Of a stretch of DNA of 64,000 nt, positions 1 to 64,000 are shown piece by piece. Location: positions 1-64,000 of the IMG/VR virus record IMGVR_UViG_3300034073_003245; one strand, given 5' to 3'. Under the pieces are notes generated by a model, which worked only from the letters and a program-made list of their open reading frames with translations, had not been told where the DNA came from and did no database searches. Each line of letters begins with the position of its first letter. The first letter of the stretch is position 1. The position numbers and the translations under genes were made by a program. The DNA comes from a virus.

Positions 1-312
1 AGAAAGGGTCGGTCTAATAGGCTTGATCTTTCTTCGTCTTTGCTCTGCCGCCAACTGTCTACTAGTAAACCCAGCCCATACCCCGTGCATGTCAGCCGGT
101 GGAAACTCTAATGCGTACTCCAAACACTCTTTCTGAACCGGGCAGGTTTTACAGATGGCTCTTGCCTGAGTGATATAGGTAATATCCTTATGTTCCTTGG
201 GGAACATTAGTTGGGTCTTTCCTTTGCATGCAGCAAGGTCAAACCAAGTGGATTCCTGTATATCTACAGATTTATCCAGTTGGGGAACTATAGTGGGGTC
301 TTCATGAATCAC
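1..312 (-). CDS. whiB: WhiB family transcriptional regulator (3' end runs off the window)
   Basis: Manual translation (not in the ORF track): ...WFDLAACKG...ARAICKTCPVQKECLEYAL...HGVWAGFTSRQ. This gives four Cys (C..CxxC.....C) plus the GVWAG turn. GGGAGG RBS lies before the GTG. Confidence 0.9.
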   Translation of the reverse strand, partial: MIHEDPTIVPQLDKSVDIQESTWFDLAACKGKTQLMFPKEHKDITYITQARAICKTCPVQKECLEYALEFPPADMHGVWAGFTSRQLAAEQRRRKIKPIRPTLS

Positions 313-391
313 TTTCTTTCCCTCCCTGTGTTGTTGTCTCTCTCTATAGGGATCGGACTGTTCTTGCGAACATTGAGGGATTTTCTGGGCG

Positions 392-1015
392 TCACTTCTC
401 CTCCGCCTTTATCTCCTGTGTGTAGGCGTGGAATGGACCGCCGGTATACGGGTCACACTTCGCTGCGATTTGAAGACTTTTCAGAACTACTCGTTTTGCC
501 TGAGCAGCAGATAGTCCTTTACTTGCGGTCAGGGCGTGTAGTGACCCGAGCGCATATGCGGCTCCAGTGCCAACGGAGTAGAGCCCCCCGGCCTCTGAAG
601 TCCACGAATAGTCGTTTTCTATGATGTAAATAGTTGCGTTCACAACTACTACGACAGACGACCCCTGTTCTGCCCCCTTTTCCTTCGCCTGTTTCTCCTC
701 CGGCATCGCATATCCCTGTTGCTCAAAACATGATCTAAGAGCAGGGACGAACTTAGAAGTAATGAACTGGTCTAGTTTCTTCCCCCTTAGGTTCGCTGGT
801 ACTGCAGGGGGCTGGAAGACATGGTGAAGAATATTTATCGCGCGGACATCACCTGCGGCTCCTAGTAGATACTTCTTGCTAAGGGCGATCTTGGACTGGC
901 CGTTTCCTAGAGTGGAACTTTGGTACGCGAACCCTCCAGTATCAAAGGAAGAGATTCTTGTGTCAGCGCCGACGACCACATAGTTGTCGCCCTGTATTGC
1001 GGCAATTGTTGTCAT
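392..1015 (-). CDS. Ntn-hydrolase, proteasome beta-subunit/HslV-like protease
   Basis: N-terminal MTTIAA (catalytic Thr), GADTR, SKI, GAAGD, VGTGAAYALG and DPYTGG motifs. Confidence 0.8.
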   Translation of the reverse strand: MTTIAAIQGDNYVVVGADTRISSFDTGGFAYQSSTLGNGQSKIALSKKYLLGAAGDVRAINILHHVFQPPAVPANLRGKKLDQFITSKFVPALRSCFEQQGYAMPEEKQAKEKGAEQGSSVVVVVNATIYIIENDYSWTSEAGGLYSVGTGAAYALGSLHALTASKGLSAAQAKRVVLKSLQIAAKCDPYTGGPFHAYTQEIKAEEK

Positions 1016-1072
1016 GTAAACCTACTAACTTTCTGAAATTCAGAAATAAATTAGTGGTTCTTTTTTATTGTG

Positions 1073-1279
1073 TCAAGAACGCCATTTTCTAGCGTTGTGC
1101 AAATGCACGGAACCGTACGCAATAGCGCCGGCGATAAAGCCGTACTGTTTCGTGGTAATGGCGTAAATGATCCAAAGACACTCGTTGACAAAAGCGACGA
1201 CCCAGCCCCACCAGCGTCTTTGGCCTACAAGAAATAAGCCGGAAACGCCTACGGCGCTCAGTATCCAAGACCAGGCCAT
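1073..1279 (-). CDS. Small PnuC-like membrane protein
   Basis: 68 aa, hydrophobic; the WWGWVV..NECLWIIYA...YGF pattern resembles PnuC half-transporters. Confidence 0.5.
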   Translation of the reverse strand: MAWSWILSAVGVSGLFLVGQRRWWGWVVAFVNECLWIIYAITTKQYGFIAGAIAYGSVHLHNARKWRS

Positions 1280-1289
1280 TTAGATTTAA

Positions 1290-2468
1290 CTAAGCCCGGT
1301 ACTCTTTCCCACGGAACATTGACCAGCCGTTGTAGATAGCCATGCACTCGTAGGAGAACTTGTGCTCGCCATCGTCTTCGTAGTTCACGATTCCGATGCC
1401 CTGTTGCCAGTTTTCGTGGCGAACCAGTGGGCGACCGTCAAGGTCTACTCCACCCTTGGTGGAAGGTATAGCACCGTCAATACGGGCTAGACACCCAGGA
1501 GAGGCAGCCATGATGGTGCGAGGACCGTCGTAGTCCTCCCTGGTCTTGTAGGCACACTCAATACGGTGGATGTGCCCATAAATGACCGACGTCTTCTCTG
1601 CATTGAGATATACATGGGCGGTAGACCCAGATGACTTCACGCGATCACCGTGGATAATGCGGAGTTTCTTGTTGACCCAAAAGTCGGCTGCCGGGTATCC
1701 GGGGAAGTATTCAACGCCGAACTCGTCCATTCGGCAGAGATACGGAACGCTCAGAACAGGCCAGGACTCCGGAGTATTGCCCTTTCTGAGGCCATAAGCC
1801 GCTGCGGCATTGGTCAATAGGTACTTAGGCATACGCTCTTCGTGGTTTCCAGCCAGCCAGACGATTCTGGCGTGTGGGGCTGCCGATCTCATTTGGGCAC
1901 AGAACATAGTGGCACGATCAATCGCGGCCTGCGTGGTTTGCGCGTAGGCCGGATAAGTCAAGTATTTGCCCATTTCGGGGAGGTCAAGGTTGTCCCCGAC
2001 GCACACAATCAGTTCCGGCTGGAGTTCCTTGATGACCGACAAGAGGATTGAGATAGCGGCCTCGTCGTGCGTTGGCTCCAGTTCGCCGTTCATATTCCTG
2101 AAGTAACCGATTTGTATATCAGGGGGGATAACGCAGGTTTTGAACCCTGTTGGTGTCTTCGGTTTTGTCGTTGACTTTTGTAGTTGTACGGGCTTGCCCT
2201 GCTGGATTACTGGCCACTCTGGCCCAGTCTCCCATTTGGGGGAAAACTGAATAGCGGCAAGGTCGTGAATCTGAGCCTCGCCCTGCTCATCTTTGAGCAT
2301 TGACTGGTAAAGAGAGACCTTCTTGATGTCCCCAATCTCTGCAAGATCAATATTCTTGCGCTCCAGCATGTCGGCAAGAGTTCCGAGAAGTTTCTTCTTC
2401 ATCTCTGTGGAATTCGCCTGAGACTCTGTTGCCTCAAGATCTTTCAAAAGTTTCTTATTGTCAGCCAT
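1290..2468 (-). CDS. Calcineurin-like metallophosphoesterase
   Basis: PDIQIG, VGDNLD, GNHE, IHG and GHIHR motifs. Start placed at MADNKK, which follows a GGAGG RBS. Confidence 0.8.
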   Translation of the reverse strand: MADNKKLLKDLEATESQANSTEMKKKLLGTLADMLERKNIDLAEIGDIKKVSLYQSMLKDEQGEAQIHDLAAIQFSPKWETGPEWPVIQQGKPVQLQKSTTKPKTPTGFKTCVIPPDIQIGYFRNMNGELEPTHDEAAISILLSVIKELQPELIVCVGDNLDLPEMGKYLTYPAYAQTTQAAIDRATMFCAQMRSAAPHARIVWLAGNHEERMPKYLLTNAAAAYGLRKGNTPESWPVLSVPYLCRMDEFGVEYFPGYPAADFWVNKKLRIIHGDRVKSSGSTAHVYLNAEKTSVIYGHIHRIECAYKTREDYDGPRTIMAASPGCLARIDGAIPSTKGGVDLDGRPLVRHENWQQGIGIVNYEDDGEHKFSYECMAIYNGWSMFRGKEYRA

Positions 2469-2724
2469 TCTTGGCCTCCTTAATGCATGGGCACTCTTCT
2501 CCGGAGAAGCATTCACGGCGTTTTTCCCTCAAATGAGTTATTCCTCCGTTATATCCAGACTGTCGGATATGGGGGAGAATCTTTGCGGCGGAAACTTCAG
2601 GGTTTTTCATGATTCGCTCAAAAACCTCAAGAGTTTCTTCGTCAAGGTTTTTCATGAAAACACCAAGCATGCAACGCTTTGGCTCTTTGCTGTTTTCTAG
2701 TTGTAGCAACTTGTCAGCCAACAT
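2461..2724 (-). CDS. Hypothetical protein with Cys/His residues, possible Zn binder
   Basis: GGAGG RBS; overlaps the downstream gene. Confidence 0.55.
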   Translation of the reverse strand: MLADKLLQLENSKEPKRCMLGVFMKNLDEETLEVFERIMKNPEVSAAKILPHIRQSGYNGGITHLREKRRECFSGEECPCIKEAKNG

Positions 2725-2823
2725 GTTCGCCTCCTATTTGGTCAACGCGGTGACGACACGTTAGTCAATTCGCTCGCAACGCGCAAGCATGATACTCTCT
2801 GGAGGGGTCGCTGCGAGGAAAGT

Positions 2824-3246
2824 ATGGCGGATAATAAAGTCGCACAACTCAAGAAAGAACTTGATGTTCTTTTGAGCAGCCCAGAACTAGTTGAAAAAGT
2901 AATGACCACTCTTGATGATCTGAGAATAGTTCACTATCAAGAAGGCTCAGAAACTCCGCTTTTTTCAACTGCCGGCAGAGTGCTCTACTCTCTGATGTTA
3001 GACCCATACATGACGCAGAGGGCGCTTGCTGTTTACCTACAACTCAGCGAAACAATGATTGAAAAAACAATTAAGTCGTTATTAGAAGATGGCTTAATTA
3101 CAAAGACAAAAGTCAATCGCAAAAATGTCTACACTTTTGATATAAATCTTTTGCTAAAACACCCTGATATACAACGCATACCGCCGATTCTCAAGGAAGT
3201 AAATAGACTTAGGTCACAGCAGGTTGATGATGAACCGCTGTTCTAG
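2824..3246 (+). CDS. Winged-HTH DNA-binding protein (MarR/AsnC-like)
   Basis: MTQRALAVYLQLSETMIEKTIKSLLEDGLI HTH followed by a wing. Confidence 0.75.
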   Translation: MADNKVAQLKKELDVLLSSPELVEKVMTTLDDLRIVHYQEGSETPLFSTAGRVLYSLMLDPYMTQRALAVYLQLSETMIEKTIKSLLEDGLITKTKVNRKNVYTFDINLLLKHPDIQRIPPILKEVNRLRSQQVDDEPLF

Positions 3247-3255
3247 GTACAATTC

Positions 3256-3576
3256 TTGACCGTGCCAAAGAACCCGCCCAAAGCAAAACCAAAGCCAGAA
3301 CTTCCGGCACCTACGTTTAAGTACGGATCAGCGACTTACGTGTGCCTAGCCTACGCAAAAATGGTGAATAAGCCATTTGGGATTATCAATATTAGGCAAT
3401 TCACGTACAGGTACAAAACCGACTACGAGGTAAAGCGCTCATTGGATGTGCTTGTTAAAAATGGTTCAATTAAAAAGGTTACAGAAGATACCTGGGAAAT
3501 AACGCCCAAAGGGATTACGCATGTGTACGATTTTGCTAAGCGTCGCGAACTTGCTGAATATCCCTCATCCTACTGA
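3256..3576 (+). CDS. Putative winged-helix protein
   Basis: LDVLVKNGSIKKV..WEITPKG wing signature. The true start may be the GTG at 3262. Confidence 0.5.
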   Translation: MTVPKNPPKAKPKPELPAPTFKYGSATYVCLAYAKMVNKPFGIINIRQFTYRYKTDYEVKRSLDVLVKNGSIKKVTEDTWEITPKGITHVYDFAKRRELAEYPSSY

Positions 3577-3893
3577 GCGTTTTTGCTCACAAGCCACGCC
3601 TGGAATGTCTCGTCACTAAGGGGCATGAACCACAACTGGCAAGAGTCTAGATCTCTGGGGTCTCCGATGAGGGTCCAACATATTTGGATGGATTCAGCCG
3701 CAGGACACGAACCAGCATTGCACTCAAGCCCATAACGGTTGATAAACCATTCAACGGCGCAACCATCGTATTCCGTCCGGCACGAACCATTTTCCGGATT
3801 GGGGCAGAAAACTTCAACAATGTCAACCTCCGAACGGTTGATCCTGAGATGGATTTTGTGGCCGTCGTTGTGCCAGACCATTTCCTGCGACAC
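3570..3893 (-). CDS. Hypothetical Cys-rich protein
   Basis: ORF with a GGAG RBS and 7 Cys. Confidence 0.55.
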   Translation of the reverse strand: MSQEMVWHNDGHKIHLRINRSEVDIVEVFCPNPENGSCRTEYDGCAVEWFINRYGLECNAGSCPAAESIQICWTLIGDPRDLDSCQLWFMPLSDETFQAWLVSKNAQ

Positions 3894-3964
3894 GGGGTCT
3901 CCTTGGTTAGATTTTAAAAAACTACCCCGTCTTCAGGCATTCCTCCACATGCCTATTTTATCTT

Positions 3965-4210
3965 CTAAGCCTTGGCCTTCTTGTCAACCCTGTTGAAAAC
4001 CTCGTTGATTTCTTCAACGCTCAGTTTTCCATCGTCAAGGAATGCTCTGGCCAGACCCTCAATGACAGTGGCGACACCGGCGATTCCAGCCATAAAAACG
4101 GCTTTCCAGAGCGGAACACCGGCAATTGATCCCGCGCCTATAACGCCGAGGCCGTTGGCAGCAAAAACCGCCATAATTCTTAACAGTACTGTTTTCATTT
4201 GAACCCCCAC
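3965..4210 (-). CDS. Small membrane protein, possible holin
   Basis: Two hydrophobic segments and a charged C-terminus; near the endolysin. Confidence 0.5.
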   Translation of the reverse strand: MGVQMKTVLLRIMAVFAANGLGVIGAGSIAGVPLWKAVFMAGIAGVATVIEGLARAFLDDGKLSVEEINEVFNRVDKKAKA

Positions 4211-4221
4211 ACCCCTGTGGA

Positions 4222-4434
4222 TTATGTATGTGATTTCGCGCAGGATGCTGAGCAGAACAAAAGGTCTGCTTTCATCCTCACAATCCCCCTAGCGGTCTCT
4301 TTCCCGCATTTGTGGCATTTACACGCCGAACCCTTAATGCCCACGTAGCGGACCACTGAGCCATATACGGCGGGATCCTGGGGGACATTAGTGCGCCCAC
4401 CTGACTGTGGCTTTGCCGGCTTCTTACCCGACAT
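4222..4434 (-). CDS. Small zinc-ribbon protein
   Basis: CKCHKCG...FCSASC. Confidence 0.5.
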   Translation of the reverse strand: MSGKKPAKPQSGGRTNVPQDPAVYGSVVRYVGIKGSACKCHKCGKETARGIVRMKADLLFCSASCAKSHT

Positions 4435-4663
4435 CTTTGAACTCGCCTATCGCATGGTCGTTGATGTGGTCGTCAATCTTTTTTTCAGTACGAATAGCGG
4501 CTTGCTCAACTCTGTCAATTGATCTTCCAAGATTCTTTGCGATCAAGTCAAGTCTTTCCCTGAGAGCAGCATGGTCGGACTTGTTCTCCCTGCGTCCCTT
4601 CTCAATGAGGGCCACAGAAAGAGCGCTAACCATGCCGATGATGGCGATGATTATGTTTTCCAT
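4424..4663 (-). CDS. Single-TM coiled-coil protein, lysis-cassette type
   Basis: N-terminal TM segment, coiled coil, and C-terminal IDDHINDH; directly after the endolysin. Confidence 0.55.
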   Translation of the reverse strand: MENIIIAIIGMVSALSVALIEKGRRENKSDHAALRERLDLIAKNLGRSIDRVEQAAIRTEKKIDDHINDHAIGEFKDVG

Positions 4664-4703
4664 TACTTAGTACCGCCCTTTTTTGGCCTTCTAAGCCGGG
4701 CGG

Positions 4704-5240
4704 TCAGTCTTTTTTTTCCGGCTTGGGCAGGGCACGCCAGGCTGCTTCAAACTTCGCAGCGTCCTTGGCCATCTCTGGGTCAAGTTCAATGTGGAGCCAC
4801 TTTCCGCCGAAAGAACCAGCATTGTCCTTTTCGTTAAAAATCTTGACGCCCTTGGCGCCCTCGCCGCGTGATGAACGGTATCCACGGCCGTAGCCAGGCT
4901 TTCCATCCTTGACGTTAGCGTCAAATGCGTAGTCGTGGATCTCAACAATCCCGAGTTCTTTGGTGTGCTTTAGAAACCACTCCCACATCTCCACGCCAAC
5001 CTTGCGGTCGTCATAGCCGATATCCGCCGCAGCACCAGTGGCATGCACAGACAACCACTTCTCCATACCGGGATCGCCAATCTTCTTTCCCTGGGTATGC
5101 GAGTTTCTCATAAGGCGCGCCGAGTAAATACCTAGGTTCTTTGTCTTCCAGCGCTTACCGCAGAGTTCAACCAGTTTTACGGTCCCAGGCTGGGCCTTCT
5201 TGCCGTCAAATGCTGGGTAGTAAGGATATGGACGTGTCAT
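4704..5240 (-). CDS. Putative endolysin, M15/Hedgehog-fold Zn peptidase
   Basis: SVHATGAAADI (HxxxxAxD) and WLHIE motifs. Confidence 0.65.
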   Translation of the reverse strand: MTRPYPYYPAFDGKKAQPGTVKLVELCGKRWKTKNLGIYSARLMRNSHTQGKKIGDPGMEKWLSVHATGAAADIGYDDRKVGVEMWEWFLKHTKELGIVEIHDYAFDANVKDGKPGYGRGYRSSRGEGAKGVKIFNEKDNAGSFGGKWLHIELDPEMAKDAAKFEAAWRALPKPEKKD

Positions 5241-5288
5241 ATTCTTCCAATCTCTTGTATGGCCGACCTAAATATTGTACAGCAGTGT

Positions 5289-5450
5289 TTAATCTTTGCT
5301 GGCAAAAAGAGCGGCGAGATACACGGCTAGAGATACAACAGATATCCAAATTCCCCAAGTTCTTGTATCACCGCTTAGGGTGATTAGGACTAGCCCAGTT
5401 CCGCCAAGCGTCCATGAAAGATCGCCAAGGTTGTCAAGCAATTTTCTCAT
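5289..5450 (-). CDS. 53-aa two-TM membrane protein (absent from ORF track)
   Basis: MRKLLDNLGDLSWTLGGTGLVLITLSGDTRTWGIWISVVSLAVYLAALFASKD; TAATG coupling to the upstream gene. Confidence 0.65.
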   Translation of the reverse strand: MRKLLDNLGDLSWTLGGTGLVLITLSGDTRTWGIWISVVSLAVYLAALFASKD

Positions 5451-6886
5451 TAATTTCTCCTAGATGTTGTTACAGGTGGTGCAGCAAAAACCATTACAGC
5501 AGATACTCCAATTATGACTCTTCTAGCACCGACTGGAATAGAAGAACCTAGTGGAACGTAAGAATCTGTTGAGCCATCAAAAACATTGATCTCTTCCTCA
5601 AACGCTTCCCTCACTTCTTCTGGCGCGTTTTGAACTGCGGCCACAAGTTGTTCTGCCTGCTCTGATGTGAGTTCAGAAACATCAATTGCAGCAAATACTT
5701 GAGTTGCCTCTTCTTGTGTTATCTGCTCTAAGGCTTTAGCGGTAGTTGCTATTGCTACAGCCTGTTCAGTTGATATTGAAGGAGTTATTTCTGGGATAAC
5801 GGTTGTAGTTGTTGGCGAAATTGTTGTAGTGGTTGCAAAAAATGTTGTAGTCGGAGCAATAGTGGTAGTCGGAGCGGCTGTAGTTGTTGGTGCAGTAGTA
5901 GCGATAGTTATTTGTACCGTCGTCGTCGGTGGCGTTGTTTCCTGTTGTTCTGGTGGTTGTAGTACCGTAGTTTGGGGGGCCGAAGTGCTGGTACTGGTTG
6001 CAACAGGAACCTCCGTACTAGTTGTTGTAGTTTCAACAATTGTAGTTGAGGTAGTAGTCGTGGTTGTGGGAACAGTTGTTGTAGTTGTAGTTGTAGTTGT
6101 AGTTGTAGTTGTAGGGCTAGATATAAGCAGGGAAACTGGATCTGAAGTTTGTGAATAGACACCATTTGTGTCGTTGTCTGCTCTGACTGTAAAAATATAG
6201 TTTGCGTCAAGCCCTCCGGTTGAACTGAATAGTTCATAACTAAGAAGAATTTCTGTATTTAAAGAATTTGCATCACCGACATTACCTGTGGCAACTCCCC
6301 ATCCTGATTGACCATTTGACCACGATATTGCGTATCTCTCTGGGGAAATTCCAGAGTCGTTGGTCGCGGCTTCCCAATTTAAAAAAACACCGTCTTCTCT
6401 TGGCTCAACAGAAACAGACGTTGGGACCCCTAGGAACATCTGGACAGTTGTGGTGCTGGTGGTTGGACCCGATATAAGAGTCGGCTCAGACTGAGTTTCA
6501 ACAACATAACTAGTCCCATACCAGGCGTCTGGATTGCCACAACACACCCCGGTTCTTAGTCTGTAATTACCCGGCTGCGCCTCATACAAAATTCTTGAAT
6601 CAAGACCATAGTGATCGTCGTTGGCAGTTACTAGATTCCAGACTTGCTGACCATCAATGATTTGCTCTTGATAAAGCCACAACATTGAGTCAATTCCATA
6701 CTGCTGTGCGTATGTTCTGAAATCAAGAGTTTCAGGTTCTGCAAATGTGAAGTAATAATCGGATGCGCCGTAAGTAGTAAAAGTGGCCGCTTTAACTGAA
6801 GAAGGAAACATGCCCAGTATCGCAACTGGGGCAATGACTATTAATCTGAGCAGTCGTTTTAAGTTCACCCACACACCTCTGCACAA
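5450..6886 (-). CDS. Secreted, membrane-anchored surface protein with beta-sandwich/FN3 domains and a Thr-rich stalk
   Basis: Signal peptide ending SVKA-A, FN3-like LNWEA..Y.FTVRA, poly-Thr stalk, C-terminal hydrophobic anchor plus SRRN. Confidence 0.7.
   Translation of the reverse strand: MCRGVWVNLKRLLRLIVIAPVAILGMFPSSVKAATFTTYGASDYYFTFAEPETLDFRTYAQQYGIDSMLWLYQEQIIDGQQVWNLVTANDDHYGLDSRILYEAQPGNYRLRTGVCCGNPDAWYGTSYVVETQSEPTLISGPTTSTTTVQMFLGVPTSVSVEPREDGVFLNWEAATNDSGISPERYAISWSNGQSGWGVATGNVGDANSLNTEILLSYELFSSTGGLDANYIFTVRADNDTNGVYSQTSDPVSLLISSPTTTTTTTTTTTTTVPTTTTTTSTTIVETTTTSTEVPVATSTSTSAPQTTVLQPPEQQETTPPTTTVQITIATTAPTTTAAPTTTIAPTTTFFATTTTISPTTTTVIPEITPSISTEQAVAIATTAKALEQITQEEATQVFAAIDVSELTSEQAEQLVAAVQNAPEEVREAFEEEINVFDGSTDSYVPLGSSIPVGARRVIIGVSAVMVFAAPPVTTSRRN
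6074..6113. repeat. (GTTGTA)n simple repeat encoding poly-Thr
   Basis: Tandem gttgta units inside the Thr-rich stalk. Confidence 0.8.
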
Positions 6887-6904
6887 TTTTAGCAGAGGTG
6901 ACTC

Positions 6905-7150
6905 TTACCATTTATTAAGAGGGCAGGTTGCGTGTTCTAGTTTTGTCTTTAGTGGCATTATGCAACCACACTGGCGACACTGTTTTGTCGGGAGAAGTTC
7001 TGGACACTGCTCGCAGATTGCCATTCTCTCGGCAGCAATACCATCAGAAACCTTTGGCGTATCAGGGTTGAAGAGAGCAGTCGGCCCTACTTCACCGCGC
7101 TGCTGTCTTTCAAGATTCTTCTTTTTCCACTCTTGCCACGGATTTGTCAT
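6905..7150 (-). CDS. Small Cys-rich protein (DUF6171-like)
   Basis: RMAICEQC...CRQCGC...CPLNKW. Confidence 0.65.
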   Translation of the reverse strand: MTNPWQEWKKKNLERQQRGEVGPTALFNPDTPKVSDGIAAERMAICEQCPELLPTKQCRQCGCIMPLKTKLEHATCPLNKW

Positions 7151-7365
7151 GAACCAGATTCTAGCGGATCGTAGAACTTCTCGCCATCCCACATCCAGCC
7201 TTCTGGAATTGATACTTCAGATGGAATGATTTTTGGATCACTTGACATTATGGCAACAAACTTTTCCGATATCGGTTGCACCTTGTCGTCGGGAGTGACG
7301 TGCATAGGTGTTTTTATACCACCTGCCACTTCTCCATCAACAACAAAAATAAAATATTTAGACAT
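7147..7365 (-). CDS. Hypothetical protein, possible fibre-associated chaperone
   Basis: C-terminal GWMWDGEKF; coupled to neighbouring genes. Confidence 0.5.
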   Translation of the reverse strand: MSKYFIFVVDGEVAGGIKTPMHVTPDDKVQPISEKFVAIMSSDPKIIPSEVSIPEGWMWDGEKFYDPLESGS

Positions 7366-7377
7366 TTATTTTCCTAA

Positions 7378-8589
7378 CTAAAAAGGTGGTGAATATGGAT
7401 TGCAGAAGGTCGGACCAACTGCTCTATAAACGCCAGTAAGAGTACATCTTTCTACATTTGTGGGACCGTAGTACCCATCGGGACACGGAAATGCATAAGC
7501 ACCAGAAGAGTTTGTATAGACCCAACCTACTCCTCCGACCACATTAGATGCTACATACTGAGATAGCGCGCCACCGACGACAGTAAGAACATCGTATGTT
7601 ACATATTCGTCAACATCAACCCAACTGTCGGAAGGAACACAAACCCCCGTAGTGTCTACCCAGGTGGTTGTTGTACACCCAATTGTTGACCAGTCTGGAT
7701 ACGGGGTGTAGTTCCAAGCAATTGTTGACCAGTCCGGATAGGCAGTATAAACCCAGGAAATTGTTGAAAAGTCTGGGTATGCAGTATAAACCCACGGAGT
7801 GACCCATACTGTTTCTGAGCCGCCATCAGAGTATGTCCATGCGGTGTATGGTCCGGCAGTACAAGATACTGAAGGATTTATAAAACGAGTTCTTGATCTT
7901 GTCCTGCTTCTACTGCGTGTTCTTGTTCTAGTTTTTGATCTTGTCCTAGTTCTGCTGCGAGATCTGGTTCTAGTTCTTGTTTTATATGTACTTCTTTTTT
8001 GCTGTCTATTGCCGCAATCGCCACAAACGAGTTGCTGAGTGCATGTTGTGTCGCATCCGTTATTGCCAACATAAGAACCGTCATTGCAGGTGTATAGAGT
8101 CTCAGAACAAGTGCCGTCATTACAGTCCGTTTGTGTTTCAATACAGTCAGGACATCCATTTGTATAGTTTTCTGTTATTGTTTCAGAACAACTTCCGTCT
8201 GTACATGTGTTGTCAAAACACGTTCCATCAGTACACGACGTATCGGTCTCAATTGTCCATGGAATGTTGTTAGAAGAAGCCGTGCTCCATTCGCTCCAGC
8301 CATAAGCATTGAAAGCCCGCACTCGTATTTTGTATCTGTTTGTGTTGTATTGAGTGAGTATTTGATGACTCAACGAAGTAACTTCAGTTCCAGCAGACCA
8401 GGCACCATCGTTGGTTGAAACTTGATATTCGTACTTAGTTATATCAAGCCCATTGTCGGCTGGCTTTGTCCAGTTGTAAGTTGTATTTACACAGCCGTTT
8501 GAAACTGTTGGTGCAGCAGGAACAGAGGGTACTCTGGCAAATCCAGAATAACCCTTAGACGAACTTCCTCTTCCCGCTATAAAAGGCAC
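7378..8589 (-). CDS. FN3-domain virion protein with Cys-rich, Arg-Thr/Ser and Trp-repeat segments
   Basis: FN3 (WTKP.DNG..I..Y...Y.IRVRAFN..GWS), CxDGxC repeats, an (RT/RS)n run and three WxYTxYPDxSTI repeats. Confidence 0.7.
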   Translation of the reverse strand: MPFIAGRGSSSKGYSGFARVPSVPAAPTVSNGCVNTTYNWTKPADNGLDITKYEYQVSTNDGAWSAGTEVTSLSHQILTQYNTNRYKIRVRAFNAYGWSEWSTASSNNIPWTIETDTSCTDGTCFDNTCTDGSCSETITENYTNGCPDCIETQTDCNDGTCSETLYTCNDGSYVGNNGCDTTCTQQLVCGDCGNRQQKRSTYKTRTRTRSRSRTRTRSKTRTRTRSRSRTRSRTRFINPSVSCTAGPYTAWTYSDGGSETVWVTPWVYTAYPDFSTISWVYTAYPDWSTIAWNYTPYPDWSTIGCTTTTWVDTTGVCVPSDSWVDVDEYVTYDVLTVVGGALSQYVASNVVGGVGWVYTNSSGAYAFPCPDGYYGPTNVERCTLTGVYRAVGPTFCNPYSPPF

Positions 8590-8591
8590 TA

Positions 8592-9419
8592 CTACACCTG
8601 CGCGTATCTAGCCTGGCTCGCAAAAACAGCAACCGCATTAGTCCCAGTTCTTACAAAAGTAAAAGTGTAAATATCAATGCCGCTTCCGCCTGCCGGGATT
8701 GCGCCGCCGAACCAGTATGTGGTCACTGTAGGTGGTGAGGTTTTGTCTCCATCAACAACAATTCCAGATGTTCCAAACTGTCTTGAGTTTGGGTTTTGGA
8801 TCATCACAACAATAGTCGCTGAATTTGAATCAGTAGTCAGCAGATCGGTTAGCCGAGTTCCAGCATTTCCCCTAAAGTTGATTCTCATGTTTGCTGCATG
8901 CGCACCAGTGAACCAGTAGACAGCACCGTCAAGAAAATTGACATTGGTATCTGTGGCTGTAGAGGTAATGGCTGTTGAGTTTCTTGTTGCCTTCTCCAGA
9001 AGTTGCCCAATAGAGGCAGTGCCTGAAAGAGTTGTAGTGCCAGAAAGGGTAAGCCCAGATCCAAGTTTTGCACTTGTCACAGCAGCGTCTCTAATTGTTG
9101 CTGTTGTAACTGCTTCTAATCCCGACGTTTGAAGCAATTTTGCTGTAGTTACGGCGCCGTCCTCAACCTGGGCAACCTGCTTTGTCCATGCAAAAACTCC
9201 AGGAGATGTTTGGGTGTAAATATATGTTGCAGGATTTCCAGTACCGTCATCCTTGATGTAGGCAAAGCGCCCTTCCTGAAGTTCCGGCTCGTCAACATCG
9301 CCAAACGCTGCGTCTCTTTGTGCGATTGTGTCAAAGACAACGAACGCCTGGTCCATGAAAAACTGGTTGACTTCTGTGGCGTCAAGAATTTCATCATTTA
9401 CGAATTTTTTAATAGGCAT
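8592..9419 (-). CDS. Minor tail/fibre protein
   Basis: Actinophage-type N-terminus (F..EIL.A.EVN..FMDQ...F....RDAA), DGAVTTAKL repeats, C-terminal IDIYTFTF domain. Confidence 0.65.
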   Translation of the reverse strand: MPIKKFVNDEILDATEVNQFFMDQAFVVFDTIAQRDAAFGDVDEPELQEGRFAYIKDDGTGNPATYIYTQTSPGVFAWTKQVAQVEDGAVTTAKLLQTSGLEAVTTATIRDAAVTSAKLGSGLTLSGTTTLSGTASIGQLLEKATRNSTAITSTATDTNVNFLDGAVYWFTGAHAANMRINFRGNAGTRLTDLLTTDSNSATIVVMIQNPNSRQFGTSGIVVDGDKTSPPTVTTYWFGGAIPAGGSGIDIYTFTFVRTGTNAVAVFASQARYAQV

Positions 9420-9803
9420 TTAGGCCTCCGTCGCTTCTTGTGACGTTAATTCTACCTCAATCCATGATTGGCTATTTTCATCCCAATACCATTGCCCTTC
9501 TTCCGGCATCGGAACCGGGGGATTCCATCTGCATGTTGTTTCGTCAAGAATCCATGAAGAAAAGTTTTGAGGTGGTATAAAGGCATCAAGAATGGGGTCA
9601 TAGGCATAGCCAATCCCTGCATAATTTTTTCTAAATGAGTTGTTGTAAGAAGTCTGTACCCATTTTCCTTTAATTATTGAATTACAGAACGCGATGCCAA
9701 CCTCCTCAGATTCATTGCCGTTCTCATCTAAGCAGTCAGAGTTGTCAACCCTTATTACATTGACGACAACATTATTTTCATCTAGGAAAGCAAAGTGGGC
9801 CAT
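9420..9803 (-). CDS. Conserved phage protein found next to Gly-rich fibres
   Basis: MAHFAFLDENN...WVQTSYN..FRKNYAGIGY.YD...DAFIPP pattern. Confidence 0.65.
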   Translation of the reverse strand: MAHFAFLDENNVVVNVIRVDNSDCLDENGNESEEVGIAFCNSIIKGKWVQTSYNNSFRKNYAGIGYAYDPILDAFIPPQNFSSWILDETTCRWNPPVPMPEEGQWYWDENSQSWIEVELTSQEATEA

Positions 9804-10636
9804 TATGGATAAACCCTATACCTTATATAGCAAATACCAGACCCACCAGACCCGCCGAGATCCCGACCCCCGCCACCACCGCCACCGTATTGTGCGGTGC
9901 CATTTTGGCCAATATATGTTGGGTCTGCTACGCCGTATCCGCGACCTCCACCATGGGTCGCTGTTGCTCCATAGTCTCCGCCCCCACCGCCGCCACCTCC
10001 ACCCCGAAAAAGAGAAGTAAAAATCCACCCAGACTGTGGAACTGCTGAACCACCTCCACCTGGTCCACAGTATGTTGGAAATCCTGCAGCGCTTCCAGCG
10101 GTGCCAGCAGACCCAATACCGCCCCCACCGCCGCCTGAATATAGGTAGCCCCACGCACCATCAAACCCCTGCTGGCCTGTTCCTCCTGGCTGATAGAAGC
10201 CACCCCCACCACCGCATCCACCGGAAAAACCAGCGTTTGCGTACGCTCCACCACGCCCTCCACCAATCGCTGTAATTGTGTTTACCCCTGGCCCTGAAAA
10301 TGTTGAGTTACCAGCACTAAATCCAGGAGCCGAGTGGCCGGGCCCACCTGCTCCACCAGCGGCTATGACTATTGAATATGACCCATCCCTAACGAACGCT
10401 TTAGTAATAATTCTTCCGCCGGCGCCACCGCCGCCTGCTCCGTTGTGGTCAGAACCTCCTCCTCCACCGGATCCAAGAAAGTCAATTTCTATTTCATCAA
10501 AACCTTGGCTTACGGAAAAAGTACCACTTGCTGTAAACATGTGCACCTTGTACCCACCGGAGGAAGTAACAGAAGAACCACCAGTAGCAACTATTTGTTG
10601 TCTTCTTGAAGAAGCCAACATTCCCTGCAGAATCAT
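9803..10636 (-). CDS. Glycine-rich virion/adhesin protein
   Basis: ATGG..Y.VH.FT.SG start, many Gly runs, GGSGICYIRY end. Confidence 0.7.
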   Translation of the reverse strand: MILQGMLASSRRQQIVATGGSSVTSSGGYKVHMFTASGTFSVSQGFDEIEIDFLGSGGGGGSDHNGAGGGGAGGRIITKAFVRDGSYSIVIAAGGAGGPGHSAPGFSAGNSTFSGPGVNTITAIGGGRGGAYANAGFSGGCGGGGGFYQPGGTGQQGFDGAWGYLYSGGGGGGIGSAGTAGSAAGFPTYCGPGGGGSAVPQSGWIFTSLFRGGGGGGGGGDYGATATHGGGRGYGVADPTYIGQNGTAQYGGGGGGGRDLGGSGGSGICYIRYRVYP

Positions 10637-11091
10637 GACGAAGATATATCTCCAACTACTACCCACTCATTTTGGGTAATCATAATTATTGTTGCTGACG
10701 AATATCGCGTTCTTAGGTAAATTGTTGCAGTTCCGGGGTTATTAATTGAGTCGCCAACCGCGGATCTTAGGGTTACATTGGTAAATCCTCTAATGTTTGT
10801 TCTTCCTGTTCCGTATTGCATGATGTGAAAGTTTCTTCCAGGAGAATAAGTAATATTCTGCTGTACATAAAAAGTGTTTGCAGAAGATCCCGTGGAGCGA
10901 ATCATTGCCCCCATATGGACAGACTGGGCATAAAAAGTAGTAGAACTATAAGAAAATAGCCCGCCTAGTGTCAGTATGTTGTTGACAGTGTTTGAAACAG
11001 TAGCAATACCCGCCGCGTTCAGCGATATGTCTTGTTCTATTTCAGGTATGCGTCTTGAGTTGTTATATGCTTCAGTATCCCTGAATGTCAT
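10633..11091 (-). CDS. Putative minor structural protein
   Basis: C-terminal LRTRYSSATI....NEWVVVGD domain, common in phage fibres. Confidence 0.55.
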   Translation of the reverse strand: MTFRDTEAYNNSRRIPEIEQDISLNAAGIATVSNTVNNILTLGGLFSYSSTTFYAQSVHMGAMIRSTGSSANTFYVQQNITYSPGRNFHIMQYGTGRTNIRGFTNVTLRSAVGDSINNPGTATIYLRTRYSSATIIMITQNEWVVVGDISSS

Positions 11092-11453
11092 TGGACTATC
11101 CTGTTTACATAGCCAAATCCATAGCATTCCGATCCAAGTATGCCATCTAGGGCGCGAAACTTAATAGTCGTAACGTTTTCGCCATCTCCAGAAAACGGTA
11201 TTCCTGGCAAAGCCAGCCATGTTGATGAGGGATAAACTTTTTCTTTCATGAAGTAAACGTCATTAACTATTACGTCTACTAAGTATTCGTTTAGTGATGG
11301 ATTTGTAATCCAGAACCAAACCTCATCTAAAATTGAACTGCTTGTTCCTGTCTCGTGGACTACTGGCTCAAGAAGATACGCAGGGAATGTGTCAATGATT
11401 GGTCCGTTTGAGTCTCCAGCGCCACTCAGTTTTACTTTTGTAAATGTTGACAT
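11088..11453 (-). CDS. Hypothetical structural protein
   Basis: MSTFTKVKLSG...LDEVWFW...GYVNRI; coupled ORF. Confidence 0.55.
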   Translation of the reverse strand: MSTFTKVKLSGAGDSNGPIIDTFPAYLLEPVVHETGTSSSILDEVWFWITNPSLNEYLVDVIVNDVYFMKEKVYPSSTWLALPGIPFSGDGENVTTIKFRALDGILGSECYGFGYVNRIVQ

Positions 11454-11701
11454 CAGTTAACCAACCAATAAACAAGACCCGAAAGCCATACAGGAATCTG
11501 TGGTACAAAGTTTAGCAAAATAGGCCCAGCCTTCTTCTTGATGCCAACATAAACCCACAAAGAGGCGCCGACTAGATGTATGGCAGGACCAATCGGATAC
11601 AGGTCAAATGCGTGACAAATAATTGCTATAAAAACAAGTGATGGGGCGGTCCATTCAATTAGTTTGAACACACAAGCAGATCCGCTTTGTTTTTTTTTCA
11701 T
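11453..11701 (-). CDS. Small 3-TM membrane protein
   Basis: Three hydrophobic segments. Confidence 0.55.
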   Translation of the reverse strand: MKKKQSGSACVFKLIEWTAPSLVFIAIICHAFDLYPIGPAIHLVGASLWVYVGIKKKAGPILLNFVPQIPVWLSGLVYWLVN

Positions 11702-11704
11702 GTG

Positions 11705-11710
11705 TAAAAT
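11705..11710 (+). promoter_or_regulatory. -10 element for a probably leaderless P450 mRNA
   Basis: TAAAAT 7 nt before the ATG at 11718; no SD. Confidence 0.5.
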
Positions 11711-11717
11711 CTAACAT

Positions 11718-12929
11718 ATGAACGAAAATTTGCCCTTGCAAAATATCCCGTCAATTCCGTCAAGGGCTGAATTAAAAGAAAATACGATATCACGCAAGTC
11801 TCTTGTCAAAATATCAGTAGACGCTAGTGCGGATTCCTGGATAGCGAAAAGTATGTTTGGCTATTCAATACTTAGAAATGAAGACTGCAAAAATATTCTA
11901 TCTGATTCAAGGTGGCTTTCTGCAGTTGGGTTACTTGCTGACCTAAATCCATACACAACGCAAGAGTTTAAGACAAGAAGAAAAACAGGGATGTTGGCAG
12001 TAGACGGCGAGCCACACAAAAAACTTAAAAAAATAGCAAATGCGGCATTCTCAAAAGATGCCGTAATGAAAATGGATTCAGAAATTAATCGCACTTTTTC
12101 GGAACTTATTAATTCATTTAGCCCAGGAGATGAATTTGACATATCGCAAAAAATCTTCAAAAAATTTCCAATACTTGTCATATGTGACATGATTGGACTT
12201 CCAAGAGATAGGGCTGACGACTATTCGCGATGGGGTGAAAACCTGCTGAAAAATTGGGAAAACAACTATCGGAAGTCAACTGAAGAAATATTGACATCAC
12301 AAAAAGAAATGGATGAGTACATTCTCTCGCTTATTGAAGAGCGCCGAAATAATCCAAAAGATGATTTGATATCCAGGCTTGTGCATCCAGTTGACAAAAG
12401 TCAAAATATGAGCGATGAAGAGATAATCACATTTATTGAGACAATAACAACGGCAGGAATTGACACCGTTTTTCATCAACTCGGCTCAGTTTTCCTTCTT
12501 ATTGTAAACAAACAACAAATATGGAATGAATACAGAGACAACCCTCAAAGCAGGTCATGGATAATTGATGAGGTTATAAGAATCACAAACGCCGTTCACG
12601 AAACGGGCAGAATTGCCTCACAGGACATCAACTATAGAAACACGATGTTCCCCAAAGGAACGATAGTTTTTTTAAATATCACATCCGCAAACAGGGATGC
12701 TTTTGAGTTTGAAAACCCTGAAGATATTCAGGATGGAAGAAAGCCAAACATTGCATTTGGATGGGGCGCTCATAGGTGCTCCGGTCTTTTTATGGCAAAA
12801 GCGGAGATAACAGCCGCAATGAACTACATAGTAGAAAATTTGCCCAACATAAAAGTTATTGACACGCCTCAATACACCAAGTCAAATGCAGCGGTATACG
12901 GCCCGTCTTCAATAATGGTCAGAATTTAG
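11718..12929 (+). CDS. Cytochrome P450
   Basis: I-helix AGIDT, K-helix EVIR (ExxR), ANRD, heme loop FGWGAHRCSG; 403 aa. Confidence 0.93.
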   Translation: MNENLPLQNIPSIPSRAELKENTISRKSLVKISVDASADSWIAKSMFGYSILRNEDCKNILSDSRWLSAVGLLADLNPYTTQEFKTRRKTGMLAVDGEPHKKLKKIANAAFSKDAVMKMDSEINRTFSELINSFSPGDEFDISQKIFKKFPILVICDMIGLPRDRADDYSRWGENLLKNWENNYRKSTEEILTSQKEMDEYILSLIEERRNNPKDDLISRLVHPVDKSQNMSDEEIITFIETITTAGIDTVFHQLGSVFLLIVNKQQIWNEYRDNPQSRSWIIDEVIRITNAVHETGRIASQDINYRNTMFPKGTIVFLNITSANRDAFEFENPEDIQDGRKPNIAFGWGAHRCSGLFMAKAEITAAMNYIVENLPNIKVIDTPQYTKSNAAVYGPSSIMVRI

Positions 12930-13591
12930 AGTTCACTGATAATCTGTTCAAAAGTTTTTCCGCTGTAGTCAACCGTCAGCGAGATAACCCAGTCATTAAA
13001 TGAAGACGATGCCGGTGGATAAGGGTGCGGAATCTTCTTATAGTCTGGGTCGCCTTTTAGAAACCTAACTAAGTGCATATCCGGCATTGAGTCAATTTCG
13101 TCAATGATTGATTGAGGAGGACTTAGCCTTTCAAAAATCATCTTTGAATAGATGGCCATTGGGTGTTCTGAGTTGAATTCCCCACCAACAAGTTGTGACC
13201 ATTCCCTCATTGTTTTAAAAAGTTGAATCATTGATTTTGCGGCCCACATGGTTGATGGAGTTGGGTCGGACTGAATGTCAAACCATGACTCCATCTCTAA
13301 ATATGTAATATAGAATTCAGGCTCACAATTGATGACATGCTCGTATTTTGTAACATTATTGACTTCCACAACGAAGTCAGAAACTTCAGACCGCTTCACA
13401 AACCCATGTCCGTGACTCTGGTACTCAGTGCCTTCCGTTACCAGAACACCCGTGTATGAGAGATTGTCGCATCTTTCCATGTTTTGGAGAGAGTCAGGTT
13501 TTTCCTCTGTAAGGAAAACGCATTTTTCAATGAAGAAAATCCCTCTGTCATGGGGGTTGGAATCTCTTAGAAGTGTGTCAATATCAAGCAT
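12926..13591 (-). CDS. Hypothetical protein
   Basis: Intact ORF coupled to the upstream gene; no recognised motif. Confidence 0.55.
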   Translation of the reverse strand: MLDIDTLLRDSNPHDRGIFFIEKCVFLTEEKPDSLQNMERCDNLSYTGVLVTEGTEYQSHGHGFVKRSEVSDFVVEVNNVTKYEHVINCEPEFYITYLEMESWFDIQSDPTPSTMWAAKSMIQLFKTMREWSQLVGGEFNSEHPMAIYSKMIFERLSPPQSIIDEIDSMPDMHLVRFLKGDPDYKKIPHPYPPASSSFNDWVISLTVDYSGKTFEQIISEL

Positions 13592-13856
13592 TTTCAAGTT
13601 CCTCAATCTTGTTGATAACTACTTTTAGTTTATCAACATTGCGAGCGACGCTCATTTTTGCTAGATGCTCGTGCCTTGGTATGTTTTCAAAAGTTGCGGT
13701 TGCTTCATTGACTTGTTGTTCGTTTGTGTAATCAAAAGAATCCGGGTCAACACCTACAACAAGAAGATTCATATAAAGGTCCTTAATAAGAAGTTCCTTT
13801 ATTTTATTAAGCGCCTCGGCCCTGTCCTGTATAGTCAGAAAATTTGAAATATTCAT
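13584..13856 (-). CDS. Small helical protein, paralog of 17153..17386
   Basis: Shares L..VG.DPDSFD with 17153..17386. Confidence 0.6.
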   Translation of the reverse strand: MNISNFLTIQDRAEALNKIKELLIKDLYMNLLVVGVDPDSFDYTNEQQVNEATATFENIPRHEHLAKMSVARNVDKLKVVINKIEELENA

Positions 13857-13864
13857 ACTTGCTC

Positions 13865-14656
13865 CTATTTTTTCAGTCTCAGTCTCTCAAGAATAGAATA
13901 CTTCCCTCTTTCGGTAAGGGCATTGTCTACCCTCACGCGTTCCCTCCTGTATGGAGCAGCAGTGCCCTCAAGAGGGGTTATGTGACCCATGCCAAAACCA
14001 GTGCTGGCCACAAATCTGTAATAAGACTCGTCATTGAATAAGATTTCTTTTGTATTTGACGAACGCTGAAATGGAATCACCATCATCAAGGGTGTTCCCC
14101 ATTTGATAGAAAAAGGAGAGTCTGTCTTAATATTTAAGACAATATTTGCTGTGTGGTAAAAGTCCGTATGAACAACGGCTGGGAGAACGTCGTAATTATT
14201 GTTTGGCTCCCATAGAACCGGCAGAAAAAGCGACGACCACCCAGGCGCTGTCTCAAATCTCCATGGATTAACAATCTTGGGATACTGGGCTTCTCTTGTT
14301 TTGCCGTTTCTGACATCGTTAATAGGACATCCCACGGCAGCCTCGTAATCAAACCCTTCTATTTTGGAAACATCTGTGCCGCCTGAAGCAAACGCAAAGT
14401 TTGCGCCCCTTGTTTCCCATCTTCCTTCATTACTCGGCCTAAAATCAAAATTTGTCCAACAGGGGATGGTGACCCCTATGTTATAGAAGTCATTTATTCC
14501 AGCGCACCTTCTTAGGGAGCCTGGATTTTTATGCAGTCTTTTAAACCAAGACGGATAGGTTTCAACAGAATTAATGAATGGGGGCATCTCCATCAGTCTG
14601 TTGTCAAGCGGGGTAATTCGTATTTGACCAGGCTTTACTTTGGGATTCTTCTTCAT
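13865..14656 (-). CDS. Hypothetical beta-fold protein of the type clustered with phage oxygenases (DUF6065-like)
   Basis: RRCAGI.D, K.VNPW.F.T.PGWS.LF, VVHTD and IK.GTPL..VIPF.R pattern. Confidence 0.55.
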   Translation of the reverse strand: MKKNPKVKPGQIRITPLDNRLMEMPPFINSVETYPSWFKRLHKNPGSLRRCAGINDFYNIGVTIPCWTNFDFRPSNEGRWETRGANFAFASGGTDVSKIEGFDYEAAVGCPINDVRNGKTREAQYPKIVNPWRFETAPGWSSLFLPVLWEPNNNYDVLPAVVHTDFYHTANIVLNIKTDSPFSIKWGTPLMMVIPFQRSSNTKEILFNDESYYRFVASTGFGMGHITPLEGTAAPYRRERVRVDNALTERGKYSILERLRLKK

Positions 14657-16152
14657 GACCATTCATCCTCAATTGCGCTGAGTTGCCTCAATGCAACAGC
14701 ATGGTCAATGAGTTCATGGTTATGACGAGACTCCCTCATCTGTGCGGCAACATTTTCAACCTGCGTCCTAATGTGCAATCTGTCAATTGTCCTAGTAGAT
14801 GGCCCAGCGCTAAATACGCCCTGTCCTTGAGCGACATGAGCCATATGGGGAGTGTGGAAAAGTTCCATATGCAAATGAGGAACGTCGGTCCTGTTTGGGG
14901 GTCTCTCTGACCAGATATCAATAAGTTCCTGCAACTCTTCGTTAAGGGGCTTTTCCTTCATCGCCGCCCAGAACGCCGTGTCAGACCTATCGCTGTAGTA
15001 ATGCAGGCGAATCATTGTGAGTATGTTTCTCATAATCTCGCCATACGACTTATTGAAGTGTTTTTGTGACTTTGTGTACGAATGGTCATATGCCGCAAGA
15101 TAGGGAATCATCATTTTAATTTGTTGGATTGAAGAGCCGATGCTTGTTGCTTCTAACGGCTCAACAAAAGAGCCAGCAAGACCAATCGCAACACAGTTTT
15201 TTACCCATACCGAATCAAGGTATCCAGCGTCAAACTTGAAGTGTCTGTAGTTGTCTATCTTGTAGCCAGATATTTTTTCTGCTTCTTTAACAGCCTCATC
15301 TTCTGAACAAAAAGCGGAAGAAAATACATATCCGTTACCACGACGTTGCTGTGTTGGTATTTCCCAAACCCAGCCGCTATCGCCTGCTATCGCCCTTGTA
15401 TAGGGGCGAATTTGACCCGATGGGTCGGACTCTGTTGGAAACGCAATTGCTGAGTCTGTTAAAAGATACTCGCTAAAAGAATTCCACTTCTGATTTCCGA
15501 GTTTTTCCATCAAGACTCTTCTGAACCCAGAAGCATCAAACCAGAAATCGGCCTCAACTGAATCTGCCATATCCGTCTTAACAGATACAATGTTCCCGCT
15601 TTCCGCGTCAAGAACTATGTCATTGACTATTCCATCAACAAACTTAATTGACCTCTTAAAACAAAGCGACACAAAGTATTCATTCAGTTTATTCGTATCA
15701 AAATGAAACTGGTTTGTGGACCTATGGAGTCCATGAACACGTATTTGATTTCTGACAAGGCCTACGGAAGTTGTCTGGTCGGTAAATAATTTTTCGTTCT
15801 CAATGAAATATGCGTAGGAGGCAAACGCGCCCCAGGCAAATATTTCATCAACTTCACTAACGCTGTGGAAATACTTTGGCGTATGAGTAGTCCAGTTTTC
15901 AAATCGGATTCCATACTTGTGGGTTGCGTCGGTTGAGACAATCATCTCCTCAAGGTCTATGTCGCAGTGCTTCATAAACTCAGACCAATGCTCAGTGCTT
16001 CCCTCACCAACACCAATAATGCCTATTTGAGATGAAGAAATAATAGTTACGGGCGCACTTGGAAATGCTTTTCTCAGCATTAGTGCGGTTATTAGTCCTG
16101 CTGTGCCTGAACCAACTATGCCAAATGAAAGAGGTTTTGTTTTTTCCATCAT
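14653..16152 (-). CDS. Flavin-dependent (tryptophan halogenase family) halogenase
   Basis: GSGTAG FAD motif, GVGEGS, ATHKYGI (catalytic Lys), WVWEIP (WxWxIP), FVEPLEATSI. Confidence 0.93.
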   Translation of the reverse strand: MMEKTKPLSFGIVGSGTAGLITALMLRKAFPSAPVTIISSSQIGIIGVGEGSTEHWSEFMKHCDIDLEEMIVSTDATHKYGIRFENWTTHTPKYFHSVSEVDEIFAWGAFASYAYFIENEKLFTDQTTSVGLVRNQIRVHGLHRSTNQFHFDTNKLNEYFVSLCFKRSIKFVDGIVNDIVLDAESGNIVSVKTDMADSVEADFWFDASGFRRVLMEKLGNQKWNSFSEYLLTDSAIAFPTESDPSGQIRPYTRAIAGDSGWVWEIPTQQRRGNGYVFSSAFCSEDEAVKEAEKISGYKIDNYRHFKFDAGYLDSVWVKNCVAIGLAGSFVEPLEATSIGSSIQQIKMMIPYLAAYDHSYTKSQKHFNKSYGEIMRNILTMIRLHYYSDRSDTAFWAAMKEKPLNEELQELIDIWSERPPNRTDVPHLHMELFHTPHMAHVAQGQGVFSAGPSTRTIDRLHIRTQVENVAAQMRESRHNHELIDHAVALRQLSAIEDEWS

Positions 16153-16730
16153 TGGAACCACGTTACCATTGAATACTTAGTTCCTTTTTGGACGGGATGA
16201 GCGATGTGTGTGTATGGAAAGTTGCTTGGAAAAAGAATCACTGAGCCAGGGTCAAGTTTTGTTGAAAAAGTAAAATTGACAAATTCAAGTTCTCCGCCAA
16301 CTTCTGCTGTCCCGAGGCTTGCTACAAGACTAAAAACTCTTTTATTTTCTGGATGGTGGTCATGGTGCGCTTTGTATTCGGCCATTCCTGTGTATTTAAG
16401 GATTGAGATAAGTTCATGGCTTCCGCCGCTAAGAGAATGGTCTTCAACATAGTCATTGACGACCTCAATGCAGGGGGCGTATATCTCAGACCTAAAGATT
16501 TGAGAAAGTTCAGTCATTCCATATGGGGGCAAAAGACTTGTTGCCATGCAACTCATTGAGGTTCTGTGCTTATTGAGATGTCCAGAACCTCCACCAACTC
16601 TTGAATATTCCCAGAAAAGTTCTGTTTCTTCATCATTTTCTATTGATTGTTCAAGTTTTTGAATGAAATCTTTAGGGTCAAAAACATCTTTGTAAATACT
16701 GATGCACGTTGCTGGATTTTCAAAAATCAT
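16149..16730 (-). CDS. 2OG-Fe(II) oxygenase (prolyl-hydroxylase-like)
   Basis: HHD...GGEL.F...LFPSNFPYTH...V..GTKYS.VTW. Confidence 0.88.
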   Translation of the reverse strand: MIFENPATCISIYKDVFDPKDFIQKLEQSIENDEETELFWEYSRVGGGSGHLNKHRTSMSCMATSLLPPYGMTELSQIFRSEIYAPCIEVVNDYVEDHSLSGGSHELISILKYTGMAEYKAHHDHHPENKRVFSLVASLGTAEVGGELEFVNFTFSTKLDPGSVILFPSNFPYTHIAHPVQKGTKYSMVTWFQ

Positions 16731-17146
16731 AAGACACCAAAAGTTCCTTCTGCAATAACAGCGTCCCCCTCTGACAGTATTTTAAAACTGTATTGACCTT
16801 CTGTATTCATTCTCACCCTAAACTTTGCAGAATGACTTTCTCTGACTCTAGGAGCAAAGACGCTTTCATTCCCGTGCTCATCCGTAATCTTAATAAATAC
16901 AGACGAAGGAAAAGTAATAAACTCATTTGTGTAGTCAATAGGATTTAAGAATCCCTTTTTAACTTCGCGTTTATACGACAGAATATCTGTTTCCGGTATT
17001 TGAATAACCGTAATTTCAGTAATATCCGTCTCTTCTTGTTTCCCGATTTGGATTCCAAGTTGCAAATCTTTTGACAAAGATACTGCTATCTCTGGTATTT
17101 TGCCTTCTTCAAGTTTTGCAAATGGGACGTAAATTTGCCTTTTCAT
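16727..17146 (-). CDS. Hypothetical beta-rich protein
   Basis: Coupled ORF; no recognised motif. Confidence 0.5.
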   Translation of the reverse strand: MKRQIYVPFAKLEEGKIPEIAVSLSKDLQLGIQIGKQEETDITEITVIQIPETDILSYKREVKKGFLNPIDYTNEFITFPSSVFIKITDEHGNESVFAPRVRESHSAKFRVRMNTEGQYSFKILSEGDAVIAEGTFGVL

Positions 17147-17152
17147 GCCCCA

Positions 17153-17386
17153 TCACGATAGAGAAGTAATTTTTTCCTTTACGAGATTGATGGAACTTAT
17201 CAGTTGCTTCAATCTCATCACTTCACCCTCTGTTGCGGGTGCCCTTAGTGATTCAATCTCTGACTCATCAAAGGAATCTGGGTCAGCACCGACACGAATA
17301 AGTGTGTTGTAAATCTCAAGCGCAAGTGTTTTTTCTGCTGCTTGTAGGGACTGCAGTTTTTGTTCGTTTGTGAGATTGAGTTCCAT
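17153..17386 (-). CDS. Small helical protein, paralog of 13584..13856
   Basis: LIRVGADPDSFDE. Confidence 0.6.
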   Translation of the reverse strand: MELNLTNEQKLQSLQAAEKTLALEIYNTLIRVGADPDSFDESEIESLRAPATEGEVMRLKQLISSINLVKEKITSLS

Positions 17387-17393
17387 TTTTTTC

Positions 17394-19148
17394 CTATTCG
17401 TTTATGAGTATATATGCCGAACCATTTTCAGCAGAAAAGTTGTCGCTGGAATCCAGTAATCCTGCTCTTGTGTCGTATGTTATCGTACCGGCGACACTAT
17501 CACATACTAGCAAAATAGAACCTCCTCCGCCAGCGCCTCCCCTTTTCCCCGGCTGTCCGTCAGTGCCTGCGCTTCCAGTTACTGCTGGAGCGGCAGCCCC
17601 CCCAGCCCCTCCAGCCCCTCCAGCCCAATGGCCATCGGGCTGGGCGGTAAAGGTTTGTGGGTTGGCGTGGTGTGACCATCTGTTGGCATTGAGATATCCG
17701 TTGCTATAAGTATGGGGACCATGGTGGTGCCCACCGCCCACCTGCATACCGCCTCCCTGGTTTGTCCCGTTTCCTAGGTCGTTTCCGTTTGCATGACCGT
17801 GTGTGTGCGCCGGATGGGCGTGTCCAGCGTGAATGTGCCCATCGTGGCCACCGGCATGCACATGCTCAATTCTTCCATGGAATGTGCCGTTTGTTGCCGG
17901 ATGACTGTGCTGTCCGGCATGGTTCCGTTTTGCGTGAGAATGGATAACTGAAGGCCAGTTGTGGGTGTGTGTAATGCCGCCGTGTCCGTCGTTTGAGTGT
18001 GGATGGTGTCTTGCGCCGTAGTGGTGATAGTGACCGGAGTTGAAGTAATGGCCGCCGTGGTAACTAGCCGCGATGTGGTAGGCAGCATTTTTATAGTCGC
18101 CAGGAGAATGAAAAGCAGGCTGATGGGTTCCACAGCAGTGTGGATGCGGATTTACTGTGTGAGCATGAAAATCCGAGAAAATTGCATAGCCGTGGTGATG
18201 ACTGGGATTGTGTGTGTAAGTAAGTGGATTCGCTACAGGGGGAACGTGATAGGCCAAATTTGGCGCTGGGGTTCCAGAAGACCCAGCAGTACCAGGATTG
18301 CCAGTTTGTCCTGGAGAGCCAGGTAGACCAAGTGAGCCATCGGAACCCGACATCCCTAGTGAAATAAATTTTCCACTTCCGACTATGTGCTTTGCCACTA
18401 CGCAAACAACTCCACCGCCATAGCCTGGAGAACCGCCTGCTCCACCTAGACCGCCAGCACCTCCGAGACCAGGCGTCGCCCCTGTTGCACTTCCTGCACT
18501 TCCTGCACTTCCTGCGCCGCCGGGAACCCCAATTGTCAGCCTGTAGGGGTTAACTACGCTGTTCACGCTTCCTGTCGCTGCTCCCGCAGCGCCGGGGGAA
18601 CCTTCTTTCCCGGGCCAAGTATCCAAATCTGTTAATGCTGGAGTTGTTTCTCCAGACTGCCCATCTGCGCCCTGACTTCCGCCTGTCCCACTAGAGCCGC
18701 CACTAATTGGGGTTATCCCGGATGAGACATCAAAAAATACACCACCCGACATTGCATTAATGTCTTTGTACAAATAAGAAGGTAGTGCCGTTGCTCCAGG
18801 GCTGGTGTAACCACCGCCCTGGCCGCCGGTCCTGTATGTGATGACGCCAGAAGAATTGCCACTTACTGTGCCGTCTGGAACTGGACTGTCTGGCTCGTAA
18901 ACAGTGTTTTCACTAATGCTTCCTATCCCTATAAACCCATTGAGTGTAAGGGTTTCTTTTACAAAAACCCTGTATCCATTTGTTGACAAAAATGCGCCAC
19001 TCTGTACATCTAGGGTGTTGTAGTACATATCAGATGTTAGTGATACTGTTGAACCAGATGGTATTACTACGTCTGAATCTAGCCCGCTACCATAGATTTG
19101 GTCATTTCCAGACCTCTGAAGATATTCTGGCCTATTTAATCTTTCCAT
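17394..19148 (-). CDS. Gly-rich fibre/adhesin-like protein with a ~210-aa His-rich insert
   Basis: N-terminus paralogous to 19155..19874 (IYG.G.D, DMY, GYR.FVK); GxxGxxG segments flank about 46 His. Confidence 0.7.
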   Translation of the reverse strand: MERLNRPEYLQRSGNDQIYGSGLDSDVVIPSGSTVSLTSDMYYNTLDVQSGAFLSTNGYRVFVKETLTLNGFIGIGSISENTVYEPDSPVPDGTVSGNSSGVITYRTGGQGGGYTSPGATALPSYLYKDINAMSGGVFFDVSSGITPISGGSSGTGGSQGADGQSGETTPALTDLDTWPGKEGSPGAAGAATGSVNSVVNPYRLTIGVPGGAGSAGSAGSATGATPGLGGAGGLGGAGGSPGYGGGVVCVVAKHIVGSGKFISLGMSGSDGSLGLPGSPGQTGNPGTAGSSGTPAPNLAYHVPPVANPLTYTHNPSHHHGYAIFSDFHAHTVNPHPHCCGTHQPAFHSPGDYKNAAYHIAASYHGGHYFNSGHYHHYGARHHPHSNDGHGGITHTHNWPSVIHSHAKRNHAGQHSHPATNGTFHGRIEHVHAGGHDGHIHAGHAHPAHTHGHANGNDLGNGTNQGGGMQVGGGHHHGPHTYSNGYLNANRWSHHANPQTFTAQPDGHWAGGAGGAGGAAAPAVTGSAGTDGQPGKRGGAGGGGSILLVCDSVAGTITYDTRAGLLDSSDNFSAENGSAYILINE

Positions 19149-19154
19149 GATTCA

Positions 19155-19874
19155 TTACACCAACTGCATGTAGTTGACTGTTCCTGGAAAATCGCCCGTC
19201 ACATCAGTTTCTATAGAGTACGGTAGTTGTGGCGCGCTTGAAACTATAAGTATTACTCCGCCTCCCGCTGGAGGTGTAGCAGGGGCGGCTATGGAACCAA
19301 AGCCAGATATATAGCGGGCAGCAATAATAACTACTCCGCCACCAGCCTCCCCTGAGCCACCGGCACCCCCTCTGAGCCACGTCGGTCCACCGGATGCCGT
19401 TATGGAGTAGCCCTTAATTGCTTGATGGGGGACAGTCCACCACGACGTTCCACCCAGGGATTCCAGTGGTGGCGTTGCAGTTGTCGTATTTCCAGAACCT
19501 CCCAGCGAATGGGTTACCGACTGCAAAGCCGCACCCCCCTGGTAAATACTTCCAGGGGTTGACCATCCTGATGTAAAGCCAATAATGGAGGTGCCATGCA
19601 TCATAAGCATATTCTTGACAAATATTCTGTACCCCTTGGGGGCAAGACGTACTTGGTCATTTATGGTCAAGTTATGAAAGTACATGTCTCTCGTCATTGA
19701 GTAGACATTGTCATCCTGCCCCTCTGAGCCTGGAACCATTCCAAGCACTGTATCTATGCCATTAAGTACGGCATTTCCGTCAGAACCAGTTCCATAAATA
19801 GGGTCAGCAGCATCAATGAAGTCATTGATGTCAGCCTGTTTGTTGATTCTTGAAATGCTGTTGAAGTACGTCAT
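19155..19874 (-). CDS. Gly-rich structural protein, paralog of 17394..19148 without the insert
   Basis: IYGTGSDG, RDMYFHNL, GYRIFVKN, GGGVVIIAA. Confidence 0.65.
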   Translation of the reverse strand: MTYFNSISRINKQADINDFIDAADPIYGTGSDGNAVLNGIDTVLGMVPGSEGQDDNVYSMTRDMYFHNLTINDQVRLAPKGYRIFVKNMLMMHGTSIIGFTSGWSTPGSIYQGGAALQSVTHSLGGSGNTTTATPPLESLGGTSWWTVPHQAIKGYSITASGGPTWLRGGAGGSGEAGGGVVIIAARYISGFGSIAAPATPPAGGGVILIVSSAPQLPYSIETDVTGDFPGTVNYMQLV

Positions 19875-19875
19875 A

Positions 19876-20217
19876 TCACACCGTTGTTGTTACGACTCCA
19901 GAAATAATCAGGTTTACTACATCGTCGTCAGAAGCGCTCGCCCAAATTTTTTCGCCATTAGATATCGGCAAACTTGTCATAACCATGACTGTTTCGTTGG
20001 CGCTAATTGAGAATTCGCTAAAAAACCTGTCGGTCGCAGCAGAAGTTGTAGCAGCACTGTCCGTTAAAGCAAGGCTTACGGTCACAGTGCTTGCGCTTGT
20101 GTTGCACAGCATTACCTGCGTAATCAGAACATCGGTTGACGAAGGAACTGTATAGACAACTTCGTCGGTTGCGTCAATAGGAGTTTTGACTAATCTTGTT
20201 TGTACTGGGATAGACAT
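19876..20217 (-). CDS. Small structural protein
   Basis: VYTVP....I..V.LCNT pattern, similar to 26504..26836. Confidence 0.6.
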   Translation of the reverse strand: MSIPVQTRLVKTPIDATDEVVYTVPSSTDVLITQVMLCNTSASTVTVSLALTDSAATTSAATDRFFSEFSISANETVMVMTSLPISNGEKIWASASDDDVVNLIISGVVTTTV

Positions 20218-20225
20218 TTTTTACC

Positions 20226-22271
20226 TCAGGTCTTGATGATGTAGTTAAGGACTAAGTACGGTTGCAGGTTATTGTGCGCCGCTCCGCCACCAGTGTTTTG
20301 GTTTGTTGCGGTTGTGTTGTTTGTGGTAAACGAGTGAGAGTGGTCACCGGCTGATGAGGTATTGGCTAGTCGCGCGTAGTGATAGAAACCATATGATCCA
20401 GCAGGACCCATTCCGCTTGTGTTATAAGCCTCGTTGTATGTGTGAGTGTGCGCCCCCGCTGTTGAAGTTGTACCAGAGTGCGCGTGGGCATTCTGAGTGT
20501 GGGTGTGGCTTGGCATTTCATTGACCGTAAGCGTGTGCGTTTTTGCACCACCAGTTTCTCCAAGACCATCAAATTCTGCCTGACCAGAGTCAAAACCGAC
20601 AGGTATGCGCCCCTTTAAGTTTGGTATTCCAAATGTCGTAGAACCGTCACCAGAACCGTAAGTTGTGCCAATTACCGCAAACAGTGCTGCATAAGTCGTT
20701 CTTGAAACATTGCTACCGTCGCAGATCAACCACCCAGTGGGAGCCGACGATGCAGCGAACTGCGTGATTGATCCCGATGGAACACCTAAATTTGCGTTAA
20801 CCCACCCAGATCCGTCATACCCAATAACCTGGCCAGATGTAACGCTTGTAATTGTCACATCACCAACATCGTCAAGAGAGTTAATTGTGGGAACAGAATC
20901 TGGCACCCAGGAAGTACCGTCAAACTTTAAGAAATCTCCAGTATCTGGAGCCGAGGCAGAGACGTTGCTGATGTCGTCAAGAACAACAGTTCCCATCGCC
21001 GTTGAATGGTCGTGAGAATCATGGCGAGCAGTGTTTAGATATTGGGTGTGGTCGTCATCCCCAAGACCAGTCATATTTCCGTGGTCAGAGACTGGGACTG
21101 TTGGTATTCCGAATCCACCACTGATGATTGAGCGAAGGTCTGTTACTTCCCTAAACGCTGCCTTGGGGTTGTTTGTATACGAATCTTTGCACTCGTATAT
21201 AACTTTGTACAGCGGTCGGAACTCAACAACCGGAAAACCATCAAGGTTTAGACTTTCATAAAACGCTGCTTCTGCTGCGCCTTTTTCTCCGTATGATGCC
21301 TGTCCAAGAACCGCAATAATTGGGTAGTTGAGATTGTTGGTAGCAAGAATATAAGATATGCCAAAACTGTTATTTGGCAAATCTGGTTTTGACCATACTC
21401 CGCCAGAAAAGGCATTGTATGCAGGGAGACTTTCTCCTTCTTTTAATGGGAAGGTGGTCGGAGCGTCAGCGACCCATTCACCAGCGCCAATTTTGTAAAA
21501 GACCGGAATCTCCGCAGCGCCCTGGAGAACCTGCTCCCATGTGTCCGCAGTGGGAGTGGCTGAATGAACAATGTCAACCTGAAGATCTTCGTCAAAGAAT
21601 GTTCCGTTAGCGATGTCAAGTTGTGCATCAGAGTCGGAAGTTCCGTCACCAAGTAGCGTGTATGCCGAAGCACCAAAACCATTAGCGATAGCCGCACCAC
21701 GAGTTCTGTGTAGATACTCATGTGTCGCCCAGTCAAGAGTAATACCGTGTCTTTCGTCTGCGAAGAAATACGCTTTATCGTCTGTGGCGTTCCAATAGAC
21801 GTAGGCAGTTGGCGTGTCTTCATCCCATGTAAAAAATGTTGTTTTATAAGAAAGAACACCGCTTGCATTAAAGTAGATGTAGTAAAGGCCAGTAGTGTCA
21901 GGAATCGTGACGGTTTCTGTTGTGGTCTTTACGTAGCGTACGCCCTTGCACCAGACCGTATATGACGTTACGCTTGGGGCAATAGAAAATGTTCTTGTTG
22001 CCTCATTGAATGAAATAACGCTTTCTGACTTATCTTCGTGGCCAATTGGTTCTGAATCAGCGCCAGTTGCATTAACCCACTCTGAGCCGTCGTACTCTAG
22101 GAATTCTCCATTTTGTGGCGTTGTTATGCCAACATCAGTCAGATCATCAAGCGGTATTCCTACGCCGGTTCCACTGACAAGACGCCAGGCACTGCCGTCC
22201 CACTTCCAGGTCTTGGAACCGGCAGTAAATTCGTCGTTTACGGATGGTGTATTTGGGAAGTCAATAGCCAC
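20226..22271 (-). CDS. Tail fibre with tail-collar domain and HxH needle
   Basis: MAIDFP N-terminus, LDDLTDV repeats, collar APTGWLICDG.VSRTTYAALFAVIGT.YG.GDG.TTF..PNL, HTH/HAH/HSH motifs. Confidence 0.85.
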   Translation of the reverse strand: MAIDFPNTPSVNDEFTAGSKTWKWDGSAWRLVSGTGVGIPLDDLTDVGITTPQNGEFLEYDGSEWVNATGADSEPIGHEDKSESVISFNEATRTFSIAPSVTSYTVWCKGVRYVKTTTETVTIPDTTGLYYIYFNASGVLSYKTTFFTWDEDTPTAYVYWNATDDKAYFFADERHGITLDWATHEYLHRTRGAAIANGFGASAYTLLGDGTSDSDAQLDIANGTFFDEDLQVDIVHSATPTADTWEQVLQGAAEIPVFYKIGAGEWVADAPTTFPLKEGESLPAYNAFSGGVWSKPDLPNNSFGISYILATNNLNYPIIAVLGQASYGEKGAAEAAFYESLNLDGFPVVEFRPLYKVIYECKDSYTNNPKAAFREVTDLRSIISGGFGIPTVPVSDHGNMTGLGDDDHTQYLNTARHDSHDHSTAMGTVVLDDISNVSASAPDTGDFLKFDGTSWVPDSVPTINSLDDVGDVTITSVTSGQVIGYDGSGWVNANLGVPSGSITQFAASSAPTGWLICDGSNVSRTTYAALFAVIGTTYGSGDGSTTFGIPNLKGRIPVGFDSGQAEFDGLGETGGAKTHTLTVNEMPSHTHTQNAHAHSGTTSTAGAHTHTYNEAYNTSGMGPAGSYGFYHYARLANTSSAGDHSHSFTTNNTTATNQNTGGGAAHNNLQPYLVLNYIIKT

Positions 22272-22447
22272 TACTCAACCTCCCACGGTTCAGGTGTGTT
22301 ACCCTCAGCAAGCCACGCAAGATACTGTTGATAATCAGTATTAGCAGGATCGGGGGGAATAGACAAAACCATTCCATCTTCAGTTCGTGCCATGATTGAT
22401 TCCTGTGAACCAACAGGCCGTTCGTGTTTCCAAATCAAGTATCGCAT
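22271..22447 (-). CDS. Tail fibre assembly/chaperone-like protein (absent from ORF track)
   Basis: 58 aa, IPPDPANTDYQQYLAWLAEGNTPEPW. Confidence 0.75.
   Translation of the reverse strand: MRYLIWKHERPVGSQESIMARTEDGMVLSIPPDPANTDYQQYLAWLAEGNTPEPWEVE
22279..22342. repeat. 64-bp dispersed repeat, copy 1 (copy 2 at 25302..25365)
   Basis: 56/64 identical by eye, including an exact 22-mer cctcccacggttcaggtgtgtt. Confidence 0.8.
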
Positions 22448-23745
22448 TACAACTCAGCCTGAACAGAAATAAACGCATTAGCATTTCTTGTGTACAACAT
22501 CCCGGCTACCCCGTTAGTGCTTGTTGCACCAACAATAGACCCATACACACGACAACTATGGGGTGTTGCTTGGTCAAGAGTCATTGAATCAACTCTTTGT
22601 TCTACGGCCAGCACATACACACCGTAATATTGGGAGCCGGAAACATAGGACAGCGTGGGGGTAGCCCTCATATGTTGGGGAAAATGAAGCACTGCTTCCC
22701 ATGTTGTGCTTCCTGTCATGTATGCCAATCCGAACGCTTTGCCTGTGCCGGATGCGAGATTGGTGTAGTACCGCTGGCAGAGTGCCAACTCAATACCATA
22801 CGGTCTCTGCTCAAACGGGGTCGCCTGAGAGTTGGCCTCTAATTGCACGCCCGTAATGGCAAATATGTCGTTTGTCGTATCAAGTGCATCAACTGTCCCA
22901 GTTGCACCAAGAATGATTCCGGTAGAATCGCTAAACCAAGAATTAACCGTTGAGGTCTGCTGCTCGCTGCCGATCTGAACGGGGAAGTAAACACGCAGAC
23001 CAGTGCCGTTGTCCTTTAACCATGTGCCAGACGAATCACCGGGCAAGGTAACTGTTTTGTACTCCCAAGTATTTACCGCATTAACCGTATAGGTAGTAAT
23101 GTATTTTCTATCTTCAGAGTTATTCCCGAAGGCGACAGAATGAGTCCCAGTTGCTGCAGAACGGACCCAGAAAGAAAGGCTTAGTTGCTTTGCCTCGCTG
23201 GTGCCATAGGCTAGAAAAGCAACATTGTTTCCCTCAATACGGTGTTCAAAGTAGTTAGCCGAACTGGTCCCAGCGGCAAGACCTAGAGTTGCCGTCATTC
23301 TTAGGGAGTTTGTAAACCCAGTAGGCGCGTCTGTTGATTGCGCTACGCTCATCGCGGAACCACCAAACTTAAAAAAATACCATCGGTCAACAGAGTACCC
23401 AGCGCCAGTAATGGTGGCATTACGCTGGTTTATCAGCATATCTCCATTGATGATGAGGTTGCGGTTCGCTGGGGCTCCCGTAGAGCCAGCCGGACCAGTC
23501 TCGCCCTGAATACCTTGCGGACCAGGGTCACCCTGAACCCCCTGCGGACCAGCAGGACCAGTTTCACCCTGAATGCCTTGCGGGCCGGTTGCGCCAGTTT
23601 CTCCCTGTGGGCCCTGTGGCCCTGTCGGCCCTACTGCGCCGCCGACAACCAAAAGAATCCAGGATGATCCGTCCCACTTCCACGTACGGTCGCCAGAAGT
23701 GAATTCGTCGTTTAGTGCTGGGGAGTTAGGAAAATCAATAGCCAT
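22447..23745 (-). CDS. Tail fibre with collagen-like repeats and a carbohydrate-binding-like domain
   Basis: MAIDFP, (GPQ/GET)n, [27 protein letters not shown]. Confidence 0.8.
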
Positions 23746-23755
23746 TTACATACCC

Positions 23756-24451
23756 CTAGTTACGGTAACCGTACACCCGAATAGTGCCACCATTGAAGTT
23801 TCCAGAACTCATGTTTAGCGTAAAGCCAGTGTATGGTTCATTATTTGCCTGCATCCCGCCGCCGTAGCCAAATACATCTTCCATGCTGGCCATCCATGTA
23901 GCGTTAGTGCGAAAGCCCCTATTTGGGTTGAAGACCGTCATATCAACAGCACCATCGTCTGTTCTGCTTGAATAAGCCAAGACCCAGTATGCTCCGTTGT
24001 TAATCCTGTTGTAAGACGGAGTTGCACTTGATGCTGCTTGGTAACTGTAGACAGAGTAGTAACCGGAGTTTACCCCAGTTAATGTGAAAAAAATAAAAGC
24101 GGCTGCAGTATCAATGTCAATTTTTGACATCATAATTTTATAGTTGTCATAACTTGAATTGAAAGCATTTGTAACACTCACTGTTGATATTCCAGAGTTT
24201 ACTGTGATGACACCATTTGATGCTGTGCCACCCGCTGAACACCCAACACCCGTAATCAACTCTAATCCCGGTGGGTTTGCTGTCGTTGAGTTCGGCGCAA
24301 CCCACGCCGACCCGTTCCACACCAACAACTGATTCGTGTCCAACTGGTAGATCAGTTGCCCCTCATACGGAGAGACAGGACGGCTAGCAGTGTCAGCAAC
24401 AACACCAGCCTGAGCAATACGAGACGACGGGATTTGATTACTGAGGCCCAT
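23756..24451 (-). CDS. Minor tail/fibre protein
   Basis: RP.SPYEGQLIY..DT, F.S.YDNYKI, IRVYGYR. Confidence 0.7.
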   Translation of the reverse strand: MGLSNQIPSSRIAQAGVVADTASRPVSPYEGQLIYQLDTNQLLVWNGSAWVAPNSTTANPPGLELITGVGCSAGGTASNGVITVNSGISTVSVTNAFNSSYDNYKIMMSKIDIDTAAAFIFFTLTGVNSGYYSVYSYQAASSATPSYNRINNGAYWVLAYSSRTDDGAVDMTVFNPNRGFRTNATWMASMEDVFGYGGGMQANNEPYTGFTLNMSSGNFNGGTIRVYGYRN

Positions 24452-24579
24452 CACTCACCACCCAATAGTTCAGGTGTGTTCGCCTGCTGTTCCATCCAGG
24501 CCTCGTATTCCTCTTCCGTCATCGGACGCACAAGGTCATCAATCTGGATATTGGGCCATTCAGGACTTTCTGTATCCAT
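24451..24579 (-). CDS. 42-aa fibre-associated peptide (absent from ORF track)
   Basis: PNIQIDDLVRPMTEEEYEAWMEQQANTPELLGGE; fills the gap between two fibre genes. Start uncertain. Confidence 0.5.
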   Translation of the reverse strand: MDTESPEWPNIQIDDLVRPMTEEEYEAWMEQQANTPELLGGE

Positions 24580-25294
24580 AAACACAGATAACACCTCCAT
24601 TCATCGCAGACGAAGAACTAAGAACAAAACCAGTATAAGCAGAAGCAACTTTATGCACAGAAGTTGACCTCCCTAACCCCAAGTCTGTTCTCCAAAGTTC
24701 AGAATTGAAAATTGTGTGTCTGGCAAGATTTGGCCCCATCACGGTTATGTCACAGTATGTACCACCCGTGTAATTTGCCCCTGCCCAGTTAGCAGATGTC
24801 TGACTGACGCTCCTTGCGGCCTGTGGTGAACCTGAACCAAATGTTACATATGTGATAGCAGAGTCATAATCCGCACTAGTACCGCCAGACAACTGAATAT
24901 TCATATCGCCATTAGCAGAACCAGCGCCCCCAGAATAAAGAATTTTATAGTTATCGTATGTTGAAGAAAAGGCACTAGATACTGTTACAGAATAAACATT
25001 ATTGCCGACCGTTTGTGACTTAATAAAAACTAGACCACCAGCAGAATTAGCAAATGCGGTAGTGGCTATTTGTGTCGTATTTGTACCAGTCGTAGCAGTA
25101 GGTGATGTAGGAACCCCGGTTAGCGATGGTGAATCGCTAGAAATAAAATTTCCATCCCACGAAGAACCATTCCAAATTTTGACAAGGTCTGTGTCGGTCT
25201 CGTAGATCATCTGTCCCTCATACGGAGTGGTGGGGCGTGTGGTTGATGTGCAGACTCCGGGCCTGAACCCCGACTCAAGGTTGTTGATAGCCAT
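24560..25294 (-). CDS. Minor tail/fibre protein, paralog of 23756..24451
   Basis: RPTTPYEGQMIYETDT, SPSLTGVPT.PTA..GTNTTQIATTAF, VYGYRK. Confidence 0.7.
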   Translation of the reverse strand: MAINNLESGFRPGVCTSTTRPTTPYEGQMIYETDTDLVKIWNGSSWDGNFISSDSPSLTGVPTSPTATTGTNTTQIATTAFANSAGGLVFIKSQTVGNNVYSVTVSSAFSSTYDNYKILYSGGAGSANGDMNIQLSGGTSADYDSAITYVTFGSGSPQAARSVSQTSANWAGANYTGGTYCDITVMGPNLARHTIFNSELWRTDLGLGRSTSVHKVASAYTGFVLSSSSAMNGGVICVYGYRKS

Positions 25295-25461
25295 TACTGG
25301 GCCTCCCACGGTTCAGGTGTGTTGCCTTCTTCTAGCCACGCAAGATACTGCTGATAATCGGTGTTCGCTAAATCTTTAGGTATAGCACAAATAAAATCAT
25401 CATTGTGAAACATGCATAGATAATCAGAAACCAAATCTTTATATTCTTTATATTTAATCAT
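25294..25461 (-). CDS. Tail fibre assembly/chaperone-like protein (absent from ORF track)
   Basis: 55 aa, IPKDLANTDYQQYLAWLEEGNTPEPW. Confidence 0.75.
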   Translation of the reverse strand: MIKYKEYKDLVSDYLCMFHNDDFICAIPKDLANTDYQQYLAWLEEGNTPEPWEAQ

Positions 25462-26501
25462 TACAACTCCGAACTAAGCCATAAAGTTCTATTTGGGTCG
25501 CCCCAGTTGCCAAAATAAATTGTTCCATTTCCTAGTGCAGCGCCAGAATAATTAAACTGAATACCTAGCCCACCGCCATAGATTCCGTAAGAAGTGATTG
25601 TTCTAAGGTTTGAATTATTGTCTGCAATGTATGGGGGGTAAGACCCTATTGGATATGTTGGGTCAGTGCTGGCGGAAGGGACAGCCCTCATAGGAACCGG
25701 GTTAAGAACATTAATAGGAACAACTGCATATGTTCCAAAACCTGAAATCTGAAATGAAGGCAACCCAGTAACAGACAAAGGCTTAGCCCAAAAGTACCGC
25801 TGGCACAACGCCAACTCGGCACCTATCGGCCTCTGCTCAAACGGGGTTGCCTTAAGATTGACTTCAACCTGCACATTAGTAATATGATACTCAAAAGAAG
25901 AAAAACTACTATTTTCAAACTCCAGAGCAACATAACTGGTGTTTGCAGTAGTGCCAAGAGTTTTTCCTGAAATACTAGGAGGAACAAAAGTGTACGAATA
26001 TTCTTTCCACGATGAAGAAAGACTAATTGAAGTAGCAACAGTAGTAGAAACCTGACTTGACGGAGAACCACCAGTCCCAAAATTCTGAACAATTCTCAAG
26101 GTTTGTATTGCGTTGTTACTTGGAGATTTTGCCCAAAAAGAAACAGTAACAGGAAACGGAGGAAGAGAGTTGACATTCTCAATTCTCTGAATAAGCCTTC
26201 TAGAAGCACCAGTGCCCCCATACCAACGAATATACCTTTCAATAGGTGTTATACCCGCATAATCCACCCCAGGGGATGTAGAAACAATATCAACCATGCT
26301 CAAAGTAAGAGGAAGCCCTGAATCGCTAGATGAAATAGCCCACCTATCTGCGGTATACACCAAAGCACCCGCTTGACCTGCCGCGATACTTGTAGTAGTA
26401 CCCCTTTGATTAATCCGCATATTTCCATTAATGATAAGATTGCGGAAACCCAACCCTGCCGGAAAAAATGCAGACGGCCCTAGAGCAGCAGAAATACCCA
26501 T
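25461..26501 (-). CDS. Tail fibre/receptor-binding protein
   Basis: FRNLIINGNM.INQR...[19 protein letters not shown]; paralog of 22447..23745. Confidence 0.75.
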   Translation of the reverse strand: MGISAALGPSAFFPAGLGFRNLIINGNMRINQRGTTTSIAAGQAGALVYTADRWAISSSDSGLPLTLSMVDIVSTSPGVDYAGITPIERYIRWYGGTGASRRLIQRIENVNSLPPFPVTVSFWAKSPSNNAIQTLRIVQNFGTGGSPSSQVSTTVATSISLSSSWKEYSYTFVPPSISGKTLGTTANTSYVALEFENSSFSSFEYHITNVQVEVNLKATPFEQRPIGAELALCQRYFWAKPLSVTGLPSFQISGFGTYAVVPINVLNPVPMRAVPSASTDPTYPIGSYPPYIADNNSNLRTITSYGIYGGGLGIQFNYSGAALGNGTIYFGNWGDPNRTLWLSSEL

Positions 26502-26503
26502 CC

Positions 26504-26836
26504 CTAGACTTCCTTTTCCCAACCCATAACCGTGCAATTCACGCCCGCACGGTCAGCAAACCCCTGAAGGGTTTCAGCGGCCTCCAACACCAACGCCGTA
26601 TCCCACACAATCGTGTCGTACGCCGCAATCGGCAACGCCGACAAAACACGGTTTGACGCTGTAGCCGCCGATCCGATAGCGAGATAGATCAACGCCTCAG
26701 CACCGCCAGTGTTAGTAAACACAACCTGCTTCAGCGTCCACTGCCGTGATGCTGGGACCGTTGCGAGGGTGTCGTTGCTGGTCGGCATCTCCGCAGGTCC
26801 ATCTAGTCTTTTTTCAGTTCTGTCGCCAGCGGCCAT
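26504..26836 (-). CDS. Small structural protein
   Basis: TVPA....LKQVVFTNT...LVLEAAE pattern. Confidence 0.6.
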   Translation of the reverse strand: MAAGDRTEKRLDGPAEMPTSNDTLATVPASRQWTLKQVVFTNTGGAEALIYLAIGSAATASNRVLSALPIAAYDTIVWDTALVLEAAETLQGFADRAGVNCTVMGWEKEV

Positions 26837-26837
26837 G

Positions 26838-28232
26838 TCAAACTCCTACGTCCATTGCCAAAATTGCGCCATAGCGAGGGTCGCTATAGGCATCTGTTGT
26901 GACGGCCTTATAGTTTGTGCCATCAGTTGTCAGTTCCCACTTGTCTGTTGTCTCGTTCCAGCGCAGTTGCACATTAACAGAAGTTCCACGCTCAATCTCT
27001 ATTCCAGCGTTAAGAGTTGGAGAACCAGTGACGCCAGAATTTAGTACAACTATGTTGTCTTCAACGAGCAAATTCTCTGTATTGAGAGTTGTAGTTGTTC
27101 CAGAGACAGTCAAATCTCCAGTGACGACAAGATTGTCGTCAATCGTAACGGTGCCACCGGCTGAATCAATTGTTAGGTTCCCAGTAGTTGTATCAATTTC
27201 CCCAGTATCAGTTACCCCGACTCTTATTTTTCCAGATGTAACTGAGTCAAAAGTTACTGCGTCGCCCGTCCCAACCGCCTGCCCAATCGCAATAGTCGGG
27301 TTTGAGCCTTCGCCTGGGGTGTGAGTAACGGTGACGCCGGTGCCTGCGGTTACATCAGAAACATAGTTGCCAGTTGTATCTGTGCCAAGGTCAATAGCGT
27401 CGTTTACCCAGGCTGAGCCGCTCCATTTCAAGAACTGACCACTAGCAGGCTCACCGATGCTTACGTCGCCAATGTCGTCAAGAGAAGTAATAGTGGTGCC
27501 AGCATTGTCTGTGCTGTTAATCCAGTTGGTTCCGTTGTATTTGAGGACCTGTCCCTCTGTGGGGGAAGTGATTACAACGTCGCCAATGTCATTGATTGAA
27601 GTAATGCTTGGTGTTCCGCCAGCGAGTTCTACCCATGAAGAATCGTAGTAAATAAAACTGCGACCAGTGCTTGAATCAAACCATAAGTCACCCTCAGATG
27701 GAGCAATTGGAGCAGTGTCGCTTACCTCAATGCTTGCGCCACCACCGCCGCCACCCCCTCCGCCAGTTTCAATCCAGGCGGAGTCGTAGTAAACAAACAT
27801 TGAACCGGTATCAGACTCGTACCAAAGATCCCCTTCTTCCGGCTCTGCAGGGGGTGTGTCGCTAATTTCAATACTTGCTCCGCCCCCTCCGGTGACTTGA
27901 TTCCAAAGATTGTTGGAGCGGAAGTAAAATACATGGTTAGTAGTGTCAATGGCAATCGCGCCATTTGGTAGTGCTGTAGTGGGGATGCCGTCTGTGGTTA
28001 CGGTAATAAGACCACTGATGGCCTTGAACACATCATCTGTTACAAGGGTGTTCTCGCCATCCCTGTAAAGAGTGGTGTCACCAGCAGATGATCCTGCTGA
28101 CCATGTAATACGCCCGCCTGCATCTATGCGGATTCTTGGGTGACCATCACCGTTGACACGGGCTGATACAGCCTCATCAGATGGGGAACTGAATTCAATC
28201 CCCCTCAGGGGAGTGCCAACGAATCTTGTCAC
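26838..28232 (-). CDS. Tail fibre-like protein
   Basis: Two P.EGDLW.S.TG..F.YYD..W repeats, INDIGDV repeats, NAGIEIERG. Confidence 0.7.
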   Translation of the reverse strand: MTRFVGTPLRGIEFSSPSDEAVSARVNGDGHPRIRIDAGGRITWSAGSSAGDTTLYRDGENTLVTDDVFKAISGLITVTTDGIPTTALPNGAIAIDTTNHVFYFRSNNLWNQVTGGGGASIEISDTPPAEPEEGDLWYESDTGSMFVYYDSAWIETGGGGGGGGGASIEVSDTAPIAPSEGDLWFDSSTGRSFIYYDSSWVELAGGTPSITSINDIGDVVITSPTEGQVLKYNGTNWINSTDNAGTTITSLDDIGDVSIGEPASGQFLKWSGSAWVNDAIDLGTDTTGNYVSDVTAGTGVTVTHTPGEGSNPTIAIGQAVGTGDAVTFDSVTSGKIRVGVTDTGEIDTTTGNLTIDSAGGTVTIDDNLVVTGDLTVSGTTTTLNTENLLVEDNIVVLNSGVTGSPTLNAGIEIERGTSVNVQLRWNETTDKWELTTDGTNYKAVTTDAYSDPRYGAILAMDVGV

Positions 28233-28276
28233 GACCTCAATCGCTTTCTTGTTTGCAGCCCCCTCGGGGGCTTATA

Positions 28277-28465
28277 TTAGGCCTTCTTGCCGAATGCTGT
28301 GTCGCCTGGGTTCAGGTAACGCATCACCACTGGGAGCGCCGCCGCCCACAGAGCGTTGAGCGTCAACTTGATGTCCTGGGTGGCAACATAGGTTGACACG
28401 CCAGCACCAAGAACGCTGCGGGCGTAAGAGGCGAGCATTGCCTTGTGTTCTGCTGATAGTTTCAT
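28277..28465 (-). CDS. Putative holin
   Basis: 62 aa, ASYARS...TM...RYLNP.D.AFG, typical of actinophage holins. Confidence 0.6.
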   Translation of the reverse strand: MKLSAEHKAMLASYARSVLGAGVSTYVATQDIKLTLNALWAAALPVVMRYLNPGDTAFGKKA

Positions 28466-28473
28466 GTTTTCTC

Positions 28474-29952
28474 CTAACCGATTACGACAACCGTAAAGGC
28501 ATTTGATGATGGTGCTGACGAGAACTGAACAGTCACGGTATCCGCATCAGTGCGAATCGTGTCAGCGATAACCGTGTCATAACTTGATGAATCGTAAACC
28601 TGAATAAGCACTTCTCTTGTATTAAAACCATGAATTACGGTAAATGAAGTGTCAACTCCATTGCCAACAGTCTTGCTAACTTTTCTCGCAAGAGAAGGGG
28701 TCGTAACGCCGGAACCCTGAACTCCTCCAGCCGCAAGGTTAGTTCTTGCGTTGGCTTCAGTTGAGGCTCCGGTACCACCGTGGGTTACTGGAAGATCGTT
28801 TGTAACCGCAGCAGACTGAGAAAGGTCAACTGCGCCAAACTCTGGCACACCGCCAGCAGCGGCGCGGAGAACTTGGTGCTGAGTGCCGGCCGCTGTTACG
28901 TCAAGAGCGCCTGTACCATTGCCGTAAATAACACCGTTGTCAGTAAACGATTCTTGTCCAGTACCACCGGCAGTAACCGCAACTGTCGTTGCATCCCATG
29001 TACCGGTTGTAATCGTTCCGAGGGTTGTAATTGACGTCTGGCCGACATATGTGGCGGCGATGTCAATTGAATCAGCGTTGACTGTGATTCTGTCGGCAGT
29101 GCCAACAGCATCAATCGTATTGCCCGTCTTTGTAAGACCATTCCCTGCCGTAATCTGCCCGGCGCCAGAGAATTGAGCAAAGTAAAGTTCTGTTGTGCCA
29201 AGAGTGATTGTGTCGTTAGTTGTAAGAACCCATCCGCTGTCGGCGTTTACCGTTCCTTCTGTAACGAAGGTGAACATTCCGGCAGTGACTTTGGCACTCG
29301 TGTCTGCATCGTCTGCTCTTGTTGGAGCGGCGCCATCATTAATGACGTAGATGCCGTTTTGGGATGCGCCAGAACCGGAGTCTTTAATAAGAACCCTATC
29401 TCCGGCAGCAAGGGTAACGCCGTCAAGCGTATCGCCGGCCTGCAGATCTGCCAGAGCACCCCACGGATCGCTTGTTGTCGCTGCGCGAACAGACGCTTTG
29501 ACATCCAGGCCTGAACGGGCTGCATCAACGTACGCTTTTGTTGCAGCATGGGCAGGATCGGTTGGGGTGCCAAATTTTGCTTGGCCATTAGCGTCTCTTT
29601 TTACAAGCGTGCTAACTGTTGCTTCTGAAGTCGCTCCAGTAAGAAGATTCCAAAAATCGGCAGATAGCAAACCCGCCGAATCAGTGTCGGCAAGATTCAA
29701 AGAAATTGAAATACTGCCATCAGATGCAGGTGTTAGTGTAATAGCGTCTGTATGATCGCCCGTCTTTGACAGCGTATTTATGGCGTTTTTCCAAGCCGAG
29801 TCCGTATCGTCGTACCAGCGAACGACGCCATTGGCGCTGTTGTAGTACATCCGGCCAGGGAACCCCGTTGGGTCTGTGGCTAGGACCTCAAAACGACCAT
29901 TAAGAATCTGATTCTGGTTGAGATCTAGATTTGTGACGAATTTTGTTGCCAT
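28474..29952 (-). CDS. Tail fibre/structural protein
   Basis: ATKAYVD..GLDVKASVRAAT, GDRVLIKD...NGIY, GGTGA repeats. Confidence 0.75.
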   Translation of the reverse strand: MATKFVTNLDLNQNQILNGRFEVLATDPTGFPGRMYYNSANGVVRWYDDTDSAWKNAINTLSKTGDHTDAITLTPASDGSISISLNLADTDSAGLLSADFWNLLTGATSEATVSTLVKRDANGQAKFGTPTDPAHAATKAYVDAARSGLDVKASVRAATTSDPWGALADLQAGDTLDGVTLAAGDRVLIKDSGSGASQNGIYVINDGAAPTRADDADTSAKVTAGMFTFVTEGTVNADSGWVLTTNDTITLGTTELYFAQFSGAGQITAGNGLTKTGNTIDAVGTADRITVNADSIDIAATYVGQTSITTLGTITTGTWDATTVAVTAGGTGQESFTDNGVIYGNGTGALDVTAAGTQHQVLRAAAGGVPEFGAVDLSQSAAVTNDLPVTHGGTGASTEANARTNLAAGGVQGSGVTTPSLARKVSKTVGNGVDTSFTVIHGFNTREVLIQVYDSSSYDTVIADTIRTDADTVTVQFSSAPSSNAFTVVVIG

Positions 29953-29962
29953 TTAGCCACCC

Positions 29963-30271
29963 TTACGTTAGATAGGCGTATCCCGAAAACGCCGCAGTGA
30001 AGGTCACCGTCACTTGCGTGTTGCTGTTATATGTTACCTCACCTATAACCACAGTATCTGCAGAATCAACCACCATTATTGACGGCTTCCCGCCCAAAGT
30101 GTGCTCAATCACCCACTCGGTAGCAGGCATAGCCTGTGTATGTATGTGACGCCTCGTATTTCCTGCAGCGCCATTTGACCGGACGATAACTACATTTGGT
30201 GCGTCCTGGTCAACAATGACCTGGTTAGGAGTGTCCTGAAATACATTGACGTTGTTGGGCACCGAACTCAT
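29963..30271 (-). CDS. Small structural protein
   Basis: W.I.H.LG..P...F....SG.AYL. Confidence 0.6.
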   Translation of the reverse strand: MSSVPNNVNVFQDTPNQVIVDQDAPNVVIVRSNGAAGNTRRHIHTQAMPATEWVIEHTLGGKPSIMVVDSADTVVIGEVTYNSNTQVTVTFTAAFSGYAYLT

Positions 30272-30633
30272 CTCGTCACCTCAGGCGACAGAATAAAATC
30301 ACCCTGAATAACTCTTGACACATTTCCGCCGCCATCAATAATTTCTAAGTCATACACACCGCTAGAAGTGAGTGCGGAGGTTTGCGTGTCGGTAATAATC
30401 ACGGAGACTTTGCCATTGTCCCCGTCAATAGATATCCCACCGTTTTCTGTGGTTAGAGAAATCATAACAGTTGACGATTCAATCGTTCTTCTTACCTGCA
30501 TTCTTGCTGTATGGCCGTTTAGGTCATACGGATAGAATATTTCTGGGTCAACAGAATCTGGATATTGAATCTCAAAAACGCGGCCAAAGGTAGTTCCCTG
30601 TTCACAATATATGTTGTAAACACCTGCAATCAT
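30268..30633 (-). CDS. Beta-sandwich baseplate/fibre adaptor
   Basis: EQGTTF...DL.G.TARMQVR...VYDLE...SPEVTR. Confidence 0.65.
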   Translation of the reverse strand: MIAGVYNIYCEQGTTFGRVFEIQYPDSVDPEIFYPYDLNGHTARMQVRRTIESSTVMISLTTENGGISIDGDNGKVSVIITDTQTSALTSSGVYDLEIIDGGGNVSRVIQGDFILSPEVTR

Positions 30634-30680
30634 TTTAGCCTCTCGCGCTTGTCTGGGTACCTCTATTGTGCCCTATTTGC

Positions 30681-31859
30681 TTATAGTGTGGCAGAACCAA
30701 GCCGCCCATAAATTGGATCCCCAAGAACAAGGTTGATTTCTTCAACCGACTCATGGCTTAGCGAATACCCCAGCGGTCTTGCCGGCTCTGCTGCGGCAAG
30801 GATTATTTCAGAATCAGGGCTTTCGCTAGTAATTGTAATAATTTTTATAGCCCATGGATCACCACCAGAAATCTGGGAAATGATGACTGTTTTTGTGCCA
30901 GTTAGAACGAATTGCACCGCTTCCCTAATGGCCTGCTGGGTCCCCGCGCCAGAACCATAACCAGCAGGGCTCAACTGCCATGTTCTAAAATCTTCCAGAT
31001 TTTCTTCTGGTATAACTGGCGCGCCGAGATAATAAACCTGTTTTCTCAGTTTATTGCCACTGAACTGTGCCAGCCACTGTACATACTCGTCTCTTACGAC
31101 CTTATAGTTTGCGACCCTACTTAGCATTCGTGGATCATCTTTTGTAATACCTGCGGGCACTTCTCTTTCTTCGTATTCAAACCATTCAGAATAAGAGAAC
31201 ATTGTGTCGGCAATTGCATCCGTAAGAACGTCAATAAACCTGAACATTGGGTAGCGCGGGTTTTCCTGCAAAGCGTCGTACTCAGCGTAGAAACCAGGCA
31301 TATACGGCTTCATGCTGTTAATGACCGGATTAGATAGCCACGCTGAATCATTTACAAAATTGGGCGTTGAAATCCTTACTCTTGTGGTGTTGTGATTTGA
31401 GATAATTAAATCAAGTTTATAAAAGTTTGAATAAACACCATCTGCCTCATTGACCGTGTATTGGTTTGACCTAAAAGCCCCCCACAGCCCGGCTTGCAGT
31501 GTTTTTTGAACGCCGGCATTTGGTTCCGTTTCTTCAACATCATAAATACGCGCCGTTACTGTGACGTCGTAGTTTTGAGATATTAGTACACCTGTAAAAA
31601 CGAATATTTGTCCAATGTCTTCTGTTTCAAGAAAACTGTCAAGCGGTATTGTCACCGTGACTGGTCCAGGGCCGCTTGGCGCAACGTCAACTACATAAAA
31701 GTTTGGTGTATAAGGATTATCTGATGTAACAACAAGTGAACCGCCAGAGCATGACCAGGCAAATGAAGAAGATATGTCATTTATTGAATACTCAGTAGTG
31801 CCGTCAACAGAAAACCTTCGTAGCGCGTTATAGTCGTCAAGTCTCTGTATTGTCTTCAT
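30681..31859 (-). CDS. Baseplate wedge protein (gpI-like C-terminal part)
   Basis: Follows baseplate J; WLAQF.G, AGT..AIREAV. Confidence 0.6.
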   Translation of the reverse strand: MKTIQRLDDYNALRRFSVDGTTEYSINDISSSFAWSCSGGSLVVTSDNPYTPNFYVVDVAPSGPGPVTVTIPLDSFLETEDIGQIFVFTGVLISQNYDVTVTARIYDVEETEPNAGVQKTLQAGLWGAFRSNQYTVNEADGVYSNFYKLDLIISNHNTTRVRISTPNFVNDSAWLSNPVINSMKPYMPGFYAEYDALQENPRYPMFRFIDVLTDAIADTMFSYSEWFEYEEREVPAGITKDDPRMLSRVANYKVVRDEYVQWLAQFSGNKLRKQVYYLGAPVIPEENLEDFRTWQLSPAGYGSGAGTQQAIREAVQFVLTGTKTVIISQISGGDPWAIKIITITSESPDSEIILAAAEPARPLGYSLSHESVEEINLVLGDPIYGRLGSATL

Positions 31860-33064
31860 CAGATATCAACAGACGTAAGGGCAACAGTGACATTCTGAAA
31901 TGGCATGTATGGAAGTGTCCCCTTTTTGGGGAAATCAACTGAAGATGCACCGCTTGATGAATTTCCATCTTCGCTGGTTACTGATATTGATGGAACAAAA
32001 ATAACGCCAGGAACAGAAGAAGCGAGAGCATAAAATTCCGACATTTTTATTGAATCAGTAAATCTATAGTTTTCTGGCGAAAAGTATTGAGATATTACAG
32101 ACTGCAAATTTTCTTCAACTATTGTCGCTTCGTATTCCGATGAATACCCGGCCTCAATAACAAGACTCAACTCTGCAAGAGTTACCGGATTTACGCCAAC
32201 CTCAAGGCCGGCAACTGTCCTTGCCTGGATTGCTAAAAGAAGATCAACCTTTTCATCTTCTGTTGGAAGTCTCCCAATCCCGTAGACATAAACCGTGACG
32301 TGGCCAACTTCCGCTGGTGTTTCCCACAATTGATCCCCAGCAGGATCCGTAAGGTCATATGTTTTACATCTAGAAACAGTTTCTGTGAACTGAGAAAGAG
32401 CAAAACCATCAATTTGACTTGCTCTTGCAAAAGAAGAAGATAGCGAGCCTAAATATTGAACCGCCCTTTCAAGATACTCATCGGATGTTTCTGGATTAGA
32501 GCCATATGTAAGGATTGAATCAAGTGTTGCGGAAACAATGTTAGAAGTTGGTGTGTCAATTGAAAATTCAAGACCTTGCCCTATTGGGAGAATTACACCA
32601 ACATCAAGTGCTCGGCATTCAATGGTTGTAGAAGGAAGCGGTTCTGTTCCGGTATATGTAACGGGATCAATAATTCCTTCTTCTGCTGTTTCAAAATATA
32701 TTGAAATCGGTTGTCCAAGATTTTCATAGTCGTATCTAATGACCGTTCCAGCAGGAATAGAAGTTCCGTCATAGTCAATGCATGTAAAAACTACGTCAAT
32801 AGTTGCTCTTGCGCCCTCGTTTGCCGTTACCCCCATCATCCCGAGAATGCCCGACATTAAACGGTCTGGCAACCTGTTGATCGCCGCAATATTCAGGGAT
32901 GAAATATAGGAAATCGCCTGAAGTATGGCGTCTTCTGGGGTTCCCTGGCGCAATTGAAATTCAGGCAAAGCAAGACGCCCGTATTCAATGGCATCAAAAT
33001 AAATGTCGGTTGGAGATACGTCAAAGTCTCTCAGTGTTACATATCTTGAAAAATCATACGGCAT
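31859..33064 (-). CDS. Baseplate J-like protein
   Basis: IPAGT, ETSDEYLER, GHVTVYV motifs; position in the tail module. Confidence 0.8.
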   Translation of the reverse strand: MPYDFSRYVTLRDFDVSPTDIYFDAIEYGRLALPEFQLRQGTPEDAILQAISYISSLNIAAINRLPDRLMSGILGMMGVTANEGARATIDVVFTCIDYDGTSIPAGTVIRYDYENLGQPISIYFETAEEGIIDPVTYTGTEPLPSTTIECRALDVGVILPIGQGLEFSIDTPTSNIVSATLDSILTYGSNPETSDEYLERAVQYLGSLSSSFARASQIDGFALSQFTETVSRCKTYDLTDPAGDQLWETPAEVGHVTVYVYGIGRLPTEDEKVDLLLAIQARTVAGLEVGVNPVTLAELSLVIEAGYSSEYEATIVEENLQSVISQYFSPENYRFTDSIKMSEFYALASSVPGVIFVPSISVTSEDGNSSSGASSVDFPKKGTLPYMPFQNVTVALTSVDI

Positions 33065-33369
33065 TAACGATCACCAACTATCTTGAAGGAAAATTCAACG
33101 CTCAATGACCCGCTTACTGGCTCTTTTGAGGGGACAATTGATGTTATCTCAACTTCTGGAACATATTTAGCCGCATTGAGAATAAAATCAGCAGGTTCAA
33201 CTGGCATGAATGATGGATCCAAAACTCCAAAGTCGGGCGTAATCGGATTTTCTCCCGGCTCTGTCAGTAGGGAGATTGTTAACATTTGTTTGTAATAATC
33301 GTATGTACCATCTGTGAGTTTGGCTATTCCTGTAGTGTCAAACTTTAATGGAAATTCAAGTGAGTCCAT
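33064..33369 (-). CDS. gp25/GPW-like baseplate protein
   Basis: LLTEPGENPITPDFG. Confidence 0.75.
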   Translation of the reverse strand: MDSLEFPLKFDTTGIAKLTDGTYDYYKQMLTISLLTEPGENPITPDFGVLDPSFMPVEPADFILNAAKYVPEVEITSIVPSKEPVSGSLSVEFSFKIVGDR

Positions 33370-33375
33370 TTTCTT

Positions 33376-33384
33376 ATTATCTCA
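33376..33384 (-). promoter_or_regulatory. Extended -10 (TGaGATAAT), leaderless start of the gp25-like gene
   Basis: 6 nt before the ATG at 33369. Confidence 0.4.
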
Positions 33385-33386
33385 CA

Positions 33387-33701
33387 TTATCCGAACACTT
33401 GTGTTGCGATTATTGAACTTGCGCTCAAGTCTCCGTCATCTGCGGATGGATTTGCCTCACCCATGACATACATTTCCGTATTAGAGGCATTTGTGTATGC
33501 GCAAAGCACTTGTGTGCCGACTGCCAATGGTTTGCCTAGCCTCGCATTTAAAACCCGCAGTGGGCCCACTGTCACCCCAAGTTTGGGAATGGTTACAAAT
33601 GGTCTTTCTTGTTGGTTAACTGCTTTAACAATTCCAACATATATTCCTCCAGGAGGAGTCGGATGTTGTGATGCTTTTGATCTGTTGATGATGTTAGCCA
33701 A
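33387..33701 (-). CDS. Baseplate spike OB-fold protein (gpV-like)
   Basis: GIYVGIV...V.IP.L...L.VG.QVLC. Confidence 0.55.
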   Translation of the reverse strand: MANIINRSKASQHPTPPGGIYVGIVKAVNQQERPFVTIPKLGVTVGPLRVLNARLGKPLAVGTQVLCAYTNASNTEMYVMGEANPSADDGDLSASSIIATQVFG

Positions 33702-35373
33702 TTGAGCACCTACCTATGTTTACAGCGATTGCATCGTCAACTTGTCCCTTGACAATTTTTTTATAAGATTTAGGAAAACGTTTTTTTAAAACTTCATCTT
33801 GTATTGCGTAAAGGATATTATTGTAAAATTTTGCACCTAATTGAGATTCAAAAATTCCATGATGCAGCGCCGAGTTGTAATACAGGCTTTCTGCGTCTTC
33901 TGGAGAACCGAGCAACGGCGCACCATCGGCGCATGACAGCATTTCACCAATTACATATACGTTATTTTCTGCATCATAGAATATATGCGTGCTGATTGTA
34001 ATTATTTGTTTACCGCCAATATTGTTTTGGATATATAGCGGCCTGTTGTAGATGTCAATATTCCCAAATTCAACCATATCTGCAATAGCATTAAGCGCTT
34101 CCTGCAAAGAAACTCCACCTGGAACAAGTTTTCTTATTGCATTAGAGTTCACAAAATTTAAAACGTGGGGATAATAATCAGGTCTTCTTGAGTTTGGAAG
34201 TTTAACCATAGACAATTGGCCGTCTGGAGAAAGTGTAGTTCCCGGTATTGCCCCAGTTGGGAGTATTTCTGCCCTAGTGACTTCGCCTATTGCGCTGGCG
34301 CCATAAATTGGTCTTTGTATTTTGTACTGAGATTCAAATATCTGACCCACTGGTAGTTGTGGGATATCCGGCTCTTTGCCGTCTTCTTTTCTCAAACGTT
34401 CAGGCGTTCTGAATTCAACACCAACCGGATCGGTTGTCTGCTCGGAAAAGTTAACTGCTGTTATTAAATAATATCCAGACATATTCGGAATATTTTTAAT
34501 GCGTATTGTCATTCCCGGTCTTAACTGGACTCCGTTTTGGCGAGATACCTGAAGAGAGCCAGACGCCTCCATCGGGTCGTTTTCATTTCGCGATATTTGC
34601 GGAAGAGACATGACCTCAAATGCCGAAGGGTTTGCCGTATAGCCCACATAATCCATAGGTATGTAATATTTATTTGGATATAGTTCCGGTTTTTTTGTTT
34701 TTGGATTAATAATTGGCTTACCTTTTTTGTCCTTCTTTTGCTTGCCCTTTAGGACCTCCGTACCCCATCTATAAAGAAGCCATTCTTGTGTACCAAAGTA
34801 CAAAACTCCATCTTGCACAAAAAGCATGTACTGAGACTCATCTGCAATGCTCTTGATGACATTCCAAACAGAGTCAGATTGACCATCTCCAGAGTTTTTG
34901 CTTGAATGCTTGATTCTTGAACTTTTTTCTCCAACAAACTGGAGACCGTATCTTCTGGCTGCTTTTTGAACATAGGAATAACCAGAGCCACTAATTGCTT
35001 CAGGTTTTTTATCTCGCTTCATTTGCTGAACGGCTTTGGGCATGGCCTCAACAGACCAAATAGGCGAAGAACTATTTTGCTGCGAAACAGAAACCTGGCT
35101 TATTTCGTATATGTGTCGTATTCTTGTGACTATTGGAGAATCGTCACCCAAAACTCTTATTTTGTCTATTGAGGTTGTCTCATACACAACGTCAACTCCT
35201 ACTTGGAAGTAGTTATTTACGCCCATTACAAAACCTGGGTCAATAACAGAAAAAGAAAGTTGATTAGCCATATCCATTGAATAACTAACATTTATATTCA
35301 AAAGATTTGATGCTATAGACGCCATCTGCGCTCTTGACAGATATCCAATCTGTAGAGACTCTCCCGTAAACAT
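33694..35373 (-). CDS. Baseplate hub (gpD/XkdQ-like)
   Basis: Position after the tube initiator; DSVW..IK.IA...LF..DG.LYF, LRPGMTI...SGYYLIT.V. Confidence 0.65.
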   Translation of the reverse strand: MFTGESLQIGYLSRAQMASIASNLLNINVSYSMDMANQLSFSVIDPGFVMGVNNYFQVGVDVVYETTSIDKIRVLGDDSPIVTRIRHIYEISQVSVSQQNSSSPIWSVEAMPKAVQQMKRDKKPEAISGSGYSYVQKAARRYGLQFVGEKSSRIKHSSKNSGDGQSDSVWNVIKSIADESQYMLFVQDGVLYFGTQEWLLYRWGTEVLKGKQKKDKKGKPIINPKTKKPELYPNKYYIPMDYVGYTANPSAFEVMSLPQISRNENDPMEASGSLQVSRQNGVQLRPGMTIRIKNIPNMSGYYLITAVNFSEQTTDPVGVEFRTPERLRKEDGKEPDIPQLPVGQIFESQYKIQRPIYGASAIGEVTRAEILPTGAIPGTTLSPDGQLSMVKLPNSRRPDYYPHVLNFVNSNAIRKLVPGGVSLQEALNAIADMVEFGNIDIYNRPLYIQNNIGGKQIITISTHIFYDAENNVYVIGEMLSCADGAPLLGSPEDAESLYYNSALHHGIFESQLGAKFYNNILYAIQDEVLKKRFPKSYKKIVKGQVDDAIAVNIGRCSIG

Positions 35374-35376
35374 CGT

Positions 35377-36927
35377 TTAACCTTTTGGTTGCGGATATGC
35401 AATAGAAGAAACGGTTGGGACAAAAGTGTAGGTATTTGTCCACAAGTCTCTTTGCGGATCTGTTTTTGGTGGCGGACAACATTCAGGCTTGCCGCTTCCT
35501 GGCCTTAATTTTGGAATGCGAATAATGTCTCTTGCTATTATTGGGTACTCATTTAGTGTGATGGACACTTCAGCCGCCGCTATTTCCTTGCCATTCGGAG
35601 TAAGTCTGTTCGCGACAATAGACATGTCAGCGATTACCCAACTAATTCCACCTGCTTTTTGCAAAAATGGGTATCTAAAAGTATTTGTCAGAAGCGTATT
35701 CATGTTATAAATTCTGATCGGGCTAGGGGCGGCAGCCATGCTTCTTATGTTGTCAATTTGTTCGTCAATTGAAACATCAATACCGTCATTCAATGGTTGA
35801 CCACTGAAAAATCCAGGGCCGAAAGCGGTTGTCCGTGTTCCGGTCACCAAAAACCTAAACGAAACTTTTGTTAGGTTGTAATTTGACCAGTCAACATAAG
35901 GATAATTTCCACTTCTAGGAACTTCATTCCAGGTTGAGTTTAGTTGAGAAAATTCAAAAGAATTTGGTATCAACTCAAATGCGTGCCGCCTAACGATGTC
36001 TGTTCTTGTAGATGACGTAGCGCCAGTTCTTTCATAAACAGAAAATTTTTGCTCCATATAGGGAGCGGCGTTATTGTAGGCAATACCACTGTTAAAGTCT
36101 CTAGTATTTATTTGGACGGTAACTGTGGACTTGGACGATGGAGTTTGGTTATTTTTTCTGTTGTCACCGCGCCTCTGGCTTGATCCTGTTGATGGGGTGT
36201 TGGTTGATGGGTTGCTTGAACCAGAAGAACCGCTAGACCACCCCTCAAACTCTCTCGGCACTCTATATTTGTCGCCAGGGTCAAAGCCCTCAAACTCCCT
36301 AACACCGCTTGGCCGCCCGGGATCAAAGCCTTCAAATTCGCGAGGTGTTGTGTATTTTTTCCCGTAGAAATTATCCCAAGCCTCATTTGATTTGCCAAGT
36401 TCTTCAAGGAAATCTTTGTCTACGCCAGGCTGATCTACAGTCGGAGGAACAATTCTTGATGGGGCGTCTGTAGTTCCACCAGAGGTTATTTCATCAATTT
36501 CTAGAGATGAAAGACGGATAAAAACAAAGTTTCCCCAAGCCTTTGAATTATCAAGCCTTGTTCTTTCAAGTTTATCTTTTACAAGATTATCTTCGTACTC
36601 TATTTTGGCGCCGGAAATTGTTCTAACGGTAAATTTTTCATTTGACTTCCCCGGTTTTCCGGTTTTAACCCAAATGTACTGCCCTGCGCCAAGAACTGGT
36701 TTTCCATCAAGCCCATCATTTACGATCTTTTCCCATATTGGAAAATTTTTTGTTTTTTCATTAGTACAGCGATAAACAACAAGGCCTGCATTCTGCTCGG
36801 CTACTTGCACGATCATTCCAGGTCGCTGTTTTTCAAAAACATTATTTTGGCGCTCATATGAAAGACCGCCACTAGGGTGCGCCCGGATCGGGTTCTTGAA
36901 TGTTCCGTTTTCCCGTGAGGTTGCCAT
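35377..36927 (-). CDS. Tail tube initiator-like protein with N-terminal extension
   Basis: Directly after the tape measure; C-terminal WVI.DMSI...AEVSITL.EY. Confidence 0.5.
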   Translation of the reverse strand: MATSRENGTFKNPIRAHPSGGLSYERQNNVFEKQRPGMIVQVAEQNAGLVVYRCTNEKTKNFPIWEKIVNDGLDGKPVLGAGQYIWVKTGKPGKSNEKFTVRTISGAKIEYEDNLVKDKLERTRLDNSKAWGNFVFIRLSSLEIDEITSGGTTDAPSRIVPPTVDQPGVDKDFLEELGKSNEAWDNFYGKKYTTPREFEGFDPGRPSGVREFEGFDPGDKYRVPREFEGWSSGSSGSSNPSTNTPSTGSSQRRGDNRKNNQTPSSKSTVTVQINTRDFNSGIAYNNAAPYMEQKFSVYERTGATSSTRTDIVRRHAFELIPNSFEFSQLNSTWNEVPRSGNYPYVDWSNYNLTKVSFRFLVTGTRTTAFGPGFFSGQPLNDGIDVSIDEQIDNIRSMAAAPSPIRIYNMNTLLTNTFRYPFLQKAGGISWVIADMSIVANRLTPNGKEIAAAEVSITLNEYPIIARDIIRIPKLRPGSGKPECCPPPKTDPQRDLWTNTYTFVPTVSSIAYPQPKG

Positions 36928-39900
36928 TACGACCTGTCTCTCTTCTGGCGCTCAATGTCCTTGACTTTTTGAAAAACCATTTCTGCAATTTCATTGGCAG
37001 ACGCATTTGCGTTACCAGAAATATAGAAGTTGTAGTTGTTTCCGCCACCACTGCCCATGGTTAGTGGTTGGCGCGATGCCATTTGACCAACTGGAGTTGC
37101 AGAGTCTCCAATCCCCGGTCCTGGAACAACATGGAGATGTCTCGCTCCGCCTATGCCGTGGAACTCTGCAAACCCGCCACCAGCCCTAACTAGGGTTTGA
37201 TACTGCCCTAGGTTTTGCCCAACTAAATCGTACGCTCTTCCGGTTACGTGGTCTGAGTTTATTGAACCAAGACCGTAGTTTCTAAAGGATGACGTGACCG
37301 TCCGTTTGCCAGTAAGCATTCCATCCATTGCTGAATGTCTTCCCATAGTCTGTGCAAGTTTGCTAGAAGTTGTGTCGCCAATTCTTGAGCCGCGAGGCGT
37401 GGGAGTGTCTTCTGTTTCAAGAAGTTTCTTGAAAGACTCCTTCGTATACCAGGACGGAACTTGTTCTTGCTGGGAAGTATAAAACTCTTTCATCTTGTTG
37501 ATAAGTTCAGTTGTCTTGTTGGCCATCTCCTGTGGAAGATCTTCTAGTTTTGTTGCTTCGCTGGATGGCTTATCAAGGGCTGTCATCTTTAGACCACCAA
37601 GACCGAGAGACGTCAAGTATTCACCCATCCTGAGTGAACCCTGGTTAAAGCCGCCAATTGAAGCCTGCGCAATTTTTGCCAACTGCTCAGGGCTCATCTT
37701 CATGATCCGTTGATTTACCTCTTCGGCATTGAGTGTTTGGCCACTCTTGCCTAGAAGCAGAGTGTTTAGTTGTCCAGATATCTGGCCGGCAAATTGCGGA
37801 AGAACCGCTTTTTGATATTCAACAAACGCAGGATTTTCGTAGAACTTTTGGTCGGCCATTCCCTCAAAAGCGCCGCCTTTTTGATATGCGGTGCCGCCCT
37901 TTTGGAACGAAAGCATTGTCTGGGCAAGAGCCATTCCCGGATCGCCGTAGTATGCAATATTTTGCTCAATAATATCTCTAATAAATTTTGTTTTGTCTTT
38001 TTCCGATGCCTGACCACCACTCGTTGAATCAACAAGATCTCTAAAGGCTCTTGCTGTTTCGTTAAGAATTTCTGGCGCCTCAAGTCTCTTGAGGTTCTCG
38101 TCAAAAATACTCAAGTTGTCAACCAAAATATTATTCAGAGAAGTTTTCATTTGCTCTGTAGTTTTCATGGTCGTTAGACCGAGTTCTTTCATGATCTCAA
38201 TAGAACTCTTGGTTGCGTCATACAGGTTGACATTCATTGACTTGGCAAGTTCGTTAATTTCCCTGTCTGACTTGCCGGTTATGCGATTGAGGTCATCCAT
38301 CCTCTTGTTGTACTTTTCCTGCAGAGGGCCCATAGCCTGCTCAGTAAGTTCCATGTCTTTTTTCATTGTTTTTAGAAATTCGCCAGGCTTTTTTAGGTTT
38401 TCCTCAAGTTCTTTTGAAGACATTTCAACGCCAAGTTGTTTTTGCAAAGAAAAAATTTGCTTGACTGTTTTTTCCTGGTCTGCCCTGTATGAAGGTATTT
38501 CCCCAATAACTTCCTGAACCCTTCTTTGCCTCTCTTGAAGATTTTTAAACACATCTCTAACTGCGGTGCGACCAGAGCCGCTTTCTTTTGCGACAGAATC
38601 AAAAATGCCACTCAATGTTGTATTGAGTATCTCGTTTGTCATCTCTGTTGCGTTTTTACGGGCCTGTTTTGCTTCTGCTCGTTTTTTATTGAGATTTCCC
38701 GCAATAGCACCAACCACACCGCCAACTACTGCTCCAACTGCCGCACCAACAGGACCACCCATCATCGCGCCAAGTGCCGCGCCTCCGCCTATTCCAGAAA
38801 GGGCTCCCCCAGCAGAAGTTTTTGCTGTAAGAGCAGTGCCGCCAAGACCAACAGCCAGGCCAGCAAGTGGGTTCATCATTCCCACCATTCCACCAAGGGC
38901 GAGCGCGCCCTGCGCTTCCTGTGGAGCGATCATTGATAGAGCAGATAGGCCCATTGAGGCTCCCATCTTCCCGCTCATTGAGCCCTGGAATTTGCCCATT
39001 CTTTTTCCAAATTTTCCTTCAGATCTTTGTCTTCTTAGGAAACTGGCAGTCCTTTGACGCCTTGTGTCCTTAAAGTCTTTTCCTCCAGGCGTGTCATCGT
39101 AGTCAACGCTTTGGTTATAAAACCATTGCCCTATTCTGTTAAAGCGTGCTGCTCTGCCAGGAAGATTAACTCTGTAGTTTGGATCACCCGTGTACCATCT
39201 TCTGTTTACTGGACTTGTCGGCCCGGCTGGAATGCTTGGGGTTGGAAGCACAAACCCGCCCGGCCCTCCCGGCCCGCCTGGTCCACCCGGCCCGCCACCT
39301 GGTGCAATAATGATTGGTGCGCCTCCAGTTGACATCATGCCTCTTGATGACATGCCACCACCGCCGCCTGGGGTAATAACTTGGCCCCTGTTGAGCGCAG
39401 CCATTGTTGTGCCAAGGTTTCTTCCGCCAGCGACTGGTGTTGCTGGAGCACCGCGAGCCCCAATTCCGCCTATATTTACATTGTTGGCATTGACGTTCAT
39501 GTTCCTGACGTTTTCTGAGGCGATAAAACCACCCTTGGTGTTTTTCGCTTTTTGAAGACCGGTTCTCATGAGGGCAAATGTTGCGAATGCCCCAAACGCT
39601 CCACCCCCGGTCAGGCCCTGAAGGCCTTTGACCATTGATGTAATAGCGCCAACGATTGCCGTTAGACCCGAGAGAACATCGTTAATAAACGGAAGCATTC
39701 TCTGGAAGAGTTTTGTCATCTCTCCCTGGAATTCCATAATTTTTCCGATTAATTCACCGACACGATCACCAAACTCAAGAACAGTATCGCTGTTGTTCTG
39801 AAGCCATTGGTTGAATTGGCCGAATCTTGACGAACCAACCGCCTTTACGTGAGCCCAAACTCGGCCAAACATTTTCTCAATAACTCTCGCTCCGTCAATG

Positions 39901-41126
39901 TAGGGACGGAGTGTGTCCAGCATCTTGTTCCAGCCATAAGTGAATCTGTCCCACCAGTCGGACATTCTCTGGAAGATTCCCTCTGCTTCGTGGAGGTTAT
40001 TGTTAATAAAATCTGTTAAATATCTAACAACTTTGTCTGTTGCAGAAACTATTGATTCCAGCATTGATCCCATGCCGAATCTCTGGGTGCTTGCAGAAAT
40101 TCTTACAAAACCCCTACGCAAAATATTAAATATATCGTATGCAGCCTGTTTCATTGGCTCAAGAAGAGGCTGACCCAAATCTGCAAGTTGATTTCTTAGA
40201 ATATTAAAATACCCTTTGATTCTGTTCATGAGCGTTCCAGAAACGGCATCAAACTGGCCTTCAACTCCGGCGGCTTTTGCAAGTTCTCCACTAGTGATTG
40301 CTTGTTCAAGTTCTTTCTTTGTGTCAATACCAAGTTTTTTCATTGCCTTTTTCATGGCTTCTTGATCCGGGAAAAGACCTTCGGCTGCAACTTTCGCTTC
40401 CGAGAAACCCTTCTTTGTGTCTTGGAGAATTGCAATAAGTTCTCCAGCCTTCTTCACACCCTCTTCAAGAGGCTGGCCAGCAGAGGCAAAGTCCATCAGC
40501 CCTTTTAGTGTATTTTGTGATCTTTGGTTAAACGTTGAAGTTTTAGAAACTGTCGCAAAAACAGTTCCAAGATTTTGCATACCAGCAGCGGCAAGATATG
40601 CATCAGACTGTAGTGCTCTTAGAGTTTGACGAGACTGGTTAAGACCTGGGCCAAATTCTCTTTTTTGCGTGTAGCGAAACGCAAACATTGCCGCTTCTTG
40701 TTCCCTCATGGCGGCAGCAGCGGCAGATAGACCTGCTGTGAATGCTGCCATACCGGCAGCAAGTGGGCCCATAGTTGAGCGCATTGCTTTCATGATCCAG
40801 TTGCCGGCGACAAACGACGCATGGACGGCAATCATGGCTGCTGACATCAAGCCAAGTTCAAGAACCACTCCCTTTAGGGACAGGTTCATGGCCTTAAGGC
40901 CTATTGTTCCCATCATCTTGACGGATTTGTCAAGAGCATCAAAATGTTTACGCCATTTGACAGATGACTGATTTAGTCTGTTCTGGGTCTGATTTAAGCG
41001 TCCTACGGTGTTGTTGAGCGCTCTTGTGCGACTGTCTAACTGCCGTATGTCTCTGTTGGCTGACCGGAATCCACGCCCATCATAACGAGAGTCTATTTTT
41101 AAGACTGTCTCTGCTGTGGCCGCCAT
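36927..41126 (-). CDS. Tape measure protein with C-terminal M15-like peptidase domain
   Basis: 1399 aa, helical and Ala/Gly-rich, follows the chaperones; SDHVTGRAYDL...HLHV. Confidence 0.85.
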   Translation of the reverse strand: MAATAETVLKIDSRYDGRGFRSANRDIRQLDSRTRALNNTVGRLNQTQNRLNQSSVKWRKHFDALDKSVKMMGTIGLKAMNLSLKGVVLELGLMSAAMIAVHASFVAGNWIMKAMRSTMGPLAAGMAAFTAGLSAAAAAMREQEAAMFAFRYTQKREFGPGLNQSRQTLRALQSDAYLAAAGMQNLGTVFATVSKTSTFNQRSQNTLKGLMDFASAGQPLEEGVKKAGELIAILQDTKKGFSEAKVAAEGLFPDQEAMKKAMKKLGIDTKKELEQAITSGELAKAAGVEGQFDAVSGTLMNRIKGYFNILRNQLADLGQPLLEPMKQAAYDIFNILRRGFVRISASTQRFGMGSMLESIVSATDKVVRYLTDFINNNLHEAEGIFQRMSDWWDRFTYGWNKMLDTLRPYIDGARVIEKMFGRVWAHVKAVGSSRFGQFNQWLQNNSDTVLEFGDRVGELIGKIMEFQGEMTKLFQRMLPFINDVLSGLTAIVGAITSMVKGLQGLTGGGAFGAFATFALMRTGLQKAKNTKGGFIASENVRNMNVNANNVNIGGIGARGAPATPVAGGRNLGTTMAALNRGQVITPGGGGGMSSRGMMSTGGAPIIIAPGGGPGGPGGPGGPGGFVLPTPSIPAGPTSPVNRRWYTGDPNYRVNLPGRAARFNRIGQWFYNQSVDYDDTPGGKDFKDTRRQRTASFLRRQRSEGKFGKRMGKFQGSMSGKMGASMGLSALSMIAPQEAQGALALGGMVGMMNPLAGLAVGLGGTALTAKTSAGGALSGIGGGAALGAMMGGPVGAAVGAVVGGVVGAIAGNLNKKRAEAKQARKNATEMTNEILNTTLSGIFDSVAKESGSGRTAVRDVFKNLQERQRRVQEVIGEIPSYRADQEKTVKQIFSLQKQLGVEMSSKELEENLKKPGEFLKTMKKDMELTEQAMGPLQEKYNKRMDDLNRITGKSDREINELAKSMNVNLYDATKSSIEIMKELGLTTMKTTEQMKTSLNNILVDNLSIFDENLKRLEAPEILNETARAFRDLVDSTSGGQASEKDKTKFIRDIIEQNIAYYGDPGMALAQTMLSFQKGGTAYQKGGAFEGMADQKFYENPAFVEYQKAVLPQFAGQISGQLNTLLLGKSGQTLNAEEVNQRIMKMSPEQLAKIAQASIGGFNQGSLRMGEYLTSLGLGGLKMTALDKPSSEATKLEDLPQEMANKTTELINKMKEFYTSQQEQVPSWYTKESFKKLLETEDTPTPRGSRIGDTTSSKLAQTMGRHSAMDGMLTGKRTVTSSFRNYGLGSINSDHVTGRAYDLVGQNLGQYQTLVRAGGGFAEFHGIGGARHLHVVPGPGIGDSATPVGQMASRQPLTMGSGGGNNYNFYISGNANASANEIAEMVFQKVKDIERQKRDRS

Positions 41127-41159
41127 ATAAACCCCGTCGCACTAATAGGTCGGGCGCGG

Positions 41160-41350
41160 TTACTGAGATGCCCGTTTTTCCTGTTCTTCGCGATCTTGTT
41201 GAATAACTTTAGCACAGGCAAGCCGAATTAACCATTCGTCTTCCGTGCAATTAAGCAGCGAAATAGGGTCTGTTCCGAACAATTCCCCCAACCTTGCGGC
41301 TGAGATTATTGAGGAGTCCTCAACTAGTTCGCTGAAGACTCCATCGTAGG
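41160..41350 (-). CDS. Tail assembly chaperone -1 frame extension (GT-like)
   Basis: Open -1 frame without an ATG start, YDGVFSELVEDSSIISAARLGELFGTDPISLL...EKRASQ*, lying between the chaperone and the tape measure. Confidence 0.6.
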
Positions 41351-41860
41351 GTCCACGGTGTCAACTGTATCCGAGTATCCTGCTGCGTCAAGGATTGCGA
41401 GCGCGCCAGCCTCAAGATGTGGATCAACGCCAAAAAATGCCCGAACAGCATCGGGAACAGGCTTTGTCGCATCCGTCATCTCCAGAACATCTGGTGAGGC
41501 AAAGTTGAGGGCATAGCCATCTTCGTCAAAGACCTCTTCACCGTCAATGCAAATGCCGACAGTCGTGTGGCCAATAACGAAACATGAGAACTTAGTGGCA
41601 TCAAGACCGTTCTTTGAGTCCTCTCCACAAGCCTTACGCCAGTTCTTTAACTGATTCTGTGTGATATTTGGGCTGATTCTCAGTGAAACGCCAGGACGTT
41701 CTGGGACCTCAAGGCGCACAACAGGACGCTCAACTTTTTTCTGTATCGCTTCCTTGAGACGGCCGAGCATCGTGGGTTCTGTGGCTGTTTTTGAAGCCTT
41801 AGCCTTTGGCTGCTTCTCGTCTGCCGGCTCTTCTGCGTATAGGGACGTGTTATCTGTCAT
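41324..41860 (-). CDS. Tail assembly chaperone (G-like)
   Basis: Position between tube and tape measure; ends VDPT. Confidence 0.7.
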   Translation of the reverse strand: MTDNTSLYAEEPADEKQPKAKASKTATEPTMLGRLKEAIQKKVERPVVRLEVPERPGVSLRISPNITQNQLKNWRKACGEDSKNGLDATKFSCFVIGHTTVGICIDGEEVFDEDGYALNFASPDVLEMTDATKPVPDAVRAFFGVDPHLEAGALAILDAAGYSDTVDTVDPTMESSAN

Positions 41861-41866
41861 GCTGGC

Positions 41867-41875
41867 AGACTAGCA
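41867..41875 (-). promoter_or_regulatory. Extended -10 (TGcTAGTCT), leaderless start of the tail chaperone
   Basis: 6 nt before the ATG at 41860. Confidence 0.45.
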
Positions 41876-41921
41876 CAAAGCGCGCAATAGCGTGCAACTA
41901 ATTAGTAAATTGTTGTTTTAA

Positions 41922-42377
41922 TCAGACGACGCTCTGGACTGAAAATGTCAGCGCAAATGTCGTTGGCGCACCTGACGACGAGTCGCCGTCTGGCTCCGTA
42001 ATCCCAACCAGGAGGCATGAGGAGTAAACTCTGTCGGCGCCGCGAACCTTGATGTCACAGTCGTAAGTTGACACAGTGATGTCGTAGTAAGCACGGCCGA
42101 CCAGCGGTCTAAGGTCCTTCAACTTCTTGGCAATGCCGGCAGCCTTGCCATCGTCGTTGTTGTCATCGTCAAAGTGGGCAGTCAGAGTGATGTCACCGAT
42201 TTCTGCTGGCGCACAAAGAACTGTTGGAAACTTTGCGCCACCCTCATAAATCTTTTCAACAGATGCTGTGATTTCACCGCCTGAGACCTGGGCAAACCGG
42301 AAGGTTGTCCACTTTGGCAGCCCTTCGCTGACTGGTGTAATCTCGGCAAGAATTTGCCTCTGTGAAAGTTTAGCCAT
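41922..42377 (-). CDS. Tail tube protein
   Basis: 151 aa, directly after the sheath; F.QVSGG, GDITLT. Confidence 0.75.
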   Translation of the reverse strand: MAKLSQRQILAEITPVSEGLPKWTTFRFAQVSGGEITASVEKIYEGGAKFPTVLCAPAEIGDITLTAHFDDDNNDDGKAAGIAKKLKDLRPLVGRAYYDITVSTYDCDIKVRGADRVYSSCLLVGITEPDGDSSSGAPTTFALTFSVQSVV

Positions 42378-42389
42378 TTCTGTCTCCTA

Positions 42390-43847
42390 TTAGACGGTAA
42401 CTGTTGAGGTTAGGTTTGACTTGACAATCGTGACATTGATCTTGTCGCCAATGCCGGAAACGCGAACCCCAACCTGCGCCGAAACTGTTCCAGCAGCAAG
42501 GGAGGCTGTTGTGTTGATTGATTCATCACACTTGACTGTATATCCATTGTCAACCTGAACGCCATTGGCATTGAAACCCTCGTACAGAGCGCCAATTGCC
42601 CTCATTCTCTCGCAGATAGCAGTCAGTCTGCCGGTGATTGAAGCGAACAGGCTTCCTCTTGCGTCAATGACCGAGAACAGCAGGTCCTCCATTGAGGCAG
42701 AAGCCTCAACAACGACACTGTTGATAGTGTCTTGCGATGTGATGAAGCGGAAGTTCTCTGTGTCAGAGGAGAGTGACCGGGCTCCGTAGATCCGAACCTG
42801 ATTTGCAATAATTCTGATTGCATTAACGAAGTTCTCGTCAAGTTCGTCGCCAGTTGTCTTGTTTACATCAACCTCAACGCCATTGACGAAGTTTGCTGAA
42901 GAAATAAGACCGGCTGCTGGCTGATGAGGGCCAGTCTGGTTGTGTGCAAGAGCCCTCTTGCCGGCAATGTAGCCGTCGGGTGGGATCAGTCTATTGATGC
43001 CTGCGACCTCCGTTGGGACATAAACCCATGGGTAGTAGAGAGCGGCGTGTTCTGCACCATCTTCTCCCGCTAGGTCTGCTGCAACTGTTTCAGCGGCTGC
43101 GGCTGTCTGGCCATCGTCGGTGTGGAGAACGGCAATTCTATTGTAGGCATTTGCATGTGCAATTAGCGCAGTGTTGATTGAGTGAGTCTCTGGGCAAGAA
43201 ACCGCACCAGCGCCGTATGAGTCGCTGAACAACTCAAGGGCATCAACGAAGGCTGTAAATGTTGTATCAACGGTGTCATCGTCTCTGTCGTCATCGCCAG
43301 CGCTGAAAGAAACTGCAATTGTTGCTTCCGGAAGGTTGTCAGTGACTTTTGCCGCCGTAACGTACTTTGAAGCGATTGGGCTGTTGTTGATTGCGTTAAC
43401 AATGGCGTCGTTAGAAGCCTTAAGGCCTGTAGCGTACACAAGGTCGCCCGCATAGTAAAGGCGAACGTTTCTCAGAAGGCCAGAGGCAACAACCTCTGCC
43501 TCAAGATCTTCGCTCCATGAACCCTCGCCAACGGCAGTGAGAGTAATAACTGCAGCAGACGATGCTTCAAGGTCAAGCGAGCCGGAAGTAGCAGCAGGTC
43601 CAACAACTCTCGCGATATAGCACTGCGTGCCACCCTCTTCAAAGAAAGTCTGAACGGTTGGGTGCAGGTATGCGTAGGTGACATAGTCTCCATAGATTTG
43701 CTGGAACTCGGAAAGGCTTGTGACCTTAACCGCAGAGCCAGATGGCCCTCTTTGTGCAAGACCAACAAAAAAAGCCTGCGACGACTCTCTGATTGTTGCG
43801 CTAGTTGGACCAGTTCTTACTGCTGTGGATATTGTAACGCCCGGCAT
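42390..43847 (-). CDS. Tail sheath protein
   Basis: MPGV, FFVGLAQRGP, FFEEGG..CYI.RV, YYPWV, VNAIR..YGARSL. Confidence 0.92.
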   Translation of the reverse strand: MPGVTISTAVRTGPTSATIRESSQAFFVGLAQRGPSGSAVKVTSLSEFQQIYGDYVTYAYLHPTVQTFFEEGGTQCYIARVVGPAATSGSLDLEASSAAVITLTAVGEGSWSEDLEAEVVASGLLRNVRLYYAGDLVYATGLKASNDAIVNAINNSPIASKYVTAAKVTDNLPEATIAVSFSAGDDDRDDDTVDTTFTAFVDALELFSDSYGAGAVSCPETHSINTALIAHANAYNRIAVLHTDDGQTAAAAETVAADLAGEDGAEHAALYYPWVYVPTEVAGINRLIPPDGYIAGKRALAHNQTGPHQPAAGLISSANFVNGVEVDVNKTTGDELDENFVNAIRIIANQVRIYGARSLSSDTENFRFITSQDTINSVVVEASASMEDLLFSVIDARGSLFASITGRLTAICERMRAIGALYEGFNANGVQVDNGYTVKCDESINTTASLAAGTVSAQVGVRVSGIGDKINVTIVKSNLTSTVTV

Positions 43848-43865
43848 GGCACCTCTCTCCGTTGG

Positions 43866-44246
43866 TTAAAATTCGTCGCCTGATGGTGTCTCGGATTCCT
43901 CTGACGAATCCAATTGTACAGATGGCGAAGGTTCGGGTTCTGCAACTGTAGTAAAAGTTTCAGGTTCAGGCTGTGGCTCTTCTGCTTTCGCCTTCTTGCT
44001 CTTTGGGGCTGGTGCAGGATCTGACTGTGAAACAATTTTGTATTTTTTTGACTTAACGCCATCAAGCACTGCTGGATGGCATGCGCAGGCAACGCCAGTG
44101 TTTCCCGGATAAAGAAGAACAGATGGATTTCCTACTGAGACATTTCTGCCGGACACGTTGACGAATGTAACAACTCCAGCATCGGTTGACGCAAGTTCGG
44201 CGTTGGAATTGCTTTTGATTTTCTTTACATCATGCACATGTGCCAT
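43866..44246 (-). CDS. Hypothetical protein with acidic/Pro-rich tail
   Basis: GGAG RBS; sits before the sheath gene. Confidence 0.55.
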   Translation of the reverse strand: MAHVHDVKKIKSNSNAELASTDAGVVTFVNVSGRNVSVGNPSVLLYPGNTGVACACHPAVLDGVKSKKYKIVSQSDPAPAPKSKKAKAEEPQPEPETFTTVAEPEPSPSVQLDSSEESETPSGDEF

Positions 44247-44294
44247 AAAAATCTCCATTGACTACAAAGTGACAAAATTGTACATCATAAAAAG

Positions 44295-44876
44295 TCACTC
44301 AAGACTGAGCGAAGAGTATGTAATTCCTATTTCACTAGCAGTTCCTATTGGTTGTCTATCAACAACTTCATCTATTGACAGGTCGTAAGATATATACGCA
44401 CCAGCCATTACTCTGTCTCCCTTGAGAAGCGTTAGATCAGAGAATTGCTCCTGCATTGATGCTTCGTCTATCTGTACTCTAAAAGTCTCACGCTCGTCCA
44501 TTGCCTGTAAACACGGGTAGTCCAGCAGCGCAGACCTAACAACAGTGGTGAGCCGGTCCCTCATCAATGTCACTTCCTCTGATCCAATATCCCTGGCCCA
44601 AACATATGTTCTCATAGAGTAGTTGACTCTATATAGCGGATTGTCTCCGCTGTAGCCAATTCTATTAAAATTATTAGTTGACATCACAACAGTAATAACA
44701 GTTGGCCATGAATCAAGAGCAACTGGCTCGTAAGTGAGGAATGTAATTGGATCCGGCATATTCCCATCATGCGCAGACCAGCCGTTACGGTAGGAAACAA
44801 GCCGGACCGGAATATCCCTTTTAAGGTATTCATTAACGTAGTTCTTGGCAAACTGAGCGCCATTCATTAGTTCCAT
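44295..44876 (-). CDS. Tail terminator/neck protein
   Basis: Synteny and size. Confidence 0.55.
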   Translation of the reverse strand: MELMNGAQFAKNYVNEYLKRDIPVRLVSYRNGWSAHDGNMPDPITFLTYEPVALDSWPTVITVVMSTNNFNRIGYSGDNPLYRVNYSMRTYVWARDIGSEEVTLMRDRLTTVVRSALLDYPCLQAMDERETFRVQIDEASMQEQFSDLTLLKGDRVMAGAYISYDLSIDEVVDRQPIGTASEIGITYSSLSLE

Positions 44877-45331
44877 CAGTCTGCATCCTCAAGGTATTCG
44901 GCAACGTCTTTCTCTAGTTGCTTTGCAAACAGCGGCGGCTCAAAAATGATCTCTCTTTTTGGCATGCTCCACGTCCCAAATTGGTGGAACTTGGCAACAT
45001 CACCCCTAATACCAAATGTTGCACTTTTCTTTCTTATGACCCTTACATTGAGCCTCTCAAGAGACCGGAACAGTTTGCCGTTTTGCACCAGCATTGGAGC
45101 GCCGATGTACCTCTTCGCTTTCCACGCCCCATACTCTGCGTCAAGCGGCTTCCAACCACCAACAAGACTTCCCTGGGTTGTGAAGTTAAAGATCCAAGAT
45201 TCTTTAAGTCTTTCTTCTGCTTTTAAAAAAACAGGTTCTAAATTTTTAGTTCTTCTTTCAACTTTTTTTAATAAATCTCTTAAAGGATCGCCGTCAAACT
45301 CAATCTGGTATCTAATTTTTCTCGCATACAT
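44876..45331 (-). CDS. Virion morphogenesis (Mu gpG/P2 gpS-like) protein
   Basis: WKPL, LVQNGKLFRSL, FHQFGT..MPKR. Confidence 0.75.
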   Translation of the reverse strand: MYARKIRYQIEFDGDPLRDLLKKVERRTKNLEPVFLKAEERLKESWIFNFTTQGSLVGGWKPLDAEYGAWKAKRYIGAPMLVQNGKLFRSLERLNVRVIRKKSATFGIRGDVAKFHQFGTWSMPKREIIFEPPLFAKQLEKDVAEYLEDAD

Positions 45332-45333
45332 TT

Positions 45334-45984
45334 TTACGCAACCCGAGTTCTACGGTACTTTTTCACGGACATGAGTTCCCGCTCGGTAAACCCAGTCTCT
45401 AGAGGGGCGACGTTTCTTGACTCTAAATCCTTGATCCCGACAACGTCGTCATGCATATTTTGCATTTCTCTTGTCGCGGCGCGGAGTATCAAAAGTTTGA
45501 AGAAAGGTATTGCCTCGCCATCAAGGCCAGCCTCGTAGGTAACCGTAACCAAATCATCAGCCAACAGCAGATACACATCAATCCCATAGCGACGCACTAC
45601 GTAGTCTCTTTCTGCGACGAGGGTCTGCTCGGTACCGTTGATGGGCTTAACCTTGACTTCCGATACGGACACAACGGGAGAATTTCTTAGATAGACAGTC
45701 TCTGGAGGCATCGCATAGTTAATGGCGCTTTGCTGTGAATTTCCCTGGCTTGTATAAAAAGAAGATTCTAAATTGTGGTTGTAGAAAAATGAGGACATCG
45801 GCATTGGCTGGTTGAACGAAGAAACCCTGTGTTCCTCAATAAATTCAGTCACCTCAATCGGCCTTCTCAGGTACGTCTCAAGTTCGCTTTGCAGGCCAGC
45901 GAGAACCATGTCGGCAGCGTCCTGTTGACGCAGCGACAGGCTTATGTCCATGTAAGTGACAAGGTCTTGTGCCGTAACCAGCAT
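45334..45984 (-). CDS. Head-tail adaptor
   Basis: MLVT..DL, L...PVVSV, VTVTYEAG. Confidence 0.7.
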   Translation of the reverse strand: MLVTAQDLVTYMDISLSLRQQDAADMVLAGLQSELETYLRRPIEVTEFIEEHRVSSFNQPMPMSSFFYNHNLESSFYTSQGNSQQSAINYAMPPETVYLRNSPVVSVSEVKVKPINGTEQTLVAERDYVVRRYGIDVYLLLADDLVTVTYEAGLDGEAIPFFKLLILRAATREMQNMHDDVVGIKDLESRNVAPLETGFTERELMSVKKYRRTRVA

Positions 45985-46009
45985 TGCTTATACCCCCTAG
46001 GGGTTTAAA

Positions 46010-46216
46010 TCAGCCGCGACCGCGACGACGGAACAGGTTGGTGACGCCCTCGCGCACGATGTCGCGGACACGCTCTTCCTGGGTTCCGCCCTGGCCAAAG
46101 CGCCGCCTGCCCAACTGTGCAGCGGAGCGGCCAACTCTGCGAATTCTGCTTGAGCGACGGCCGCCTCTTCTGCCTCCGCGACCGCCCCCGAGAGTAAACT
46201 TCAAGCCTGGGATCAT
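46010..46216 (-). CDS. Small Arg/Gly-rich basic protein
   Basis: AGGAG RBS and its own TACAAT -10; about 18 Arg in 68 aa. Confidence 0.6.
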   Translation of the reverse strand: MIPGLKFTLGGGRGGRRGGRRSSRIRRVGRSAAQLGRRRFGQGGTQEERVRDIVREGVTNLFRRRGRG

Positions 46217-46274
46217 TGAAAACTCCTAATCAAGTGTTTTCAGTGATTGTACCACTATGCAAATAGCGCTTTTG

Positions 46275-46823
46275 TTATCTGTCAGCGTTTGGCGGTTTTT
46301 CAGCAGTAAAGCCAGAGTCAACAGTACCCGCTGGCGCCTCAACTGGAACCCATGCGCGAGAGTATTTGTGATTAGCCACATCTCTGTGCTTTAAAAGGGA
46401 CCCGTCCATCATTAGTTGATACTCGTCGGTCTTCATTTGAAGCAAAGAATCCATGTCTTTTTTGTCATATTTTTTTGACCTAATGATGTTTCTAATAATG
46501 CTGGAAACTGGCTTGGCAACCATGGTTGTTCTGCCCCTGTTGAGACGTATGTGCATCAATTGTGCGTCAATGCTGTCGCAGTCAAAAAAGATCACAGGGC
46601 AACTACCTCCGCATGCATCCTGTATGCGTTTTTGAGACTGCCCCAACAAGAGTCTCTCATTCCCATCAATAACTATATTTGTTGACGACTGGACAATCAG
46701 TGGAGAAAGAATCCCGTAGTCAGCCAACGAACGAGATAGGACCAAAAGATCCGGGCGAAGAATGTGGGTTGATTTAAATGGGGCAACATGAAGTTCCGCG
46801 AAGTCAACATAATCAATCTTCAT
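46275..46823 (-). CDS. ParB/Srx-like protein (IbrB-like)
   Basis: YGILSPLIV...VIDGNER, IRLNRGR, YSRAWVP. Confidence 0.75.
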   Translation of the reverse strand: MKIDYVDFAELHVAPFKSTHILRPDLLVLSRSLADYGILSPLIVQSSTNIVIDGNERLLLGQSQKRIQDACGGSCPVIFFDCDSIDAQLMHIRLNRGRTTMVAKPVSSIIRNIIRSKKYDKKDMDSLLQMKTDEYQLMMDGSLLKHRDVANHKYSRAWVPVEAPAGTVDSGFTAEKPPNADR

Positions 46824-47952
46824 TTGCTAGTTCCTGTTCTGCTGCTTTCTGTCTAAGAGTGTGCGCCTTGGTCTTTGGCCCGACCGGCGCTGCTGCGGCA
46901 ACGTTTATTTCATTGAGAAGAAGGTTCCGTATAAGCCAGTTGATCGGGTACGAGTACGGGTCAGCGAGATGCTTTTTTCTGAAGTCGGCTACATAAGCCT
47001 TTGCGCGACGTTCATTATCTATTCCAAGCATGTTTTCATCTATGCATCGCTTAGCGCCATCAAAACCGTCATTCGCGTAACTCTCAATTAATTTCTCAAC
47101 ATCAAAGTCTTTCCACCATCTGCGCTGAGCATCAATTTCCGGCCAACACTCCCAGAGCCTGTCGTAAAACTCTGGCTCGGTGGCTATTACGTCACCAATC
47201 CTACGGATAGCGACAGAGTGGAGGGGAATACCGACACGTGTGTTGCTCCCAGTTAGCGCAGCAACATCGTAATACTCGCAATACTCCGCATTATGCTCTT
47301 CTGAAATAAATTTCAGAACATCATCCATTTGCCAGTCATAGATTACTTTTGCAAACTTCAAAGGTATTGACTTCTTCATTCTGTACGGCGAAACAATGTA
47401 GTTTTCGTGCAGTTTTTGAACCAGAGAACGGTATCTAACCATGGACTCGTTGGCTCTAACGCCAGTGATAAAAGCAACGCTCCCCTTCTTTCCCTGCATT
47501 GTGTAGTAGTCAACCATTTCCGGCAATCCCTCGTCTGAGGTGAGCCCAAAATGCTCTGCAGTGATAGCCCACTCAGGTATCGGTCTAACCCTGCGACCCT
47601 CTTTATATCTCTCATTGCTCCACAGAACAACAGGCTGTCTAGCCCCAAGAACCCATACTTCTGCCAGATATGGCAAGCAGTACCACTCCATATCAACCCA
47701 GTCATATTGCCTGACTTTGTTGGCATACTCGTAAATCATGGGGCTGACCATTTCTTCATCTCTAAAGATGACCTTTACTGGTCCGAGCCCACGTTCTTCA
47801 TGCACTTCTTTTGCTAGATACAAAACGGCAGTGCTGTCTTTGCCCCCAGAAAACTGGACGCATACGGTGTCAAAGGAATCATAAACGTGCCTAATGCGCT
47901 GGCGGGCTGCTTCAACTACGTCTATGTCAAGAAACATCCTCTGTCTAGTCAT
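46813..47952 (-). CDS. PAPS-reductase-family PP-loop protein (IbrA-like)
   Basis: V.EAARQRI, FSGGKDS, F.DEE, GVRANES..R, IYDW. Confidence 0.85.
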   Translation of the reverse strand: MTRQRMFLDIDVVEAARQRIRHVYDSFDTVCVQFSGGKDSTAVLYLAKEVHEERGLGPVKVIFRDEEMVSPMIYEYANKVRQYDWVDMEWYCLPYLAEVWVLGARQPVVLWSNERYKEGRRVRPIPEWAITAEHFGLTSDEGLPEMVDYYTMQGKKGSVAFITGVRANESMVRYRSLVQKLHENYIVSPYRMKKSIPLKFAKVIYDWQMDDVLKFISEEHNAEYCEYYDVAALTGSNTRVGIPLHSVAIRRIGDVIATEPEFYDRLWECWPEIDAQRRWWKDFDVEKLIESYANDGFDGAKRCIDENMLGIDNERRAKAYVADFRKKHLADPYSYPINWLIRNLLLNEINVAAAAPVGPKTKAHTLRQKAAEQELANED

Positions 47953-48218
47953 AGGTATGTAACCAATCCGCTCAGCCTTGAAATTTCCGCTCTCAGTTCA
48001 TCAATAACTCTATTGAGGCGATTTATTTCAAGATCTTTTTCGTCGGGCTTGCTGTAGTAGGGGTTGTTTTTGTTGTGGACCAAAGTTGCGTATCCGGACA
48101 TGAGATATTCACCCCAGTTGTCTCGCATATAGGCCCACCACTGTTCCCAGTCCTGCATGGACATCTTTCCTGCAGAACGGAATTCAACTCCAATTTCAGC
48201 GCCACTTCCTATAGCCAT
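47949..48218 (-). CDS. Hypothetical protein
   Basis: Coupled ORF with a C-terminal coiled coil. Confidence 0.5.
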   Translation of the reverse strand: MAIGSGAEIGVEFRSAGKMSMQDWEQWWAYMRDNWGEYLMSGYATLVHNKNNPYYSKPDEKDLEINRLNRVIDELRAEISRLSGLVTYL

Positions 48219-48991
48219 CAGTAATCAGCAACCGAGTCAAGAAAGTTAATCAATTTTTCTGATGTTGTATTGCCGTCAGTTCCGGGGTCGTTGCGAAGCC
48301 ACCGGATGAATTCATACCATCGTCTCTGCTGTTCTGGATTGTCAAAAACAAGCGTGTATTGGACCACTGCCTGGGGGGCTGATCCCGGTGCAACAACAGT
48401 GCTGCCAGAAACGGCGACTTCCCTGTGGTCAATATCCCTATTTGCGACAATCTTGCGCTCACCCTCTTCGTCTTCTTCAACATTGAGGGTTGGTGCCTGT
48501 GGGCGCTCCATGACGACAGGTGGGACGTATCCACCAGCGATGGGAGAAATGACTTCACTGGCAATCTGGGATTCCTCCATAGCGGCCATCTCAAACTCAT
48601 CCCAACCAAGATCTTCTAGCAATTCCGGATAGGAGTCATATACGTCAATAAGAAGATCGCTGAGTTCCCTGGGGTCTGTATGTCCAAGTTCCATCGTTCT
48701 GTTGTCTGCAAGCGCGTAGGCAATCGCCGTTTCGTCTGGCACGTCCATTTGTACGGCAGCAATTTCAGTCCACCCAAGACGTTTGGCGGCTTCAAGTTGG
48801 TGGTTTCCTGCGATGACGGTGTATGTTCCGTCAGAATTAGGTCGCACGACTATTGGCTTCATCTGCCCGAACTCGCTGTACGAGGATGCAATAGCGCCGA
48901 TGTTGCCTCGCCTGGGGTTTTTCTCCAGTGGTAACAACTGTTCTATTGGCAGTGCAAGTGACTGCAGGTCTTGGGAAATCTTATTAATCAT
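48218..48991 (-). CDS. ParB N-terminal domain protein
   Basis: NPRRG, FGQ.KPIVV, IAGNH..EAAKRLG, ALADNR. Confidence 0.85.
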   Translation of the reverse strand: MINKISQDLQSLALPIEQLLPLEKNPRRGNIGAIASSYSEFGQMKPIVVRPNSDGTYTVIAGNHQLEAAKRLGWTEIAAVQMDVPDETAIAYALADNRTMELGHTDPRELSDLLIDVYDSYPELLEDLGWDEFEMAAMEESQIASEVISPIAGGYVPPVVMERPQAPTLNVEEDEEGERKIVANRDIDHREVAVSGSTVVAPGSAPQAVVQYTLVFDNPEQQRRWYEFIRWLRNDPGTDGNTTSEKLINFLDSVADY

Positions 48992-49335
48992 GAAATAACC
49001 TGCGCCCTCACATTGGCGTTTAGAGTACGCATTGCGTCTATTGATGTACGCAATGACAATAGTTTTTCGCGCTTTGACTTTAGGAGTGCTTCGGCAATTT
49101 TGAAGTCAAAGTTTTCGTCGGCAAGTTTGTAGTCAGCCCACGCTTCTCTCTCTTTAATTGACCCTTTGGCAGAGAGATACTCTTTTGCCCAGTTTGATTT
49201 GTAAAGTGCTTCTTTTTTAGCCTGATCTTCTGCGAGTGATTCAAAAGCCTCTGTCTCCTCTTCAAGTAGGCCTATCAGCCTGGTTAACTCATGCTCAATG
49301 TCAACTTGGCTGATCGGTTTGTTTCTATTTATCAT
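48988..49335 (-). CDS. Coiled-coil protein, UvsY-like
   Basis: Helical; GSIKEREAWAD...RTLNANVR; lies in the recombination module. Confidence 0.45.
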   Translation of the reverse strand: MINRNKPISQVDIEHELTRLIGLLEEETEAFESLAEDQAKKEALYKSNWAKEYLSAKGSIKEREAWADYKLADENFDFKIAEALLKSKREKLLSLRTSIDAMRTLNANVRAQVIS

Positions 49336-49868
49336 TTTTCTCCAAGCAGAGTATCTAGCGGGGACCAATCTATCTTTTCCAAAGAAGACAGTTGCTCCTT
49401 GGTCCAACTGTATTGTGATTCACCAATTTTTACAATCCCCATTTCCCTCAAAACCCACGCATCACATTCGTCATCAGCGCTTCCTCCACTAAACAAGATC
49501 CCGGTCTTTGAAGAGATTGCGGATATGACTTCAGACTTTCCTGCGTTGCCTTTTCCGGTGGCAAATTTCGCCCTAGATGTAGGCGGTATGTCAATGAACG
49601 GAATATTTGATTCCCACAAAAGCATCCGTATGCATCCACCTAGTTCTCCAATGCTGTGCGCTTGGGAATTTCTTGAAGCAAATGAATAACTTTCAATTAT
49701 TACAAGATCAATATTTAAATTTTCGCACAATTCAATCACGCCACGGCTAACCGCAGAAAGGCGTGATGCTCCCCGCAGAGTCGTTTTAATGACTTCTGTT
49801 CCAGCGCTTGTTGATATCCCTGTTGAGGTCAAAGAAGGGTCTATGCCGGCAATATTGATTAATCCCAC
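49332..49868 (-). CDS. ruvC: RuvC-like Holliday junction resolvase
   Basis: GIDPSLTSTG, VIIE, K.ATGKGNA.K, DDECDA. Confidence 0.85.
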   Translation of the reverse strand: MGLINIAGIDPSLTSTGISTSAGTEVIKTTLRGASRLSAVSRGVIELCENLNIDLVIIESYSFASRNSQAHSIGELGGCIRMLLWESNIPFIDIPPTSRAKFATGKGNAGKSEVISAISSKTGILFSGGSADDECDAWVLREMGIVKIGESQYSWTKEQLSSLEKIDWSPLDTLLGEK

Positions 49869-50158
49869 GAATGTCTCGCTAGACCAAGATCAAAAGCCAA
49901 TTGCGGATTGTCCCCTATCCGCCTATGACAAGGCCTGCAAACGGCAAGGAGATTGTCTTCATCAAGAATTGAGCCACCCTGAGAACGCCGTACAAGTTCA
50001 TGGATGTCAACTGCCATTTGGCGCGTGTAAACAACCTTGCCATCGTGTTCGGCAAAAACAGGGCACGCTTCGCAGAGCGGACGCTCTTCAAGCAGTCTCT
50101 TGACAAGTGGGCGTCTAAGCCGGTATTCCGCTTCTTTTTTCTTTGACCTGTATCTCAC
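49859..50158 (-). CDS. HNH endonuclease-like protein
   Basis: CEAC...DIHE..RRSQGG....NL..VCRPCH. Confidence 0.75.
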   Translation of the reverse strand: MRYRSKKKEAEYRLRRPLVKRLLEERPLCEACPVFAEHDGKVVYTRQMAVDIHELVRRSQGGSILDEDNLLAVCRPCHRRIGDNPQLAFDLGLARHSWD

Positions 50159-50178
50159 AGGGCGGATACTACTACTCG

Positions 50179-50685
50179 TTAGAGCGAGTCTCCGGATATG
50201 TCGTCAAATTCCCACTTGTTATTGAGTGCTGCCCAGAGTGCTCTGTCAACTGCGGTGTCTTCAAGATCAAACTCTTTCAACATCTGACGATGAGTAGCGA
50301 TTGCTCGCTTGAAGAACTCAACTTGCTCCCACCCGTCAGACTTGATTTGAGTTCCAGTTTCAATCATCATCATGACGTCATCAAGGCGTCTATTGACGTG
50401 AAACTTAAATCTGTCAATCTTGATTATTTTGCCCTGGTATGCCTTCGCTGCCTCTCGGGCTAGTTTTTCTCCGCTACGCCCCATTGACAAATACCGGTCA
50501 GCATCTGCTTCGGCATCCTCCTTGATGTTTTCAATTTGGGCATCAAGGTTGTCAATGAGCATCAAAAGAGCGTCTTTCCAACGGCCCCAGTTTTGGGGCT
50601 CAAGAAGGATCGCCCTCTGGCTTGGGGAGAGTTTGTTTTTTACCTCTTCCGCAACCATTCTGGCAAAAGTGTCGTCATTAATCAT
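50179..50685 (-). CDS. Hypothetical helical protein
   Basis: Coupled ORF. Confidence 0.55.
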   Translation of the reverse strand: MINDDTFARMVAEEVKNKLSPSQRAILLEPQNWGRWKDALLMLIDNLDAQIENIKEDAEADADRYLSMGRSGEKLAREAAKAYQGKIIKIDRFKFHVNRRLDDVMMMIETGTQIKSDGWEQVEFFKRAIATHRQMLKEFDLEDTAVDRALWAALNNKWEFDDISGDSL

Positions 50686-51464
50686 TATTCCCACGCTGGA
50701 CATATTTTTTTGTATGAACACCATCCGCACAAGACGGATTTAACTGGTTCAAATTCCTCCGATTCGCATTTCTTGTCTATTTCTTCTTTTGTCTTGACAA
50801 CTGTTTCCTCAACAGATTCAAGTTCTATTTTTGTAACACTCTTATTGAACTTAACCCCATCTTTTAGATAAAGAAGTTCAACCTCAGTTGCTGTCCCCAG
50901 ACCTATTGATTCCAGCAAATGAGAATAAACAAGGAGTTGGAAAAACTTATCCCCGACCCACTTTTGTTTCGGTGTTTTACCTGTTTTGTAGTCAGAGATA
51001 ACGAAAGTTTCGTCATCTTCTGATTTGCTGTACCTATCAATAAAGCCTTTAATCCTGACGCCACCTATTTCACCGTTAAGTTCTGTTTCAATGCCGGTTG
51101 GCGAGACGTATTGTGGATTTTCAATCTTCCACAGGTTTTCTATACACCACCAAGAGTTCCACCTGAACAGACGCATTTTGTCTTCCCCGCGAACATATTG
51201 GACAACCCTGTCGTGATACTGCTCGTCCCAAACTTGCTTTGCGAGAAATTTCGCAGTTTCCTGCGTTCTGTCTTCTGGTGGAAGCGCGTACATCTCCTCA
51301 AGAACAGTGTGAACAAAATTGCCCATCAGGGTTGCCTCTGTGGGGGCGTCTGGGATCAGATCAATTTTGCTGTATTTGAACTTCAGGGGACACTGCTTAA
51401 ATGTCCCCATTGAAGACGGGGACAGATGCGGTGGCGGTGAAAACGCCAAGTTATTCCGCCTCAA
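50685..51464 (-). CDS. PD-(D/E)XK RecB/Cas4-like exonuclease
   Basis: LSPSS..CP, GNFVH, G.IDR, DYKTGK, QL..Y, C.WC.Y..IC. Confidence 0.88.
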   Translation of the reverse strand: MRRNNLAFSPPPHLSPSSMGTFKQCPLKFKYSKIDLIPDAPTEATLMGNFVHTVLEEMYALPPEDRTQETAKFLAKQVWDEQYHDRVVQYVRGEDKMRLFRWNSWWCIENLWKIENPQYVSPTGIETELNGEIGGVRIKGFIDRYSKSEDDETFVISDYKTGKTPKQKWVGDKFFQLLVYSHLLESIGLGTATEVELLYLKDGVKFNKSVTKIELESVEETVVKTKEEIDKKCESEEFEPVKSVLCGWCSYKKICPAWE

Positions 51465-52089
51465 CAGCCATCATCAGAACCTGGCCTATGAGGGCCTCAA
51501 GGTCTTCGCGATTTGCTGTCATCTTGGTTGGCTTCTGCCTATCCCCTGCGTATTCGCTCCAGAAGGAATTTAGTTGCGACTTTTGCTCCTGATTTAGGCT
51601 CTTGGAAAGAGACACGAATTGATTCCACAATTCCTCAATCACTGGGTCAATTTCATTGACAGCCTCAATCTCCATCGCCTCTTCAGTTCTGGCGAGGTAA
51701 AGGCCGATGCCGAGAGCCTGAGCAGCCTTCTTCAATGCATCGGATACAGCGCCCTTGAACTCATCGCCAAGGTCAACGATGTCACCCTGCTTGGTGCGCT
51801 TGATTTTCTGACCGCCGAAGCCGTCCTTTGTAACTGAAACAAATCTGTCTGCCTCTGGAAAGGCGACTAGGCGGACGTGGGCGACGATGAAATCGGGATC
51901 AAGGGGATCGCGCTCGCACTTGATGATTTCGTACGACCATCCGTCATAGCCGAGAACCTTGTTGAGGCGGGTAATTACTTCGCTGACAGGGATGTAGGTG
52001 AGGCTCGCACCGCCCTTTTTGAGTACGCGCTCTACCTCCTTGGGGAATGGCTCGGACAGTTTGCTGTATGTCTCAGCGCTGTTTTTCAC
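51451..52089 (-). CDS. Rad52/22-family ssDNA annealing protein
   Basis: LTYI...V..RLN.V.G..GW, KGAVSDALKKAA..LGIGLYL. Confidence 0.88.
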   Translation of the reverse strand: MKNSAETYSKLSEPFPKEVERVLKKGGASLTYIPVSEVITRLNKVLGYDGWSYEIIKCERDPLDPDFIVAHVRLVAFPEADRFVSVTKDGFGGQKIKRTKQGDIVDLGDEFKGAVSDALKKAAQALGIGLYLARTEEAMEIEAVNEIDPVIEELWNQFVSLSKSLNQEQKSQLNSFWSEYAGDRQKPTKMTANREDLEALIGQVLMMAVEAE

Positions 52090-52592
52090 TTGTCAGTACC
52101 TTTCATGTAAATAGCAATGTTTGTTTTTTCTTCACCAACTTCACAGAACTGGTCTGCGTTGATTCCGATCTTTGATAGTTCCTTCACCCGCCAGTAAGAG
52201 GGGTTGAAATACTCCAGCATCTTAATGGCGATTTCCCGTGAAGACAACACGACTTCGCCGGTGTCCATGTCAACAGAGGACTGACTGATGCGGTCATAGG
52301 TCGCTTCCATCAAAGATTTGTGATCCCACGACTTGCGGGGACTGGCTGTTTTCTTTTGAACAGAAGCACCGGCAACGTCAATTTCGGAGATGTTCTTCTC
52401 CTCCATTTTTTCCATTACCTTCTTTGAGAAGGACTCGTAGATGTCCGCTATGTCTCGCTTGATTTGATTGAGAACAACAAGGTGTTCCAGCATTTTCTCA
52501 ACATCAAGCGAATCAAGTTCATCGTTGTAGTTAAGGAAGTTGTCAAGGTTGAGAAGCATCGCTCTCAACTCAGAGGGTGTAATAAGCAACAA
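52086..52592 (-). CDS. Hypothetical protein
   Basis: Coupled ORF; VDMDTGEV, YWRV..L...GI.AD.FC. Confidence 0.55.
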   Translation of the reverse strand: MLLITPSELRAMLLNLDNFLNYNDELDSLDVEKMLEHLVVLNQIKRDIADIYESFSKKVMEKMEEKNISEIDVAGASVQKKTASPRKSWDHKSLMEATYDRISQSSVDMDTGEVVLSSREIAIKMLEYFNPSYWRVKELSKIGINADQFCEVGEEKTNIAIYMKGTDK

Positions 52593-52613
52593 ACTCTCCG
52601 TTCGTGTTAGTTG

Positions 52614-53921
52614 CTAGACGATGATACTCACCCTTTTTCTCTGCGGCAACCCAAGACCAGCCAAATATGAAAATGCACCCACAGCAGAGTCAACTTGGTC
52701 GTCGTGGTCACAGGCTTCTGGGAATGAAGAAATCTCATCAAGCCAGTCGCTGACCCATGGACCACGAACGATCCGCACGTTTCCGTTTGCAACTGCGGCG
52801 GCAAATGGCCTTGCTCTTGTGACCTTGTCCCCGGTAGACCTAATACCCTGGAAGTCATACCCTGGGACCACATAACGGGCGTATTGGTCAACCAGGGCCT
52901 TGCCGGAAGAGCCAGGCTCCTGTTCCATTCTTATGGCCACCCCATGACCGTCTTCATAAGCGGTCTGAGCCACTAACTGCTCAACCTGCTCCCCCCTGAC
53001 CCTTGCCTTACGCACATCAAGGATGTAGGCAACACCCTGGTCAAAAATCATTAGTGTACCAACGGTCCAGTCGGGATTAGGGTTTGACGCTGAGGGCTCA
53101 GTCGCCGCTAAGTCCCAAAATCTGACAACTCTTGCCGCAGATGTCACATGGGGAACTTCAGCGGGGTCAATAATTACTACAGAAGTCCGCTCAAACATGG
53201 TCCCCAGGGTCGTAGACCACCAGTCGCCTTCTTCTAGCCTTCTTCTCTCAACAGGATCAAGCGCTGACAGGGCCTGACGGTAGGAGTCGGCATCAATACC
53301 GGGGTTATCCGTCAATTTTGATGGAACAAATATTCTGCCTTTTTCTTTACCCTCAATAATAAATCTTTGCCTAACCCAGTTGGGGGCTGGGTTTGATGCG
53401 GCCCTCATTCGTAGCGGGATTTGAGAAAGAGGGCCGGTTGCCGGGCGGCGCAAACGGGAGAACAAGTATCTGTAATCAGATTCGCGAATTTCCGTCACCT
53501 CGTCCATACCGATGAACTGAAATTCAGATCCCTTGTATCGGAGATAATCGTTGGTGTTGTTCAGGTATCCGAAAGAAATTCTCGCCCCAGAAGGGAAGGT
53601 GGCAACATAACTATTCGCATTCCAGTGAATGTCCGACTCATTGTCAATCCATGACTTAAATCTGTCCATCAAAGCGCCAGGGAGAGAAAGGTCGGCAAAT
53701 GTTCTTCTAAAAAGGATTGCGGAATAGCCGGGTACATCAACATATTGAAGAGCAGACATCAAAAGGGCGGAAGACTTTCCGCCGCCAGCCGCGCCGCCAA
53801 AAAGAGCCTCAATCGCGTTTGTTCGCAAAAATACCCTTTGTGTAATGGACGCCGACTCAGGGCAATACAGAGGTTTCTTTGGTTCAAGATATTCAAGAAC
53901 CTTGTTCCAGTCAGTTGCCAT
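52614..53921 (-). CDS. terL: Terminase large subunit
   Basis: Walker A GGAAGGGKS, Walker B IGMDE, ASNP coupling motif, nuclease WDLA and HDDQVDS. Confidence 0.93.
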   Translation of the reverse strand: MATDWNKVLEYLEPKKPLYCPESASITQRVFLRTNAIEALFGGAAGGGKSSALLMSALQYVDVPGYSAILFRRTFADLSLPGALMDRFKSWIDNESDIHWNANSYVATFPSGARISFGYLNNTNDYLRYKGSEFQFIGMDEVTEIRESDYRYLFSRLRRPATGPLSQIPLRMRAASNPAPNWVRQRFIIEGKEKGRIFVPSKLTDNPGIDADSYRQALSALDPVERRRLEEGDWWSTTLGTMFERTSVVIIDPAEVPHVTSAARVVRFWDLAATEPSASNPNPDWTVGTLMIFDQGVAYILDVRKARVRGEQVEQLVAQTAYEDGHGVAIRMEQEPGSSGKALVDQYARYVVPGYDFQGIRSTGDKVTRARPFAAAVANGNVRIVRGPWVSDWLDEISSFPEACDHDDQVDSAVGAFSYLAGLGLPQRKRVSIIV

Positions 53922-53983
53922 CTAAACACTTCCTTCGCTTCATAACACAATAGAGCACTAAAATAGGCTACGGTGTAGCATGT

Positions 53984-54199
53984 ATGCGCAAGAGAGCAAA
54001 AGAGAATCTTTCAAAGATGATTGACAAATTAAGAAAATTTGGCCGCAAAATAGCAACTAGACAATTTTCTTCATACCTATTGATGGTAGGATTTATATTA
54101 TTTACGAGCATAGGCGCAGGGATTTTTTCCCCTGCCTTGGGTTTTATTGCGGCGGGTATCTCATGCGGTCTATACGGATTTCTCTTGGGTCTTGAGTAG
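53984..54199 (+). CDS. Small membrane protein upstream of the portal
   Basis: Two TM segments; a common pre-portal gene. Confidence 0.6.
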   Translation: MRKRAKENLSKMIDKLRKFGRKIATRQFSSYLLMVGFILFTSIGAGIFSPALGFIAAGISCGLYGFLLGLE

Positions 54200-54206
54200 A
54201 TAACAC

Positions 54207-56276
54207 ATGGCCTGGAACTCAACACAGAACAAGTCTCTATCCGGACAGTCTTCTAAGGCTGCAGTTGGCCCTGGGGCGCCTATTGCACAAAACCTGGCAC
54301 TTGCTGGTCGTCCGTACACTGACTCATGGGACATTGAGCGCGTTTACAAAGAGGGCATGCAGAAGGTCACCTGGGTGGCTAGGTGCATTGACGCAATCGC
54401 AGGAAACCAAGCAAGACTCCCGATTATTCTCCGAAAAGACAATTCTCCGGATGGGGAAGTATTGAGCGGAAGCAAGGCCAAAAACTCCGAACTTCTTAAG
54501 ATCCTGAATACGAAGAGCAATATCGGGGAAAACTCATTTATCTTCAGGTACAGGCTTTCATCGCAACTCCTCATGAGTTCTAGGGGCGCTTTCATTGAGA
54601 AGATCAGGGGGCGCGACGGGAGTATCGTTGGCCTCAACCTTTTGCCGCCACAAGCAACTGCACCAATACCTGATCCAAAGAAGTTTGTTGCTGGCTACGA
54701 AGTAAAAATGCCAAACGGCGGTGCCGTGTACATGAAGCCTGAAGATGTTGTTTGGGTTCGTCGTCCACACCCGCTTGATCCATACCTTTCGCTCACTCCG
54801 CTGGAGGCTGCGGGAATCGCGGTTGAAATTGAGAACTTGGCAAAGGTCTACAACAGAAACTTTCTCCTCAATGACGGCAGACCTGGAGGAATCGTTGTTC
54901 TTCGTGGCGAGATTGACGACGACGACAAAGAAGAAATAAAAAACAGATTCCGTGGAAACCTAACAAAAGCGGGTCAAACAACAGTTATTTCCTCGGACGA
55001 TGGAGCAGACTTTGTAGACACTTCGTCAAGCCCGAGAGACGCTGCCTACATACAAATGCGCCAGATCACCAAAGAGGAGATTCTCGCTTCCTTTGGTGTT
55101 CCTGAGTCGGTCATCGGCAATGCCTCGGGCAGAACATTCTCCAATGCTGGCGAAGAAATTAGAGTCTTCTGGAATGAAACAATGCTCCCCCATCTTGAGC
55201 CTCTCGCTAGGGCTCTTGATGAACTTGATGAGCAGTATTACGTTGACTTTGACACAAGCCAGGTACCTGTTCTTATTCTCTACGAACAGGAGAGAATGCG
55301 TTACATCAAGGAAGAACTTAGCCAGGGGCTTATCAGCGTCAACGAATACAGGATTGCCGCCGGCATGAAGGAAGTTGAGAGCGATCTTGCCGACTCACTT
55401 CTGATGAACCCAAACCTGACCCCCATTGCAAACACAAAAAAGAAGATGGAGGAGCAGACGCAGGCCCAGGTCCAGGGGCCCCCAGGAATGCCGGGGATGC
55501 CCCCAGGCGCTCCCCCGGGGATGCCGCCCGGAATGCCGGGAGCAGGTCCGGTCGGAGCGGGTGGTCCACCGGGGGCGCCAGATCCAACGACCATGGAAGG
55601 CGCAATGCAACTCGCCGGACAAACCCAGGCAATGGCAGAAGATGCTACTGGCACAACAGACCTTCCACCTCTTCCAGTCGCAGAGCCCGAGGTTGCTCCC
55701 GCTACCGCATCAGCACCTTCGGGCGGAATACAGACGAAGTCTGAAGATGAGTGGGACAAGAAGATTAAGACAACATTTAACAGGTGGACAGAAATCCTTG
55801 ACAGAAGCCTTGAGAGGGTTTTTGAGCGCCAACAGAGAGTCGTCCTTGAAAAGGCAACTGGCGCAAAATCTAAAAAACAGATAGAAACCGGTTTGCTGGA
55901 TGTTGATTCAGTTTTCTCAATTGACACTTGGGATAAGCAGATGGACGAAGACATCAAGCCAGTTCTTTCTGCAATCATCAATGATGCGCAAGAAACCTAC
56001 GCAGAAAAAAGCCTCATCAAGTCTCACATGAAGAAAGAGGACATAATCGCCCACATTGACTCTCAGATGTTGAGAATCAAAGCGATTAACGAAGAAACAT
56101 CCTCAGAGATCAGTAGCGCAATTTTTGCTACACTTTCCATTAGGGACCCCGAAGAGCGAGCAACGGCACTTAGGAGCGCTATTGTCACAACTTTCACCAA
56201 TCTTCTGGCAAAGAAGCGTGGACAAATTGCTGAAGACGAAGCCCGTCGTGCCTGGTCAGTTGGTGCCCAAATATAA
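54207..56276 (+). CDS. HK97-family portal protein with Pro/Gly linker and C-terminal extra domain
   Basis: WVARCIDAIA, NF..N...PGGI, EEILASFGVP, ISVNEYR; MPGMPP linker. Confidence 0.9.
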   Translation: MAWNSTQNKSLSGQSSKAAVGPGAPIAQNLALAGRPYTDSWDIERVYKEGMQKVTWVARCIDAIAGNQARLPIILRKDNSPDGEVLSGSKAKNSELLKILNTKSNIGENSFIFRYRLSSQLLMSSRGAFIEKIRGRDGSIVGLNLLPPQATAPIPDPKKFVAGYEVKMPNGGAVYMKPEDVVWVRRPHPLDPYLSLTPLEAAGIAVEIENLAKVYNRNFLLNDGRPGGIVVLRGEIDDDDKEEIKNRFRGNLTKAGQTTVISSDDGADFVDTSSSPRDAAYIQMRQITKEEILASFGVPESVIGNASGRTFSNAGEEIRVFWNETMLPHLEPLARALDELDEQYYVDFDTSQVPVLILYEQERMRYIKEELSQGLISVNEYRIAAGMKEVESDLADSLLMNPNLTPIANTKKKMEEQTQAQVQGPPGMPGMPPGAPPGMPPGMPGAGPVGAGGPPGAPDPTTMEGAMQLAGQTQAMAEDATGTTDLPPLPVAEPEVAPATASAPSGGIQTKSEDEWDKKIKTTFNRWTEILDRSLERVFERQQRVVLEKATGAKSKKQIETGLLDVDSVFSIDTWDKQMDEDIKPVLSAIINDAQETYAEKSLIKSHMKKEDIIAHIDSQMLRIKAINEETSSEISSAIFATLSIRDPEERATALRSAIVTTFTNLLAKKRGQIAEDEARRAWSVGAQI

Positions 56277-56385
56277 ATCTGTAAATTAGCCAAATAATTT
56301 AAAGATTTATCAATATCTTCAAATTGATACTTCCCTTCGTGCCGGTTTTTATGACCTATTATTTTTGAAGTCACCGAGGAGTCGT

Positions 56386-59300
56386 ATGTCATATAGCAAC
56401 ATTGAGTTCAAGTCAAACCCGGGCCAATTCAACATTGACGAGGCCCAGGGCATCGTTGAGTGTTTCGTGGCGGGCATTGGCAACAAAGACTCGGTAGGCG
56501 ACGTTCTTGTTCCTGGAGCATTTTCAGAAAGCCTTAAGAGAAGAAAGCCTCGCGTTGTGTGGGGCCACAACTGGAATGACCCAATTGGAAAAGTCCTAGA
56601 GATTTATGAGGTTGGCCCTGGAGACGCCAGACTCCCACAGAAGATGCGCCAGGCCGGAATCGGCGGTCTTTACGCCAAAGTGCAATTCAACCTGAATTCG
56701 GAGAAGGGTCGCGAGGCTTTTGCCAACGTGGCTTTCTTCGGCCATGAGCAAGAGTGGTCAATTGGATACAAGACCATTGACTCAATCCATGACCCAGGCG
56801 TCAAGGCGAACATCCTCAAGGAAGTTGAACTTTACGAAGTTTCGCCAGTTCTTCACGGCGCCAACCAGTTGACTGGCACAATTTCTGTAAAGTCAGACGA
56901 TCTGGCCCTGGCCGATGCAGAAAAGGGTTGGGGCATGGGGATGCCACACCACATGATGGGCATGAAGCCGCAGCAACCACAGGTCATCGTTATTAGAGAA
57001 GACGACGATGATGATGACAAGTACGAGTCTGAGAAGCCGATTTTTGCCGAGGGGCTCGCTCAGCCGATTGGCGGACAACAGCGACGTATGCTTGAAAAAG
57101 AAATCGCTGAAAGAACCGGTTCTCAAATCCGCCTAATTGAGGCGACCGAAAACACGGCAGTTTTTTCAAGAATGATGCCTACTGGCGGAACAATGGTTTT
57201 CCGCGTCAGTTATCACACCCCTGACAATTTCAGAACTTTTATGTTTGGCAAGCCGGAACTTGCAGACGGCCAAGTGACAATGCCGGGTGCGACGCAAAAG
57301 CCAAGAACGGTTGTTCCCTCCCAGATGCCATCAATGCCCATGCAGGTTAAGCCCGGCTATTCGCAAGACGAAATGGGGATGTATTCATTCCCTAAGTCTG
57401 GTGAGACGGAAAAGTCTGATCTAGGTTCCCAGATTCAGGCCATTGAGGACATCCTCATGGCTGAAACTGAGGAAAAAGTTGGCAGAACCCTCAATAGAAG
57501 AAATCTTTCAAAACTGAAGTCAGTCATGGAGAGCCTTCAAGAAATAATTGCTTCTGCTGAAAAGGAAATGGACACAAAGGGGTACGTGATCCCGGTTCCA
57601 TTGGAAGAGGCATTTAGCACCAAGCAACTTCTAGATCCAATCTTTGACTATCACAGAGTTGAGACTCAAGTTACAGAAGACGGAATTGTCATTACTTCCG
57701 GAGTTACACAGGAATTCATAGAGGCAATTGGCGTTGCCGAAAAAGCGCTCGGGCGCACGCTGAGGGGCGGCCCGGGAAAAGCGCGCCGCGCCGGGCGCGG
57801 CCTGGCGGCACGCTTTGATCCAAACGCCTGGGACGGAGACGGAGACGGCTTAGTTCAGGAAGGTACACCTTTCCAGCGTCCTGCGATTCCAGGAGTTAAC
57901 GACCGTTCAACTCGCGGAAGAGTTGACCCAGCAGCAGCAACACAGGCCTGGCAAACAGGTCAGCGCGGAATGGCTTCGCGCGGCGGTCGCCGTATCACCT
58001 TGGGCAATGCGAACCCGAATAGTTTGGGCCCGATGTACGGCTATGACCCAGAAGAGCAGGACTTCAGTTCTGAATCTTATTGGGAAGAAGTTTTTACAGA
58101 CAGCGACGATATGTTGCCGTTTTTTCAGGAATGGCTTGAAAAGGAAAAAGGCAAAGAAGCGCTCTGGCATGAACTATCAGATGATGAATTTGAAGAATTG
58201 GTTGATAAGTGGAAGTCAAGCGATGCGTTTGAAAAAGACGTAAAACGCTACGCTGAAATTCAGGCCGATGAAGGAATAGAAGATGGCGAAGCATTTAGGT
58301 CCCTATTCAAGCGGTCAACGCTTGACAAAGTGTGGGTAAGAAACGAACCCAAAGAACGCGGGATGGCATCTCGCGCCGATGTTTTGACAGATCTGGCCAT
58401 AGATAGCGACGTATCTGAAGCAATAGATTCTATTGTCAGAGAAGTGCTTGTTTATTCTGGGACAGGGGATAAAGACAAGATTTCTGACTTGGTTTCAGAC
58501 GCGGCCAGAGAGATTCTTGACTCCATTAATTTTGACTCCATCAAAGACAGCCCTGGTAAAGCAGTTTCTGATTTCAGAAAAAAACTTGTGGAAACACTGT
58601 CAGACGAGGACTTTTTGCGCGAAGCAATGAGGAAAAAGGACGCAATTAATGAGTTTGTTGATGGTTTATACGACGCCGTAAATTCTGCTTTTGAAAAATA
58701 TGAAGATCATCTCAAAAAAACTGGTGGAGACTTTGAAGACTTTGCCGATTTGAAATTTGAACTCCTTGATGACCTTGACGGAAGAGTTTCTAAAATTCTC
58801 AATTCATCGCGCAAATTATTTGGCGAACTAAAATCAAAGAAAACTGAAGACGAATATAAGTCCAGAGATGAACGTAGAAAGTTAATTGCCTCAATACGGG
58901 CAGGGGAACTTCCTAAAGACTGGAGAGGTAGAGAGACAGAAGACCTAGTGGATGGTCGTGTTGCGTATGAGGAAGCACTTGAAGAAATTGTAAACAACAG
59001 CCCAGATGCAGACATTGACGAGTTGATGTCTGACTATATTGAGGCCGTCAGAGAGGGCGCTAGGAAAAATCCGGACAACAGAGTCCTCGCAGTCCTTGCT
59101 GATGTGTACGGAGATGATGGGAAAATAACAGACGAAGAACTCAAGAGAAACCTGCAGGACGTAGCAAGACGCTCTCCATTTAACAAAAAGAGGGGCAGAA
59201 ATGAGAAAGAAGTTCTTCGCGGCATGGCATCTCGCGGTGGCGGGCGTCCTGGCGACCCGATAACCGACCAAGAGCGCAATAAGGTCAAGAGAGACAGCAC

Positions 59301-62300
59301 TGCCGTATCAATGTTCAAAGAGTCAACAGACTACGACAATGCTTTTAATTCTTGGCAAAAAGCCAACCCTGGAAAGTCGGAAAAAGACTTTGAAAAGTCG
59401 CCGGAATTTACTGATGCACTGGTTGAGTTTGACAGATACCTGCTTGACCAAGCATCAAAGGCCACGGGGATTCGCTACAGCAGAACCATGCCATATAGCG
59501 GTGGTCCAATTTCTCTTGAGCAAATGACTGCTAAGCAAATTCTCAGAGACAGAATGTCTGGGATGTCTCTTGATGATGTCGCTGAAAAAATGAATCTGTC
59601 TCGCGAGAAAGTCAGATCGCTTGAGGCTCAGGAAGTTATGCGCCTGAGAGATGATGCTTCACCTAGAGAAATACTTGCCTACAGAACAATGGGCTTGAGC
59701 CTTGAAGACACAGGTCGTCTCTTTGGCATGCGCCCAGAGGACGTGCGCAAAGCAGAAGCCAAAGAGATGGCCGACATCCGCAAGGATATGGACGACAACA
59801 AACTTATTGAACTCCGGATGATGGGCTTTTCTCTTGATGATCTCGCAGAAATCACCGGAGCCAGTAGGGAAGATCTTCGTAAGCGGGAAATACAAAGACT
59901 AAGAAGAGGCCCAGAAGACGGTGGCGGCGCGCGCGGAATGGCTAGCCGTGGAAGGTCAGAAGACTTTGACGGCGGGTATGACGAGGCGTACGGTCCGACA
60001 CCCCCCATAACAAGAAGGCCGCCGGTCGGAGAATGGGATGTCCTCGTGGGTGAAGAAGCCTACGAGAGAGAAGATGCCAGCAGGCAGCAACGCGGCATGG
60101 CAAGCCAAAACGTTAGACCAAACGCCGGTCTAGTTAAGTACTCAACAGATCTATTGAATGAAAAACTTGAAGACCTGGACTCAGATCCTCAACCAGGAAT
60201 GGCCGGAGCGACCCTTGATAAGACATGGGCAGAGGGAGTGCTTGATGGGCTTCGTGACGGCAGACTTTCATCTGATGACGCAATCAACATCATTGGCCTA
60301 GCAGGCAACGATGTCTTTAACGAAGGCAAGAAGCCAGAAGGCGAAAGAAACCAGGCACTCATTGATTCACGTATCAAGTTGAGCAAGAGGCTAAGAAGGT
60401 CTGTCGTTGATTCAATGTCCGAGGGCGACATGGAGGAATACCAGGCAAATCGCCGCAGAAGAATGGGTGCTGATCGTGGAATGAGAAGCACTCTTTCTGA
60501 GGCAAACAGAAGGAGGGATGCCGGCCTTACTCCAGGCACTGGTGATCCATCCCCGGGAACACGTGGCCAAAGAGTGGCATCAAGTGGCGGCGAGTACAAG
60601 CCGAACACAGAAGAAAGAGATGCTGCGATTATTCAAAGGCTGAGAGACATAGGCCTTAGCGATGATGAAATTTCCGAATTGACTGGAATAGACAATCTTC
60701 CAGACGCAGAAAGAGGAATGGCATCAAGAGAAATAAAACTAAACAATCGGCAGATTGATAACGCCTTATCAGAACTTGACAATTTGACAGATGATCGTGG
60801 TTATGAAGATTGGGAATCAATCCAAAAACTGCGTCAGCAATTGTCGGACGCCAAAGACAACAACGGAGTTTTTTCTCCTTCTGAGAGGGATATTGAGGAC
60901 TATCTTGACGAACTAGAAAAACTTGAAGATGCAGGATTTGACGACTGGGAAGGTCTGTCAATGATCCGTTCTATTATTAGTGATTCTAGGGGCGAACGTG
61001 GCATGCGCTCAAGAAACTCCGAAATAGATATGACCCTTGAGGAATACGGTCAACTTCTTGACACTCTTGACAAATATGTTGACGGAAGCGCGGGCGAGGG
61101 AGTCGGCGCTGATGACGACATGCGTGTTCTTCAGCAGGTAATGGACAAACTTGAGGCGAGCCAAAACGCCAATGACGCAGTTGAACTAACGTCTGACGAA
61201 ATTTCTGACTATCTAGACAGTCTTAAGAATATCCGCGACAACGGTCCAATGGAGGACGCGACTTCTGGCGACAAGGCTAATATCAACAAGTTGATCTCAG
61301 CCCTTGAGGGGGCTAGGGATTCACGGGATGGATCCTACGAGACGCCGGCATTAAGGCGTTCCGGCGCAAGAATTAGCGACCAGCAGGGAAGGGCGTTTAG
61401 GTCATCAAGCGGAACTGTTAACCCTCACGAAAAAATTGAGATGACCCTCAACGGCGATGATATCTCAGCAATGGTTGAAGACATTGACGCGCTTCTGAAA
61501 CAAACCCCAAATTCCGCAGCACTTAAGGCTGCTAGAGAAAAGTTCTCAAAGGCCAAGACTGGTGAAAAGATCACCATGGATAAAGACGAGTACGAGCAAC
61601 TCTACAAAGACATTGAGACAGCAAAAACGCAGGGCAATAGGGTCACTTCTGAACTCGCATCACTTCTTGACCAGGCAGCAGAAAGCAAAGATGGCAAGTA
61701 CGTTGACCCCAACCTAAGAGGACGCGGCGGTATGGCGTCTCGTAATAATGGGGCTCCTTCAGACATTACAGAGGCAATGCAGAAGGAATACATCTTCTGG
61801 GCCAGAAATAACCCAAATCTTTTTGTCGCTCAAAGAATCCTGAAGAAGTACGACGATAACGATGGACAATTGTCCGCTAGGGACTGGAGAGCGCTTGACA
61901 CTCTCTACACGAACTTAAGCCCACGTGGAGGCGGTCGTCGCTCTGGAATGAGATCTCGTTCGGGCCGTGATGCGGAAATAGAGAAACAGAAAAAAATAGA
62001 CGCCGAAAGAATGCGATCAGGCTCCACCACGGGATCGGAGAGCGAAAGAATTGGCAGATCTTCAGAGGGAACTGGAGTCTCAGCCAGTGGTCTTGGAGAC
62101 ATTGGCATTCGTGGTGAAGGCGCAAGCCAGAGGACAGAAACACCTGGCCCTTCAGAGAAGAAATTTACAGGGAAGTCATTCAATGAAGTCCAACCAGATA
62201 ACTGGGAATCTCTTGACATTGAGGAGAAGTACGACTGGCTATTCAGCAATGGCAAGCCGGAGGTTTCAGGAATGTCGCCGGCGGCCTATGAGGGCGCTCT

Positions 62301-63282
62301 CAAGAAGTTAATTGCGGAAGAAGAGGCTCTTGAAAAGGCCAATACCCGCAGAGCCAGAAGAGCAGGGGCGGGCCAAGATCGCGGAATGGCATCACGTGGA
62401 AGAACCCCGAGTCAAAATGCCACCTATGACTGGGTTAACAATTTAAGCAGCCCTACTGAAAAATGGCTTGAAGAAAAGAATAAAGCAACCCTTGATTCGT
62501 ATAAGGAATGGAAAAAAAACCTGGGAACTATAACCCCAGGAGGACAAGCGCCAGAGATGCTCAGGGGCATGTCTTCTCGCTCCGGTGGTTCTGGTCGCCA
62601 GGGAAGAACAATGATTACCGACGAAGCAACATACTTCGGTGAGATTGAGAAGAACCTCCCAGTTGAGATAAGAAAAGCAACAGAAGCAAAAGAATCAAAA
62701 ATTTCCCAAGCATTATCGCTGCTGCAGGACATTATCAAGAAACAAGAAGCATCAAAGACCGGTTCAAGAAGAACCAATACGGGAAGCATTTTTGTAACAG
62801 CCGACGAGGCTGATCGTATTCTTGATGCGCTTATGTGGGTTATTGATAGACAGGTCCAAAGAAATGGCAACGAAGAAAGAATATCTGCTTTTGCAAAACT
62901 GGTTGACAAGATGGCACAAGCCGCCATGTCAACTTTTGTAAACAGAGACACATCAGAAATCGGTTCTCGCACTACAAAAAGAACCAACAGCCGAGGAAAA
63001 GAAGTTGAGATCCCCGATGCCGGTATAGGCCTGCCAAGAGGAATGGCTTCTAGTTCTAATTTAGGCGGTTACAATAGACGCAGAACACAAGCGGCGGACA
63101 AAAAATTTGAAGACATCCTTCGTGAGGAAGTTGAAACAAAATTGACTCCAGATCAGCAGAAAAGATACAGCAAACTATACGAAGCAGAAATGGCCAAGTA
63201 CGGCGGCGCTGGGCTGGCATTAAAGAGACAAGAAAAAAAAGAAATACACCAAAGAATCATGAAAGAAATTCTCGGCCAGTAA
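56386..63282 (+). CDS. HK97-type prohead protease fused to a ~1,770-aa multi-module cargo polyprotein
   Basis: GAGGAG RBS before the ATG at 56386; DSVGDV..PGAF, WGHNW (His), EWSIGY (Ser), LYEVSPV..GAN; followed by 13 RGMASR-like motifs. Confidence 0.88.
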   Translation: MSYSNIEFKSNPGQFNIDEAQGIVECFVAGIGNKDSVGDVLVPGAFSESLKRRKPRVVWGHNWNDPIGKVLEIYEVGPGDARLPQKMRQAGIGGLYAKVQFNLNSEKGREAFANVAFFGHEQEWSIGYKTIDSIHDPGVKANILKEVELYEVSPVLHGANQLTGTISVKSDDLALADAEKGWGMGMPHHMMGMKPQQPQVIVIREDDDDDDKYESEKPIFAEGLAQPIGGQQRRMLEKEIAERTGSQIRLIEATENTAVFSRMMPTGGTMVFRVSYHTPDNFRTFMFGKPELADGQVTMPGATQKPRTVVPSQMPSMPMQVKPGYSQDEMGMYSFPKSGETEKSDLGSQIQAIEDILMAETEEKVGRTLNRRNLSKLKSVMESLQEIIASAEKEMDTKGYVIPVPLEEAFSTKQLLDPIFDYHRVETQVTEDGIVITSGVTQEFIEAIGVAEKALGRTLRGGPGKARRAGRGLAARFDPNAWDGDGDGLVQEGTPFQRPAIPGVNDRSTRGRVDPAAATQAWQTGQRGMASRGGRRITLGNANPNSLGPMYGYDPEEQDFSSESYWEEVFTDSDDMLPFFQEWLEKEKGKEALWHELSDDEFEELVDKWKSSDAFEKDVKRYAEIQADEGIEDGEAFRSLFKRSTLDKVWVRNEPKERGMASRADVLTDLAIDSDVSEAIDSIVREVLVYSGTGDKDKISDLVSDAAREILDSINFDSIKDSPGKAVSDFRKKLVETLSDEDFLREAMRKKDAINEFVDGLYDAVNSAFEKYEDHLKKTGGDFEDFADLKFELLDDLDGRVSKILNSSRKLFGELKSKKTEDEYKSRDERRKLIASIRAGELPKDWRGRETEDLVDGRVAYEEALEEIVNNSPDADIDELMSDYIEAVREGARKNPDNRVLAVLADVYGDDGKITDEELKRNLQDVARRSPFNKKRGRNEKEVLRGMASRGGGRPGDPITDQERNKVKRDSTAVSMFKESTDYDNAFNSWQKANPGKSEKDFEKSPEFTDALVEFDRYLLDQASKATGIRYSRTMPYSGGPISLEQMTAKQILRDRMSGMSLDDVAEKMNLSREKVRSLEAQEVMRLRDDASPREILAYRTMGLSLEDTGRLFGMRPEDVRKAEAKEMADIRKDMDDNKLIELRMMGFSLDDLAEITGASREDLRKREIQRLRRGPEDGGGARGMASRGRSEDFDGGYDEAYGPTPPITRRPPVGEWDVLVGEEAYEREDASRQQRGMASQNVRPNAGLVKYSTDLLNEKLEDLDSDPQPGMAGATLDKTWAEGVLDGLRDGRLSSDDAINIIGLAGNDVFNEGKKPEGERNQALIDSRIKLSKRLRRSVVDSMSEGDMEEYQANRRRRMGADRGMRSTLSEANRRRDAGLTPGTGDPSPGTRGQRVASSGGEYKPNTEERDAAIIQRLRDIGLSDDEISELTGIDNLPDAERGMASREIKLNNRQIDNALSELDNLTDDRGYEDWESIQKLRQQLSDAKDNNGVFSPSERDIEDYLDELEKLEDAGFDDWEGLSMIRSIISDSRGERGMRSRNSEIDMTLEEYGQLLDTLDKYVDGSAGEGVGADDDMRVLQQVMDKLEASQNANDAVELTSDEISDYLDSLKNIRDNGPMEDATSGDKANINKLISALEGARDSRDGSYETPALRRSGARISDQQGRAFRSSSGTVNPHEKIEMTLNGDDISAMVEDIDALLKQTPNSAALKAAREKFSKAKTGEKITMDKDEYEQLYKDIETAKTQGNRVTSELASLLDQAAESKDGKYVDPNLRGRGGMASRNNGAPSDITEAMQKEYIFWARNNPNLFVAQRILKKYDDNDGQLSARDWRALDTLYTNLSPRGGGRRSGMRSRSGRDAEIEKQKKIDAERMRSGSTTGSESERIGRSSEGTGVSASGLGDIGIRGEGASQRTETPGPSEKKFTGKSFNEVQPDNWESLDIEEKYDWLFSNGKPEVSGMSPAAYEGALKKLIAEEEALEKANTRRARRAGAGQDRGMASRGRTPSQNATYDWVNNLSSPTEKWLEEKNKATLDSYKEWKKNLGTITPGGQAPEMLRGMSSRSGGSGRQGRTMITDEATYFGEIEKNLPVEIRKATEAKESKISQALSLLQDIIKKQEASKTGSRRTNTGSIFVTADEADRILDALMWVIDRQVQRNGNEERISAFAKLVDKMAQAAMSTFVNRDTSEIGSRTTKRTNSRGKEVEIPDAGIGLPRGMASSSNLGGYNRRRTQAADKKFEDILREEVETKLTPDQQKRYSKLYEAEMAKYGGAGLALKRQEKKEIHQRIMKEILGQ
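57762..57818 (+). promoter_or_regulatory. Putative programmed -1 frameshift signal
   Basis: GAGGGG (57762-67); in-phase G_GGA_AAA (57774-80); hairpin GCCGCGC-CGG-GCGCGGC (57785-801); -1 frame TGA at 57816-18. Confidence 0.6.
57964..63054 (+). repeat. 13 dispersed copies of the peptide motif xGM(A/R/S)S(R/Q/T/S)
   Basis: Motif starts at 57964, 58357, 59218, 59932, 60091, 60475, 60712, 60997, 61726, 61942, 62380, 62563 and 63037. Confidence 0.9.
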
Positions 63283-63453
63283 AAATTCCAAAATCTTGTC
63301 AAAGATTAAAAGAAAGATAGACTAATACAAATAATCGCATTTACTCTCTGCGCACAGCGGAGTTAGTGCTAAGTTATACTTTTACCAAGAAGTTCATATT
63401 TGTGTATTGACAGTTTTTCCTGTCTTGTCGCATAAAACCAGGAGTAAGAAAAA

Positions 63454-64000
63454 ATGGCCGAAAAAGTTCAAGTTAGCATTGACGCCGAGGGCAACGTCCT
63501 TAAGTGTGCAAAAAACCTTGCCGGCGGCGAGTGCGGCTATACGCCTGGCGCAAAAGTGTGTGGCAAGTGTGGTGCCATGCCTATTGAAATGAAGATGGTT
63601 CCGGTTGATGCCGAGGAAAAAGGTGGCGACTGGATGATGGGCGACGAAATGATGCCGGCTAAGAAAAAGAAGAAGGGCGGCATGGCTCTTCCGGACGACC
63701 TTGCTATGGATGAGGATGAGGACGGCGAGATGATGCCGTCAAAGAAAAAGGCCATGGCTGAGGCTATGGAAGACGACGAAGAGGAAATGGACGAAGAGGA
63801 AGGCGCACCAATGCCTTCAAGCAAGAAGGCCATGAACGAGGAGATGGACGACGAAGAGGACGAAGAGGAAGACGACATGGAGGAAGAGGATTCCGACATG
63901 GCTGTTGACCTTGAGGCAGCCAAGAAGAAAAGACTTGCTTCACTTGGCGAGAAGTCCGCAGAATACGGCAAGAACGCCTACATGTGCGCCATTGAGCGCA
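63454..64000 (+). CDS. Acidic scaffold-like protein with N-terminal Cys cluster (runs off the window; absent from ORF track)
   Basis: AGGAG RBS; MAEKVQVSID...KCAK...ECGY....VCGKCG followed by D/E/M/K-rich low-complexity sequence. Confidence 0.7.
   Translation, partial: MAEKVQVSIDAEGNVLKCAKNLAGGECGYTPGAKVCGKCGAMPIEMKMVPVDAEEKGGDWMMGDEMMPAKKKKKGGMALPDDLAMDEDEDGEMMPSKKKAMAEAMEDDEEEMDEEEGAPMPSSKKAMNEEMDDEEDEEEDDMEEEDSDMAVDLEAAKKKRLASLGEKSAEYGKNAYMCAIER

Follow-up and report, generated by a model that had tools for sequence, protein, structure and literature searches.

The window analysed here is a 64,000-nt stretch of viral DNA (positions 1 to 64,000 of IMG/VR record IMGVR_UViG_3300034073_003245). 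A portal gene (54207..56276; Phage_portal, E 5e-52) is followed in it by a single long gene that joins a head-maturation protease and scaffold to a very large cargo, and an earlier note had proposed a dnaX-like -1 frameshift at the protease/cargo junction. The features of this gene are as follows.

56386..63282, + strand: protease-scaffold-cargo polyprotein gene, 2298 aa and 256 kDa from ATG 56386
56449..56883, + strand: prohead serine protease domain (Peptidase_S78; Pfam PF04586, phrog_80)
57583..57750, + strand: last folded domain of the putative short form, small ferredoxin-like alpha/beta (AlphaFold, pLDDT 80-90)
57762..57767, + strand: SD-like GAGGGG, 6 nt 5' of the heptamer, role unproven
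57774..57780, + strand: slippery heptamer G_GGA_AAA, in phase (CCG GGA AAA = P G K)
57781..57813, + strand: putative stimulatory RNA structure, predicted optimum a bipartite hairpin
57814..57903, + strand: conserved tag FDPNAWDGDGDGLVQEGTPFQRPAIPGVND, the first module exclusive to the long form
57816..57818, + strand: stop codon (TGA) in the -1 frame; the product of a shift would end ...GPGKSAPRRARPGGTL
57964..57981, + strand: first RGMASR motif, presumed in the earlier note to be a protease cleavage site

The mechanical ORF opens at TTG 56365, and the homologues of the polyprotein begin at the equivalent of MSYSNIEFK. The protease domain is above the curated cut-off for Peptidase S78, the HK97-type prohead protease (PF04586, E 2e-11; score 44.8 bits, cut-off 21; residues 29-173 counted from the TTG start), and the polyprotein also matches the head maturation protease family phrog_80 (E 8.5e-30). 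A fold search with the protease part gives weak matches to herpesvirus and T4 gp21 proteases (best E 0.022). The His of WGHNW and the Ser of EWSIG, which we presume to be the catalytic residues, are invariant in the 23 sequences compared. The last folded domain of the short form contains the conserved DPIFDYHRVE motif and gives generic ferredoxin-like matches only (Z at most 6); this search was run with a model of the domain plus the tag, and the tag portion was barely tested. Neither the domain nor the tag has a Pfam match at E up to 10. The tag, which includes DGDGDG and is common to two further cargo genes of the same genome, models as a separate module (pLDDT 72-89), and its placement relative to the last folded domain is unresolved in the AlphaFold model (pTM 0.40). 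The linker 57751-57801 has a pLDDT below 50 and is predicted to be disordered, and the slip site falls in this linker, between the two folded modules.

The heptamer reported at the junction is present and in the X_XXY_YYZ phase, with CCG GGA AAA at 57772-57780 encoding P-G-K. The surrounding DNA is as GC-rich as described: no other 100 nt within 56000-64000 exceed the 77% of 57750-57849. DGDGDG (from 57832) and the first RGMASR (from 57964) lie just behind the site, as stated. The ORF contains 14 in-phase XXXYYYZ heptamers in its 2298 codons, six of them with A or T as Y, and G_GGA_AAA at 57774-57780 is the only one backed by strong structure. The -1 frame reads GKSAPRRARPGGTL and closes at TGA 57816-57818, 12 codons past the site, while the zero frame runs 1835 codons further, so the early-stop architecture likened to dnaX is indeed found. 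The short product, put at about 480 aa in the earlier note, is computed at 477 aa and 52.6 kDa from ATG 56386. The shortness of the -1 extension was ruled out as evidence for a frameshift, because any shift in this ORF would yield a short one: in the background a stop comes after a median of 7 codons, and within 14 codons for 73% of positions. DNA contigs of four sequencing runs from one subsurface study (three of which may be source samples) carry the site without an indel or variant, and the heptamer is not an assembly error. No RNA run is listed among the sequencing runs that hold the stretch.

A perfect 7-bp stem, GCCGCGC (57785-57791) with GCGCGGC (57795-57801) around a 3-nt loop, starts 4 nt past the heptamer as claimed, and is calculated at -14.0 kcal/mol. 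It competes with a longer, bipartite hairpin predicted at 57781-57813; with it, the 36 nt that follow the heptamer fold at -22.8 kcal/mol, the most stable of the ORF's 763 windows. Compared with dinucleotide shuffles, the fold has a z of -1.72 and 14 of 200 shuffles are as stable, so it is not exceptional; what is anomalous at the hairpin is the local composition. A reading of the hairpin as an intrinsic terminator was rejected, since a consensus scan found no terminator-like site at 57781-57830 and only TTT follows the hairpin. A search of 57650-57950 against Rfam found no family above chance (best E 1.4, a miRNA model). The SD-like GAGGGG is also where it was said to be, and the predicted anti-SD pairing of the 18 nt that precede the heptamer amounts to -7.9 kcal/mol here, with a family median of -6.4 against -2.2 kcal/mol in background windows; this signal is confounded by Gly codons and runs in the same 18 nt. 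The action of the element as a frameshift stimulator is an unproven inference. Its 6-nt spacing is shorter than that of dnaX (roughly 10 nt), and to our knowledge such a spacing is not known to stimulate -1 shifts.

We interpret the site as a programmed -1 ribosomal frameshift cassette within the protease-scaffold-cargo gene, with a probability of about 0.8, its efficiency and products being inferred. The GC-rich hairpin, starting 0-4 nt downstream, would hold up the ribosome, and the tRNA-Gly on GGA and the tRNA-Lys on AAA would re-pair on GGG AAA. A shifted ribosome would read 12 more codons and stop at TGA 57816, giving a 477-aa protease-scaffold that ends just past its last folded domain; unshifted ribosomes would make the 2298-aa form with the DGDGDG tag and the RGMASR-punctuated cargo. 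By inference, both products would enter the procapsid through their shared N-terminal part, and a fixed ratio of the two forms would determine how many copies of the cargo each head receives, as in Gag/Gag-Pol; neither expression nor protein data bear on this ratio. In the window the long form is made by default, and only an efficient shift would keep 1,800 aa of cargo off most molecules; a majority of cargo-bearing molecules fits less easily with a model of few cargo copies. The frameshift is strongly supported by the comparison of relatives, on which the case for more than chance rests, and the claim is limited by the lack of RNA, ribosome-profiling or protein evidence. The cassette, selection on its nucleotides, and the two frame layouts and a split layout among relatives can be read from the sequences, while shifting at a useful rate is inferred, its efficiency being unmeasured.

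We looked for the heptamer in metagenomic relatives, within codons 25-60 past the conserved DPxxxYH motif. The 194 loci with this anchor, window included, gave 102 distinct junctions; 44 of 238 loci were excluded, either with the anchor (and 250 open codons before it) unmatched or with fewer than 75 codons after it. An in-phase XXX(AAA/TTT)Z heptamer is found at the end of the protease-scaffold part in 96 of the 102 junctions, while 6.7% per window is predicted by chance from the background of these ORFs, in which 93 heptamers occur over 46,660 codon positions. Six junctions have no heptamer there (L032, L079, L097, L147, L172, and L173), and L242 also lacks one. Because the sequences are related, these counts overstate the number of independent events.

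The layout of the window, in which the -1 frame ends early and the zero frame continues, is shared by 87 of the 96 heptamer-bearing relatives. Homologues with the cargo in the -1 frame, which the earlier note had suggested seeking, form one clade, in which the -1 frame carries the tag and 960 codons past an A_AAA_AAA site. It consists of five contigs from five metagenomes (L085-L089), which read ACC GAA AAA AAA GTC TGA, so that the zero frame stops two codons past the heptamer. The -1 frame opens just 18 codons upstream, and no ATG, GTG, or TTG occurs in that stretch; with its cargo start-less in the -1 frame, the clade would need a shift to reach the tag. The layout of the Gag/Gag-Pol type is thus met in L085-L089 and not in the window. 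A split layout also occurs, in another clade: L079 and a 468-aa representative (P0031) end the protease-scaffold at the same place, and the cargo of L079 is a separate gene with its own ATG. Since the long-zero-frame, short-zero-frame, and split layouts replace one another, the slip site could be an evolutionary toggle, with a shift near 50% or a freely tunable ratio, a short form that docks DGDGDG-type tags, and a rate that sets the injected load; we put this forward tentatively and think it rather doubtful. If true, the short form would be a free docking partner for the tags of the phage's other giant cargo proteins, and the frameshift rate would decide between cis-fused and tag-docked cargo in the injected protein load.

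The same layouts bear on whether the short form has a role. A real shift might be a mere valve, reducing how much of the costly cargo part is translated or making some of the ribosomes terminate, with the truncated protein as a by-product. The cassette would be the same, so that the two cannot be told apart from sequence alone, and the short -1 tails lack conservation (GKS, GKR, GKSKGSR, and GKSAPRRARPGGTL, each up to the stop). However, the truncation point always lies directly past the last folded domain of the protease-scaffold, and the same product exists as a stand-alone gene in L079 and P0031 and as the zero-frame product in the L085 clade. This constancy, with the stand-alone and zero-frame versions, speaks for a short form that functions in its own right, and we consider a valve without a functional product unlikely.

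The ribosomal reading also has to accommodate the diversity of the slip sites. The heptamer is kept in homologues at the synonymous level while it switches among slippery types, GGGAAAA, CCCAAAA, AAAAAAA, and TTTTTTT, and the residues encoded vary with the type (GK, PK, KK, and FF). On a FastTree tree of 104 junctions its label changes at least 14 times, six of them to or from 'none'; GGGAAAA is the label of 41 of the 104, one of which (L189) is wrongly labelled and has both AAAAAAA and GGGAAAA. The stem, whose conservation the earlier note had also proposed to check, is kept with compensatory changes in the GGGAAAA and CCCAAAA clades and in some A7 clades (GC:8/CG:4 in alignment A2, three pairs changed on both sides in A3), and is re-formed in different registers from clade to clade. 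The first 80 loci and the window, with L027 left out as too short, gave 43 distinct junctions, and in 40 of these the 36 nt that follow the heptamer rank within the most stable 2% of their own ORF's windows; the hairpin is in the ORF's top 5% in only 54 of the 96 heptamer-bearing junctions.

These differences leave some room for RNA polymerase slippage, in which transcriptional realignment and not the ribosome makes the frame change. Such slippage requires about eight or more A or T, and the A9 run of Thermus dnaX is a known site of it. Many relatives carry runs of 8-10 A or at least 7 T at the site, which are typical slippage templates, often without a strong hairpin; clades with A9-10 or T runs have none, and the slip in them may be transcriptional. 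The homopolymer criterion could be met by relatives with A8-A10 or T7+, but it is not met in the window, which, like the 41 junctions labelled GGGAAAA, has four A's only, too few for the polymerase. Moreover, the GGGAAAA clades are those with the strong covarying hairpin, 4-6 nt downstream, and the X_XXY_YYZ phase is kept, which is relevant to tRNA re-pairing and irrelevant to a polymerase. We therefore hold polymerase slippage to be very improbable as the explanation of the site.

Codon choice at the site bears on whether there is any recoding at all. The codon ahead of GGA AAA is CCG, CTG, TTG, TCG, GGG, or TGG, its third base always being G, and L029 reads CTC CCA AAA at the site. The pattern nnG GGA AAA occurs in only 6 of the 363 other Gly-Lys pairs of these ORFs, in which 29% of Gly residues are written GGA, 65% of Lys residues are written AAA, and 16.5% of all codons end in G. 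Among 11 close relatives, synonymous differences are lowest at PGKARRA (0.17, compared to about 0.45-0.55 in the flanks). Selection at the site appears from these sequences to act on the nucleotides and not on the protein, because the preceding codon changes its residue but keeps the third base that is needed. The same genome offers what looks like an internal control, the same peptide without slip signals: two paralogous tags (record positions 74241 and 78111) specify ...IGGG..RRAAR..FDPNAWDGDGDG with neither a heptamer nor a GC hairpin, and their Arg codons are AGA/AGG. It could still be argued that the heptamer and the GC stem are by-products of codon bias and of a conserved linker peptide rich in Gly-Lys and Arg-Ala-Gly, for example a cleavage or docking site, since G-K and R-R-A-x-R are conserved as protein in many relatives, Arg, Ala, and Gly are encoded by GC-rich codons that are self-complementary in part, and the window's fold is unremarkable for its composition. 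This is largely refuted by the comparative data and hardly credible to us, as the codon choice is fixed well past bias, the preceding residue and the heptamer type change under a constant slip pattern, the paralogous tags lack both elements, the linker is predicted to be disordered, and the L085 clade requires a shift to reach its tag.

The frameshift cassette resembles several known systems. E. coli dnaX makes tau and gamma with A_AAA_AAG, an SD-like element about 10-14 nt upstream, and a downstream stem-loop. Common to both are a -1 slip on X_XXY_YYZ before a stable hairpin, a nearby stop, and a full-length and a C-terminally truncated form. The gene and the heptamer differ, no Rfam frameshift element is matched, the SD-like hexamer of the window is only 6 nt upstream, and instead of a polymerase subunit the gene would yield a virion assembly protease-scaffold, either alone or joined to cargo; the resemblance is one of mechanism, not of descent. 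Retroviral and totiviral Gag/Gag-Pol use a -1 frameshift to set a fixed ratio, and thus the number of passengers per particle. The window would likewise encode an assembly protein alone or fused to passengers, and L085-L089 have the exact layout, but the fusion in the window is the zero-frame product and the slip would yield the short form; moreover, this is a dsDNA tailed phage, with a cargo of many modules in one polyprotein that the fused protease probably cleaves.

Among tailed phages, lambda G/GT uses G_GGA_AAG, and a strong hairpin is not usual in tail chaperone frameshifts. In 2004, Xu, Hendrix and Duda reportedly described a -1 frameshift that tailed phages conserve in their tail assembly chaperone genes. 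These are also phage morphogenesis genes with a slip site conserved across distant relatives and two forms in a fixed ratio, but their product acts in the tail and the shift extends the protein. The nested protease/scaffold pairs lambda C/Nu3, Mu I/Z, and herpesvirus UL26/UL26.5 arise because translation also begins in frame inside the gene, which leaves the C terminus common to both proteins. For Mu, an in-frame internal start is given in the accessible part of PMC4378225. Here too, a single DNA stretch would encode two head-assembly proteins with one end in common and a set ratio between them, with a protease fold of the HK97/herpesvirus kind, but the window would use a frameshift and share the N terminus. 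According to the available portions of the sources, -1 frameshifts add a C-terminal domain in genes for a major head or tail protein, the examples being Lactobacillus phage A2 (cited in PMC5221750) and MSTV1-like archaeal viruses (PMC11375127). They have a C_CCA_AAA-type heptamer with or without a stem-loop and give two forms of one virion protein, but the proteins concerned are capsid or tail subunits, to which the shift appends small Ig-like domains; as far as those portions go, none involves a maturation protease, scaffold, or internal cargo. A full-text literature search, mostly without subscription journals and without supplements, found no frameshift in a prohead protease/scaffold gene, and none is described in the parts available of PMC7230728, PMC5155283, PMC5512222, PMC4378225, PMC7302621, PMC5221750, and PMC11375127.

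The cassette marks the junction of a head-maturation protease-scaffold with a giant multi-module cargo. If it works as we read it, tailed phages would have a Gag/Gag-Pol-like dosing of internal or injected proteins per capsid, and the route of 250-kDa polyproteins into the procapsid would be explained. Early-stop frameshifts are nearly invisible to gene finders because the ORF appears intact, and the 477-aa product is absent from any gene call; we know of few programmed frameshifts of this type outside dnaX. The family would also provide a compact natural set of bacterial frameshift cassettes, with four heptamer types, many hairpins, and both layouts, for studies of shift efficiency.

The family is very large and comprises 4562 cluster representatives at E at most 0.001, from uncultured phages, with listed lengths up to 5358 aa among the best 150 of the 4562. 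A blastn search of 56365-58400 against cultured phage records gave no match. With tblastn, cultured phages (Gordonia, Brevibacterium, Streptomyces, Arthrobacter, and others) match the protease domain only (aa 5-188, identity at most 43%), so no cultured model exists; in Gordonia phage DalanDe the domain lies inside a 1633-aa gene of a different layout. Five genome contigs in MAG bins also match, from four unrelated groups (Bacteroidia, Phycisphaerae, Gammaproteobacteria, and Nitriliruptoraceae), and no host is inferred because they are probably mis-binned. They include L242, without the heptamer, two stand-alone short genes of another kind, and L243, which carries GGGAAAA and the hairpin.

The putative frameshift cassette lies in a giant ORF of a source record of 85,716 bases (estimated 54% complete), whose first 64 kb make up the window. 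In homologues the protein begins at the position matching ATG 56386 (MSYSNIEFK), which on this comparison is a likelier start than the mechanical TTG and gives a product of 2298 aa and 256 kDa. An HK97-type prohead protease (Peptidase_S78, 44.8 bits vs. a cut-off of 21; phrog_80, E 8.5e-30) forms the N terminus, and in the AlphaFold model of residues 1-465 it is followed by a disordered linker, a small alpha/beta domain, a second disordered stretch, a helical hairpin, and a last small alpha/beta domain that stops five residues ahead of the heptamer's Gly-Lys. The slip site sits after the last domain of the short (protease-scaffold) form and before the DGDGDG tag of the cargo-bearing long form, a tag that folds on its own in a structure model. 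The linker there has pLDDT below 50, in keeping with a sequence shaped by what the RNA requires. The last domain is small and ferredoxin-like in fold, and its structural neighbours are all generic (Z 6 or less): secretin N domains, KH-like, and designed proteins. The next ORF (window 63454-64000) is very acidic, with D, E, and M runs, and has an N-terminal Cys-rich stretch (C..C...C..C).

Features of the giant ORF, its cassette, and the further tag copies
54207-56276, portal gene (Phage_portal, E 5e-52), before the giant ORF
56365-63282, giant ORF, from its mechanical start TTG at 56365
57583-57750, last domain of the short form (residues about 400-459, pLDDT about 90, AlphaFold)
57762-57767, SD-like GAGGGG
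57774-57780, slippery heptamer G_GGA_AAA in X_XXY_YYZ phase (codons CCG GGA AAA)
57785-57791 with 57795-57801, perfect 7-bp stem, 3-nt loop, -14.0 kcal/mol
57816-57818, stop TGA of the -1 frame, which reads GKSAPRRARPGGTL
Record 74241-74426 and 78111-78233 (beyond the window), further tag copies at L082 and L083, in open frames of 1198 and 790 aa

All elements of the dnaX-like -1 frameshift proposed in the earlier note are present, and the DNA is intact, with contigs of four runs (one study; three runs may be the source) agreeing without indels. Among RNA runs, none contains the stretch. The GC content reaches its maximum (77%) at 57750-57849, and the predicted optimum fold is a longer bipartite hairpin at 57781-57813 (-22.8 kcal/mol for 36 nt), the most stable among 763 windows of the giant ORF. 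Dinucleotide shuffles of the GC-rich stretch give folds of almost equal stability (z -1.72, 14/200), the ORF contains 14 in-phase XXXYYYZ heptamers, and wherever a -1 shift falls in these ORFs, the median distance to a stop is 7 codons. By themselves the features in the window are weak evidence, so the case for frameshifting rests on the relatives. Further in-phase A_AAA_AAA heptamers occur in the same ORF at 58578-58584 and 63234-63240, with unstable structure behind them (-3.8 and -1.6 kcal/mol).

At E 0.001 or better, the family comprises 4562 cluster representatives, with lengths of 180 to 5358 aa among the 150 matches listed. Scanning viral contigs with the first 612 aa gave 322 relatives, 80 of them retained, and another 157 loci came from two scans seeded with the short representatives P0024 and P0051. 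The conserved DPxxxYH of the last domain served as the anchor, and codons 25-60 beyond it were inspected; 44 of 238 loci were dropped because the anchor or sequence was missing, and the remaining 194 yielded 102 distinct junctions. The results show that the heptamer is conserved in homologues, as the earlier note's reading needed: an in-phase XXX(AAA/TTT)Z heptamer is found in 96 of the 102 junctions (all except L032, L079, L097, L147, L172, and L173), vs. 6.7% expected from 93 such heptamers at 46,660 codon positions upstream of the anchor in the same ORFs. Within the GGGAAAA clades, the codon ahead of the heptamer specifies Pro, Leu, Ser, Gly, or Trp with a third-base G throughout, and Gly is GGA and Lys is AAA without exception, while nearby Gly codons vary freely; of the 363 Gly-Lys pairs in other parts of these ORFs, only 6 are spelled nnG GGA AAA. 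Synonymous codon differences among 11 close relatives fall to a minimum of 0.17 at PGKARRA, compared with 0.45-0.55 around it, with a second dip at DPIFDYH. These codon patterns show selection on the nucleotides at the slip site. At the equivalent place L029 has CTC CCA AAA, some clades have A_AAA_AAA (Pro/Ser-Lys-Lys or Leu-Lys-Lys-Lys), and others C_CCT_TTT or T_TTT_TTT (Pro-Phe-Phe). On a FastTree tree of 104 junctions, in which one label (L189) was wrong, the heptamer label changes at least 14 times, including 6 changes to or from 'none'. In the Pro-Phe-Phe clade (L134, L142, L163, L165, L169, and L170) the site lacks a strong hairpin and lies before, not after, the KALGR motif; therefore, its exact position in the linker shifts between clades.

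The stem is likewise conserved in the first set of relatives: at 40 of its 43 distinct junctions (not at L030, L035, or L032), the 36 nt past the heptamer rank within the top 2% of the respective ORF for stability. Stems start 2-6 nt past the heptamer and differ by clade (GAGCAGCC/GGCTGCTT, GCCGCGCC/GGCGCGGT, GGCGCGC/GCGCGCT, GGCGCGGC/GCCGCGCT, and CGGCCC/GGGCCG). In two sub-alignments, A2 and A3, 92-94% of cells are paired vs. 29-56% with the partner slid, and both-side changes occur at one A2 pair (GC:8/CG:4) and three A3 pairs. One such change turns Arg-Arg-Ala-Arg-Gly-Ala-Leu into Arg-Arg-Gly-Arg-Ala-Ala-Leu, the protein thus following the RNA. Of the 96 junctions in the wider set, only 54 have a top-5% hairpin, and it is mostly missing from the clades with A9-10 or T runs, which may slip unaided or through RNA polymerase. 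In the L183-L240 clade, where Leu-Lys-Lys-Lys is a run of about ten A's directly after the last domain and the hairpin is mostly absent, transcriptional slippage is a candidate instead of, or besides, ribosomal slippage. The earlier note's third element, the SD-like GAGGGG, is doubtful as a frameshift stimulator. The sequence is there, and anti-SD pairing of the upstream 18 nt exceeds background (-7.9 in the window; a median of -6.4 in the family vs. -2.2), but the same 18 nt code for Gly runs that confound this signal, the host rRNA is unknown, and the spacing of 6 nt is shorter than the roughly 10-14 nt at which SD elements stimulate -1 shifts.

Homologues with the cargo in the -1 frame, which the earlier note had envisaged, do exist. 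In L085-L089 (five contigs from five metagenomes) the junction reads ACC GAA AAA AAA GTC TGA, and the zero frame ends two codons past A_AAA_AAA, which is followed by a top-1% hairpin. Their -1 frame is open from just 18 codons upstream, with no start codon in that stretch, and contains the tag (FDPNAVDGDEDG) plus another 960 codons; the layout of the window is seen in sister contigs at 66-71% identity. In L079 and the 468-aa representative P0031 the protease-scaffold terminates at the place of the junction, and the L079 cargo gene has its own ATG. The shifted-product layout is predicted in 87 of the 96 heptamer-bearing junctions. The short product thus occurs naturally as a gene of its own, as a zero-frame product, and as a predicted shifted product. 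A control within the window's genome is given by two further cargo genes (L082 and L083), which share the tag ...IGGG.RGARRAARF..FDPNAWDGDGDGIVQEGTPFQRPAIPG. Their FDPNA.DGD.DG...RPA.P lies about 240 aa from the preceding stop without a protease in front, and because no protease-scaffold precedes it, a second product would not be expected; the copies lack both heptamer and GC hairpin, and their Arg codons are AGA/AGG. The tag has the look of a shared module for targeting or docking; it has no Pfam match, and we take its loop to resemble the EF-hand/dockerin-like Dx[DN]x[DN]G.

Comparison with the relatives thus supports a programmed -1 frameshift, and we put the probability of recoding at 57774-57780 at about 0.8 to 0.85, without RNA or protein data. 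With GGA in its P site and AAA in its A site, a ribosome would meet the hairpin, slip back one base onto GGG AAA, and terminate after 12 codons, yielding a protease-scaffold of 477 aa and 52.6 kDa; non-slipping ribosomes would continue into the tag and cargo. We infer that the two forms co-assemble into the procapsid via their common part, with the fused cargo as a passenger cut free at RGMASR-type motifs, so that the shift rate would set the cargo dose. This dosing role is inferred, not shown, and we favour it only slightly. The co-existing layouts hint that the shift rate is high or flexible.

The window's proposed -1 slip and early stop resemble dnaX in mechanism, and its predicted forms with and without a passenger resemble Gag/Gag-Pol in logic. 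Rfam returned no family matches, and a paper on polyvalent proteins contains no occurrence of frameshifting. The published phage frameshifts that our incomplete literature search, without supplements, turned up affect tail chaperones and subunits of the capsid or tail; it found none at a prohead protease/scaffold junction. The evidence supports a dnaX-style -1 frameshift in a new place, with interchangeable layouts, in a cassette conserved across a large family of uncultured phages. Cultured phages have the protease domain alone in common. One of them, Gordonia phage DalanDe (L084; ON755184.1 22424-27325), has a 1633-aa gene annotated as 'capsid maturation protease', whose S78 domain lies about 1120 aa into the protein; its large extra part thus precedes the protease, whereas that of the window follows it.
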